NCBI GenBank assembly: GCA_964016885.1 | Contig: OZ024755.1 | Span: forward strand, 2,542,001-2,606,000 | Length of the DNA stretch: 64,000 nucleotides | Direction of reading: 5' to 3' | Origin: Eledone cirrhosa | Lineage: Eukaryota | Part shown: in pieces, positions 1 through 64,000 of the stretch | Position numbering within the stretch: position 1 is the stretch's first letter | Layout: every line of letters starts with the position of its first letter | Translations under genes and position numbers: made by a program | The notes under the pieces: model-generated | Seen by the model: the letters and a program-made list of their open reading frames with translations, nothing else | Databases searched by the model: none | What the model was told of the DNA's origin: nothing

Positions 1-252
1 CTTCCATTTCTATATTACTATAGTCACGTCTGCACAACCTCAAACGCACAAACACGTGCTTTTCCATATATCATATATATATATGTATATATATATATAA
101 TGTGTGTGTAGGTTTACGTATGCGTACATGTATAAACTTATACATACACATTTATATGAATGTATCGGTATTGATACATATTCACTCCATTGATTCCAGT
201 AACGGTTGAAATATGTTTATCAATAAGCCTGGACACTATCATCTTTAGTTTA

Positions 253-322
<70 letters not shown>

Positions 323-1431
323 ATATATAGGTACATATAGAGATTTGTAAAGAGATAGATAGATAAGTGTATGTGTACGTATATTTACAATTTGGGAACA
401 GCAATTATTTGAAAGATGTTATATTGAAGATGCGACTACACTAGATGCTCGAAATATTGTAGAATCGTTATTACTCTCTAAATAGGCAGCATTAAATTTA
501 AAAAAAAAGATATAGGAAAGCAACAGAAAGAACAAAACTAGGAAAGGTCAGATTAGTGAGAAAAAGACAGGATAATTATAGTTAAAATGCTTATGATCTT
601 AAATCAGCTAGATTCTCTTATTATGGCTTACATAACCATATATATTTGATAAAATATATTGTAGGTATGTTGTATGTTATATACAATTATTACTATATAT
701 ATATATATTATCCTAGATGTCATTTGTGTGGGTATGTGAGTGCGTTTATGATATGGTACTTTTTATTTTTACTCCAACATAGGACATGAGAAAGAACCTC
801 TAAAACACTGTCAGTATGTCTGTCACTCATTGTTTTCTCTTTCTCACACTATATATTTACCTCTCTCTCTCCCCCTCTCTCTCTCTCTCCCTCTCTCTCT
901 TAAATTACATCCTTACCGATTACATAAAGAATGACACATTGGATAATTTAATACTAGATAGTGTATATCAATCTATAAAAGCAACATGGTGTCATCACAA
1001 GAGAAACGGTCTATGTCGGGATGACAGTAGGTATTTATAAAGACAAAAGAAACAATTATTACATAGTTATAATGCAAAATATTTAGACACAGCAATGATT
1101 CATTTGGAAATGAAGCTGGCGTAAATAAATAACATCCGATACTTTGGATAAGAAATAATGTGAAATAATGTGTTCGGTGAATGATATACTTTTCTTCATA
1201 CATCACGATTTCATGAAGAAACGGATTTCATCTGCTGTGAAAATGTGTCATTCGAGAACTCTTCACTATAGCGGAATCTAAAATGATTTTCCTTATTTTA
1301 CGTGAAGTCCTAGTTTAAGTATCCTTGGATTTTTTAAAAGCAACTTGCAGATGGAAGTTAGCGAATCCACTGCCAAGGTTGATAATGTTTTTTTTTTCTC
1401 GTGTAATCTACATCACTATAGTTGTGTGGTT

Positions 1432-1560
1432 ATGGCGGTAAATGTGACAATAGTAGTTAGAGCAGTAGATATTAATTCTAGGTATTTGCGTTCTGAGTTC
1501 ATATATCACCAAGATCCACTTTGCTTTTCATCTTTTCAGATCGATAAAGAGAGTATCAGC
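1432..1560 (+). mobile_element. SINE family 1, old copy
   Basis: CGTTCTGAGTTCA..CTTTGCTTTTCATC..TCGATAAA. Confidence 0.6.
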
Positions 1561-1652
1561 CTAATGTATGTGTAGCCCTTCTCAATCCTTCCAACTATCA
1601 CATCTAGTTATACACAGAGTCCGCCAATAAATTGTTTACTCACATCAGCAAA

Positions 1653-1695
<43 letters not shown>

Positions 1696-1714
1696 TAGTG
1701 ATAAATGTGAAGAC

Positions 1715-1790
1715 TAAAATCCGAAGAGGGCTCGTTAAAGGTGAAAGCAACGATTCTTTGCTTAAACTTTAATCTGTTATTTTAGTAAAT
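1715..1790 (+). mobile_element. Short (TA)n-embedded element; second copy at 35661-35727 (-)
   Basis: CGTTAA.GGTGAAAGCA.CGATTCTTTGCTTAAACTTT.AATCTGTTATTTTA is shared in inverse orientation; preceded by a CCGAAGA/CAGAAGA core-like motif. Confidence 0.6.
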
Positions 1791-3099
1791 ATATATATAT
1801 ATATATATATTTAATTCTTCAAAAGTACATTTCTTGTATCAAGGTATCTCAACCTGGACATTTATCTTTTCTATGTGTGTGTATATAGAGAGAGAGGTAT
1901 TTAAAAACGGTCAATATTTATGCACGTTTTTCATTTCTTGAAGTGTGTATACACTTTTTTGAGTGGACTTTGTACAATTAACATTCACTGGATTGCGAAA
2001 GACGACTGTGCTTTTATTTGTTTGGTTACCACCACAATTAGAAATTAATGTAATATATATTTTTACCATATCCATGAAAATTATATTCAAAATATCATAT
2101 ACTTCATAAAAAGTAATTAAATGACTAAACATCTTCATTAAATAAGAATTATTTTAGAATTGTCACCGCTATTACAATCGCTATATTTTCAAACCATATT
2201 TAGTACTCAAAATTTGTTCCCCTTATAAACATTATTGTATGATATTTTATACTCATTATAAAGAAACAGTTATAGATAATGAACCAAAGTTTATCTATAA
2301 ATGGCATTTGCTATTATCTTTCTTATTAGTACGAATATTGCCCTCTGAAAACTGGGTAAAATCGTATTATAGAAGTTAGTAAAAGTTATCGTGCTGTTAA
2401 GCTTTATTTATCTCTGGAAGCTCTTTTAAATTACGAATCCAAAATTCAATTCCATCGTTTATTATTTTATTCATATAAACCTAAGAAGACAGGATAAAAA
2501 ATGTATCATATCACGGTTGGAATATACATTGCATCTTTATTTTTAATGGTTAAATTTTCAATAGATTTTTTTCTTCTTTTTAATCTTGATAAGCAGAGTT
2601 TCTAATTAAATAAATGTAATCTTTCTATAACAAAAAAAAAATGGATGAAAGAAAAGTTATGGTATTATTTTTCGTATATATTTTTCATATAGTACTTTCT
2701 ACTATAGAGCAGCATTTGGATATAGTTTTGACGTCAAATTTTTTAATAAAATATCTAAATGGATTTTACCGAAAACTGATGCAATTTCTCGATTTGATGG
2801 AACTATAATTTATGATCAATGCAACTAACACTATATTTTTTATTCACAACTTGTAATATATATATCAGCAGTCGGTATTAAAGTGTTTTAGTATTGAGTT
2901 AGTGTGGGTGCGTTCACTTAATATCACAAAATGCTAGAATTTATCACAATTCTTCTCTATCATTCCTGACCTGGGGCTTAGAAACAAACATCAAACGAAA
3001 TCATTTGTTGTTTGAACGTATTTTCATGTTTTCACAAACGTTGTGTCACGCTGAAATTCACCCTCCTATCTCAAAAATTCAGATTGGATCATGTGGGCC

Positions 3100-3188
3100 C
3101 ACCTAACCTCGGCGTAATTTGAACTCAGACAATAAAGAGACGTAACTATATGCTGTTCGACCCTCTACCGATATTGACAATCCACTGT
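3100..3188 (-). mobile_element. SINE family 1 head fragment
   Basis: AACCTCGGCG..ATTTGAACTCAGA...CGACCCTCTACCGATATTG.CAATCCAC. Confidence 0.75.
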
Positions 3189-3586
3189 CCTCATATTTAG
3201 GGAATAATAGCTTGCGTTATTGCTTGAAACAGTCTGTAGCTATCTCCATCCATTATGAGGTAGATGTTTTGTTTGTATGATAAGTTTGATATTACTCTAT
3301 ATCATGTTATTTTATTAAAATATAATTTTTAACACATTACTTAGTGTTGTGGGTTAACATTTTCTCCATTTAAGAAAATAAATCTATTTTGTATTTGTAC
3401 ATGTAAATATAATTGAAGTCAAGATCTTAGGTAGGTGTGTAAACAAAGAGTTAAGTATTTTATTTTAGAGATTAATCTCTCACTCTAACAGATACTTCGT
3501 TTGTAGTATTGTTCAATCCACAATAACAGAGTTGCAAGCAACTAGAAAGGAAGAACTGCAAATAAGCGATACGACCATCGTAGAGA

Positions 3587-3712
3587 AACTAGGAGCAAAT
3601 ATATCCCTGACGAATTAAACTAGGAGCAAATACATCCCCGACCAATTAAACTAGAAGCAAATACATCCCCGACAAATTAAACTAGGAGCAAATACATCCC
3701 CGACGAATTAAA
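3587..3712. repeat. 31-bp minisatellite, 4 copies
   Basis: AAACTAGGAGCAAATACATCCCCGACGAATT repeated. Confidence 0.9.
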
Positions 3713-4029
3713 TGTGTAATTTCATTGATCAACAGAAATGATAACATATCCGGACATAATTGTGAAAAGAATTACAAGCAACATGTTATTGCAATTGCTT
3801 ATGATTAATTGTAATTTGATGTGTTAAGTTGAAGGTGATCTTGAGAAGATTATTGTCTTATTACCGGAGGGACAAGATTTAATTAATGAAATCAGACCAT
3901 ATTAGTTTCAGTTAGGAGTTAAGCAATGATTGCCAAAGGAGAAAGAAATCTCTATTTTCGGTATAAATAATGTTGCAACAAATACTGAAGAATTGTTTTA
4001 ATAATCTGATATTTTAGTTTAAAGATTGT

Positions 4030-4270
4030 CTCGATCCCGGAGCACTCATCAGTGGTTAACACAAGTGGTTATCACGGTTTCCGTGGCGTTAAATATTTGA
4101 GAGTACAAAACTTCCCCTGGACGCACCGCTAGTCCATCGCAGGGTTAAACCACCAGCTGTTTCTGGTTCACATTTTCAGCTGAGTATACTGGATTAACGT
4201 GAAAAGAAATGTTTTTGCTCAGGAACAACACACAACCCAGTCCAGGTATCGAACCCATGATATTATGATC
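4030..4270 (-). mobile_element. tRNA-derived SINE family 2 with conserved central domain
   Basis: Minus strand GGTTCGATACC..TGTTCCTGAGCAA..CCAGT..ACTCAGCTG..CCCTGCGATGGACTAGC..GTCCAGGGG (V/Meta-SINE-like segment). Confidence 0.7.
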
Positions 4271-4442
4271 ACATCATTGCTTTTGATGTAATCCAAAGAG
4301 TAAGAAGTCATTGGGATTGAAAGTTTTTAAACGTCGGAAATGGAGAAAGTCAAAAGTGAGAAATGACTTAACAAGGAGTCGAAACCAGAGTTAGTATAGT
4401 CTAACATTCAACAGCTGGCAGAATGATATATAAATATGTAGG

Positions 4443-4622
4443 TAAGTTATTCCGGGTTGAATCGGAGGTAACCACAGTAAGTAAGGTACTCAAGACATAG
4501 CAGAGTATAAAAGTTTTAATATAGATGAGATTCAACAGGACTAGAACTGTTTCATTCTTTAGAAATCACCAGATTCCTGATGATTTCTAAAGAATGAAAC
4601 AGTTCTAGTCCTGTAGAATCTC
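4443..4622. mobile_element. Hammerhead-carrying short element, family A (retrozyme/PLE-like), fold-back copy
   Basis: Minus-strand tail (...ACTGTGGTTACCTCCGATTCAACCCGGAATAAC) is shared with 50870-50952 and 51195-51278. 4528-4622 is a near-perfect palindrome. Flanked by TA-rich sequence and (TATG)n. Confidence 0.8.
4571..4621 (+). ncRNA. Type I hammerhead ribozyme motif
   Basis: AGATTC-CTGATGA-t TTC taaa GAA t-GAAA-CAG ttctagtc CTG-TA-GAATCT: 6-bp stem I, intact core, stem III, GUA triplet (predicted cut after 4615). The first pair of stem II is U-U rather than G-C. Confidence 0.75.
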
Positions 4623-4870
4623 GTATGTATGTATGTATGTATGTATGTATGTATGTATGTATGTATGTATGTATGTATGTATGTATGTATGTATGTATGT
4701 ATGTATGTATGTATGTATGTATGTATGTATGTATGTATGTATGTATGTATGTATGTATGTATGTATGTATGTATGTATGTATGTATGTATGTATGTATGT
4801 ATGTATGTATGTATGTATGTATGTATGTATGTATGTATGTATGTATGTATGTATGTATGTATGTATGTAT
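4623..4870. repeat. Pure (TATG)n, ~62 units
   Basis: Read directly from the sequence. Confidence 0.98.
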
Positions 4871-5126
4871 AGTATAGTATTTCTTTATGATAATAGCTTG
4901 CTTGATATGATGGCGCTGCAAGTACTACTGTAACTTTTGCTGTTGATGGTGATGCTGATAATGATGACGTTGGCGGAGATGATGGGGAAGATGGAGAGAA
5001 GCTGAACAGCAATGACGATTAAGATGTTGATGCTAATGACAGTTAGGATGAGATGACGGATGATGATGGCGATGACTATTCTAATTTTAGATGATTAATG
5101 ATGGTGGTGATGACGATGGCAATCAT

Positions 5127-5184
<58 letters not shown>

Positions 5185-5409
5185 TGTTCTCTAGGATGTA
5201 AATGTGGTGACAAAGATCCCTAGGATGGAAATGTTCAGGGATAATCTACATGGTATCCTTTTTTGCTTTGACAGCAATTTGTAAAAACTTCTTTCCCAGG
5301 ACCACATTCCCACAGTTCTGTCTCTTTGTTCTCTTGCTCGTCATCTTAGCTTAAACTAAGGGAAACACCACACACACAACACACACACACACAGGCAGAG
5401 ACAACACAC

Positions 5410-6706
5410 ATATGTTATATATATATATATATACATACATACACACATACACATATATATATATATACATATACACACATATATATATATACATATATAC
5501 ATACATATACATATACACATATATATACATATATATACACATATACATATATATATATACATATATATACACATATACATATACATATATATACACATAT
5601 ATATACATATACATATATATACATATACATATACATATACATATATATACATATACATATACATATATATACATATATATAAATATATATACATATATAT
5701 ACACATATATATATACATATATATATACATATACATATATATACACATATATATATATATACATATACATATATATACACATATATATACATATACATAT
5801 ATATACACATATATATATATATACATATACATATATATACACATATATATATATATACATATACATATATATACACATATATATATATATATATATACAT
5901 ATATATACACATATATATATATATATATATACATATATATACACATATATATATATATATATATACATATACATACACATATATATATACATATATATAC
6001 ATATACATATATATATACATACACATATATATATACATACACATATATACATATACATATACACACATATATATATATACATATATACACATATATATAT
6101 ATACATATATACACATATATATATATACATATATACACATATATATATATACATATATACACATATATATATATACATATATACACATATATATATATAC
6201 ATATATACACATATATATATATACATATATACACATATATATATACATATATACACATATATATATATACATATATACACATATATATATATATACATGG
6301 TGGCTGCCAACTCGTTTTCGAGTACGGCCACTACTTTATATCCATGTAGGAGAACCCCTACCGATGCACTGAACGAGTGTGACTTTTGAGTCCAGCCAGC
6401 GACTTGAAAACTCTGGTACAAACACTACACTTGTGACAATTATTGACACATAGTGCTGGGCCCATGGTACCATGTGACAAGTGCAGAGAGATCTCCAGAT
6501 ATAAAGCAATGCCTGTGCCATGAAGCTTTTATAGTGAGCAAAGGCATTGCACAGAGCCAGTCCCACTCTCTTAACCAAGATGATATTTACCAAAAAGTAG
6601 AACAAGTCAACATCATTGGATACCATCAGGGTTGCAGGTGTTATATCAGAGTTTTCCTTCTCCTAGAATTCTGCCTTGACAAAGGCTAAGGGGTCATCTC
6701 TCCCGG

Positions 6707-6738
<32 letters not shown>

Positions 6739-6845
6739 CATATATATATACATATATATATATATATACATATATATACACATATATATATACACATATA
6801 TATATATACATATATACATATACATATACATATATACATATATAC

Positions 6846-6876
<31 letters not shown>

Positions 6877-6937
6877 CATATATATATACATACATATATA
6901 TATACATATATATATATATACATACATATATATATAC

Positions 6938-6968
<31 letters not shown>

Positions 6969-7035
6969 CATATATATATACATATATATATATATACATA
7001 TATATATACATATATATATATATACATATATATAC

Positions 7036-7068
<33 letters not shown>

Positions 7069-7079
7069 CATATATATAC

Positions 7080-7128
<49 letters not shown>

Positions 7129-7511
7129 CATATACACATATATATACACATATATACATATACATATATATATACACATATATATACACATATATACATA
7201 TACATATATATATACACATATACATATACACATATACACATATATATATACATATACACATATATATATACACATATATACATATACATATATATATACA
7301 CATATACATATACACATATACACATATATATATACATATACACATATATATATATACATATATATATATACATATATATATATACATATATATATATACA
7401 TATACATATATACATATATATATATACATATATATACATATATACATATACATATATACATATATACATATATACATATACATATATACATATACATATA
7501 TACATATATAC

Positions 7512-7542
<31 letters not shown>

Positions 7543-7957
7543 CATATATACATATATACATATATACATATATATATACATATATACATATATATATATA
7601 CATATACATATATACATATACATATATACATATACATATACATATATATATATACATATATATATATACATATATATATATACATATATATATATACATA
7701 TATATATATACATATATATATATACATATATATATACATATATATATACATATATATATATACATATATATATATACATATATATATATACATATATATA
7801 TATACATATATATATATACATATATATATATACATATATATATATACATATATATATATACATATATATATATACATATATATATATACATATACATATA
7901 TATATATACATATACATATATACATATACATATATATATATACATATATATATATAC

Positions 7958-8002
<45 letters not shown>

Positions 8003-8003
8003 C

Positions 8004-8048
<45 letters not shown>

Positions 8049-8530
8049 CATATATATATATACATATATATATATACATATATATATATACATATACATA
8101 TATATATATACATATACATATATATATATACATATATATATATACATATATATATATACATATATATATATACATATATATATATACATATATATATATA
8201 CATATATATATATACATATATATATATACATATACATATATACATATATATATATACATATACATATATACATATATATATATACATATACATATATATA
8301 TATACATATATACATATATATATATACATATATATATATACATATATATATATACATATATATATATACATATATATATATACATACATATATATATATA
8401 CATATATATATATACATATATATATATACATATATATATATACATATATATATATACATATATATATATACATATATATATATACATATATATATATACA
8501 TATATATATATACATACATATATATACATA

Positions 8531-8571
<41 letters not shown>

Positions 8572-8617
8572 ACATACATATATATATATATATACATACA
8601 TACATACATATATATAC

Positions 8618-8712
<95 letters not shown>

Positions 8713-8831
8713 CATATATATATACATATATATATATATACATATATATATATACACATATATATATATACACATATATATATATACACATATATATATA
8801 TATACATACACATATATATATATACATACAC

Positions 8832-8864
<33 letters not shown>

Positions 8865-9031
8865 TATACACATACATATATATACACATATATATATATA
8901 CATACACATATACATATACATACATATATATATATATATACATATATATATACACATATATATACACATATATACACATATATATACATATATATATACA
9001 TATATATACACATATATACACATATATATAC

Positions 9032-9064
<33 letters not shown>

Positions 9065-9211
9065 CATATATATATACACATATATATACACATATATATA
9101 CATATATATACATATATATACATATATATACATATATATACATATATACATATATACATATATATACATATACATATATACATATATATACATATACATA
9201 TATATATACAC

Positions 9212-9250
<39 letters not shown>

Positions 9251-9275
9251 ATATATTATATAATATATATATATA
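5410..9275. repeat. Very long TA/TACA/CA compound microsatellite interrupted by the family D insertion
   Basis: 5410-6295 and 6707-9275 are almost purely alternating purine-pyrimidine. Confidence 0.98.
6296..6702 (-). mobile_element. Family D ~407-bp interspersed repeat, probably derived from an RTE 5' UTR
   Basis: About 97% identical to 47196-47605 (11 substitutions + one 3-bp indel by eye). The minus strand begins with CTAGGAGAAGGAAAACTCTGA, a motif I recall from RTE 5' UTRs. Inserted in a TA/CA microsatellite. Confidence 0.7.
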
Positions 9276-9974
9276 ATCGAATTTCATTAACTTTTCTTCA
9301 CCCAGCCCGCCCTCAACCACCACAAAACCACACGGCACCCCCAGTACCCCAGTAGGCGGTTTCACAATAGTGACCTTATTTAAATAATGGTAAATTGTTC
9401 TGTGTTACATTTCGAAGGGGAAACAAAGCGAAGCGAAAGGAAACAAATTAGATAAGCAACTTCAAGAACACATTATACTTTTGATCTGACCTTTTGCAAT
9501 TGCCTAATATAAAACGACTTACAGACAACATGGCGAAGTGTTAGACGGAAGGGACTCGATGATAATTTCATTTTAAGATTCATAGACAATGGATATGACC
9601 TTTTGACCTTATTGCGTGTGATGGTCTTCGCTATATACTTATCTGACCTATTTAGCTACACAGACACACACATTCACACGCACACATATATATATATATA
9701 TGTACATATATGTATGTGCGTGTATTTACATACAAACATTCTCATATATATGCGTATATACTCTCATGTAAATATATATATATGTATTTATATGACATTG
9801 TGGTATATAATTATATCTATCTAAGAAAACTTTCACTTGGTATGTATTGTATAGATGTCCGTCTCTCTCTCTCATATATATATATATGTAAAAGGTAAAG
9901 AGAAATAACAACACAATCGGTACAGTATATGGAAGGGATATATTAGGTTAACGCTTGATATAGCAGAAAGAGGG

Positions 9975-10010
9975 TCTTAAGGTTTCGGACGCTAGTCCTT
10001 CATCAGAAGA
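9975..10010 (-). ncRNA. Minimal (PLE-type) hammerhead motif in a Penelope-like terminal repeat (~9888-10010)
   Basis: Reverse complement TCTT-CTGATGA-a GGAC tagc GTCC-GAAA-CC-TT-AAGA. Downstream tail is similar to 55012-55085 and 28005-28037. Confidence 0.6.
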
Positions 10011-10058
10011 AAGAATGAGAAAGAAGATAGGATGAGGGGACGAGTGGGTTGGAATAGG

Positions 10059-10111
<53 letters not shown>

Positions 10112-10384
10112 TTTTAATCATTTATAAACATTTATATTTGTTGAATTACAAACAAATTGAATATCCCTTTTGCTTATATTATATATAATCTAAGGGAATT
10201 CGTTAGGTATAAACATGTTTAACCAAATGTATTTATCTTAGGTCCTCCTATACCCTGGGGTATATTGGACAATGAGTCTTCTCAAATTTACACGACTAGC
10301 TACGCATCTTGCGTGGTTTCCCAGTCCAGTCCAATCCTATGGAGATCTTGATATAGAGCTTGACTTGGGCACTTTAAACATGGC

Positions 10385-10770
10385 GGACTACTACTACCAC
10401 CACGACTATTAGTACCAACACTACCTCGACTACTACTATTAACACCACCACCACCACCACCACCACCGCTACTACGACTACAACCACCACCACCACCACC
10501 ACTACTACGACTACTACCACCACCACTACCACCACCACCACGACTACTACCACCACCGCCACCACTACGACTACCACCACCGCCACCACTACGACTACTA
10601 GCACCACCACCACCGCCGCCGCCACGACTACTACTACCACCACCACCACAACCACTACTACTACTACCACCACCACCACCACTAATGCCACCACCACGAC
10701 TACTACTACAACCACTACTACCACCACCACCACTACTGCCACCACTACGACTACTAGTACCACCGCTACC
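10385..10770. repeat. (CAC/TAC/GAC)n trinucleotide tract
   Basis: Read directly from the sequence. Confidence 0.95.
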
Positions 10771-10843
10771 TATCTCTTCTCCTGGCTAGAACACTGCCGA
10801 TTTCTTTCAGGAAATGAGAGAGATGGGAATATGCTACCCCAGT

Positions 10844-11100
10844 CCTCGACTGGTATCGAGCTTGGATGGATAGAAAGCGAAGGTAACCTCAGAAGAATTT
10901 TAACTCAGAGAGCTCAGAGACTAGAATACTACCGATTTCTTTTAACGAGAGAGAGAGAGAGAGAGAGGTGGGGGAGAGATTCTACCCCAGTCCTCGACTG
11001 GTACTTCTTTTATCGATAGAAAGCGAAGGTAACCTCAGAAGAATTTGAACTCAAGGAGCTCACAGAGCCGGAATAAATATCACCACACATTCTATCCGAC
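10844..11100 (-). mobile_element. Two tandem partial SINE family 1 copies separated by (GA)n
   Basis: CTACCCCAGTCCTCGACTGGTA...AAAGCGAAGGTAACCTCAGAAGAATTT.AACTCA occurs twice. Confidence 0.6.
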
Positions 11101-11617
11101 GTAATAGAACTGCAGAACTACAGAATTGTGCTAATGAACCTGGCGGAATGATTTACTTCTAATACAAGACTATAAACACTAAGTTATTATTATATGTCTG
11201 TCGATTGTCTATAAAACTCTTTATATTATATATTGTACTATAATCTTCTCAAATGGCATTCGGCTTTGTACATCATTTTAAAGAACTTTTGTTCTAAGTC
11301 CTGTTACTCAGAAGCCGTTAACATAAACCACCCCCAATCCCCAACATAACTGAAACCATCGCCAACAGTGGCAACACACCACTGTCACCACTCCACACCA
11401 CACCACACCACACCACACCACACCACACCACACCAGCATTACTACGACCAGAGGCTTTCTATATAAATGTGTGCAGCCAAGTTCGTGTGTGGTTATGATG
11501 GAAAGCCTCGTTTCTTGACTAACGCGCCGTGTCCGTAACAATTGCATCCAATTACGATGCAACGAAATTTCGCGTGCATTTGCCATTCTCATTTGTCGTT
11601 GTTTTCTCAGTCGTGGC

Positions 11618-12030
11618 TTATTATTATTATTATTACTATTATTATTACTATTATTATTATTACTATTACTATTATTATTATTACTATTACTATTATTATT
11701 ATTACTATTATTACTATTATTACTATTATTATTATTATTACTATTATTATTATTATTACTATTATTATTACTACTATTATTATTATTACTATTATTATTA
11801 TTACTATTATTATTATTATTACTATTACTATTATTACTATTATTATTATTACTATTATTATTATTATTATTACTATTATTTTTATTATTATTACTATTAT
11901 TTTTATTACTATTATTATTATCATTATTATCGTTGTTTTTGTCGTTGTTGTCGTTGTTGTCATCATTACCATCATTCACCTTCTCATCATCATCATCAAG
12001 TACATTATCATCGTTATAATTATCATCATC
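11618..12030. repeat. (ATT/ACT)n grading into (GTT)/(CAT)n
   Basis: Read directly from the sequence. Confidence 0.95.
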
Positions 12031-12699
12031 AATTCGTTACCGTTGTTACCACTTATTTTCGTCCACGCGCTGTAATTCAATATAACAGACGTAATATCTT
12101 AATACCGTTCACAGTAACACCCCGTCTTACACACACACAGTCATGAACACATACACACACTTACAGACTCGCAGACACACACACACTCTCATATACACAT
12201 ACATGCACATACACGCTCACAGACACAGACACACACACTCATATACACACACACACTTGCAGACATGCACACATACACACGCTCGCTGACGCACACAAAC
12301 CTTCACACGCTCACAGAAATGCACACACTCGCACAAACATTCACACTAACACGCTCGCAGACGTACACACCCTCACACACACACACACACATACACACAC
12401 GCACTCAACCCAGACACTTCACCAATCGTGCCCAACCTAACACCTCCCATTTCTCTCATCGTTTCCGTATTATCAAATTGATGAGATTCCACGACAATTG
12501 GCCAGTGTCTATCAATTCAATAAAACGACCATGTTTATTTCTTCCTCCTTTTCTACCTTTTCTTTTATCTTCGTCCCTAGTAATCTCCCCCTGAAAATTA
12601 TCATTATTGAACAAACGAAGCAGACGTCTATCTAGCATGTGTGTAAATTAATATTTTCAGTTTTCAATTATTATTATTAATTTGCTCTAGGGCAGATAA

Positions 12700-12915
12700 T
12701 TGGCGGCAGTGTCATCGCCTGGAATGAAGTGTTTGTCATATTTCTTCCATTCCTATACATTCTGAGTTCAAATCCCGCCGAGGTTAGCTTTGCCATTCAT
12801 CATTACGAGGTTGATAAAATAAAGTACCAGTAACGCATTGGGGTCGATTTAATCGATATAATTGACTCCCGATCTCTCCCAAAAAACTGTTGGCCTTATG
12901 CTTAAATTAGAAATA
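12700..12915 (+). mobile_element. SINE family 1
   Basis: B box, body and tail motifs as at 29970. Confidence 0.85.
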
Positions 12916-12954
12916 ATTTTTAATGTGTTCATGTTCTAGAGGGTGGCGGATTGA

Positions 12955-13200
12955 AGAAAGAATGGACCCAGCCCTACATTAGGTTATATATCTAAGTGAA
13001 AGAAGATATATACGTTGATGTAGGGCTGTACCTATTCTAAGTGATAGAAGATAGAACAGGTACAGCCCCACATGAAGATAAATATCTAGCTGATAGAAGA
13101 TGGTCTGGGCCCAGCCCTACATCAAACATATATGTAAGTTAGTTATAGTAGAATAGGTACAACTCTACATTAGGTTATGTATCTATATGATTGATGGTAG
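12955..13200. repeat. Diverged ~53-bp tandem repeat including one inverted unit
   Basis: CAGCCCTACAT variants recur on the plus strand; ATGTAGGGCTG at ~13018 is the inverse. Confidence 0.6.
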
Positions 13201-14418
13201 AATAGATAGTGTTGTATTACGGTATTTCTATAAATGTTTGGGAAGAGGAAAATAAGTAGAATGTTGTTGATTATATAGCCGTTAAGTATTTGTCTCCCTA
13301 TAGTTGATTATTCTCACCCCTGAAGATGTAGGACTTTGGAACCATTATTATCATTACTGCTTGTTTATCTCGTAGATTTATCATTGTTTGTTTTTATTTT
13401 TCTTAATTTTGTTGTTGTTGTTTTTGGCACAAGAATGGAATTTCTTCTGAAGCGCATCTCTTCACTATTTATTGATAAACACTGGTACAAAGCCATTCTG
13501 AAGATGTTGAATTACTGGAGATCATTGAATAACGCTACCGAACTCATTCACTGTGTATGTTTGTATGTGTATATGTGTGAATGTCTGGATATGTGTATAT
13601 GTGTGAATGTGTGGATATGTGTATATGTGTGAATGTGTGGATGTGTGAACAGTGTGGATGTGTGAACAGTGTGGATGTGTGTGCATGGTGTGATTGGTGT
13701 AGTAAAACCTCAAACCTCTTGGGATGGTGGACTGTCGGAGCGTTCTAAACTGACCATTCAGTTGTAGTGGAACCAGAAGTGTGGCACTATATACATTTAC
13801 AGAGAGTGGGAGAAGGAAAGATACAAAGACAAAAACTAACAGACATAATGAGAGCGAATGAACGAGACAAAGAGAGAGAGAAATTGAGACAATGAAAAAC
13901 TAATAGAGATTGGAAGCAGTAAGGGTGTGGGGGTTGCAAGAGAAATGATAAGAATGTGATTGTGTGGAGGGGTTACCTCTTTGATGCTCAATTGATTCTT
14001 TTCATTGGCCAATTATATGCTGCTTGGTTTTAAAGATTGCCAATTTAACAAAACATAATTTAGGGGCAGCACCGTTTCTCATAAACCAATAGGATGAATT
14101 TGACCAAGCTAATCGAACACGGTGTACTCAGAAAGCCGATAACTAGGTGTCAATAATTGTGTGCTAAACCCATCTTTAATTGTCTCTTGTATACAATGGC
14201 CAATGAGAGTTTTATCACGCATGCATGCACGAAAACACACACAATAGCAGACAGATATACACATATAGATACATATAGACATTTACATAGGAATATATAG
14301 AACAAGTACATACACAAGACAGCTTCGTCGGGATATTGTCTTTGGCGACTTTTATGGTTTTCGCAGATATTATTGCGATTTAAACTTACTGCTGTTCTTG
14401 TTGCTGTTGTTGTTATTA

Positions 14419-14750
14419 GGGGAGGGGTTTGGCAGTATCGGTAAATTATCGGATAACATGCTTAGCGTCATAGAGCTACGGCCCTTTAGATTCTGTTTTC
14501 AAATACCGCCGAGGTTAGCTTTGCCTTTCATCCTTACAGAGTCGATAAAATAAAGTACCAGTAACGCACTGGGGTCGATTTAATCAACTTTCCCTTCCAC
14601 CTCCAAATAACTGGCCTTGTGCCTAAATCAGAAACCATTATCATTATTATTTTTGTTGTTGGGCGGTAGATTGGCAGTATCGGTAGAGAGTCGGACACCA
14701 TGTTTTGCAGCGTAGTTACGTCCCTCTACAGACTGTGTTCAAATCCCGCC
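14419..14750 (+). mobile_element. SINE family 1, full copy plus adjacent head-only copy (14661-14750)
   Basis: Two TTGGCAGTATCGGTA heads; the first continues through body and tail. Confidence 0.85.
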
Positions 14751-14929
14751 ATTTGTATATATATATATTGGTAAGCACACAGCCCCGTTCTCACTATTTT
14801 AATTCATATATATATATATATACTTGGGGGGGCGGGGTGATATTTGTGTAATATTGTCAGAATTAATAACAGAATAAGTATAACAATATTTGTTTCGACA
14901 CACGATTTCATATCAAAAACCTCGCAAAA

Positions 14930-14978
<49 letters not shown>

Positions 14979-14979
14979 T

Positions 14980-15700
14980 ATGTCTTTTCAGAGCGTGTGA
15001 GTTACTTGTGATTTCTTTTCCTAATACGGTTTGATGTGTTTTAAATGATTTTGTTGTTTGACAATGCTTTTTCAGATAATGAAATTGGCCCTAATGGTCG
15101 AACATTGTTAGGGAAAGAAAAAATATTTAACTTATTTCTGCATGTTCCTTCATATTTAGTATTTATTTCGTTTTGTATATTGCCTAATGGTATTGTCTTT
15201 GAACAATGTATATGTTGTGCAGAGCCTTTTTTTTTTCTTCCATTGTTTGTAGTTTATTGTGGTTTTGTATAGGAAAATGATATTTTATGTTGGATCTAAT
15301 GTATTGTTTATTTAGCATTAGTGATGTTCTTTCTGCTGTCCAATTGTGGTGCTTATTATCGTTTTAAGTCTAGTTGTGTGCCGTTTGCTTTCTTTACTAT
15401 CTTTTCTATGTGCGCCGTGAATTTTGAGAAGGTTTTGTATGAACCTCTTAATATATTTGTCTTCTCTATATATTTATACTGTTGGGTGTGGTTGTTGGTT
15501 ATATCAATGAATACAGAATACACTGGTAAATCAATAGAGATTATACAAGAAGAGGTAGAACAACAGTTCAACCCGACTCCTTCTATAATTTTAAAACCTG
15601 TCTCAACACAGCCACATACCGAGAGAAAGTATATTTATTTATCACACACCTAACTACCATCATAGCAACCAATGACTCAACCTTTCCTCAGCCATCTGTT
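14980..15700 (-). mobile_element. Decayed Penelope-like element (RT thumb + GIY-YIG remnants), with a possible inverted RT segment
   Basis: Minus strand NNHTQQYK..NILRGSYKTFS (like S.HP...K) and a frameshifted TKR..NT..MKEH; plus strand 15510-15680 KTCLNTATY...LTTIIA resembles upstream PLE RT. Confidence 0.4.
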
Positions 15701-15984
15701 TAATATCATCACAATACACATGCGTAAATCAATGAACAAAATGGAAACGCTATCTTGAAACCGCGATAAACTCAGGTGGAGCCCCTGCCAACAAAGATAT
15801 AGATTAAAGTTAAAGGGGCAGCCTCTATATAATTATTCGAGCTTCTAGAAATAGCAGCCAAATTTCTACTAAATATTATCCTACTGCCTGAAAAAAGGAG
15901 TAGAACGTTGGATAATATGTAGATTATGTGGGTAATAAAAGCTTTGACGATTGGAACAGACTTGAAGCTAATATTATGATGAAA

Positions 15985-16172
15985 TGGTGGACTGGCAATA
16001 TCGATAGAGGGTCGGATGCCATGCTTTGCGGCAAAGAGTTACGGCCCTTGTCATTTTGAGTTCAAATCCCACCGAGGTAAACTTTGCCTTTCATCCTTAC
16101 GGGCTCGATAAAATAAAGTACCAGTAATACACTGGGATAATTGCTGACCTTGTGCCAAAAGTAGAAACAAAT
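15985..16172 (+). mobile_element. SINE family 1
   Basis: Full-length match to the 29970 copy. Confidence 0.9.
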
Positions 16173-16564
16173 ATTATGATGAAATAACGATGAGAACAGC
16201 ATTATCAATTATATCTCATATTAGCTTAATCAATTTAGGAGTGTTTCACCATTTCGTAGAGAGTTAACGTCTTCGTATTAAATATGTCGGTGCCAGTTCT
16301 TTCTTATCATATGCATGAGAAATATGTAATTTTCTCTGTTCATACGCTTGTATGCATTGATAGATATATTAGGAAACATACATATTCACGGTAGCAGAAA
16401 ACCCCCCAGAGGGTGGTATTTCTGATCGTAAATATATAATTACATAAAAATCCACAATAATTTATAAACGATATCGGTTAAGGAATATGAAAGTATATAT
16501 ATATGAATCCACGAGCCATTTCAGCTCAAATGACTGATATTCATTAAATTGAAATTACGAATCG

Positions 16565-16800
16565 GATATCCAAGGGATTTGTTGAACATATTGCATATAA
16601 GCATTATAGTATTTGGTTGTTTGGGTTTTAATAGACAGGATTTTCAAACAGAAGAAAGGAGGACCTTACAGATATTCTGTACATTTCCCGACTTTTATAC
16701 ACAACCTTGACAAAGAGCAATAAACCTGAAACAATTGTCGATCGTTTCTTTGATCTACAGCTAGAACAAGAGGATGACAATATTCGTCTAAAACACAGCG
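16565..16800 (+). mobile_element. Possible decayed Penelope-like RT fragment
   Basis: Frameshifted DLLNILHI...GFN / DRIFKQKKGGP...FIHNLDKE / EDDNI resembles PLE RT motifs B-C. Confidence 0.3.
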
Positions 16801-16862
16801 TTATGAAGCCAGTTGCTTGCAAACGAATCGAATATTATAATTATTATTTAATATTATTTGAG

Positions 16863-17053
16863 GGGCGGTGGATTGGCAATATCGGTAGAGGGTCGGACGC
16901 CAAGCTTTGACGCATAGAGTTACAGCCCTTGCGATTCTGAGTTCAAATCCCTCCGAGGTTAACTTTGCCTTTCATCCTTACGGAGGTTGATAAAATAAAG
17001 TACCAGTAATGCACTGGGATAATTGCTGGCCTGGTGCCAAAAGTAGAAACAAT
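16863..17053 (+). mobile_element. SINE family 1
   Basis: Full-length match to the 29970 copy. Confidence 0.9.
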
Positions 17054-17256
17054 TATTATTATTTGATATAAATGTAATATGTAAATCTTTACTCGTTTGA
17101 TGTTTTCTGTTACTAACTTCTGGAGATGGAGCTGTGTTTCATGTAGAGAAACCACTTTCCTTATTTAAACAATTATGACATAGAATTATAAGAATTGTAA
17201 ATAAACAACACTCTTAAGTGGTAGTTCATCAGATAAACACTGAACAGGAGGATAAT

Positions 17257-17588
17257 GGTTTTTTTTTTATTTGACTGATAAAATGACAAGTCAGTCAATC
17301 ATATTGCCCCCCCCCCCCCCTCAACAGCCCCGCCGGACAGAATGGAGAAGGCGTTTTCCCGGAGAACGGCAAGGGAGACGCGCTGGAAGAGCCATTCAAA
17401 CTCGCGAGGCTCACACCTGCGGCTGGTCAGCTCAGCGCCTATGGTGGTGAGTAGTGGGGGTAGCCCTAGAGCCGAGGACACAAAAAGTCTCCACTGCTCC
17501 ATTGCCAAGGGTATAACCGCAAACCTGTCGGAGAGCGATCGGTATTTGAAGATGGAGACGCGCTGGAAAAGCCATTCCAACTCGCGGA
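17257..17588 (-). mobile_element. CRE-clade (restriction-like endonuclease) non-LTR retrotransposon 3' fragment
   Basis: KYRSLSDRFAVIPLAME...IGAELTSRRCEPREFEWLFQRVSLAVLRENAFSIL matches the CRE C-terminal pattern (KY..P.A.E..G...FQRIS.A..RGNA); followed by a 3' hairpin (TTGACTGA/TCAGTCAA), AATAAA and poly(A). Confidence 0.75.
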
Positions 17589-17964
17589 AAAGATATTTCA
17601 CAAAGTCTCAAGCAAACACACAAAAATATATACAAATATACATATCCACAGAAATCATAAAATAAATACACACACACACACACACATACAAATGCATGGA
17701 TACATACATACATATCTTTTACACACACATACATATATATCTGGTGTAAAATAAATCTGGTGTGACCAGTGGGTGTTGAGCAATTTATTAAGATCTATTA
17801 AGAAAACGCATCTACAGCAAGTAGTGGAAAGCTATGTTAATTGTTAAATAATCAATGTGATGACACCAATGAGAGTTCTTCTGTTAATACTAACAATAGA
17901 ACTATGGATGTCTTCCACGACAGATGGAACAATACTCATGCAATGACACGCACATGTATATATG

Positions 17965-18480
17965 TTTATATAAACATATATATAAACATATATATAAACA
18001 TATATATATAAACATATATATAAACATATATATAAACATATATATATATATAAACATATATATATATATAAACATATATATATATATAAACATATATATA
18101 TATATAAACATATATATATATATAAACATATATATATATATAAACATATATATATATATAAACATATATATATATATAAACATATATATATATATAAACA
18201 TATATATATATATAAACATATATATATATATAAACATATATATATATATAAACATATATATATATATAAACATATATATATATATAAACATATATATATA
18301 TATAAACATATATATATATATAAACATATATATATATATAAACATATATATATATATAAACATATATATATATATATAAACATATATATATATATAAACA
18401 TATATATATATATAAACATATATATATATATAAACATATATATATATATAAACATATATATATATATAAACATATATATA
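17965..18480. repeat. 18-bp higher-order microsatellite AAAC(AT)7
   Basis: Regular period (MFIYIY repeats in the ORF track). Confidence 0.95.
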
Positions 18481-18921
18481 TCTATCTATCTATCTAAGGC
18501 GGGTAAAATTCCCGAGATCCATGGACGAGTTCTCTCCAGCAGTCTCTGTCCCTCATTATCGCTGCCATATCCTGCATCTCCAACAGACCAGTGTTTGTCC
18601 TTAGGGCATCAACATATGTTAACCTTGGTCTTCCTTTTCTAGTGTGTCCATGTAGGGGCTCCCAAAGGAGCACTGAGTGCAATGTCAACTCTGGATGTCG
18701 GTGAGCATGTCCAGCCAACCTCAGTCTCCTCTGTCACTTTTGAGCTGACTTTTGCTCCCATACAGCTCTGAGTTTTTCATCCTCAGTGTATACTGATTAA
18801 TGTTCAGAGCCATCCTCAGCATTCTCGTGTAGCACCCATCCACCATCTGAAAATCCGCCTCTTCATTGCTGTAGTGGAGTCTGTGCTGCTGTATGGGTCT
18901 GAGACTTGGACACTGACCAAG

Positions 18922-18925
<4 letters not shown>
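18481..18925 (-). mobile_element. RTE-clade LINE 3' fragment with inverted 5' segment
   Basis: Minus strand: DGCYTRMLRMALN...[35 protein letters not shown], stop, (TAGA)n tail. Plus strand 18846-18925: LKIRLFIAVVESVLLYGSETWTLTKS. Confidence 0.85.
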
Positions 18926-18964
<39 letters not shown>

Positions 18965-18965
18965 C

Positions 18966-19100
18966 GAAGGAAATGTGGTAAGGAACCAAGTGGACCATAA
19001 CGCACCGAAGTACTCAATACTTAGGGTAATAGAATGGGTAATAGTCCAGAATTAGCCGTCGAAACGGCTTCAGCTCAGCCGTCGAGGTCCTACTCGTTCC
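18966..19100. mobile_element. Family B short element (inverted tail + GAAA/stem/GTC half-hammerhead-like part)
   Basis: Homologous to 25059-25217, 31619-31725 and 49597-49657; contains GAAACGGCT tcagctc AGCCGTC. Confidence 0.7.
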
Positions 19101-19377
19101 TATATATATATATATATATATAGGAACTTACATACATACATGATATAGAAACACCATATAGACAGATAAATTACATAGGGACCTATATATTTGTGCTGAC
19201 GTATTTTCCCTTCAGCCATTGGTGAGTCTAGATCATCTCCTTTGTATACAACCACCAGAGCGTGAGTGGCTTTTTGTCTCCATTTATAAAAGAGACATTA
19301 ACCGAACTCCGATGAAAATGAATACTGCCTTTGTTATGTACCTACGGTGGGAAGTCCCTTGTTTGATGAGACAACAG

Positions 19378-19427
<50 letters not shown>

Positions 19428-19459
19428 TATCTATATATATATATATATACACACACAGA

Positions 19460-19510
<51 letters not shown>

Positions 19511-20166
19511 GCATGAATCTATATGTATATATATATATGTGTGTGTGTATGTATATATATAATATATATATATATATACATACACACACATATATATATA
19601 TACGCAGGCACATACATACATATATATATATATGTATTTATATATATATATACATATATATATGAACGTATATACACACAAAGACGCAGGCAAACACGCA
19701 CAACCACCCTCACACTGACAGCCAGCTACGTAGAAAGGTATATCAATATATGTTTAGTCGTGTCCCGCCAGATCAGTTATATGCACAACAAGCACTATTG
19801 GCATAAGAGTGGCAACAAAGGGGAATAACAAACTGCATGAGAAACAACTAGAATTAAGTATTCACACGCTGGGAACATTTATTAGAATCAATATAATCAT
19901 TGATTCTGCTCACTTTATAATACCTCATTTTCCTCTTCCAAATCCTCATCAACATGTTTGCAATTTTACATGTTATATATATATATATATATACCATGTG
20001 TGTATGGATATATATATATATATATATACACATATATGTATGTATATATATATATATATACACATATATGTATGTATGTATTTATATATATATGTATGTA
20101 TGTATTTATATATATGTATATATATAAATATATATATATATTTATACCTATATTTATATATGTATG

Positions 20167-20197
<31 letters not shown>

Positions 20198-20468
20198 GTA
20201 TGTATGTATTTATATATATATGTGTGTGTGTGTATACCCCATTGTTTTCCTATAACGAACTTCGTAGAGGTTTACCTGGAATAAGGCAGGTTATTTCATT
20301 AGCCATGTTACAATTCATGCATACTTATTATAAGCAACAAACACAAAACAATTTCCCACATGAACAACTAGCAGAGAGAGACAAACCATTGTTCGTGGTG
20401 TCTCTAAATTGGCCAATAATACAATACAAGCATAAAACCTCTTCTCAACAATGACACACAAATGCATA

Positions 20469-20509
<41 letters not shown>

Positions 20510-20535
20510 GTGCTAGGAAGCTAAACTGCCGTTAA

Positions 20536-20611
<76 letters not shown>

Positions 20612-20909
20612 TGTATATATCAACACTGATAGTAATATAAATAAATAAATAGATTTAGTATGAGAAAGGTTTCTGACGTGCTTATGAATGATTCAAAACA
20701 TACTTGGAAGTAATCATAATAATTTGATGATGCTCTTGTGTTTTTTTCAAGAGCCACCTCTGTAGTCAACATCCACCAGAAATATATGATTAATAGCCTA
20801 TGGCGATTAATACCTTTTTTCTTCCTTCTCCCCCTCTCTCTCTCACTCACTCTCTCACTCACTCTCTCTCTCACACACACACAAACACACACATGCACAC
20901 ACATAGTCA

Positions 20910-21132
20910 TACGAGGGTCAGTTGCCATGTTCATAGGCTGCAAGGTTCATAGATTGACCAAGATACTCTCATGGAATGACCAAATGTGGTATCGTTTTTG
21001 ACGTAGTCCCTTCCCTGGAAAGAAACAATCCAGTTACGAATAAGAAACGTTGGAAGTAATGCTTGCAAGATTTCACACCTCTAGCATCACACCTTCATAG
21101 TTATCCTATGAGCCTTTCAGCCAACCCTCGTA
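20910..21132. mobile_element. Non-autonomous mariner-type element
   Basis: Termini TACGAGGGT...TTCATAGG and CCTATGAG..TTTCAGCCAACCCTCGTA form TIRs with terminal TA. Confidence 0.7.
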
Positions 21133-21312
21133 CACATATACATCACCCCCAACGTTCTTATTTCAGATAAAGGAAAATAGCCCTAAACCTAACTAGGTTC
21201 TGGTGGGGTATCTAATGTAGTCATCAACTACTCCACCATGAAGTAGGTTGTACTGGGTTACATGATAACAATATCAGGCGGAAACTTGACCTGGCCAAAG
21301 GGTTGAAAAATG

Positions 21313-21483
21313 ATAATTGTTTCTACTTTTGGCACAAGGCCAGCAATTATCCCAGTGTATTACTGGTACTTTATGTTATCGACCCCGTAAGGATGAAAGG
21401 CAAAGTTAACCTCGGCGGGATTTGAACTCCGACCGTAACTCTTTGCTGCAAACATGGCGTCAGACCCTTTACCGATACTGCCA
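21313..21483 (-). mobile_element. SINE family 1
   Basis: Reverse-complement match. Confidence 0.9.
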
Positions 21484-22301
21484 AAAAATGATAATATGGC
21501 TCAATATTATTTTTTGCTTTTTGAAATGGTAGGATGTGATTTGAGAAGAGATTTGTTTCTATTTTTAGGTAACGGGTTTAAAACAGAAATGTTTTCTCAT
21601 TGACTCTTCATTTGGTCTTGTTACTGATGCTTTTGATGAAGCCGATCGACTCTAGACATCCCATATCTTTTTAGCTATAGTATATCTAGCACTACATTAT
21701 CAACATACTCCATTTTTGAAAACGGCAGGGTTTGATTTAAGTGATATGCGACAGTTACTTCTAGAAGTTTAAGTGATCATTTTAAGCAGCAAACCCTAAA
21801 TGATATTCATTAGTAAATTGGTGTGGAGAGCGAGATATAGCTACGTGCGCCATGGAAATCAAACTTAATGATACACCATGTGTGTTTGTAAATGTATATA
21901 TATATATATATTTGTGTATGTGTGCATATATGTAATTATATATATATATAAGATGTGTGTTTAAATTGTACACACACATACAAACAAATCGTTTCCTAAC
22001 TCAGTCAAGTTTCTATAATTAGAAGATCACTTTCCAATCACAAGATTCTGGGTAATAACTTTACATTTATCCCTGTAAATAGTTATTTCTTCGGTCTTAC
22101 TCTTACATTTAATCACGTGTCATTTGTACATATATGCTGAACATGTATGCAATTATATTCTAGAAACGCAACATTCAAGTTTCTATGATTGTTCATATGT
22201 CTGTTAATCCTTGTATATATTCCTGAACACCATAATTTGTTACGCTCAACTCTATTGCCATCATTATTAACAGTACGGGTCCACTAGAATAACAAATATA
22301 T

Positions 22302-22828
22302 ATTTCTAACATTGGCCCAAGGCCAGAGATTTTGAGGGAAGAAGAACCTTGGTTAAATCGACCTTATTACTTTGTGGGAACTTTATGTATCGACCCTGGA
22401 AACATGGCCAGTAACTCTGACCATGACAGGATTTGAAATCATAACGTAAAGGGACAACTAAATGATTTCCATTATTTTTCTTTGTGAATTGGCGGTATCG
22501 GTAGAGGTTTGGACGCCATGCTTTCTAGCATAGTTACGTCCCTTTAAAGTCCGAGTTTACTTTGCCTTTCATCCTTCCGGGGTCGATAAAATAAAGTACC
22601 AGTAATGTACTGGGGATTTTCTGGTCTTGTTCCTAAAGTAGAAACAATTATTTTTCTTTAAAATGGTTTCTGATTTAGGTACAAGGCCAGCAATATTGGG
22701 GTAAAGCAAAGGCGATTAAGTCTATACCAGTGTGTTATTGGTACTTCATTTTATTGACCCCATGAGGATGAAAGGCAAAGCTAACCTCGGTTTGAACTCA
22801 GAACATAAATGGCTGTAACTAAATGCTT
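22302..22828. mobile_element. Cluster of three SINE family 1 copies (-, +, -)
   Basis: 22302-22455 (-, old), 22487-22651 (+), 22663-22828 (-). Confidence 0.8.
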
Positions 22829-23919
22829 TAAATTCTTACAATAATTTCTAGCAGATATGCGAATAGGGAATGTTACGTTTTAAATATAATTTTCAGTGTT
22901 AGTGTATCCTGAACTACATCATCAAATCTGGCCTGTTATTTAAGACGGAAGTGGGGACACAAATAAGATTTCTCAGCTAATTCTAGATCACGTAGACACT
23001 CGTGGAAGTGTGGAACAGTATTAGAAAACCACCGTAGGAAGCTCTCAAACATGACATCTTAAAGATAGTAATTATAAGAAGACTAAATATCCTTTGGAAA
23101 CTACCAACTATATTAGACAAAGGTTTACATTCATAAAACCCACTTTGTGTTAGAATACATATCACATGCATTTACTTCACTGCTTTAAGAGAGAAGCAAA
23201 GATGATGAGTTGGACATCTCTTGTGGCAACGACTAAATAAGCCATATATACGTACTTAAAGAAAAACAGAAACAACATCAAGTGAACTCACAAGCGATAC
23301 AAATTAAAAGTTCCCAATTTTACTCTGGGTGAAGGAAAAGAAGAGAACAAATGGAAATATTTTGCCGCACTTTACTTATAAAGTAAAACAACAAAAGAAA
23401 TTGCTTAATATAGAGTAAGTACGGGCAATGTTATGTTCAGTAGAGCAAAGCTTATGGAACTACCTATGAAATACTCAATTGTCTACGTTTATGTTATGTA
23501 TGGGACTACTCGTGCAGATATAACGACAAAAACAAAATCAATCATTTTGTCATACTACGAGCACCTAGCATTATTTATAATATGAACTAGAGCGATCAAT
23601 ACATTCAGTTGATTTACATCTCGTTGTCAAAGAAATCCATAAACGGGTCATCAAATAGATTGATTTAAGCATTGAGTGAGAAGAGAAATTGTAAGTGTCC
23701 AATTTTACATTTAATGTACGAGAGGTATATACGAGATATCTAAAACGTGGCGCCAAACAGTCTCCGCATATATGTATATACCCAGTTCATATATGTATAT
23801 TTCCACACACACACATATATATATATACCTACTCTGCACCTCCCCATGCATTGAGTACTCCCATGATTAGTGGTGTCTTGATCTCAGCATCATAGATTCT
23901 CTCTCTCTCTCTCATATAT

Positions 23920-23962
<43 letters not shown>

Positions 23963-23965
<3 letters not shown>

Positions 23966-24057
23966 GGTTTCCCCAAAAATATATACACACTTTGATTAAC
24001 TGTACAAGCAATATTTATAAGAATGCTGCTGGAGTGTGTATATACTTTTAGGACACC

Positions 24058-24060
<3 letters not shown>
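23963..24060. mobile_element. Tc1-like MITE
   Basis: CAGGGTTTCCCCAAAAATATATACACACT / AGTGTGTATATACTTTTAGGACACCCT imperfect TIRs, inside a CA/TA microsatellite. Confidence 0.65.
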
Positions 24061-24103
<43 letters not shown>

Positions 24104-24613
24104 CGCACTATGTATATGTGTTGTACCACACTGGACATATTCTCACTATAGGTGTCTTAAGATTAGCAGACGTTTGTATGATTTCACAAGATAATAAGTT
24201 TACGACTTCATTTACCACAACTAAATTTCATAACCCAAGGATTTATTCCACCTATTTACAACCAAATTATTACTTATACCTTAAACTGTTCGAAAGTTAA
24301 GCTATATGCAGCATATGCATACTTACACATTTATAAATACCTCGACGGCTGTTGCTTCATTTAACATTTAACTTACAAGAAATTTCCCTGGTTAAATTCG
24401 AGTCATTAGCTGACCTTGTATTGCTAAAAGCTTAAGGAAATCTAGAATTTAACGATGTTTCCAAAATAAAACTTCGTTCTTAAAATCCGTAGCTAAACAT
24501 TCTACGGCTCCATTTTATCCAAATATAGAATATAAAGCTAATAATTTCAAAATTTGCTCTAACCCAGTTACAAACTCCACCTCTCTTAGTGCCTCGTATT
24601 TTGTACACCATTC

Positions 24614-24663
24614 ATATATATATTTACACACACACACACACATCTATATATATATATATATTT

Positions 24664-24697
<34 letters not shown>

Positions 24698-24725
24698 TTA
24701 CACACACATATATATATATATATTT

Positions 24726-24778
<53 letters not shown>

Positions 24779-24905
24779 CACACACACACACATATATATA
24801 TATATATTTACACACACACACATATATATATATATATATTTACACACACACACATATATATATATATATATTTACACACACACACATATATATATATATA
24901 TATTT

Positions 24906-24937
<32 letters not shown>

Positions 24938-24971
24938 TTACACACACACACATATATATATATATATATTT

Positions 24972-25058
<87 letters not shown>
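24614..25058. repeat. Compound TTTA(CA)n(TA)n array
   Basis: Read directly from the sequence. Confidence 0.95.
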
Positions 25059-25060
<2 letters not shown>

Positions 25061-25217
25061 AAAAGAGTCCGACGGCTGAGCGCCAGCCATTTCGACAGCT
25101 AGTTCTGAACTCAGCCGTCGGGGTCCTGACTATTTTCCTATTACCCACTCTACTACCCATAGTATTGAGTACTCTGGTGCGTTATGGTCCACCTGGTTCC
25201 CCACTACACTTCCTTCT
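25059..25217. mobile_element. Family B short element, fold-back copy
   Basis: CCGACGGCTGAG...CTCAGCCGTCGG inverted arms, then tail GTATTGAGTACT..GGTGCGTTATGGTCCA..TGGTTCC; in (TA)n. Confidence 0.7.
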
Positions 25218-26035
25218 TATATATATATAGTCATAAAAACAAGTTTTCAATCTCTTTGCACAATTACTGAAAGAGACAGTGTAAAATACAGATTCAGTCT
25301 CACATATACAATCCCGTCCTCCCATTCCTACACACTTGTCCAGAAATACAACCACATACACACATACCCCCTAAACTCCCTAAGAATATACAAGCCCCAT
25401 GCATGTATATTCTTGCATGTATGAATATATACGTGTATATGACTATATACGTGTATATATTCTTACATGTAGAATGTAGAATTATGTGCAATGTTACTGC
25501 TTGTAGAATAATTGAATAAATATATCATTAAGTAATTATGCTTAGTCTCTTTAAAATTAATTTTACAGCTAAAAGCTTACATTGAAAGACCCTACTTTTG
25601 GCGGAAAGCCACAAATTGTTAGGGTGAATATGAGCGGACACAGCATTTGACAGGTGTGCGTAGATTTTATCGATCTCTCAATTATAAAAAGTAAGTAAAG
25701 TAGATCTCGGGATGATTTGTTCTCAGAATATACAGGTTTGTAATTGAACGTCTCAAACCGTTTAGAACCAATGACCTACTGGTAGCAACAACCTGGGTCT
25801 TCAAAATACAACATTAAGTTGAAGCAAAATTTGTATACCGAGAGTGACTTCTAAATTCCAGCAGCAATTAACTTTTATTACGTATTTTATTTTTGGCATT
25901 GTTTATTTTAAAAGGAAAATCAGAGAGATAAAATCTATGCAATAAATTGAAATACAATATATTTTCGTTGAATACTGAGTTCATCTTTTAAATCAGGTCG
26001 ATATTACTTTTTTCTTTTGACTAAGCTCAATAAAA

Positions 26036-26228
26036 TAATTGTCTCTACTTTTGGCACAAGGCCAGCAATTACTGTGGTCAGTGCATTACTGGTACTTTAT
26101 TTTATCGATCCCGTATGGATGAAAGGCAAAGTTAAACTCGGCGGGATTTGAACTCAGACCGTAAAAGTCCGTAACACAATGCTGCAAAGCATGGTGTCCG
26201 CCCCCCTACCGATACTGGCAATCCACCA
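26036..26228 (-). mobile_element. SINE family 1
   Basis: Reverse-complement full-length match. Confidence 0.9.
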
Positions 26229-26792
26229 CGTTGTGTTCTTAAGCAAGACACTTAATTTCGTATTACTGCCGATTGTGCAGCTAAGAGAAATGAGGTGTAC
26301 CAGTAATTCAAAGAGCTGGCTTTGTCATACATTCAGTCAAGCAGAACGTCCCTGAGAAATAATATAAGGGTCCACACGTGTGTGAAATACTCAGCACGTT
26401 AATTTCAGGAGAGGTCGACTCCTTTTTCAAACAATTGGATAACAGGTCGTCGGAACCGACGTAGATAGGACACGCACACATAACTGACAGTAGGACACGC
26501 ACACATATAACTGACAGATCAATATCCAATGATCCAGCTTGGCGTTGCGATGGTTTCATTTGGAATATGATTACATATAAAGAAACCCATATGAAGAAAG
26601 TATTCAACCTAAGGTTTATGTTTTCTACTACTGATGGTAGTTCTTGGCTGGCATAAATATATGCACCAGGCAATCATACACATTCACACAACCACATACA
26701 CACACAAACATAAATATATATATAGAGATAGATATATACATACATGTAGATTTATAAATATATATATATAAATATATAAATATGTGTATGTG

Positions 26793-26824
<32 letters not shown>

Positions 26825-26954
26825 TTATAGAGAATAATTTTGTAATTTTGTACACACACAAACACATAAGCACACACACATATATAAATATACCTATATA
26901 TATAGATATAGATATACACATATATAGATAGATATATACATACATGTATATATA

Positions 26955-27013
26955 TATATATATACATGTATATATATATATAAATATATACATTTGTATG
27001 TGTATATATATAC

Positions 27014-27044
<31 letters not shown>

Positions 27045-27372
27045 CATATGTGTGTGTGTATATATATATATATATATACATATGTGTGTGTGTATATATA
27101 TATAAATATATACATTTGTATGTGTATATATATATATATATATATACATATGTGTGTGTATATATATATATAAATATATACATTTGTATGTGTATATATA
27201 TATATATATATACATTTGTATGTGTATATATATATATATATACATTTGTATGTGTATATATATATATATATATATATACATTTGTATGTGTATATATATA
27301 TATATACATTTGTATGTGTATATATATATATATATACATTTGTATGTGTATATATATATATATATACATTTG

Positions 27373-27411
<39 letters not shown>

Positions 27412-27414
27412 TTG

Positions 27415-27446
<32 letters not shown>

Positions 27447-27450
27447 CACA
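26955..27450. repeat. Compound CATTTGTATGTG(TA)n array
   Basis: Read directly from the sequence. Confidence 0.9.
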
Positions 27451-27944
27451 AACATTATAGCGAATAATTTCGTAATTAGATGGACATGAAACAATCTGGA
27501 CAGCAATCTACCATAAAACATAATAAAATATCAGGAATAAGTTTATTGCTGGGCGAAAACCCTGATTAAATGAAGCAATAAAGGATTAGCTTTCAGCACA
27601 GCCGTACCAATGGGATATGATTTTTAAGGACTTGCAACAATAACAAACGATAAAAAAGAAACAATTGTAAAGAAAAAGATATCCGTTCAATGAAGGAGTA
27701 AATGTAGGAGATATCTCTCGCAGAAGAAAAAAAATTATGTTCGTGTCTTTTTTCTCTCAGTTCTTCTCCACTGCCTACACAGACACACAGAGGCAAACAC
27801 ACACTCGTGCAAACGTTAATGCACATGCAACACACACATATATATATATATAAATGTATATGTACATATATATGCATTCACACGTACATACACACGCACA
27901 CACAATATATATATATATATTATGTGTATGTAATTATATATCTA

Positions 27945-28009
<65 letters not shown>

Positions 28010-28370
28010 GGTAAACAGAAATAACAACACAATCGGGATGCATCCATTTTATGTGTATTTATACATACATATATAACGTATTGGTGTATACAGAGAGGAA
28101 GAATGAATTCATATTATGAGCTCCTATTTCATGAGTATATATTGAGTATATTTTTGTATCGTTTTCACTTGAAGAATCTGTATTTGCGATAGTGTTAGTT
28201 AGTGTGTGTGACATGAATATATATATGTATATATATACTGTAGATATATACATAAACTATGTATAATAAATTAAGCATAAACATATATACACACGTACCC
28301 TCATGCATGAACACCCATCACTTGCACACACACACACACTCACACACATATCTATATCTCTCTCTATATT

Positions 28371-28409
<39 letters not shown>

Positions 28410-28673
28410 GTACACGTACATGAGTACATACGTAGTAGAGGAAATTATATGTTGAGTAAGAAAGAAAATAGGGTAATATCTATGGAATAAAATGTAAAAA
28501 GACAATAATATCACAAATGTCGTGTGCAATGAAGAACTACTGTTGGAGAAAGTAAATGTTATGTCATTATTATTTGTGATCTGTCCTAACAGTCAAATAG
28601 GAACATATTTCTGAAACGTGTATCATTTATACAGATATTATGCAAGAGCCTTTTACGCCAAAATGTTATGTTA

Positions 28674-28997
28674 AGGCGTGCTGTGGCCTTTCACTGGTCA
28701 ATAGAATGTCTTAGTAGAATGCCTTACTGCTTTCTACGTTCAAATCCCGCCAAGATCAACTTTATAAATAAACAAATTATTTTTTTTAAATTAATAATGA
28801 TTCTTCCTTTATATCTGGCTTTTATCATTTGCACAAGACCTGCAATTTTGAGGATAAATGAACTGACTAAAATCGTCCCCAGTGCATTACTGGTACTTTG
28901 TTTTAATAACCCTGTAAGGATGAAAGGCAAAGCGGCCACAACTAAACGACATAAAGCATGTTGTCCGACGTTCTACTGATACTGGCAATACACCACC
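28674..28997. mobile_element. Convergent SINE family 1 pair
   Basis: 28674-28765 (+, head) and 28818-28997 (-). Confidence 0.7.
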
Positions 28998-29029
28998 CTC
29001 TATATATATATATATGTGCGTGCGCGCGC

Positions 29030-29068
<39 letters not shown>

Positions 29069-29108
29069 TGTGTGCGTGTGTGCGTGCGTGTGTGCGTGTG
29101 TGCGTGCG

Positions 29109-29177
<69 letters not shown>

Positions 29178-29439
29178 CATTGTAAGTTTGAATCTGACAT
29201 GCAAGAACATATATATGAATAAAGTAAGCCCATATTAGATTCAAATATCTCAGAGAGAAAGAGAGAGGGGGGGGGGGGGAGAAATGATGTGCAACAGAAA
29301 TGAAACATGGATTACAGGATAAAATCTAGTCTAGATAGATGAGAAAAAAAAACGAGGATGTAGTTTATGGAACACCCCAAATGATTTAGAAGTCGACCCT
29401 AAGAAGGAGCGATAACATTAAGAAAGACATGAACGACAC

Positions 29440-29770
29440 CACATCATTTTGTATTAAAATTTTTAAAGTAGGTTTATAAGTATGAATTTTCAGTGGCCTA
29501 GCGGTAGGTACTAGAGACGGTGGAGATCCTGGTCTTGGGTTCAATCCTGGTCGAGAGGTACATGTAATCTTTTTCAGTTTTTATTTTACATTCCATAGAA
29601 AACAAACTGAAAAGCTTAACCGGGAACCCTACTCCCGACAAGGATCGAACTTCACATCAGGACCACCGCCGTCTATGACTCCCCCAACTAGGCCGCCGAG
29701 ACAGCTACAAAAGTGTACTGAAAGTTGATAATTATAAATCTACTTTCAAAATCAAAGTTAAAAAGATGTG
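29440..29770. mobile_element. Diverged fold-back element carrying two convergent tRNA-like Pol III cassettes
   Basis: Mirror arms begin CACATC..TTT.AAAGTAG.TTTATAA.TAT..A.TTTCAGT. A box TGGCCTAGCGG at 29494 and B box GGTTCAATCC at 29538; minus-strand counterparts near 29690 and 29645; T-runs at the centre. Confidence 0.6.
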
Positions 29771-29969
29771 ATTTATAAATTTGATTGCACTGTTTTGTTT
29801 TCACTTGAAAATGTTCTTTATACATTATAAAAATTAAATGATAGCATTCTACATGTAGCAACCAATATTTTTAGACCCAGTCCGCCACACACATACTCTG
29901 TGTGTGTGTGTAGCAGTGTGTGTGTGTATGTGTGTGTCGACCAGTTCAATAACATTATTTTATCGTACA

Positions 29970-30163
29970 GGGCGGTGGATTGGCAATATCGGTAGAGAGT
30001 CGGACGCCATGCTTTGCAGCAAAGAGTTAGGGCCCTTTCCATTCTAAGTTCAAATCCCGCCGAGGTTAACTTTTCCTTTCATCCTTACGGGGTCGATAAA
30101 ATAAAGTACCAGTAATGTACTGGGTTAATTGCTGGCCTTGTGCCAAAAAGTAGAAACAATTAT
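29970..30163 (+). mobile_element. tRNA-derived SINE family 1 (octopod-type), best full copy
   Basis: A box TGGCAATATCGG, B box GTTCAAATCC, body CTTTCATCCTTACGGGGTCGATAAAATAAAGTACCAGT, tail TGGCCTTGTGCC..AGTAGAAACAATTATT; many copies in the window. Confidence 0.9.
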
Positions 30164-31575
30164 TTTATCGTACGTCTGTAGGCATTATCTTACAGAACTA
30201 TATTCTCCATTTGAAAAGGTCTCAAATTTTAACAGAACCTATTTTTAATAACACCCACGCCTTTTATCAGAACGGGATTACTTATGTAGCAATACTTCAC
30301 GTTCCTGCCATATTTATCTGTATGCCATTGTATTTTGGATTGATCTCTCTCCATGATTTATATGTTCCTGTCATATCTAACACATCATGGTGTCCTCCTC
30401 TGATGCTGTACTAAGAATACACCAGTCAACTTTATTAATCTTTGTTGGATATTTGCCATGGATTAGCTTATTTTACATTTAATTTTTTTTTTTCTTTTGT
30501 TTATTATTGACATACTGGTTTATTTCCTCAAATTTCATCTTTCGTTTGGAATCTTGTATGATGGGATAGAGTTTTGTGTTGTTTTCCTTGTTATATTGTT
30601 TGATATGTTTCGTTTCAATTTTATTAATTAGAAAGAGGAGATTGCAACGGCCGAAATATATTTTAAACGCCACAAATATTGAGATTGGTCTAATTTATAT
30701 ATATTTATAATCTCTGTTATTTTTTGTCGTTTTTATCCTCAGCAATAATTTAGCTTCTACATAGATGCACGATTTCCTAGATGGAACATACAAATCTGTT
30801 TCAAGTCATACATTGTCTTATCTTGAAACTAAACGGGGCCACATTCAGCAGTGTAGATAGAGTTACGCCAAAACAAAAAAATAGGAATATCCATAGTTGG
30901 AAGTATTTTGGTCATAGGCCTGATCGATCAAGTCTGCGTTTGTGTTAAACAACAGCGACAATAATTGATGAAGTAAGGAAGTCTAGTGGAGTAAAATATT
31001 CGGAGGAAAAGTTAGTTGAAATATGTTTGTGATGTCTAGAAAATGAGCGAAATTTGGGAGGATATGAAGCGGGGAAATATGTAGGGTTTGGGTTAGTTCT
31101 GGGCAGAGGAGGCTGCAATGGGAAAGATATGGCAGAGAGAAGTTATATATTTACTTTGTTTCTAGATTCCAGCATTCATACACTCTCTTATTTTGAAGTA
31201 TCATTGTTGATGTTTAACATAAATATCGGATATATATATATGGGAATAATCCCTGGTAATTATATTCTTTTTGGCACCAACGAAACGCCAACATTCAATT
31301 ACCAGCACCACCACGTAAAAGGACCCATCAAATGGATGCCTTAAACAGTATGGTCCAAAATTTTAATCTGCATTACTTCTCCTTCAATGCCCTTCATGAC
31401 ATGGGTGCATCCTTTTTGAAAACACCGGTAAATGAGAATTAAGTCAAACAGTATATATATATATATATATATTGGGGCTAGAAACTCTCAGAAGAGCTGG
31501 TCAGCAGAAGGTCTTCAGAGAAAATGCCCCCCCCCCCTCTTCAAGCACGTGTTTTGACCTTTAACCCACACACAG

Positions 31576-31618
<43 letters not shown>

Positions 31619-31620
<2 letters not shown>

Positions 31621-31724
31621 AAAAAGTATGACCCCGACGGCAGAGCCCAAGCCATTTCGACGGCTATTTCTGGACTAAATAGTGGTGCGTTATGGTCCAT
31701 CTGGTTCCTTACCACAATTCCTTT

Positions 31725-31725
<1 letters not shown>
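31619..31725. mobile_element. Family B short element
   Basis: GACCCCGACGGC..GCCATTTCGACGGCTA..CTGGACTA joined to GGTGCGTTATGGTCCATCTGGTTCCTTACCAC; in (TA)n. Confidence 0.7.
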
Positions 31726-31768
<43 letters not shown>

Positions 31769-32434
31769 TATAAAGTGCCTACGATGCTAAATCTGGAGAG
31801 ACCACTAATCAAATTAGTACTTGATGCATAAGATCAAATTAGTACTTGATGCGTACTTGTAATATTTAGGAAGTATTCGGCCGCAGTAGCTCGCGGTCGA
31901 ATAATTTCTTCCAAGAGAGAGAGAGAGAGAGAAAGAAAGAGAAAGAGAAAGAGAGAAAGAGAGAGAGATAAGAGAGAGAGAAGGAGAGAGATGTACACAT
32001 TAGTCATTCATATTGCTTGCTGGTTCCTTGTCAGTGTATTATTTTCAATACATGATTGCATGATTTCCAAAGGATTCTCAAGATACGTATTTCCATTTGT
32101 TAATAGAGTATCGTGTAAGTTTACACGAATCTATGTACTCTGACAAACATATAGGCAAATCACTTTTTCTCAACTACATACACATACTTGCGTGCACCTG
32201 CACATACACACAAGCACATGCACTCGCATAAACAATCACACATACACACACATATTTATATATATATGTATATATCGGCATAAACATGCGTTCACAGTAG
32301 CATATGCAATTGTTCACTGTCTTATTATGTTACTATCCTCGTATTTCACTATCAAATTCATTCCTCCATTCGTGAAGTTACGCCCACACAAACAATGATA
32401 AAGATATATGCGCACGTCTTTATACGCCTATGTA

Positions 32435-32485
32435 CATATAATATATATACACACACACACACACACTATATATATACACACACAC

Positions 32486-32516
<31 letters not shown>

Positions 32517-32563
32517 TATATATATACACACACATATATATACACACACATATACACACACAC

Positions 32564-32594
<31 letters not shown>

Positions 32595-33100
32595 TATATA
32601 TATACACACATATATACACACACACATATACACATATATATATACACACACACATATACACATATATATATACACATATATATACACACATATATATACA
32701 CACATATATATACACACATATATATACACACATATATATACACACATATATATACACATATATATATATACACATATATATATATACACATATATATATA
32801 CACATATATATATATACACATATATATATATACACATATATATATATACACATATATATATACACATATATATATACACATACACATATACACACATACA
32901 CATACACACATACACACACACATATACACACATACATATACACACATATATATACACACACACATATACACACATATATATACACACACACATACATACA
33001 CACACACATATACACACATATATATACACACACATATATATACACACACACATACACATATATATACACACACACATATATACACACATATATATACACA

Positions 33101-33142
<42 letters not shown>

Positions 33143-33190
33143 CACACACGTATATATATATATGTGTGTGTGTATGTATATATATAATCT
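32435..33190. repeat. CA/TA compound microsatellite
   Basis: Read directly from the sequence. Confidence 0.95.
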
Positions 33191-33718
33191 ATATATTTCA
33201 TATTCTCAAGCTCATTTAATTACATGGTTGTTCATTTGTACACATTTAATCATGCACGAACATTTCCATACAAATCATACCTTTATGCCTATCTGTCTCT
33301 ACCTTAGGATGCAACCGAGGAAAACACGCAGCTAAACACACCCTATCCCACCTAAAAGCTTAAAGCTGCTGAAATATTATCAGTTGTGCTCTGTGGATTC
33401 TTCCTCTCATAAGACTGCTCGATAGTGCTACACTCCCCTCACTATACGAACCAACAGCCAACGCTTTTAAAGTTAGATTCATACATTAAATAAAAATGTT
33501 TCTAACTTAAGAACAGGAAAGTTTTCTGCTCCATCCTCCTTTACACATGGAGGCATAGCAGAAGCATCCATTATAGAGCCCTTACTTAATCTCCAGGAGC
33601 TTCAACTTATAGCTGCCAGCTTTGCCCTCGAGAAAAGCTATATACATTGACAAAAACACTTGACTAGAATTTTGCTTGACTAGAATGTAGTAATACGCTG
33701 TCATGCAATTTCAAGACA

Positions 33719-33960
33719 TTAGCCCTTAGATATCTTATAAAAGACCACGTTGGCTGTATTAGTGGTGGCATGGTGATAACTTTCTTGCAAAAACTGTACG
33801 CCTCGATAAAAACGATCTAACCAGCCTGTTGCGGACGACTTTCGGCCCGGGGTCTTTAGAATATTTCCAAAAATCTTTAGCCTAATAGTGTTATCGGAGA
33901 CAGGCACGGACGTTCTATGAGATGTGCGCACAGCAATGATTACGTTCTGCGCGCCTGTGT
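33719..33960 (-). mobile_element. pogo/Tigger transposase CENP-B HTH remnant
   Basis: VPVSDNTIRLK...SATGWLDRF matches the CENP-B-type P.S...I..KA...AS.GWL.RF motif. Confidence 0.6.
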
Positions 33961-34134
33961 CCTGTGTTAAATAGCCTGTGTCCTTGTTGAATAGCTATTT
34001 TGGCGTGTAGAAGAGATCCGGCTAACCACCCACAATTTATATATATATATTTCTATACACACACACACACACACATATATATATATTTGTTTATAAATAC
34101 ATATATTTATTTATACATACATACATACATATAT

Positions 34135-34229
34135 ACACTCTGTATAGCTCTACACCTCGACACAGAAGTGAACCTAAATATCGAGTGCTCACCCGGGTGA
34201 ACCTACAGTAACTCCAAGTTACACTCCCT
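34135..34229 (+). mobile_element. Family C short element fragment in (TA)n
   Basis: The last ~46 bp match 50040-50086; flanked by TA/TACA repeats. Confidence 0.6.
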
Positions 34230-34573
34230 ATATATATATATATATATATATGGGTCAGTGTGTGATTGTGTTGGTTGTGAATAGCATCGTTTGACACTTG
34301 AGTTTTTCCACAGTAATATAGCCAATGTATCTATTACTTCAATTGCAAGGAAAAGGGAACAAACTTGGTTCACGTTCATGATAGATTGTGAAATAAAAAC
34401 AAATTTGTCCAAAGCATTTTGCCACTAGAAGTGCTGTGGAGATATGGAGAGATCGGTTAGTCTTGAAGAGTGTAATTTCTGAAATTCTCAATAGAATAAC
34501 ACGCAATAAATATTGATTTGAGCCCTCTGATAAATCTACGTACACTATCTTGCACGCATCTTTCAGTAAATTG

Positions 34574-34634
<61 letters not shown>

Positions 34635-34829
34635 GTACGCATGCACAGATGCTCACACACATGTCTATATATATATATATATGCACACACATAAACAGGT
34701 ACAATGGCATTTCTTTTTACTCTCTTGTATATAAGTGATGTAAGATATGTCCATATATATATATGTGTGTTTGTGTGTGTTTGTTGGTGAGTGGGCGTCT
34801 ATGTTGTGTACATCCATAATATAATCATA

Positions 34830-34867
<38 letters not shown>

Positions 34868-35144
34868 GTATGTGAGTGTGTGTGTATAATTATATGACCC
34901 TGAAGTTCTGTGTTCGGTTGTATTTATATTTTTAAGAAAGTAATCTTTTAAGGTTTTCCCTTAAGTTCCTGCTCTTTACCTGCAGGGGTTATGATGTTCC
35001 AGTAGTGTGATGTACTAGCACGCCATACAGGAATTTCCATTTGAGGGAGGGCAAGCCCTGCTGATGTCGCGGTCCCTCAAAGATTAACGTATGTGTACAC
35101 TCTAATGGGTTGGGTCTGAAATTTAACAATACAGACTCAATTAG

Positions 35145-35175
<31 letters not shown>

Positions 35176-35212
35176 AACGTATATATATATATATATATAT
35201 ACACATTTATAT

Positions 35213-35512
35213 CTACCTCCCCACAGCCCCGGCGGACAGAATGAAGAAGGCGTTTCCCCGGAGGGCGGCAAGGGAGACGCGCTAGAAAAGCCATTCCAAC
35301 TAAAGAGGCTCACACCTGCGGCTGGCCAGCTCAGTGCCTATGGCAGTGAGTAGGGAGGTAGCCCTAGGACCAGGGACACCAGAAGTCTCCACTGCCAAGA
35401 GTACAACCGCAAACCTGTCGGAGAGCGACCGGTATTTGAAGAGTTTGTCCTCAGCCCGACGTGCAGCGAAACCTGGGTTAGTCAGAGACTGCACCAGGGT
35501 GCGGCTGGAGAA
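35213..35512 (-). mobile_element. CRE-clade retrotransposon 3' fragment, second copy
   Basis: PGFAARRAEDKLFKYRSLSDRFAVVLLAVETSGVPGP...RVSLAALRGNAF, with in-frame stops; clearly similar to 17320-17550. Confidence 0.75.
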
Positions 35513-35583
35513 ATTAGCTTATTGAGTGAGGGGGGAAACGACTGAAGCTGTTTCAATTCAATTCGATAAGCTTCGTCCCTTAA

Positions 35584-35643
<60 letters not shown>

Positions 35644-35747
35644 TATATATATATATATATATTAAAATAACAGATTAAAGTTTAAGCAAAGAATCGCTGC
35701 TTTCACCCTTAACGTGATCTTCTGAAACTATATATATATATATATAT

Positions 35748-35940
35748 AAATGGCTTCTACAGGACTAGAACTGTTTCATTGGGGAGAAATCACCAGGAAA
35801 TCTTTGGTGACGGTTAAGAGGGGCACAGTAAAGTGCTAAAAGATAAGTCTATCCCGCCTCTAATCGAGGATAACCACAATAAGTTAGTTACTCAATACAT
35901 AGCAGAGTATAAATATTTAATATAGAAATGGCTTCTACGG
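35748..35940 (-). mobile_element. Family A element, complete monomer with terminal direct repeat spanning the HHR cleavage site
   Basis: AAATGGCTTCTAC occurs at 35748-35760 and 35926-35938. Between them, on the minus strand: tail, ~50-nt linker, then HHR with a mutated core (CTGGTGA...GAAACAG...CTGTA). Confidence 0.7.
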
Positions 35941-35965
35941 AAAACGATTTTTGAAGAAAGTTTTG

Positions 35966-36006
<41 letters not shown>

Positions 36007-36067
36007 CATATATGCGTGAACCTAATACCAACACTGTTCGTAATTGCACTCCTTGTTTTTTACTTTG

Positions 36068-36119
<52 letters not shown>

Positions 36120-36471
36120 TAAATATATATATATAGCAAAACCTTCTTCAAAAATCGCTTTCTGAGGAAAGCAAAGCCTGATCAAAGTTTGGTATTATAG
36201 CTACAATAGAACTGTAGTCACGTATGTTGATATCAGATATATATATACACACCTATGATTATATACGTATGTGTGTATGTGGGTGTATGTATAGACAAAT
36301 TTGTTCGAAGCACAACGAAGATTCATTTCTTCATTGACATATATAGTGGAAGAGAAACTGGTTGACGGGTAAGGGGGGGGGGGGATATTGATATGATTCC
36401 ATTTATACGTGCACGTTTAAAGTCTCGTATTACAAATATATAAACACAAACATATACACACTCTCTCTCTC

Positions 36472-36507
<36 letters not shown>

Positions 36508-36519
36508 GTATATCTCTCT

Positions 36520-36558
<39 letters not shown>

Positions 36559-36576
36559 TATATATATACATATATA

Positions 36577-36610
<34 letters not shown>

Positions 36611-37539
36611 CATAGATAGAGAGATAGAAAGACATACAATTATATACATATATATACATATATATACATTATGTATATATATTTGTTCATATTATATACA
36701 TTGTCTGTGTGTATATATATATGGGAGGGTGTGAGTTTACATGTATGTGTATAAACGTCTATACGTCACATTCATATTTGGAATATTCCATCAGAATTTA
36801 TGGAAGGAATGGATTATTTTTCTCATGAATGCATACATTCGTAAATTCCAGAACAAATTGCTTTCTCTACTATCATTGGTAAGGCTTCGTCTCTGTATGA
36901 TTCTTGATTGTTCAATTAAGAACATTTCGGGATGTCAACTGCGAACAATCTTGGTAAAAACTTACACCACGTTCCATTGCATAGAAATTCGAAGCAACGT
37001 TCAGTTCTAATATTGATTTTTGTTTCTATGATTAGTACATGTCTTATAATAACTGAGTGGTATAGTTGCTGCTGATACATTCTTCGTCGCAACATATTGA
37101 GTTATTAAAGTGTTTGAAAAGGAACACGAAAGCAATGAAATTGTAAGTTAAAAACTCATTGGTGTAGAAAATTTCTTTCATTATTCCAGGTCTGAAAGTA
37201 TATATATACTGGTCAGACAATGAGCTGGGTTTATTTAACTATAGCTCCTCATAAAGCTTCATTGTAGGCATATATTATTGCCTCATGCTTATGTTAGAAA
37301 TCCTTATATATATGAGGAGCATATTAATGATAGAATTATCGTATAAAAAACTGAATTATTTAATTATTTCTCTTTACAATACAATCGTGTTATGGCAGGG
37401 AAGACTCGATAGAGCGTAAGTTATAATACATTACGATATTGGTTTCTACTGTCTGTATTATGAAATGAACTATCTTTCTGAGGTCAACAAAACAAGGTAT
37501 TTGTCCAAGGTATATTTAGCTAAGAATAGCAGAATTTTT

Positions 37540-37826
37540 AGAGCATTGGGCGAGATATCTTGCGATATTTATTCAGGCTTTTCAAATAATGTTCAGGAAA
37601 GAATCACTGGACAGATTTTAGGGGCAAAAACCAGCCGGCAGGATATCCAAACTTTGAGCAAGATGGTTGGAAAACATAAGCTGGGATCTATAAGCTTGGC
37701 TGGTCTCACTTGGGAATCCAGCCATATCAGCTGGAGATTGTTGCTTCTGAATGGACCCACTGGAAGGAGTGTTTGATAACTCTGCACTCAGCACCCTCTC
37801 AGGAATACGTGGGCGAAGAAGAAGAT
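37540..37826 (+). mobile_element. Degenerate RTE-like LINE 3' end
   Basis: Frameshifted remnants resembling RW...G.RP.G.P..RW...I..DL, with a terminal GAAGAAGAAG tail. Confidence 0.45.
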
Positions 37827-37870
37827 CTATGTATATATGTGCTAACATAAGTATATGTATTGCATACGCT

Positions 37871-37929
<59 letters not shown>

Positions 37930-37947
37930 TATATATATATTGTTGTG

Positions 37948-38186
37948 ACAGCTCACACCTATGCAGGTTTAGCTGGCCTCCTCCAAGGTATATCTCGCTG
38001 GAGGTGTCTTGGGTAATTTAATGATAGGGACCCCAGTCCCTATCATCTCATTTCTACAGCTGAGTAAACTGGAGTAACGTGAAATAAAGTGTCTTGCTCA
38101 AGGAAACAACACATCACCCGGTCCGAGAATTGAACTCACAACTTTTTGATTGCAAGCCCAATGCTCTCACCACTAAGCCATGCGTC
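37948..38186 (-). mobile_element. SINE family 2
   Basis: CAGCTGAGTAAACTGGAGTAACGTGAAATAAAGTGTCTTGCTCAAGGA..TTGAACTC..CCACTAAGCCA (A and B boxes on minus strand). Confidence 0.75.
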
Positions 38187-38589
38187 TTCATATATATATC
38201 AGATTATACGTATATATATGTTATATATATATATATATTATATATATATGTACATATTGAAATTGTCCGCCCATAAGATGTCTAAGGATGCCGTTATTTG
38301 ATTAATTGAAAGCCAAAGTCATTTCATTTGCATGTTAAGAGATCACTATTCCTCCGACACTCTTCTCTTAATGTAATTATCAAATGGAATCAGTGTGACA
38401 AATATACATTTTCAATTAAAACTACAGTCCATTGATGGGTTTCTACAGAATACCTGCCTGTCTAATTTGACCAATATCCCTCACAAGTCTTGGCTCCACC
38501 CGGGGCCTTATTATTGCAAAGCGATCTTCTTATCTAGTTGTTTAAACCTTCGTGTCTACACAGACACCGCGCGCGCATATATATATATA

Positions 38590-38606
38590 GGTACCTGAAG
38601 GTATCA

Positions 38607-38644
<38 letters not shown>

Positions 38645-38659
38645 TACCTGAAGGTATCA

Positions 38660-38703
<44 letters not shown>

Positions 38704-38720
38704 GGTACCTGAAGGTATCA

Positions 38721-38756
<36 letters not shown>

Positions 38757-38771
38757 TACCTGAAGGTATCA

Positions 38772-38807
<36 letters not shown>

Positions 38808-38822
38808 TACCTGAAGGTATCA

Positions 38823-38824
<2 letters not shown>
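38590..38824. repeat. Five identical 19-bp hairpin-like units separated by variable (TA)n
   Basis: GGTACCTGAAGGTATCACC at 38590, 38643, 38704, 38755 and 38806. Confidence 0.95.
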
Positions 38825-38863
<39 letters not shown>

Positions 38864-39935
38864 TTATTTATATATATATATATATATAAAAGTAAACGAG
38901 GTATCGTATAAGGTAATCTAAGTAGGTGTGTGTGTGTGTGTCTGTCTGTGTCTGTGTGTGTGTGTGTGAATTCGAATATTTTTTCTTCAAACTATTACTG
39001 ACAAAGTATTATTAACATGTGTTTTGTAAATACGGTTATTAATAACATGTGTTCTGTTCATTAGTTTCTTATTAATATATGTGTTGTTAATGACTCTCGT
39101 TTAACCAATCTTACGAGACTTATTACATGAGTTCAAGTTGTAAACTTTAATTAAAAACGAAATAAAACAGACAAACAATATCAATGTGTGTGAGATGATG
39201 ATATCCATGAAAAAATTGTATCTGTAGAAATGAAATAAGTCTCAAATGAATGGTCTTTTAAAGTATTCAACGTATTTCATTTTATCTTCCTTTATACAAA
39301 ATGGTGTTTGATAAATTTGTTTACAGCGCATTGATTTATCAAATTACACCAATTAGATAGATTTTTAACACAATTTTTTGGTTTTTTGAAATGTGTATAA
39401 ATTTTAGATATATGCTTTACACGATCATTAAGTTAATAATGATTTTAAAAGTTAAATAAATAAATTAAAAGTGAATCCTTTCTCCCAGTAATGCAATAGT
39501 GAATGTACAGTGTAAACATGGATGGAATTGAAATAAGACTTGGTTCTCTTATATGAATGTAACAACTATTTCAAAAGCTGTTTGCTAGCAAATATGTACG
39601 TTAAACAGAAACGTGAAAAGGCAAGAATTAATTTAATGTAACAAATATGGCGATTCATTGCAGAAAAGGATAAAAAGCTAGCAAGGGATTATATATATAT
39701 ATATATATATATAATATATGTACATATATAATTATTTTAAGTAAAAATCATTGGTTGATGAATTAATCGGCCGACTAGTGTGTAAACAGACGTAAGCACT
39801 CTACGGGATTGGTACCTGGCGGTATGACCTATAAGGTATAAGTCAGAGTGTCAATATTACAAAGAGAGACGGTTTTATGTATACTCACTGATTATATATA
39901 ATAAACAGAGAATGTATACACAAAACGATCTCTCT

Positions 39936-39974
<39 letters not shown>

Positions 39975-40939
39975 TTATATCCAATACCCTCCGCAAAAAT
40001 GTTAGCGTCAAAAGCAAGCAAGAGGAACAAGTAAGATGACAGATATTATCCGCCGGTTTAACGCTACTATAAATTCTCCGCCTCTGTTGCAACAGTTAGT
40101 CAGGTATTCAATCACTTGAAAATATTTGTATTCCAAAAAAGTTAGGGAATTTAACGAAAGTTTCTCCCAAATCATTTAAAACGTATCTGGATGAATAATT
40201 CTTTTAGTCTCTTGGGTTAACCATCTGCAAAAAGATTTTAAGAAGGATAGAATATCATTGAAGAGGAACTAAATTTATCCATAAGTTTGCAATGACTAAA
40301 CATGATCAAATATCGAACTTAGAAGAAATCAGGCAACACATGCTGTAGTCGGCAGTGAAGGCGGTGCTCCATCTCGGCCGTAGTTTTGATGACTTTACTG
40401 AGGTTAAGACGTAAAGAACTCATAAAGAAATTAGGAAAGAAAGCTCACACTTGAGAAGCCTACATCAAGTAGAAACAAGAGAAAAACAGAAGAATTTAAG
40501 AAGGAAATAAAAAATAAAGAGGAGATTGAGACGGAGAAAGAGGTAAAGAGAGAATGAGAGAGAATATAAAACAAACGTGGAGTCAGGAGAGAGAAAAGTA
40601 GGATAAAAAGAAAATAGAGAGGAAACAAAAAAATTAATAATTTTCTTTGTTAAAATCTCTCCGCCAATATTTCCAGTCTTTCGATTATGGTTGATTTCCT
40701 CCTCATAGAAAACGGTCTATCAATTTCGGTAACTTCAAAAAGCACAGGTTGATGAAGTGTCCGAAATATTGGTGGTGCATACTGCCAAATGTTGTGAGGG
40801 TGGCGGGCGTGGTTGGAGGTTGGTGCTAATGGAATAAGTCGACTGGAATGGTGATATTAGCTACATGTTTAATGAGCCAATACTAGCACCACTTCTAGTG
40901 TAGATGATAGTATTGGTGGTCTTGGAATTGCTGTAGCAA

Positions 40940-41340
40940 TAGTAGTAGTAGTAGTAGTGGTGGTAGTAGTAGTAGTGGTGGTGGTAGTGGTGGTAGTAGT
41001 AGTGGTGGTGGTGGTCATTGTGGTGGTCCTGGTGGTGGTGGTCCTGGTGGTCATTGTGAGGTCTTGGTGATGATGATTGTGGTGGTGGTGGTGTCGGCGG
41101 TGGTTATGGTGATGGTAATGGCGGTCATTGTGGTGGTCCTGGTAATGATGTGTTGGTGGTGATGGTGGTGGTGATGGCTGTCATTTTGGTGGTGTTGTTG
41201 ATGGTGGTGGTTGGTGGCGGTGGTGTTTGTGGTGTTTGTGGTGGTAGTGGTGATGGCGGTGGTGTTGGTGGTGGTGGTGGCAGTGGTGGTGGTGATGGTG
41301 GTGTTGGTGGTGGTGGTGGCAGTGGTGATGGTGTCGTGGA
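40940..41340. repeat. (GGT/AGT)n tract; similar tracts at 45685-45990, 58095-58765 and 59510-59690
   Basis: Read directly; source of the poly-V/T/P/G ORFs. Confidence 0.95.
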
Positions 41341-41842
41341 GATAAGTTGTACTACTGCTGGTTTATGGTTGTTGGCTGCCGTCACGGTGGTTTTCTTCGT
41401 GGCAATAGACCGAATGGTGGTCAGGTTTCAGGTTTTGATGACGAAGTTAATGATAGATGAATCATTGAACTTCGAAGACGTTCTCGTTGTTATTGTCGTT
41501 ATTGTTGTCGCTGTTGTTATTGTCGTTGTTGTGCTGTTGTTGTTTCTAGTGTTGTTTAAGGTGGCGGCAGTGAGTGTAAAAACATCAGTGTTTTTGCTGA
41601 CTATCCTCTCATTGGTAATTTACCAATGTTGCTCAACGTCATAATTCTAGCGATATCGATGATTTTGGTGATGAAGTTGTTGATGGTAAATCTTTTGGTA
41701 ACGCTAGTAGTGTCAATTGTGGTAATAGTTTTAGTGGTTGTAATGTTGATGGTAGTAGATCTGATAGTAACGAGGCCTCTTATGTTTCGTTGTAATTTTG
41801 GTAATGATTTATTTACACTGGTTCAATGCTTATAGTAAAATA

Positions 41843-42320
41843 GGCGGTGAATTGGCAAAATCGTTAGAACGTCAGATAGAATGGCAAAGTCGTTAGAACG
41901 TCAGATAGAATGGCAAAGTCGTTAGAACGTCAGATAGAATGGCAAAGTCGTTAGAACGTCAGATAGAATGGCAAAGTCGTTACAACGTCAGATAGAATGG
42001 CAGAGTGGTTAGAACGTCAGATAGAATGGCAGAGTCGTTACAACGTCAGATAGAATGGCAGAGTGGTTAGAACGTCAGATAGAATGGCAGAGTCGTTACA
42101 ACGTCAGATAGAATGGCAGAGTCGTTACAACGTCAGATAGAATGGCAGAGTCGTTACAACGTCAGATAGAATGGCAAAGTCGTTACAACGTCAGATAGAA
42201 TGCTTTGCTGAATTCGTTCCGGTTCTATGCTCTCTAAGTTCAAATACCACCAAGATCAACTTCGAGTTTCAAGGTTGATAAAAAAAAAAAAAGGTACCAG
42301 TCTAGTACTGGGGTCGATTC
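41843..42320 (+). mobile_element. SINE family 1 with 12x tandem amplification of its 29-bp A-box segment
   Basis: TGGCA(A/G)AGT(C/G)GTTA(G/C)AACGTCAGATAGAA at 29-bp period, 41853-42200, then B box and body. Confidence 0.9.
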
Positions 42321-42829
42321 TTCCTCTATATCACTTTCTCACATCCTTTCTCTCATTCTCTGGGAGAAATCTGCGGTATTCAGAGCTGGAGAGGGGTGGG
42401 TAACGCCAGGTTTTGCACTAGAAATGTCAGTGATGTTAATATTGCGTTCCTACGACCCCCTCGGGAGTTACGGTTCCGTGCACGCAATAGTGGCATCTGA
42501 GAAATGAAATAGGTTATGTTGGTAATCACCATTATGTCCCTGATTGGATCAGTGTAAGATGATATTGTAGTAGTAGAGTTATTTTTACTAATTAAACAAT
42601 AATTAGACATATCCGTCGTAATCAATGTTCGATTTACATCAGTATTTGTGTACATATGTGATTCAGCTTTGTCACACCCGCCGCTCTCACACTTAGATGT
42701 GACCAAAATACAGCTTCCTTCGCTATGGTTACCAGACATAGGAAGATATACCGTACTTCCTTCTAGCGATAACCAGATATGTCTACCCCATGATATCAGT
42801 TGTTCGTCACAAGCCCACATGACTACCAT

Positions 42830-43035
42830 GCTCGGTAGAGCGTCGGACAATATACGATACAGCATAGAGTTACGAGACTACGTTCTGAGTTCAAATTCTG
42901 CCGAGGTTAGCTTTACTTTACATCCTTACGGGGCTCGATAACATAAATTACAAAACACGCACCCGGATCGATTTAATCAACTCCCCCCCCCCCCTCCGAG
43001 AATTATTGGCCTAGTGCCTATAGTAGAAATCATTA
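42830..43035 (+). mobile_element. SINE family 1
   Basis: B box, body and tail. Confidence 0.85.
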
Positions 43036-43711
43036 TTATTATAGATTTTTGTATCATAATTAAGCATTCTCTCCGTCAACCAAAAACAAATAAATCAAAC
43101 CACACAAGTGAATATTTCTTTGTGTTTGGCTACAGTCAACTCAATGGTTATTAGTCACTAATAACAAGGCAATTCAAAATATAAACATGTACTAATAAAA
43201 ATATATTGGTTTTAAGATATGCTGAATTAAAACATCAACTACGTGTACTAATGTACTAATTTAGATGATATCTGAAGAAATGCATTATTAATTTTGATCA
43301 TTTATTGTAATAAAACGAGCATTTTGTCTGTAACAGATGATCGGTTCATTGAAAAGGCATTTGAAATGGCTTTACTTCAGATGAGAATATTCAGAAGGGA
43401 AATGAAATAATCAGAATCATATACTTGCTGGCATCTAACCTTCTACATAGTTGTCATCGATTTAGTTATTATATATAAAACTACGTTATTGTATATGGAT
43501 GTAATACATAAGCATTGTTTGAATATTTCTAAAGTTAGGTTAATTATAGTCTGAATTACCTCGACGTATTTCCTCGTCCTTAGTTATATTCACAATATGT
43601 CTGTTGTAATCTGCCGTCTTCTTCCTGCGTGTCTCTCGTATTTGATAATGTAGGCAGAATTTTAAACCAAACTTCCCACTTTAATGGATTCTTCTCATTC
43701 TGTTGTACATG

Positions 43712-43920
43712 TGGCGCCAATGAACTCGCTCTATTGATAGAGCGTCGAACAACACGCTTTGCTGCATAGCTACATCCCTTAACATTCTGAGTTCAAATCC
43801 CGCCTATGTTAACTTACAAGGTCGATAAAATAAAATACCAAAGTACCAGAAACGCACTGAGGTCACTTTAAACAACTCTCTCCTCCCTAAAATTGTTGGC
43901 ATAGTGCCTAAATCAGAAAC
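43712..43920 (+). mobile_element. SINE family 1
   Basis: TTCTGAGTTCAAATCCCGCC..GGTCGATAAAATAAA..TAAATCAGAAAC. Confidence 0.8.
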
Positions 43921-44771
43921 CTTTCTGTTGCCCAGGTTATTTACTGTCGCTAGACTTGTTCCCCTTAAACTATAACACACGATATACAGGGATTGTAAAG
44001 AAGGAAAATCTTTTTCAGCAAAAGTTTAGATAATTTCGGGACAGCGAATTCTAAATAATCCCTTTTTAGAAATGTATACACCTATATACATGCATAGGTG
44101 TATGTGTGTATATATACATGTATAGATGTATGTGTGTGTATATATATATATGTAGGTGTATCTGTGTATATACATGTGTAGGCGTAAGTTTGTATATACA
44201 TGTATAGGTGTATATACATATATGGGTATATGTCTGTATATACATGTATAGGTGTATGTCTGTATATACATGCTTAGATTCATACAGACTTACACCTACT
44301 CATATATATACACACACATGCAACTATACATGTATATACACCCATACACCAACGCATGTACAGTATATACATAGTTAAATACACAATACGAGGCACAACC
44401 TTTCATCAAATCAATATTAGACAACCGACATTTTATCAAAATTACTTTTCATGAAATTATTTTTAGCCATAATTTCACTGTAATAATGTTTTATCGAAAT
44501 TACTTTTCAAAGAAATATTTTGTAAATATATTTCAACGTGCAACTTTTTATCGACACATCTTTTTATTTCAACAACTTTTCATGGGAAAGTTTTGTAAAT
44601 ATATTTACAATGTACGACATTTTTTGAACCGCCTATTTATCGAAACTGCTTTTCATGTAATAATTTTGTAAATAATTTTTTTTCAAATTATGCAAACATG
44701 TATAAGTCCATACATGTTTTTTTTTATGTGCATATAGTGTTTAGTATAATCATGTTTCACAGCACACACAC

Positions 44772-44928
<157 letters not shown>

Positions 44929-45115
44929 TACATAGATACACATATATATATATATATATGTGTGTGTGTGTATCTATGTATATATCTATATATATCTATA
45001 TATATATATATATAACTATCTATCACTATCTATCTATCTATATATATATATATATATATACATATATACTTATATATGTGCGTGTGTGAATGTACGAGCG
45101 TACATGAATATTCAC

Positions 45116-45149
<34 letters not shown>

Positions 45150-46439
45150 AATTCTATGTTTTTTGCCCGCTTACCCCTAAACCTAGCCCTAACGCTATCG
45201 GCGTCCGTAGGGTTAAATATCTGTAGAATCTGACTCCCACCATTTATACTTGAATTAACCCTAACACTAACCATAAAATAAATCGTAAATCTAACATTTA
45301 ATCTAACCTTCTCATAGTTATAAACCTAGACCTGGTACTAATATTATACCTCAACCACAATACAAACACTCCTCCTAACACACGTAATAGTTCTATGTCT
45401 TACTCTATCCATATGAGGAGCCGTATATATAGCAATACAGCTAACATTAACAGTTACCTTAACACTAGATCTAAGGGCATTGATACAATGTGAATGATAT
45501 GAATTTAGTTATAGGGTTGTGCAGTGAGGTTTGGGGACTGTGGTGATATCGTCCTGGTAATGATGGTGAGGGTTGTCCTAGCAAAGGGGTTGCTTGTTAT
45601 ATGATGAGATTTTAGAAGTAGGAGATGATTGGGTTGGAGGGGGGGGGGTACTTGAGATAGGGAATTGGTAAAGATGGGCTTGCTGGTGGTATTGGTGATA
45701 GTGGTGGTAGTGGTTGTAAATGTGGTAGTGGTGGTAGTGGTGGCGGTAGTGGTGGCGGTGGTGATAGTGGTGGTAGTAGTGGAAGTAGTGGTAGTGGTGG
45801 CGGTATTGGTGGTGGTGGTGGTGGTGGTCGTCGTCGTGCTGGTGGTGGTGGTGGTCGTCGTGGTCGTGGTGGAAGTGGAGGTGGTGGTGGTGGCCGTCAT
45901 AGACGTTTTCGTCATTTCGGTGGTGGCAGTGGTGGTATTGGTGGTGGTGGTGGTAGTGCTTTGGTGGTGGTGGCGGTGGTGGTGGCGATATTGGTAGAAT
46001 GTGTATAATGACTGGCCAAAACTCTATTTGCAATTGTGTCAATGAGGATTGGTAGTAAATATATGGTCGGGAAGATGTATAACTGTTCTTAAACGAAATA
46101 CGTGGAATGGTAAATTAGAAGTAGTACCAGGCGGCCATTAGAATACAAAAGAGATTCTCAGAGTGTCTGCAAATTTCTATTGTAGCACTACTCCAACTTT
46201 ATATTTCCTACGGAACCACAAACACCTGTTACTAAAAGAAATTCTTCAAATATATAAAGACACACACAGACACACGCAGAAGGAGACACACACACACATA
46301 TACACAGAGAGGAGACACACACACACACAACACTAACAGAAAAACATATATACCACCATCCATATTAAAGCCACATTCCATTGAGTACAACTGTGTATGA
46401 GATTGTCTTTGTGCAAGTATGTGTGTTCAACAATTACTG

Positions 46440-47010
46440 AATATGTGTGAATGTCTCTGTGTGTTTCTGTGTGTGTATGTGTGTGTCTGTGTGTGTCTGT
46501 GTGTCTGTATGTGTCTGTGTGTCTGTGTATGTGCCTGTGTGTCTGTGTGTGTCTGTGTGTCTCTGCGTGTCTCTATGTGTCTGTGTATGTGCCTGTGTGT
46601 CTGTGTGTGTCTGTGTGTGTCTCTGTGTGTCTCTGTGTTTGTGTATTCGTCTGTGTGTCCGTGTGTGTATGTGTGTCTGTGTGTGTCTGTGTATGTGTCT
46701 GTGTGTCTGTTGTGTGTCTGTGTGTCTGTGTATGTGTCTGTGTGTCTGTGTGTGTCTGTGTGTTTGTCTGTGTGTCTGTGTGTCTGTGTGTGACTGTGTA
46801 TGTGTCTGTGTGTCCGTGTATGTGTCTGTGTGTGACTGTGTGTGTCTGTGTGTGTCTGTGTGTGACTGTGTATGTGTCTGTGTGTCCGCGTGTGTGTCTG
46901 TGTGTTTGTGTATGTATCTGTGTGCCTGTGTGTGACTGGGTATGTGTCTGTGTGTCCGTGTGTGTGTCTGTGTGTTTGTGTATGTGTGTGTATGTGTATG
47001 TGTATGTGCC
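46440..47010. repeat. (GT)n/GTCT compound microsatellite
   Basis: Read directly from the sequence. Confidence 0.95.
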
Positions 47011-47195
47011 TATTTATACAAGTAAATGTGTAGTATACTTTTCATAACGAAACTTTACCTTCTATTAAACTTTGATTACTGACATAGGTATCGTATTTAT
47101 TATTTATTCACGTGTGAACTTTTGTCTTTTGCTAACTGTACTCTCTATATATTTTAATATCACCACCACCCTTATGACTATTATACATATATACA

Positions 47196-47605
47196 CATGG
47201 TGGCTGCCAACTCGTTTTCGAGTACGGCCACTACTTTATATCCATGTAGGAGAACTCCTACCGATGCGCTGAATGAGTGTGACTTTTTAGTCCAGCCAGC
47301 GACTTGAAAACTCTGGTACAAACACTACACTTGTGACAATTATTGACACATAGTGCTGGGCCCAAGGTACCATGTGACGACAAGTGCAGAGAGATCTCCA
47401 GATATAAAGCAATGCCTGTGCCGTGAAGCTTTTATAGTGAGCAAAGGCACTGCACAAAGCCAGTCCCACTCCCTTAACCAAGATGATATTTACCAAAAAG
47501 AAGAACAAGTCAACATCATTGGATACCATCAGGGTTGCAGGTGTTATATCAGAGGTTTCCTTCTCCTAGAATTCTGCCTTGACAAAGGCTAAGGGGTCAT
47601 CTCTC
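47196..47605 (-). mobile_element. Family D second copy
   Basis: Same ends as 6296-6702; a diverged relative lies at ~48030-48195 (CAATGCCTGTGC..TGAAG..TTT..AGTG..AAAGGC.TTGCAC). Confidence 0.7.
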
Positions 47606-47989
47606 ATCATATACATACATATATACATATATATATACATACATATATACATTCCAAAAATGTTGCATCTAATAACTGCATATACACATGTACAGATAGT
47701 AAGCATATACACATGCACACATACAACGTAAAACATCCACATCCACACATACAATAACATCCATACCTACAGATGCAGACATGCAGACATACATACATAT
47801 CTACCTTGTTGGTGTTGTGTAAATTCCAATGAGAGAGTCTTGTGTCTATGTTAGAAACCGACTCTCTCTCTCTATTGGGAAAAAATTTGTGAAATTATAA
47901 AACCAGAAGAACATACATACATACATACATACATACATACATACATACATACATACATACATACATACATACATACATACATACATACA

Positions 47990-48025
<36 letters not shown>

Positions 48026-49596
48026 TATGACGGCTGCAAACTCTGCTAAGAGTATTGAAATCGCTTGTCAGATTATAGAGTTTGGTGCACTTTTAGGCTA
48101 TGGTCAGCCACACGAACCTGTAACATATCCTGAACAAACAATGCCTGTGCTTTGAAGGTTTTTTTAAGTGGGGAAAGGCCTTGCACTCGACCATACATAC
48201 GTTGTGAAGTGAACTCACTAACCATTCGGCCTTGCTATGTCCAAGTAGTTTTCACAGGCTTGCTGCAAATCAATGTTAACGAAATCAATATCATTCAACT
48301 CTTTATGGTGTAAGATCAATAAATAATCGTGTATGCGTGCTCAGACAGGTCCAAATTGGTTGGTATGGTTTTCATAATCGTGCAAGGGTTTGGGGCCTAT
48401 ATTAAGGAATTAACCGAATCTCTAAGTAGACATATATATTTGGTAATCAAGTCTGTATGTTAAACCTGCATGTGTGTGTTATTAGTAAATTAACAAATTA
48501 GACCTGACAATTCAATTTTGCCTGAGTATGCGTATCTATATAAAGTTTATAAGCTATTATTTGCTTTGTATCCAGAAAGAGTAATTAATGTTTGATGTGC
48601 GGAGGGCGGTAACAAATGTTGAAATTAGTGAGATTGATTGCTTTTTCTGAGCAGAGAAAGAAAAACCTGTTATTTAACAACGGTGTCTATTTTATCACAT
48701 GCAGACTAAATGTATGTTTAGAAAGGGGAAAAATAATAATAATAAAGAAAATATACGAGCATAAGTTTACCTTGAATTTCTAATCACCTTAACGCTATGT
48801 AGTGATATATTTAAGTGAGAGAGAGCGAGACAGGGGCTATAAAGGGAAAGGGAGTAAGCGTGGGGGAGACAGAAAAAGATAAATAACATCTTCCTGTAAT
48901 GGAGCTATTGGTTGTTATGTCAGCTCAGTTGTTACATTAAATAATAATAGTGTTTGAGCTCATATTCTATACAAGATAAACGCATTTAACGTTCATGCTT
49001 ATAATACAAAACAATATTATCTGAAGCTCTAGTAATTTTTGTGTATACTAGAGCTAACTAATGGCTTTATCTTTGACTGTGGTAATATTTGTTGCTATAA
49101 AATTTCTTCTAAATCGTACTAGATTATGTTATAAATGATTATAAACACTATTAAACATACAGCATTCTTCGGAGACTACATTTGGTATCGATGCCATAAT
49201 GCAATGAAATGAATGCAGAAATACCGACAGAGTTTCCTACGCAGTTAATATAAGCATTTATTTATATGTCCAATATGAATCCTCCCTATAAATATAAATA
49301 TATATCACTGATAGGTAATCGAATGTTTTGTCGTAAAACCGAGGAACCAAGAATAATATAAAACAAAACGCAGAGATATGTAAATAACGATATTTCTCAC
49401 AACTTTAAACAAGGTTCGAACCAACTGGTCTTGTTTTATATTATTTTATATATATCATCATGATTTTCTCGGCTGGTCCACATTATATCATTATATACCA
49501 CCTGGTTTAGCTGGGAATATGGTGTTTACATTTCCCAAAGAGAGAGTGAGAGAGAAACACACACATACATACATACCTATATATATATATATATAT

Positions 49597-49657
49597 AGTC
49601 CTGATCTAGCTGCCCAAACGGCCGGAGCTCAACCGTCGGGGTCCGGACTCGTTCCCC
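49597..49657 (+). mobile_element. Family B fragment
   Basis: AAACGGCCGGAGCTCAACCGTCGGGGTCCGGACTCGTTCC is similar to 19062-19100. Confidence 0.6.
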
Positions 49658-49676
49658 CTCTCTCTATATATATATA

Positions 49677-49841
49677 AATGGTTTCTACAGGACTAGAACT
49701 GTTTGATTGGAAAGATACCATCGGGGGTTTTCCTGGTGGTTTCTTTTGAATGGAACAGTTCTAGCCCTGTAGAAGCCATTTCTATATTAGATTTGATGTA
49801 TTGATGTACTTACTGTGGTTACTCCAGATTGAACCTGGGGC

Positions 49842-49843
<2 letters not shown>
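49677..49843. mobile_element. Family A element, degenerate fold-back copy
   Basis: Inverted arms TTCTACAGGACTAGAACTGTTT / AACAGTTCTAGCCCTGTAGAA followed by tail TACTTACTGTGGTTAC; lies between (TA)n tracts; cores are mutated. Confidence 0.75.
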
Positions 49844-49872
<29 letters not shown>

Positions 49873-49963
49873 GTTGAAGTTTCCGTTGAAAAAGTCAGAG
49901 GAATGAAGAGTGCTCTATGTAAGTTACAGAGCTAAATATTTAATGTATAATAAACAATACAAT

Positions 49964-50036
49964 ATAATTACCTCATTACCAGAGGTTTCCCGAATAAGAC
50001 GGATACAAGAAAGGTCCGCATTCGTTCGTCAGACAA
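49964..50036 (-). ncRNA. Hammerhead motif with long stem II, truncated in stem I (family C element ~49870-50087)
   Basis: Reverse complement CTGACGA-a CGAAT GCGGA...TCCGT ctt ATTCG g-GAAA-CCTC tggtaat GAGG-TA. The adjacent tail GAGTGCTCACC..GGTGAACCTACA..AACT.CA.GTTACACTCCC is shared with 34183-34228. Confidence 0.6.
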
Positions 50037-50344
50037 GATGAGTGCTCACCTTGGTGAACCTACAACAACTTCATGTTACACTCCCAAGATATATATATAT
50101 ATTTTAAAGTGTTTATTTTGTTTCTATACTGAGAAATGTTCAATGTGTTCAGAGTAAGATAATCTCGAATCACACTTGTTCCTACACACCATAAATTATA
50201 TATAACACATCTTCCTTCTTCAAGTATTTACTCTTGTACTCCATATGTTAAAGTATTCTTCAAAGGAAAAAATAAACAAGGCCATATACATATGTATTCA
50301 TATAGCTTACTTTCCATATACATACATATATATATACATATATA

Positions 50345-50554
<210 letters not shown>

Positions 50555-50563
50555 TAAATATAT

Positions 50564-50644
<81 letters not shown>

Positions 50645-50672
50645 TATACACATATATATATATATATATATA

Positions 50673-50740
<68 letters not shown>

Positions 50741-50755
50741 CTTTTTATATAGATA

Positions 50756-50806
50756 AGCTTATACGGGACTAGAACTGTTTCGTTCGTGAGAAATCATCAG
50801 GAAGCT
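50756..50806 (-). ncRNA. Type I hammerhead ribozyme motif (mismatches in stems I and III)
   Basis: Reverse complement AGCTTC-CTGATGA-t TTC tcac GAA c-GAAA-CAG ttctagtc CCG-TA-TAAGCT. Confidence 0.6.
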
Positions 50807-50818
50807 GAACATCAGGTC

Positions 50819-50869
50819 AGCTTCCTGATGATTTCTCACGACTGAAACAGTTCTAGTCCTGTAGAAGCT
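50819..50869 (+). ncRNA. Type I hammerhead ribozyme motif
   Basis: AGCTTC-CTGATGA-tttctcacgact-GAAA-CAG ttctagtc CTG-TA-GAAGCT. Stem I covaries with the 4571 copy (A-T vs C-G); stem II is weak. Confidence 0.7.
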
Positions 50870-50950
50870 TTTCTATATTAAACATTTATACTCTGCTATG
50901 TATTGAGTACCTTACTTACTGTGGTTACCCCCCGAGTGAACCCGGGATAA

Positions 50951-50996
<46 letters not shown>

Positions 50997-50997
<1 letters not shown>

Positions 50998-51058
50998 GTA
51001 GGTCCCGGGTTGAGTCGGGGATAACCACAGTAAGTAAGGTACTCAATACATGGCAGAG

Positions 51059-51104
<46 letters not shown>

Positions 51105-51276
51105 TGAGATTCTACAGGACTAGAAATGTTTCATTCATTAGAAATCATCATGATGTTTTCTAATGAATGAAACAGTTCTAGTCCTGTAGAATCTCATCTA
51201 TATTAAAACTGTTATACTCTGCTATGTATTGAGTACCTTACTTACTGTGGTTACCTCCGATTCAACCCGGAATAAC

Positions 51277-51279
<3 letters not shown>
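50997..51279. mobile_element. Family A element, fully palindromic copy (two arms fused at the CTGATGA core)
   Basis: Mirror arms about a centre ATCATCATGATG near 51150. Both arms retain GAAAC..TTCTAGTCCTGTAGAATCTC and the tail; the left arm is interrupted by (TA)n. Confidence 0.8.
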
Positions 51280-51337
<58 letters not shown>

Positions 51338-51727
51338 TGTGTATATATATATATACTGTTCAAGTCGATAATGAAAGAGCTATAAATTTAATTAAGCTTC
51401 ATTTCATGTGGGGTGAAGAACTATGCTGTAGTTAATTATAACTAATCAGCGAAGAAAGCGCCATAAAAATGGAGTGTTCTAATGAACTTTCATTAGAAAC
51501 TATTATATAATTTTAGTGTTATAAGTAGGAGAGATAATTAAATTTTCTAGCGAAAATATTCATCTAATTGTATGATTAACGTTTTACTTGTGTTATATAT
51601 ATATGTATATATGTATATATGTGTGAGTGTGTATGTATATCTATATGTATGTATGTTTGTATGTATGTAAATATATATACATATATATATATATAAAGCA
51701 GTATATATGTATATATATATAAAGCAG

Positions 51728-51820
<93 letters not shown>

Positions 51821-51823
51821 CAG

Positions 51824-51861
<38 letters not shown>

Positions 51862-51871
51862 CTGCTTTATA

Positions 51872-51923
<52 letters not shown>

Positions 51924-52032
51924 GTAATTAGGGGCTCTAATCCTAGTGCTGTTAGATCGACTCTCCATATTTCTTTTCAATGGTTGACAATACCTTACCG
52001 ACGCCATTCGAATAAGGTAGTTATTTAACCCA

Positions 52033-52214
52033 TAAATGTGGGAGCCCCTACATGGACACACTGGAAGAGGAAGACCAAGGTTGACATATGTTGATGCCCT
52101 AAGGACAGACACTGGTGTGTTGGAGACGCAGGACATGGCAGCGATAATGAGGGACAGAGACCACTGGAGAGAACTCGTCCATGGATGTCGGGAATTTTAC
52201 CCGCCCTAGATAGA
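52033..52214 (+). mobile_element. RTE-clade LINE 3' end, same family as 18481
   Basis: [44 protein letters not shown] followed by ATAGA and (TA)n. Confidence 0.85.
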
Positions 52215-52236
52215 GATATATATATAAAGCAGTATG

Positions 52237-52357
<121 letters not shown>

Positions 52358-53377
52358 TAACAAAGAGATTATCTCACTATATAGAAACGTCTACTGTGTG
52401 TCTCTTAAATTGTAGGTTCTGGTATGTCTGGCATATAAGACAGAATGCAACAGTTGAATACATTGGTTAGTCACTAAAACTGTTGAAGTATTGTATTTAA
52501 TGACAATTGACTGCATTACATCATTACCATGGGAAATAGTAACTCTATACGTTACAAAACACACAAAAGCTCTTATATGTACTTTACGTTTATTTCTGAA
52601 TAAGTGTCAAATGCTTTCATTGCAATTTTCATACTGGTCACAGTGACATAAATCCACTGAATTGAGATGAATTTATATGTAATATGGATGTAGTGATATA
52701 GAGAAAGAGTGATAGTTAATTTTCTAAATCGACAACTTAGTGTGGCACCATTGATAGGCTATAAACGACAGGGTGGTCAACATCATTCATCTGTAGAGCT
52801 CTTACCCCATTGACTGACTCGAATAACAGTGAGTGGTAGTATGAGCTTAATAAATTATTAATGATGATGTAGATGGTATTGAAATTCTAAATAATATATG
52901 AGTTTGCTTTCTATACCAGTTTGTGTAGTGATATGATAAAATATTAATCAATAGTTTGTGTTAGTAGGGATGTGGGTAAGAGACAGTTTGGTATTTCCAA
53001 AGATGAATATATACTTTCAACTTTCGCCCGCCAAATAAATGTTTAGCCGACATATTGAAATACTCAACACCCAACAGAGATAACCTTTTAATAGACATTT
53101 TCGCCTTTTTCCTTTCTCATTATATTTATTTGATTCTATTTTCTCATTATATATTTTATATTTTAACGTTTTGTTTTCTCTTTCTGTTACCAATTTCATT
53201 GAGAATAACCTCAATTAAGTTAGGTTTATCTCCCTTTGCTTGGCTCAAATAAAGAAAAAAAACTTCCAGTATTTTTTATTGCATTATATTGGTTATTATT
53301 TCGTCTGAGCCTACCACAAGAGATTGTATAAACCATTGGGAAATACTGCACTTTTTGCTTATGTTTTTTTTTTTTGC

Positions 53378-53463
<86 letters not shown>

Positions 53464-53754
53464 CCCCTACGATATCAATATATCGTTGAAACACCCCACG
53501 ATAATGATGGGGAAAAAATTAAAGAAGCATAATTATTGAAGAAGAAGAAAAAACATGGTGCGAGTGGTAAGATGTCTGTTTCTTTTATGTGTTTTGCTGG
53601 TTTTTTGGTTGGCTTTTGTTCTACGGCTATCATTGTAGATTTATAAACACCCAATGGCTAATTCATTTAGCAAATTAATTGCTTTATTGTTATGTTTTTC
53701 AACACCACAATAAACATTCCACCAAGCTAACTTGAATACAATATATACATATAT

Positions 53755-53789
<35 letters not shown>

Positions 53790-53793
53790 CGTG

Positions 53794-53828
<35 letters not shown>

Positions 53829-53871
53829 GTCTGTGTGTGTGTATATATATAGACGCTCACACACATATATG

Positions 53872-53933
<62 letters not shown>

Positions 53934-53954
53934 AATATATATATAAATATTTAT

Positions 53955-53991
<37 letters not shown>

Positions 53992-54224
53992 AGTATATTT
54001 GTATTTCTTACAAATCAGCCATTTTATCTGTTATTCATTTTTTATTTTTTTCCAGTTTATCATTCTTTTTATTTTCTCGCATTTCTTTGTAAAAGAAAAA
54101 CCAACACAGGTTGATTTGTATCTCAGAAAAGCCACTGGCCATCTTTCTTATATTCCTTTCTTTATATCTACTTAATTTTCAATAATTTCACCAAATTTTC
54201 TTCATACTTATATATATCATATAT

Positions 54225-54292
<68 letters not shown>

Positions 54293-54451
54293 CAACGTCT
54301 TGTATATATATATATATTTATATACATATATATATATATATATATGAACGTCTGCTAGTCTCAGTATCCTTTCACGAAAACATGTACTTTACGTGAAGAT
54401 CTTTCACCTAAATTATATATATTCTTGTACTAATTCCCTTTAAGTCGACAT

Positions 54452-54534
<83 letters not shown>

Positions 54535-54975
54535 TGAATGGTGGGAATCAAGAATAATTGATGTGTAAACTTTTACCTGTATATTTTATTGAATAGATTT
54601 GTATTGTTTTGTCTTTTTAGAAACTATTCTTACGGCTATTTAGTGTGGTAGATGATGTATCTGTGTATATATATATGTGTGTGTGTGTCTGATCATGTGT
54701 GTGTGTGATCATGTGTGCGGATGAGAAATGATAACGTTATACATATTTTTCTGCAATCAATCCCGCCACAGATACGCAGCTATCAATCTATATATCTCTC
54801 TATTCATCTATCAATCTATCATTCAGACAACCAATCTATCATCAATATATGTGTATATATTTCCCTAAAATGGCTGACTGAATACACATGTACTTTTTCT
54901 AAAAACATTTTCTCTTCGTTCTTTCCCCTTCTCACTCTTTATCTTTCCATATCATTATTTTTATGTCTTGAGCTA

Positions 54976-55011
54976 TCTTCTGATGAAGGATTAGTTTCCG
55001 AAACGTGAAGA
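54976..55011 (+). ncRNA. Minimal (PLE-type) hammerhead motif, same family as 9975
   Basis: TCTT-CTGATGA-a GGA ttagtt TCC-GAAA-CG-TG-AAGA. G at position 17 suggests this copy is inactive. Confidence 0.55.
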
Positions 55012-55181
55012 CGCTTTTCCCACTATACCACTCGTTAAACTAAAATATTTCTTCATTGTACTGTGTTCTTTGATTTGTTGTTTCATTTTAATTTACAGTT
55101 ATGATGATGTATGGTCGAGATTTACAGAACAGCCTGCTCATGAAATTAAATTCTGGCTGAATCAACAGTGGGGTGTATAAG

Positions 55182-55202
55182 GGTATGTATCAAAAATAAA
55201 AG

Positions 55203-55238
<36 letters not shown>

Positions 55239-55259
55239 CTTTTATTTTTGATACATACC
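55182..55259. repeat. Near-perfect palindrome centred on (TA)n
   Basis: GGTATGTATCAAAAATAAAAGAAAT-(TA)n-ATTTCTTTATTTTTGATACATACC. Confidence 0.9.
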
Positions 55260-56146
55260 ATCATAATAATATATATATATACATATACACATACACATAT
55301 ACACACATTATATATATAGGAACGCACAGACATATTTGTTCAGTGAGATCTAGTTAGAGATATCTCAGTTCTTTATACTTGCTATATGTTACTAGTAACA
55401 CTATATTTCTTCTGTTACTAGTAAATACTGGTTTTACACGAAATCAACTATAAAATTCTCTTTTATAAATTTTACATTTTGTACGAAAGTAAGAAATATG
55501 AAGCGTTCAGTCTTTCATGCTTTAAATACTATCCATAAATTGCAGTTTTCGTTTGAAAACTTTACATATATTTCTCACTTGGTAATGAATTTCCAGCTAC
55601 CTATAGAAATAGCGCTCTATCCCTGAATGATTTTGTTTACATGTCTGGCTCTATGTTCGTATATATATGTGTGCGAATGTTCGTGGAAAATATAATTAAT
55701 GCTTGACCGATTTCGAGATGTCTCAATATATAATTTCAGTTTTTCCGTTTCCTCTTTACGTTGATCGAAAGTGTTGAACCAATATATTTTTCGAAGTTTA
55801 ACCTCCAATGAATTCTAGTGAGCTTTGAAAAGATCAAATTCCGAAAGCGGAACTTCAAGTGTTTTATGGGGTTATGGATTTTATTTGTAGAATTATACAA
55901 CATTTCTATGAATTCTATGTTGAGAATTCAATAACTGTATGGCCAGAAATTATGTGACCAGGAAATTAACGAACAGGGAATTTGAGATTAAAGAAAAGAG
56001 TAGAAGTGATCAAGAACATAGAGAAGAATATGTAAAAATGAACGACATTTGAATGACATTAAAGGTGTAAACAAGAAGTGTGCGTATATACACAGGCTTA
56101 GACACACACTATTTCGTTTACATATATATAGTAAAGGGTGTGAAAG

Positions 56147-56239
56147 CGCATATCTGAAGAACTTTCGATTCTAGAGTCTGGAACGGACATAATCGATCGT
56201 TCCTCGAGCTGATCGGCAGTGAAATATATTACATATGTG
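56147..56239 (+). ncRNA. Degenerate hammerhead candidate with extended stem II
   Basis: CGCATAT-CTGAAGA-ACT...GGAACG..CGTTCC...AGT-GAAA-tatatt-AC-ATATGTG; 7-bp stem I, but position 16.1 is A instead of U. Confidence 0.35.
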
Positions 56240-56303
56240 ATTAAATATGTATATGATGAAACACTGCTTCTTTGTTCCCTAATTACAATATAGATAGATA
56301 GAT

Positions 56304-56814
56304 ATGTTTCTTTATTAGCCACAGGGGCACAAAAGAAGGGGACAAATACAAAGGGGGAAGTTTACATACAATAAAAACGTGTAAAATACTATCACAAATG
56401 CAAATTAAAAATTAATCGATTTTCCCCAATAGGAGAAACATTTCATATGGGTAACACATACCCCCGAAAAAATGTACAACCCTCATCTCCAGGAGTACGA
56501 AGAGTTTGTACTCCTTTCCTCTCCTCCTCCTTTTCCTCAACCTACAGGCTGATATAGAGAGAAGGCCCATTCACTGGGGCCATTCTCGCCACTTTCACCC
56601 ACCTTTCATAAAACTTGCTGGAGTACAGCACCTCTCTCTCCATCCTGACTCTTCTTCCAAAGTGGTATTTGAAAAAAAGAATCAGTTGTTGGCCGGAGAA
56701 AAAGATGTCTGACCTCAGCCCTTTCAACCTCGTCCACCATACAACCTCTTTCGCCATAGCTATCACACAAAGGAAAACCGCCTCTCCTTCGTTTTCGAAG
56801 GAGGGTGGCGGTTT
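56304..56814 (-). mobile_element. Tx1/L1-type LINE 3' fragment in a (GATA)n tract
   Basis: FLCVIAMAKEVVWWTRLKG...FFKYHFGRRVRMERE..F.ERW, stop at 56542, 3' UTR ending CTAATAAAGAAACA; (GATA)n on both flanks. Confidence 0.7.
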
Positions 56815-57043
56815 GATAGATAGATAGATATGTGTGTATGTAATGTGTGTATGAACAAGAGAAATCCACTGTGGTTAGGCTTCTCCTGTTTGGAGTCTAT
56901 GACTTTACTTTAACGATTGCATAGACTATGTCTTATAAGTTTATTATTTCCTAATGTGTGTCTATATATATATTATTATTATTATTATTATCATTATTAT
57001 TACTATATATATATAAATATATAAACATATATATATATTACAT

Positions 57044-57128
<85 letters not shown>

Positions 57129-57313
57129 ACATATATATATATATATGTGTGTGTGTCTGAGTGTTTTGTGTATATATGTGTTTTTGTTTTATGCCAACAT
57201 GTATGTGTGTGTGTGTGTACCTGCATGGTGGATTATGAGATAATGTGTGCTTGTAAGTGCATGTGTTTTTTGTGTGTGTTTGTGTGAGTGCGTGTATGTT
57301 TGAGAGAAAAATT

Positions 57314-57364
<51 letters not shown>

Positions 57365-57428
57365 CCGTGAAGGTTGCATTTTTCACGGTACGTCAATATT
57401 TATTTATAAAACTAATCTATATTATATT

Positions 57429-57484
57429 TTATCTGATGAAAGCGCACCATAATCTGCCTTGGTGGCCCTTGAAATATGTATAAT
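57429..57484 (+). ncRNA. Degenerate hammerhead candidate
   Basis: CTGATGA-AAGcgCACCA taatctgcct TGGTGgccCTT-GAAA-tatgta; lies in a unique island between (TA)n tracts; stem I register is imperfect. Confidence 0.4.
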
Positions 57485-57521
57485 GAAATAAATATGGTTT
57501 TATAAATATAGTTTCCATTTG

Positions 57522-57581
<60 letters not shown>

Positions 57582-57586
<5 letters not shown>

Positions 57587-57606
57587 CCGATTCAACCCGG
57601 AATAAC

Positions 57607-57609
<3 letters not shown>
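57582..57609 (+). mobile_element. Family A extreme 3' fragment
   Basis: TACCTCCGATTCAACCCGGAATAACGTA is identical to 51252-51279 and is isolated in (TA)n. Confidence 0.75.
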
Positions 57610-57649
<40 letters not shown>

Positions 57650-58517
57650 TATATATATATAAATTTAATTTCGTTTCGTTATTTGTTTTTATATATATAT
57701 ATATTTATATATATATATATCCATACATATATATATATATATTTATACATATATAAAAAAAAAATATTATAAAAAGTATTTCTACTAGTATAATTCGGAA
57801 GTGTGCCCAACAACGAAGAATGTGTTTTCTCCATTGTTGGTCTGACTTTCAATACAAACTAACACCGAGTTATATTCTTCTTTAGTTGTAGAAAACTAAA
57901 CTACAAAACCCAAATATGTAATAAAATAAAAACTATAACAAATTGAATAACAAAGGAAGAAAAATATAGAATATAAAAAATCAGCGCCATTCATCTAACA
58001 CTATGAAAATATTGCCAGCCAAGCGAGGCAGCCATTTTAGCTCTTCTTTCTTTATTATAGTTATTGATTTCGTTATTGAGTCCCTTATTGGCATAGGTAG
58101 TAGTAGTAGTGGTAGTAGTGGTGGTGTTAATGGTAGTGGTAGTAGTAGTAGTTGGTGGTAGTGGTGCTGGTGGTAGTGGTGGTGGTAGTGGTGGTTATGC
58201 TGGTGGTGGTAGTAGTAGTAATAGTAGTTGGTGGTGCTGGTGGCAGTGGTGGTGGTGGTAGTGGTGGTAGTAGTAATGGTAGTGGTGGTGGGGAGGGGGG
58301 GGGGGTCGGGGGTAGTTGTAGAAGTAGCTCTTGTTGTGGTGGTAGTAGTGGTGATGGTGGTAGTGGTGTTGGTGTTAATAGTAGTAGTAGTAGTTGTAGT
58401 AGAGGTAGTTTTGGTAGTGGTGGTGGTGCTGGTTGTTGTGGTAGTTTTAATAGTGGTAGTGGTGGAAGTAGTAGTAGTAGTAGTAGGAGGAGGAGGAGGA
58501 GAAGAAGGAGCCCACAA

Positions 58518-58579
<62 letters not shown>

Positions 58580-58656
58580 CTGGTGGTAGTATAATAGTTG
58601 TTGTAGTGTTAGTGGTGGTGGTGGTGTTGTTAGTGTTAGTAGTAGTTGTAGTAGTA

Positions 58657-58765
<109 letters not shown>

Positions 58766-59016
58766 CAATAGTATCATTAAAGTGATTATTATTGCTATTA
58801 TTGTTGTTGTTGTTTTGCTATTGTTATTTATTTCGACTATATTTCCATTTCTATTACTTCATGCCGGCCTTTCATTTTTCTGTATTAATATTCTACCAGA
58901 TATTTCGTTAGAAAAACACACACAAAACACATATAAAATACATCAAAACAATTATACAAGCAACATATCCTAATATGTATTTATTATTTATTTACATGTT
59001 AGGGAGGGGCGGTGTT

Positions 59017-59232
59017 AGGGGGGGGCAATAGAATCAGTAGAGCGTTGGACAAGATGATTTGTGGCATAGAGTCACGGCCCTTTACTTTCTGAGTTTAAAT
59101 CCCACCGAGGTTAAGTTTTTGCCTTTTATCCTTACGGGGGTCGATAAAATAAAGTACCAGTAATGTACTGGGGTCGATTTAATCGACTTTCTCCTCTCCT
59201 CAAATTTCTAACCTGGCACCTATAGTAGAAAC
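59017..59232 (+). mobile_element. SINE family 1
   Basis: Full-length match. Confidence 0.85.
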
Positions 59233-59239
59233 CCGTATT

Positions 59240-59385
59240 TATTTACGTTTTGTTTATTATTTATTTACATGTTTTATTTATTTTTTATTATTTATTTACA
59301 TGTTTTGTTTATTATTTATTTACATGTTTTATTTATTATTTATTTACATGTTTTATTTGTTATTTATTTACATGTTTTATTGTGT
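59240..59385. repeat. 24-bp AT-rich tandem repeat
   Basis: TTATTTACATGTTTTATTTATTAT repeated about 5 times. Confidence 0.85.
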
Positions 59386-60018
59386 TTGTTTGTTGTATTC
59401 CGTCCAACCCCGAAAAGAATAAAATCCCGTCAAACATCCGGGCTTTTCCTATTCAGGTTTTTCGACGTTCCTGTATTATTATATTACTAAGTTAACACTT
59501 GTTGCTAGAGATGGTGGTGGTGGTGGTGGTGGTATTGGTGGCGGTGGAGGGCCTGGGTGATATTGGTGGTGGTGGGCTATTTGTGGGGGGGCCGCTAATG
59601 GTGGTGGTGATGGCAGTAGTGGTGTTGGTAGTGGAGGCGGCGGCACTGGTGGTAGTAGTTAGTGGTGGTGGCACTGGTGGTGGTGGTGTTTTCATTGTTG
59701 CTGCTGCCATTGTTGGTGCTTTTTGCTTGTGGGTGCAGCTGTGGGTAGGGGCGGGTGTTTTGTTGATGTTGTTGTTGTTGCTTTTAATGTTGTGTCAGCG
59801 TGTTTGTTCGTTGTTTTTTTTTGGGGGGGGGGGGGATCACTATTCTCTTGTTGTTGTTGTTGTTGTTGTGTGTGTATCTTTCTCCTTTAGACCCTTCCTC
59901 TTCAAATATTTGAGCTGACGAATGGAACTATGTGGAAATACACACACACACACCCACAAACCTGTACCTACACATACCTATACACGTACACATGCACACA
60001 TACATTTACATAAGATAA

Positions 60019-60293
60019 AGACACACACACACACTCACGTACACTCATATAGACGTACACACATAGACACACACACACACACTCACGTACACTCATACAG
60101 ACGTACACACATAGACACACACACACTCACGTACACTCATACAGACGTACACACATAGACACACACACTCACGTACACTCATACAGAAGTACACACATAG
60201 ACACACACACACTCACGTACACTCATACAGACGTACACACATAGACACACACACACTCACGTACACTCATACAGACGTACACACATAGACACA
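60019..60293. repeat. ~42-bp minisatellite
   Basis: (AC)nTCACGTACACTCATACAGACGTACACACATAG repeated 6 times. Confidence 0.9.
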
Positions 60294-60627
60294 TGAATAC
60301 AATGGAAACGACCCGAACTGGAACCAAATAAAAGAAATCACACCCACATCCATTACATGAGTATGAATATATAAATATAAATATATATATATGAATATAT
60401 AAATATAAATATATATATATGAATATATAAATATATATGTGTGCATATGTGTTTAATTATATATTAACTTTTGATAAATATATACATATATATATACTCA
60501 CGCAGGTATATATATATATATATATTAAGGAACGATCGACTTTCGTCAAATCGGACCGAGGGAACAATGTTTCCGTTGGTCTTTCCAATTGCTAATACTA
60601 TCTATCGGTCGCAACTCCAGGTAGAAA

Positions 60628-60743
60628 GAGTAACGTGAAATAAAGTGTCTTGTTCAAGGACATAATGCATCGCCAGGTCCAGGAATCGAACTCACAACCT
60701 TACGATTGCGAATCCAATTCTCTAAACACTCACCCACACGCCT
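60628..60743 (-). mobile_element. SINE family 2 head
   Basis: AGTAACGTGAAATAAAGTGTCTTGTTCAAGGA..GGAATCGAACTC. Confidence 0.75.
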
Positions 60744-60750
60744 TCACTTA

Positions 60751-60783
<33 letters not shown>

Positions 60784-60887
60784 ATATATATATATAATAT
60801 ATATATATATATATGTATATACATATATATAAGAAAATGATTTTTTTTTTTAATGAAAAAGAACGAGATGTCCTACACGAGTGAAAG

Positions 60888-61234
<347 letters not shown>

Positions 61235-62039
61235 TATACACATATATATATTCTTAGTCCTCATCGTATCAACACTCGGTGGATAAAAATTACAAACCAC
61301 TCTTATTTGATTTGAACGCTTATTATACTGGAATGAGACTTAAATCAATGGAGAATGAAGTATTTCCAATTTCGGTTTTTACCAATATATAGAATTAAAA
61401 TAATGGTTTCTAATATTGCTAAGCAGTTATCGTATTTGAACGACGTCAATTCATTTTAAAAAAATTTTAATTCCCAGAGCTGGAAATAAACCATCTATTC
61501 TCTTTGTCTTTTACTTTCCTGACGATCGAAAATGTTTGCTAAGAACAAGGAAAGAAAAACGTGGGTTAGTAAAATGTTCTCTCGTTTGCCTCAAGTCAAA
61601 ATCGTTTGGAGAGTTGGTAGTCAATTAAATTGAACCCTGTAGTTAATTGACAATTATTTCATCCTCTCATGAAATATATATCTACACAGACACACACATA
61701 TATATATATATATAGAAAGAGAGAGAGAGAGAGAAGATATATATATACATATGTGTGTGTGTGTATGTGTTTGTATATTTGTATGTATATGTGTGCTTAT
61801 ATATATGTTTATATATATACGTATATATGTAAGTATATATATATTATTGATACATATATAAACAGACGTATATATAATCATCATCATCATAACCATCGAC
61901 GTCATGATTATCAACCATTATCTTCTTCTTCCTTTCTATCTTAGATAAGAAGAGAGAAAGAGAGAAAGGGAGAGAGAAATACTACATAAATGTAATACAA
62001 CAGAACCAAGAAAGAATTGGGATAAAATAGCTGAAAACA

Positions 62040-63240
62040 AAGAGATACTTATTAAATCGCAGAGAATCAGTTGCTATGATCAACGCCAATAATTCTTTAT
62101 ACCAAGTAAACAGTTTGACTCCAACCAAAAATGATTTCACTAAGAAGTATGTAAAAATATAATGAAAATGTTTACTTCCAACCTAAAACGATTTTACGAA
62201 GAAGTCGGTAAAAATAGAATTGTAATGTTTGACTCCAACCTAAAAAGATTTTAACAACCAACAAATACAATAGAAATAAATTAGTATAGTTAATACTAAA
62301 CATTGTGAGATATGTAATATATAACCGATAAGTTAAAGAATGTCACATTCGTTTTACATTTGAAAAGGGAGTTTTAGCCCTGAAATATTACGTTGAAATA
62401 TGTTGGGTAAAACATAACTTTATTTTGTTTTATTCATCCTTTGCCCTTTATGTATTTCCACCGCAATGTACCTGATTTTCGACACTTATCATATAGAAAT
62501 TGGAAAGGTTTAACTTCAACCTAACATTATTCTACCAAGAAGTTGGTAAAAATAAAATAAAGCTGAATGTGGCACCACCAACCAGAGAATTTGGAGAGTT
62601 TAGTAGGAAACTAAAATATCATCAGGTGAAATAAACTAACAAAACAAACGAAATAGCATCTGAACAATTGTAGGAGGCCATAGCAACAGACGAAGTGGCT
62701 CACATCCTGAAGAAATCAAACAACTCTAAGGTACTAGAGTATGATAAAATCTCAAATTTCTGCATAGAATTGTAAACAAACACACATTAACTGCTAACAT
62801 TGAAGTTTTATGAGATACTATCAACGACGCCAGAGGCAACATTCTCAAGGCCAGAAGATAAAAGAAACCCTTCTAAATGACTGTAAGCCTATAACATACC
62901 TTCTTGCAATCTAAGAAGACTTAACTGCAATAAAATGACAGACACTGAATAAATATTTGAAAAAAAAGAAGCTGTTTGCAGAAGAGCAGAAAGGATGTTG
63001 CAAAGTCCTACATGGATGAAAATTTCAATTACTGCTCAACAAAGCCGTAACGGTAGACTGTGGGGGAAGGAAAGGTTTTAGTGTGACATTGATTGACTAC
63101 CAGAAGGTGTTTGACAGTATTCCCTACACGGATATCATAGAGACAGTAGCGTGAGTACGGTAGCATCTATGATATGAAAATACTTGAAATATATGCTGAG
63201 TAAATAATGAATTACCTTACAGATACAGAGAGAAGAGAAG
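62040..63240 (+). mobile_element. Decayed R4/Dong-clade non-LTR reverse transcriptase
   Basis: Remnants MFTSNLKRFYEEVGK, TDEVAHILKKSNNSK..DKISNF, EEQKGCCK..G*KFQLLLNKAV...IDYQKVFDSIP, with many stops and frameshifts. Confidence 0.75.
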
Positions 63241-63254
63241 CTGATATAGATACG

Positions 63255-63286
<32 letters not shown>

Positions 63287-63355
63287 TTCGTGAGTTTTCT
63301 ATCGAAAAATAATAACATTCGATTCGTTTATATGTATATAAACATTTCTCTCTCT

Positions 63356-63405
<50 letters not shown>

Positions 63406-63672
63406 AATAGAGAATGAGGAAGGAAGGAAGAGAGGTGTCTAGGACGGCTCATCTCAACATATCCAGTCGGCTGATAGCTACCACTAACATCCACTAACTC
63501 ACAGTCCTGACATAGAGTGATCTCAAATATTTACACTGTTTTTCTATTGATTCATTTTTTTCCTTTTGTTTTGTTAGCTAAAACTTGTAAACAAATACTC
63601 AAACAGACACTTATAGCTATATACAGTTCAATGTATGTGTGGGTGGGTGTATCTCTCTATGTATGTATGTAC

Positions 63673-63719
<47 letters not shown>

Positions 63720-63810
63720 CTTACATGCATTCAGAAGAATAAGTCAGATATATATATTGTTGGAAACAAAGAGATGAGGGAGAACGTGAGGAAGAAAATA
63801 TATAGCTGGG

Positions 63811-63934
<124 letters not shown>

Positions 63935-64000
63935 GTACCACAATGATAGATTGAAGTGAAATAGCATTGACAATACTGTAGCTGAAATATCTATAAATAT

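What the first reader, a model, noticed from the sequence alone, without database searches (positions are those of the whole stretch)
50752..51279. Hammerhead elements occur as fold-backs with divergent ribozymes on both strands
Seen: four of five family A copies are palindromic, with the inversion junction at or just 5' of the CTGATGA core. Arms end at TA-like internal sites (..CTATA, ..AACTTAT/AACGTAT) that merge with the flanking (TA)n. Just upstream of the core is a short anti-core sequence (CATCAGG..CCTGATG at 50810; TCACCA..TGGTGA in the 35.8-kb monomer). Inference: (TA)n ends prime reverse transcription at internal microhomologies, and a hairpin or second priming event creates the inversion. 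The anti-core hairpin may also switch the ribozyme off. By TIR structure alone these would be mis-annotated as MITEs.
Basis: partly seen in the sequence, partly recalled or inferred. Interest (0 to 1): 0.7.

Follow-up and report, generated by a model that had tools for sequence, protein, structure and literature searches.

The report
Penelope-type fold-back stubs with hammerheads
These small palindromes are most likely dead tail-end stubs of a Penelope-like jumping gene, inserted head to head in TA repeats with at most one intact-looking self-cutting RNA motif each, which is a known insertion pattern rather than a two-strand ribozyme device.

Summary
The palindromes are real. Four of five copies are head-to-head fold-backs of a type I hammerhead-bearing arm. 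Each has its own junction near the core, one short arm (+7 to +21 nt after the cut site) and one long arm ending in a hairpin (+70 to +103). Reads from the same species show an abundant family, 12 different strand-switch joints among 15 shown, several ends, compensatory stem I change and a variable loop II. This refutes a MITE amplified as one unit.

The title claim fails: 2 of 8 arms keep an intact-looking ribozyme, no copy has two, and the fold-back hairpin buries the core (57-72 kcal/mol). The anti-core at 50810 is nearly absent from other copies, so it is a junction scar, not a family switch. Priming at TA microhomologies is unproven.

Inverted truncated partner, one-sided tail, (TA)n target and opposite-strand hammerhead pairs are published hallmarks of Penelope-like elements (PLEs). 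Best reading: truncated or non-autonomous PLE end insertions whose mirror arm is made at insertion. No parent ORF was found. A 78-nt tandem form in the reads is the one lead worth following.

The parts
50741..50808 (-). c4 short (left) arm: stem I 5' strand, core, cut site H17 at 50762, ends 21 nt after the cut in (TA)n. Ribozyme damaged (C.U at the pair closing stem I, A.C in stem III)
50809..50816 (+). 8-nt loop of the c4 fold-back holding the 7-nt anti-core; nearly absent from other copies, read as a templated junction insert
   Evidence: loop, chance 0.0009; depth 1.8 and 0.6 in bin 50809-50813
50817..50952 (+). c4 long (right) arm: hammerhead, AT-rich spacer, tail and 3' hairpin; ends 89 nt after the cut
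50819..50869 (+). type I hammerhead: stem I 50819-24/50864-69, core 50825-31, stem II with U.U base (weakened by a private C at 50842), GAAA 50844-47, 4-bp stem III with near-palindromic loop, cut after 50863
   Evidence: variants
50923..50952 (+). 3' terminal stem-loop, predicted in all 6 tails folded (-6.4 to -9.2 kcal/mol); candidate protein-binding or RT start signal (inferred)
50953..50996 (.). (TA)n between c4 and tail piece B
50997..51066 (-). piece B: tail and hairpin only; about equally close to the c4, c5 and c1 tails (scores 52, 51, 50), so either the tail of c5's left arm cut off by a TA run or an older insertion
51067..51102 (.). (TA)n at the internal TATA-like site, in register between B and the c5 left arm
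51103..51150 (-). c5 short arm: starts inside the core (no C3, no stem I 5' strand), ends 10 nt after the cut site; not a ribozyme
51151..51277 (+). c5 long arm: starts inside the core, A9 changed, ends 89 nt after the cut site; not a ribozyme
4431..4622 (.). c1 fold-back: long arm on - (no stem I 5' strand, A6G), short arm on + with the best-preserved hammerhead (core 4577, cut after 4615); 2-nt overlap at the junction; ends in (GTAT)n
35749..35939 (-). c2, not palindromic: permuted unit of 178 nt from cut site (35936) to cut site (35758), one core (A6G), 6-nt anti-core at 35805-35810, a linker seen nowhere else in the window
49677..49841 (.). c3 fold-back, decayed: both cores mutated, long arm with an internal deletion
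57582..57610 (+). c6: 29-nt terminal hairpin piece between two (TA)n runs, identical to the c5 end

Best explanation
The copies are severely 5'-truncated (or non-autonomous) insertions of the hammerhead-bearing end (pseudo-LTR) of an endonuclease-positive Penelope-like retroelement that targets (TA)n, most likely Neptune-like (clade inferred from target plus hammerhead). Steps: (1) a PLE protein nicks (TA)n (inferred from the literature). (2) Reverse transcription starts inside an uncleaved RNA at one of a few preferred points: behind the 3' hairpin, about 89 nt after the cut site, or 7-21 nt after it (ends shown; initiation inferred). (3) Synthesis stops at or just upstream of the hammerhead core, probably near the RNA's 5' end (junction positions shown; cause inferred). 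(4) The same template, or its cDNA, is copied back by self-priming, or a second primed strand is joined head to head, which gives the mirror arm, a copy-specific junction, and small templated inserts such as the anti-core (shared loop II and differing junctions shown; route inferred). (5) The short arm is joined to the target, often at a TATA-like spot. The product is inert as a ribozyme: a read-through RNA folds into a long hairpin and would more likely feed small-RNA silencing.
For: Hammerhead: core plus 6-bp stem I and 4-bp stem III in c1 right and c4 right. 83.2% of cells paired against 30.6-48.1% when slid. C-G to A-U change in stem I between subfamilies, seen in reads as 50821 C>A 785/971 and 813/966 and 50867 G>T 1210/3010 and 1455/3043, not phased. 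Loop II variants reach 41%, while the two listed core variants are 4.5-6.7%. Junctions: 4 different in 4 copies; 12 different opposite-strand joints among 15 shown, each with one side in 50819-50843. One-sided tail in 4 of 4 fold-backs; read ends behind 50882 run into (TA)n (543 and 580 reads), and others run on through the hairpin. Single template: loop II identical between arms in 3 of 4 copies. Literature: inverted 5'-truncated partner, tail on one end only, (TA)n bias (PMC8557442); head-to-head palindromic junctions read as self-priming (PMC3846280); paired hammerheads 100-700 bp apart on opposite strands (PMC4209133); in vitro RT start in a stem loop 85-92 nt after the cut site by my arithmetic, both strands extended, cleavage not needed (PMC11167929). 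Other PLE-type hammerheads occur in the same window.
Against: No RT or GIY-YIG hit in 150 of 151 six-frame stretches; no genome is held, so no parent element was seen. The one-sided extension is about 70-80 nt, longer than the 30-40 bp tail described. Stem II has U.U or U.C in place of the G10.1-C11.1 pair called highly conserved in PLE hammerheads. No Rfam hammerhead model reaches its threshold. No ORF start is apparent in the arm, unlike the pLTRs of PMC3846280 and PMC11167929. One joint (50822/50843) recurs in 8 contigs of X1 and at 8-9 read starts per run, which could mean some copies spread as units. Head-to-tail 78-nt repeats and the cut-to-cut c2 point to a retrozyme-like template for some copies. 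The joint table does not give polarity, and alignment ends at 50843 may be artefacts of the private base at 50842.
Confidence: 0.72

Rival explanations
1. The template is a non-LTR retrozyme: a small tandem or circular hammerhead RNA (78-nt or 178-nt unit) that borrows PLE proteins. The fold-backs are aborted insertions of it. Same enzymes as the best explanation, but a different master.
For: Three head-to-tail joints all give a 78-nt period (49+29, 64+14, 70+8): 61 reads in X6, 20 in X7. c2 runs 178 nt from cut site to cut site. No ORF in the arm. U.U at the base of helix II occurs in an axolotl retrozyme family that self-cleaves (PMC7229834). Animal retrozymes are argued to derive from pLTRs (10.64898/2026.07.22.740005).
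Against: No tandem array in the window. The 78-nt unit lacks the tail and hairpin that long arms carry. c2 folded as a circle is no more stable than shuffles (-29.8 against -25.5 +/- 4.4, z -0.98, 48% paired), and its linker occurs nowhere else in the window. Tandem-joint reads are about 1% or less of those laid.
Confidence: 0.13
2. The palindromic unit is itself mobile: fold-back copies are transcribed from AT-rich flanks and re-inserted whole by PLE proteins, as an RNA-borne MITE look-alike.
For: The joint 50822/50843 recurs (8 contigs in X1, 1 in X4, 8 and 9 read starts). Fold-backs are 4 of 5 copies. pLTRs alone suffice for mobilisation in trans (PMC3846280).
Against: All 4 window junctions differ, also between c1 and c5, whose arms differ at only 2-4 of 43 core positions. 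The recurring joint sits next to the reference's private base, so it may be an alignment effect. A hairpin of -86 to -108 kcal/mol is a poor RT template and a likely silencing trigger.
Confidence: 0.07
3. Single-arm retro-insertions were turned into palindromes later at the DNA level, by breaks at (TA)n hairpins and fold-back repair.
For: All copies sit in or near simple repeats; B/c5 and c6 show TA runs inside the element; two (TA)-centred palindromes lie at 51842 and 55220.
Against: The symmetry centres lie at the hammerhead core, not in the TA runs, and no flanking DNA is duplicated with the arms. None of the dozen or so SINE copies in the window shows such a fold-back in the self-comparison.
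Confidence: 0.05
4. A (TA)n-targeting DNA-transposon MITE whose long terminal inverted repeats resemble a hammerhead by chance.
For: Palindromic layout and TA flanks; no Rfam hammerhead hit at threshold.
Against: The two ends of each copy differ by 60-95 nt and termini differ between copies; junctions differ; tandem and permuted forms exist; the hammerhead stems covary while loop II drifts.
Confidence: 0.03

Closest known systems
Insertions of endonuclease-positive Penelope-like elements (Penelope/Poseidon, Neptune, Nematis) with inverted pLTR and one-sided tail (PMC8557442, passages; PMC3846280, passages and Discussion)
   Same: Head-to-head inverted partner, palindromic junction, extension on one end only, variable truncation, hammerhead in the terminal repeat, (TA)n targets that hide target-site duplications.
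   Different: The whole insertion is only about 165-210 bp with no ORF; the extension is about 70-80 nt rather than 30-40; junctions crowd at the hammerhead core; no parent element seen.
PLE hammerheads, including pairs on opposite strands (PMC4209133, parts 1-2 of 4; figures and supplements not seen)
   Same: Type I topology, palindromic helix III region, dispersed truncated copies, pairs on opposite strands.
   Different: Stem III is 4 bp with an 8-nt near-palindromic loop rather than minimal; stem II is 3 bp on a U.U or U.C mismatch, not G10.1-C11.1; cores are only about 0-25 nt apart rather than 100-700 bp.
Poseidon PAc of Anolis, in vitro (PMC11167929, parts 1-2 of 4)
   Same: AT-rich target; ends at a stem loop 85-92 nt after the hammerhead cut site (here +89 in c4 and c5); more than one start site; uncleaved RNA as template.
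   Different: PAc's hammerhead overlaps the ORF start, and none is apparent here. PAc is not reported there as (TA)n-specific.
Metazoan non-LTR retrozymes (PMC7229834, passages and section 15; preprint 10.64898/2026.07.22.740005, parts 1-2 of 5 and passages)
   Same: Non-coding, type I hammerhead, U.U at the base of helix II (axolotl HHR_Amex2); a 78-nt tandem form and a cut-to-cut unit exist here (unit lengths of 51-972 bp are reported).
   Different: Window copies are inverted pairs, not tandem arrays; c2 does not fold as a stable circle; circular RNA not tested.
MITEs (recalled definition: fixed termini, terminal inverted repeats, uniform length)
   Same: Short, palindromic, numerous, TA-flanked.
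   Different: Termini and centres vary from copy to copy, and the two ends of one copy are unequal.

Membership tests
EN+ Penelope-like element (remnant or non-autonomous derivative) | RT plus GIY-YIG ORF linked to this end | tested here: inconclusive
   No RT or GIY-YIG Pfam hit in 150 of 151 six-frame stretches of the window; no genome held; pattern scans of metagenome and viral contigs found no relative.
EN+ Penelope-like element (remnant or non-autonomous derivative) | type I hammerhead in the terminal repeat | tested here: met
EN+ Penelope-like element (remnant or non-autonomous derivative) | inverted, 5'-truncated partner joined head to head with variable junctions | tested here: met
   4 of 5 copies, 4 different junctions; 12 opposite-strand joints among 15 shown
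EN+ Penelope-like element (remnant or non-autonomous derivative) | tail on one end only | tested here: met
   4 of 4 fold-backs; longer than the published 30-40 bp
EN+ Penelope-like element (remnant or non-autonomous derivative) | AT-rich or (TA)n target (Neptune, Naiad) | tested here: met
   loose ends
EN+ Penelope-like element (remnant or non-autonomous derivative) | target-site duplication; homology to a curated pLTR consensus | not testable with these tools
   Flanks are simple repeats, no empty site is available, and no repeat library is offered.
Type I hammerhead ribozyme | core C3-A9, G12-A14, U16.1-H17 with stems I and III | tested here: met
   c1 right and c4 right arms only (2 of 8 fold-back arms); c2 has A6G
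Type I hammerhead ribozyme | G10.1-C11.1 pair; match to an Rfam hammerhead model | tested here: not met
   U.U or U.C here; Rfam best 14.6 bits, E 0.5, against a threshold of 48.5, none for c4. Precedent for U.U in PMC7229834.
Type I hammerhead ribozyme | self-cleavage | not testable with these tools
   needs in vitro transcription
Non-LTR retrozyme | two or more tandem units, each with a complete hammerhead | tested here: inconclusive
   None in the window; 78-nt head-to-tail joints in 61 and 20 reads; array length and integrity not seen
Non-LTR retrozyme | stable, highly paired circular monomer | tested here: not met
   c2 as a 178-nt circle: z -0.98 against 200 mononucleotide shuffles, 48% paired; the 78-nt unit was not folded
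Non-LTR retrozyme | circular RNA in tissue | not testable with these tools
   needs RNA data
MITE | fixed termini and one internal junction shared by copies | tested here: not met

The most novel reading that the evidence does not exclude
The family has no coding parent of its own. Its master is a tiny hammerhead array (78-nt period) that makes self-cleaving oligomers or circles, is carried into (TA)n by a PLE protein, and leaves palindromic copies of which some are re-mobilised whole. That would be an RNA-borne MITE mimic linking retrozymes, inverted pLTRs and microsatellite growth. The sharp, countable junctions and ends of thousands of 200-bp copies would also decide between self-priming and two-strand priming in PLE insertion.
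Probability: 0.13. Interest if true: 0.6.

Novelty: new member of a known kind. Interest (0 to 1): 0.27.

Why it matters
As biology it is a known pattern: PLE end stubs with an inverted partner. Its value is practical. First, such copies would be filed as MITEs, and their hairpins draw sub-threshold microRNA-precursor hits, so repeat and small-RNA annotation can be misled. Second, how PLEs build inverted ends is still open in the papers read (PMC8557442, PMC3846280). A family this short and abundant, with a variable 4-nt loop in both arms as a built-in template tag, allows a direct count of one-template against two-template events. Third, the U.U/U.C stem II with a 4-bp near-palindromic stem III is a hammerhead variant that Rfam misses.

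Tried and rejected
Whole-genome mapping: no genome held. Rfam: 0 hits at gathering thresholds in the window; only hairpin-type microRNA models and similar below threshold in 49500-51400; a weak type III hammerhead partial for c1, nothing for c4. The repeat finder was swamped by microsatellites. The bare core heptamer is not enriched (10 matches against 8.04 expected), so it is no evidence by itself. Collection scans: 0 hits; 4 viral loci share only the 24-nt core and stem II and are unrelated. No RNA holder listed; run X4 is of unknown kind, so nothing is said on expression. c2 linker as a duplicate of the tail: not significant (55 of 500 shuffles as high). c2 as a structured circle: rejected (the fold used a slice 3 nt short and is superseded). 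The relaxed hammerhead scan missed c4 right because of its private stem II change. A motif search to name the SINE gave only unrelated papers; the host is an animal, and 'cephalopod-like' is my recall from the SINE motif, untested. Earlier notes by place and by sequence: none; a seven-word search: none. Summed contig depth was not used as a copy number. Absolute hammerhead-fold probabilities from ViennaRNA were not used, because the model gives no credit for core contacts; only differences are quoted.

Full report
1. WHAT IS THERE. The window is AT-rich animal DNA full of microsatellites; no genome is held for it. Family A has five copies and two tail-only pieces: c1 4431-4622, c2 35749-35939, c3 49677-49841, c4 50741-50952, c5 51103-51277, piece B 50997-51066 and c6 57582-57610. 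The finding's interval holds c4, a (TA)n run, B, another (TA)n run and c5. The common arm reads: stem I 5' strand, hammerhead core, stem II, GAAA, stem III, cut site, stem I 3' strand, an AT-rich spacer, a tail of about 70 nt and a terminal stem-loop, which folded in all 6 tails tried (-6.4 to -9.2 kcal/mol). c1, c3, c4 and c5 are head-to-head palindromes (self-matches at E 9e-33, 3e-20, 4e-43 and 2e-48). c2 is a permuted unit of 178 nt from cut site to cut site.

2. IS IT A HAMMERHEAD? The core heptamer alone is not enriched (10 against 8.04 expected), and Rfam gives nothing at threshold. The structure is nevertheless supported. A strict type I scan returned three sites, all family A. A relaxed scan gave 4 hits, 2 of them family A, against a mean of 0.13 and a maximum of 1 in 60 shuffles. 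On the 12-row alignment 83.2% of cells pair against 30.6-48.1% when the partners are slid; 9 of 500 shuffles reach the covariation score, with the caveat that the structure was drawn from these sequences. Stem I changes from C-G in c4 to A-U in c1. In reads the same two positions vary strongly, 50821 C>A in 785/971 and 813/966 and 50867 G>T in 1210/3010 and 1455/3043, though the table does not phase them. Loop II variants reach 41%, whereas the two core variants listed are 4.5-6.7%; 40 variant rows were shown and 98 were not. Stem II rests on U.U or U.C instead of G10.1-C11.1; a self-cleaving axolotl hammerhead has U.U there (PMC7229834, section 15). Cleavage itself is untested.

3. RIBOZYMES ON BOTH STRANDS: NO. 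Of 8 fold-back arms, 2 keep an intact core with a closed stem I and stem III: c1 right and c4 right, the latter with a private change in stem II that about 98% of reads lack. c4 left has mismatches at the base of stem I and in stem III. c1 left lacks the stem I 5' strand. Both c3 cores are mutated. In c5 the junction lies inside the core, so neither arm has C3 or a stem I 5' strand. Only c4 can have been born with two ribozymes. In a read-through RNA the fold-back wins by 72.0 (c4) and 56.9 (c1) kcal/mol over the hammerhead-constrained ensemble, against 5.7 and 4.3 for the motif alone.

4. I laid four runs labelled as the same species on the c4 right arm at 80% likeness: 9,086 and 310 contigs and 7,103 and 7,506 RAD reads matched. 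The family is abundant; these figures are not a copy number. Of 29 joints, 15 were shown. Twelve are opposite-strand joints at 12 different position pairs, each with one side between 50819 and 50843. The table gives no polarity, and ends at 50843 may be alignment effects, so the number of true junction types is uncertain. The window gives four different junctions in four copies: an 8-nt loop (c4), a 2-nt overlap (c1), a junction inside the core (c5) and a decayed one (c3). Ends vary too: short arms stop +7, +9, +10 and +21 nt after the cut site, long arms at +70 (with a deletion), +89, +89 and +103. Every fold-back has one of each. In reads, 543 and 580 loose ends behind 50882 run into (TA)n and larger groups run on through the hairpin (24 of 409 rows shown). 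A MITE amplified as one unit is refuted. Against full independence, the joint 50822/50843 recurs in 8 contigs and at 8-9 read starts per run.

5. ANTI-CORE. Both motifs are unlikely by chance (0.0009 and 0.004) and would add about 5.5 (c4) and 4.7 (c2) kcal/mol against the ribozyme fold in a transcript that starts there. But depth in the first anti-core bin is 1.8 and 0.6 against about 5,300 and 5,800 over the core, and 769 and 758 reads carry a different, T-rich flank before 50818. The c4 anti-core is therefore close to private. The c2 anti-core mirrors c2's own core variant and was not tested in reads. I read both as short templated inserts left by fold-back synthesis (inference).

6. MICROHOMOLOGY PRIMING. 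Of 5 short ends (four fold-back arms and c2), one has a clean 5-nt match to the TA run (c5 left), three are near matches and one has none (c1 right, into (GTAT)n). Long ends cannot be scored because the template beyond them is unknown. Joining of the second arm by microhomology, or later deletion between an internal TATA and the flank, explains the same data. B/c5 and c6 show TA runs at internal sites. In the Anolis element studied in vitro, reverse transcription starts at sites not homologous to the cut DNA. The idea is possible but not shown.

7. MECHANISM. Shown: variable junctions near the core, a one-sided tail, simple-repeat flanks, and arms that share their loop II in 3 of 4 copies (c3 differs and is the most decayed). 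Inferred: a PLE protein nicks (TA)n and copies an uncleaved RNA from one of a few internal start points. Synthesis ends near the hammerhead's 5' side, and the mirror arm is copied from the same template by self-priming, or comes from a second primed strand joined head to head. The shared loop favours one template or one source locus. The result is inert as a ribozyme; inverted Penelope copies are reported to match siRNAs (PMC3681739, passages). Confidence 0.72. No parent was seen: 150 of 151 six-frame stretches gave no RT or GIY-YIG hit.

8. THE LEAD THAT REMAINS. Three head-to-tail joints all imply a 78-nt period (61 reads in X6, 20 in X7), and the T-rich flank seen before stem I is the same as the spacer of that repeat. 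Together with the cut-to-cut c2, this suggests a retrozyme-like form within the family. Against it as the master: the unit lacks the tail, c2 is not a stable circle (z -0.98), and c2's linker is unique in the window.

9. COMPARISON WITH WHAT IS KNOWN. PMC8557442 (passages) describes the inverted 5'-truncated partner, the tail at one end, and (TA)n bias in Naiad and, as a hypothesis, Neptune; Naiads lack hammerheads, which points away from them. PMC3846280 (passages and Discussion) describes head-to-head palindromic junctions and reads them as self-priming. PMC4209133 (parts 1-2 of 4) reports hammerhead pairs on opposite strands 100-700 bp apart, tied to truncated PLEs. PMC11167929 (parts 1-2 of 4) places the cut 26 nt and the RT start 111-118 nt into the ORF, so 85-92 nt apart by my arithmetic; here it is +89. 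The retrozyme preprint (parts 1-2 of 5 and passages) derives animal retrozymes from pLTRs. PMC6765202 and PMC13282606 (no mention of hammerheads) were seen as passages. Lunse et al. was seen only as a reference entry. No listing or 51 describes this family; repeat libraries and supplements were not seen and may hold it. Earlier notes of this scan reach similar readings in other genomes; they are unchecked and not counted as evidence.

10. VERDICT. Observation partly confirmed, interpretation partly supported. It works like the inverted end of a Penelope-like element and meets the structural tests; membership awaits the parent ORF. New member of a known kind, interest 0.27.

Noticed in passing
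reads laid on window 50809-50958: Head-to-tail repeats of the hammerhead with a 78-nt period and no tail (61 and 20 reads); about 760 reads per RAD run carry the same T-rich spacer upstream of stem I. Run X4 shows one tandem joint through a short TA run.
   Followed up: partly
window 50860-50877, 51185-51202, 35919-35938: A small hairpin across the cut site and the stem I 3' strand is predicted in all three subfamilies (-4.1, -3.4, -3.2 kcal/mol); it is lost in c1 left, and the c3 slice missed the site. It is a better candidate for a family-wide off-switch than the anti-core.
   Followed up: partly
window 50880-50910: By eye the start of the tail resembles a decayed second unit in register with the 78-nt period (9 of 15 letters match the stem I strand and core 75 nt upstream); no statistics run.
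   Followed up: no
window 54980 (+) and 10000 (-): A second hammerhead family of the classic minimal PLE type: extra base after A9, G-C at the base of stem II, tiny palindromic stem III. The two copies are 74% alike over 118 nt.
   Followed up: partly
window 57365-57500: A third hammerhead-like motif (core 57433, stem I of 8 pairs, long stem II) between (TA)n runs, with a hairpin at its left edge.
   Followed up: no
window 1715-1790 and 35662-35730: Two related pieces (96% over 52 nt) between (TA)n runs with a decayed hammerhead-like layout.
   Followed up: no
window 60892-61134: Another long palindrome ending in (TA)n, with no hammerhead core seen; could be the inverted end of a hammerhead-free PLE.
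   Followed up: no
window 35940-35968 and 36097-36130: The 30 nt fused to c2 just at its upstream cut site resemble the end of another (TA)n-flanked element 130 nt away.
   Followed up: no
window 50886-51063: The c4 tail, (TA)n and piece B form a tail-to-tail hairpin that draws sub-threshold microRNA-precursor hits in Rfam (best 74.4 bits against 110).
   Followed up: partly
window 12752-59243, about a dozen places: A SINE-like family of about 200-240 bp with a tRNA-like head; it reminds me of cephalopod SINEs (recalled, not confirmed).
   Followed up: no
window 6282-6718 and 47182-47621; 18495-19020 and 52039-52208: LINE-like 3' fragments: a 95%-identical 440-bp pair with a weak C2H2 zinc finger hit (E 3.6e-5, below cut-off), and a second pair whose translation recalls a LINE RT end (recalled).
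   Followed up: no
L001-L004, 2975-3029: Four viral contigs, identical over the stretch read, carry a type III hammerhead-like motif (26.3 bits, E 4.5e-4, below threshold) with the same U.U-based 3-bp stem II as family A, just upstream of an ATG.
   Followed up: partly
window 51842 and 55220: Two perfect palindromes centred in (TA)n runs with 34- and 39-nt arms that include non-repeat flank.
   Followed up: no
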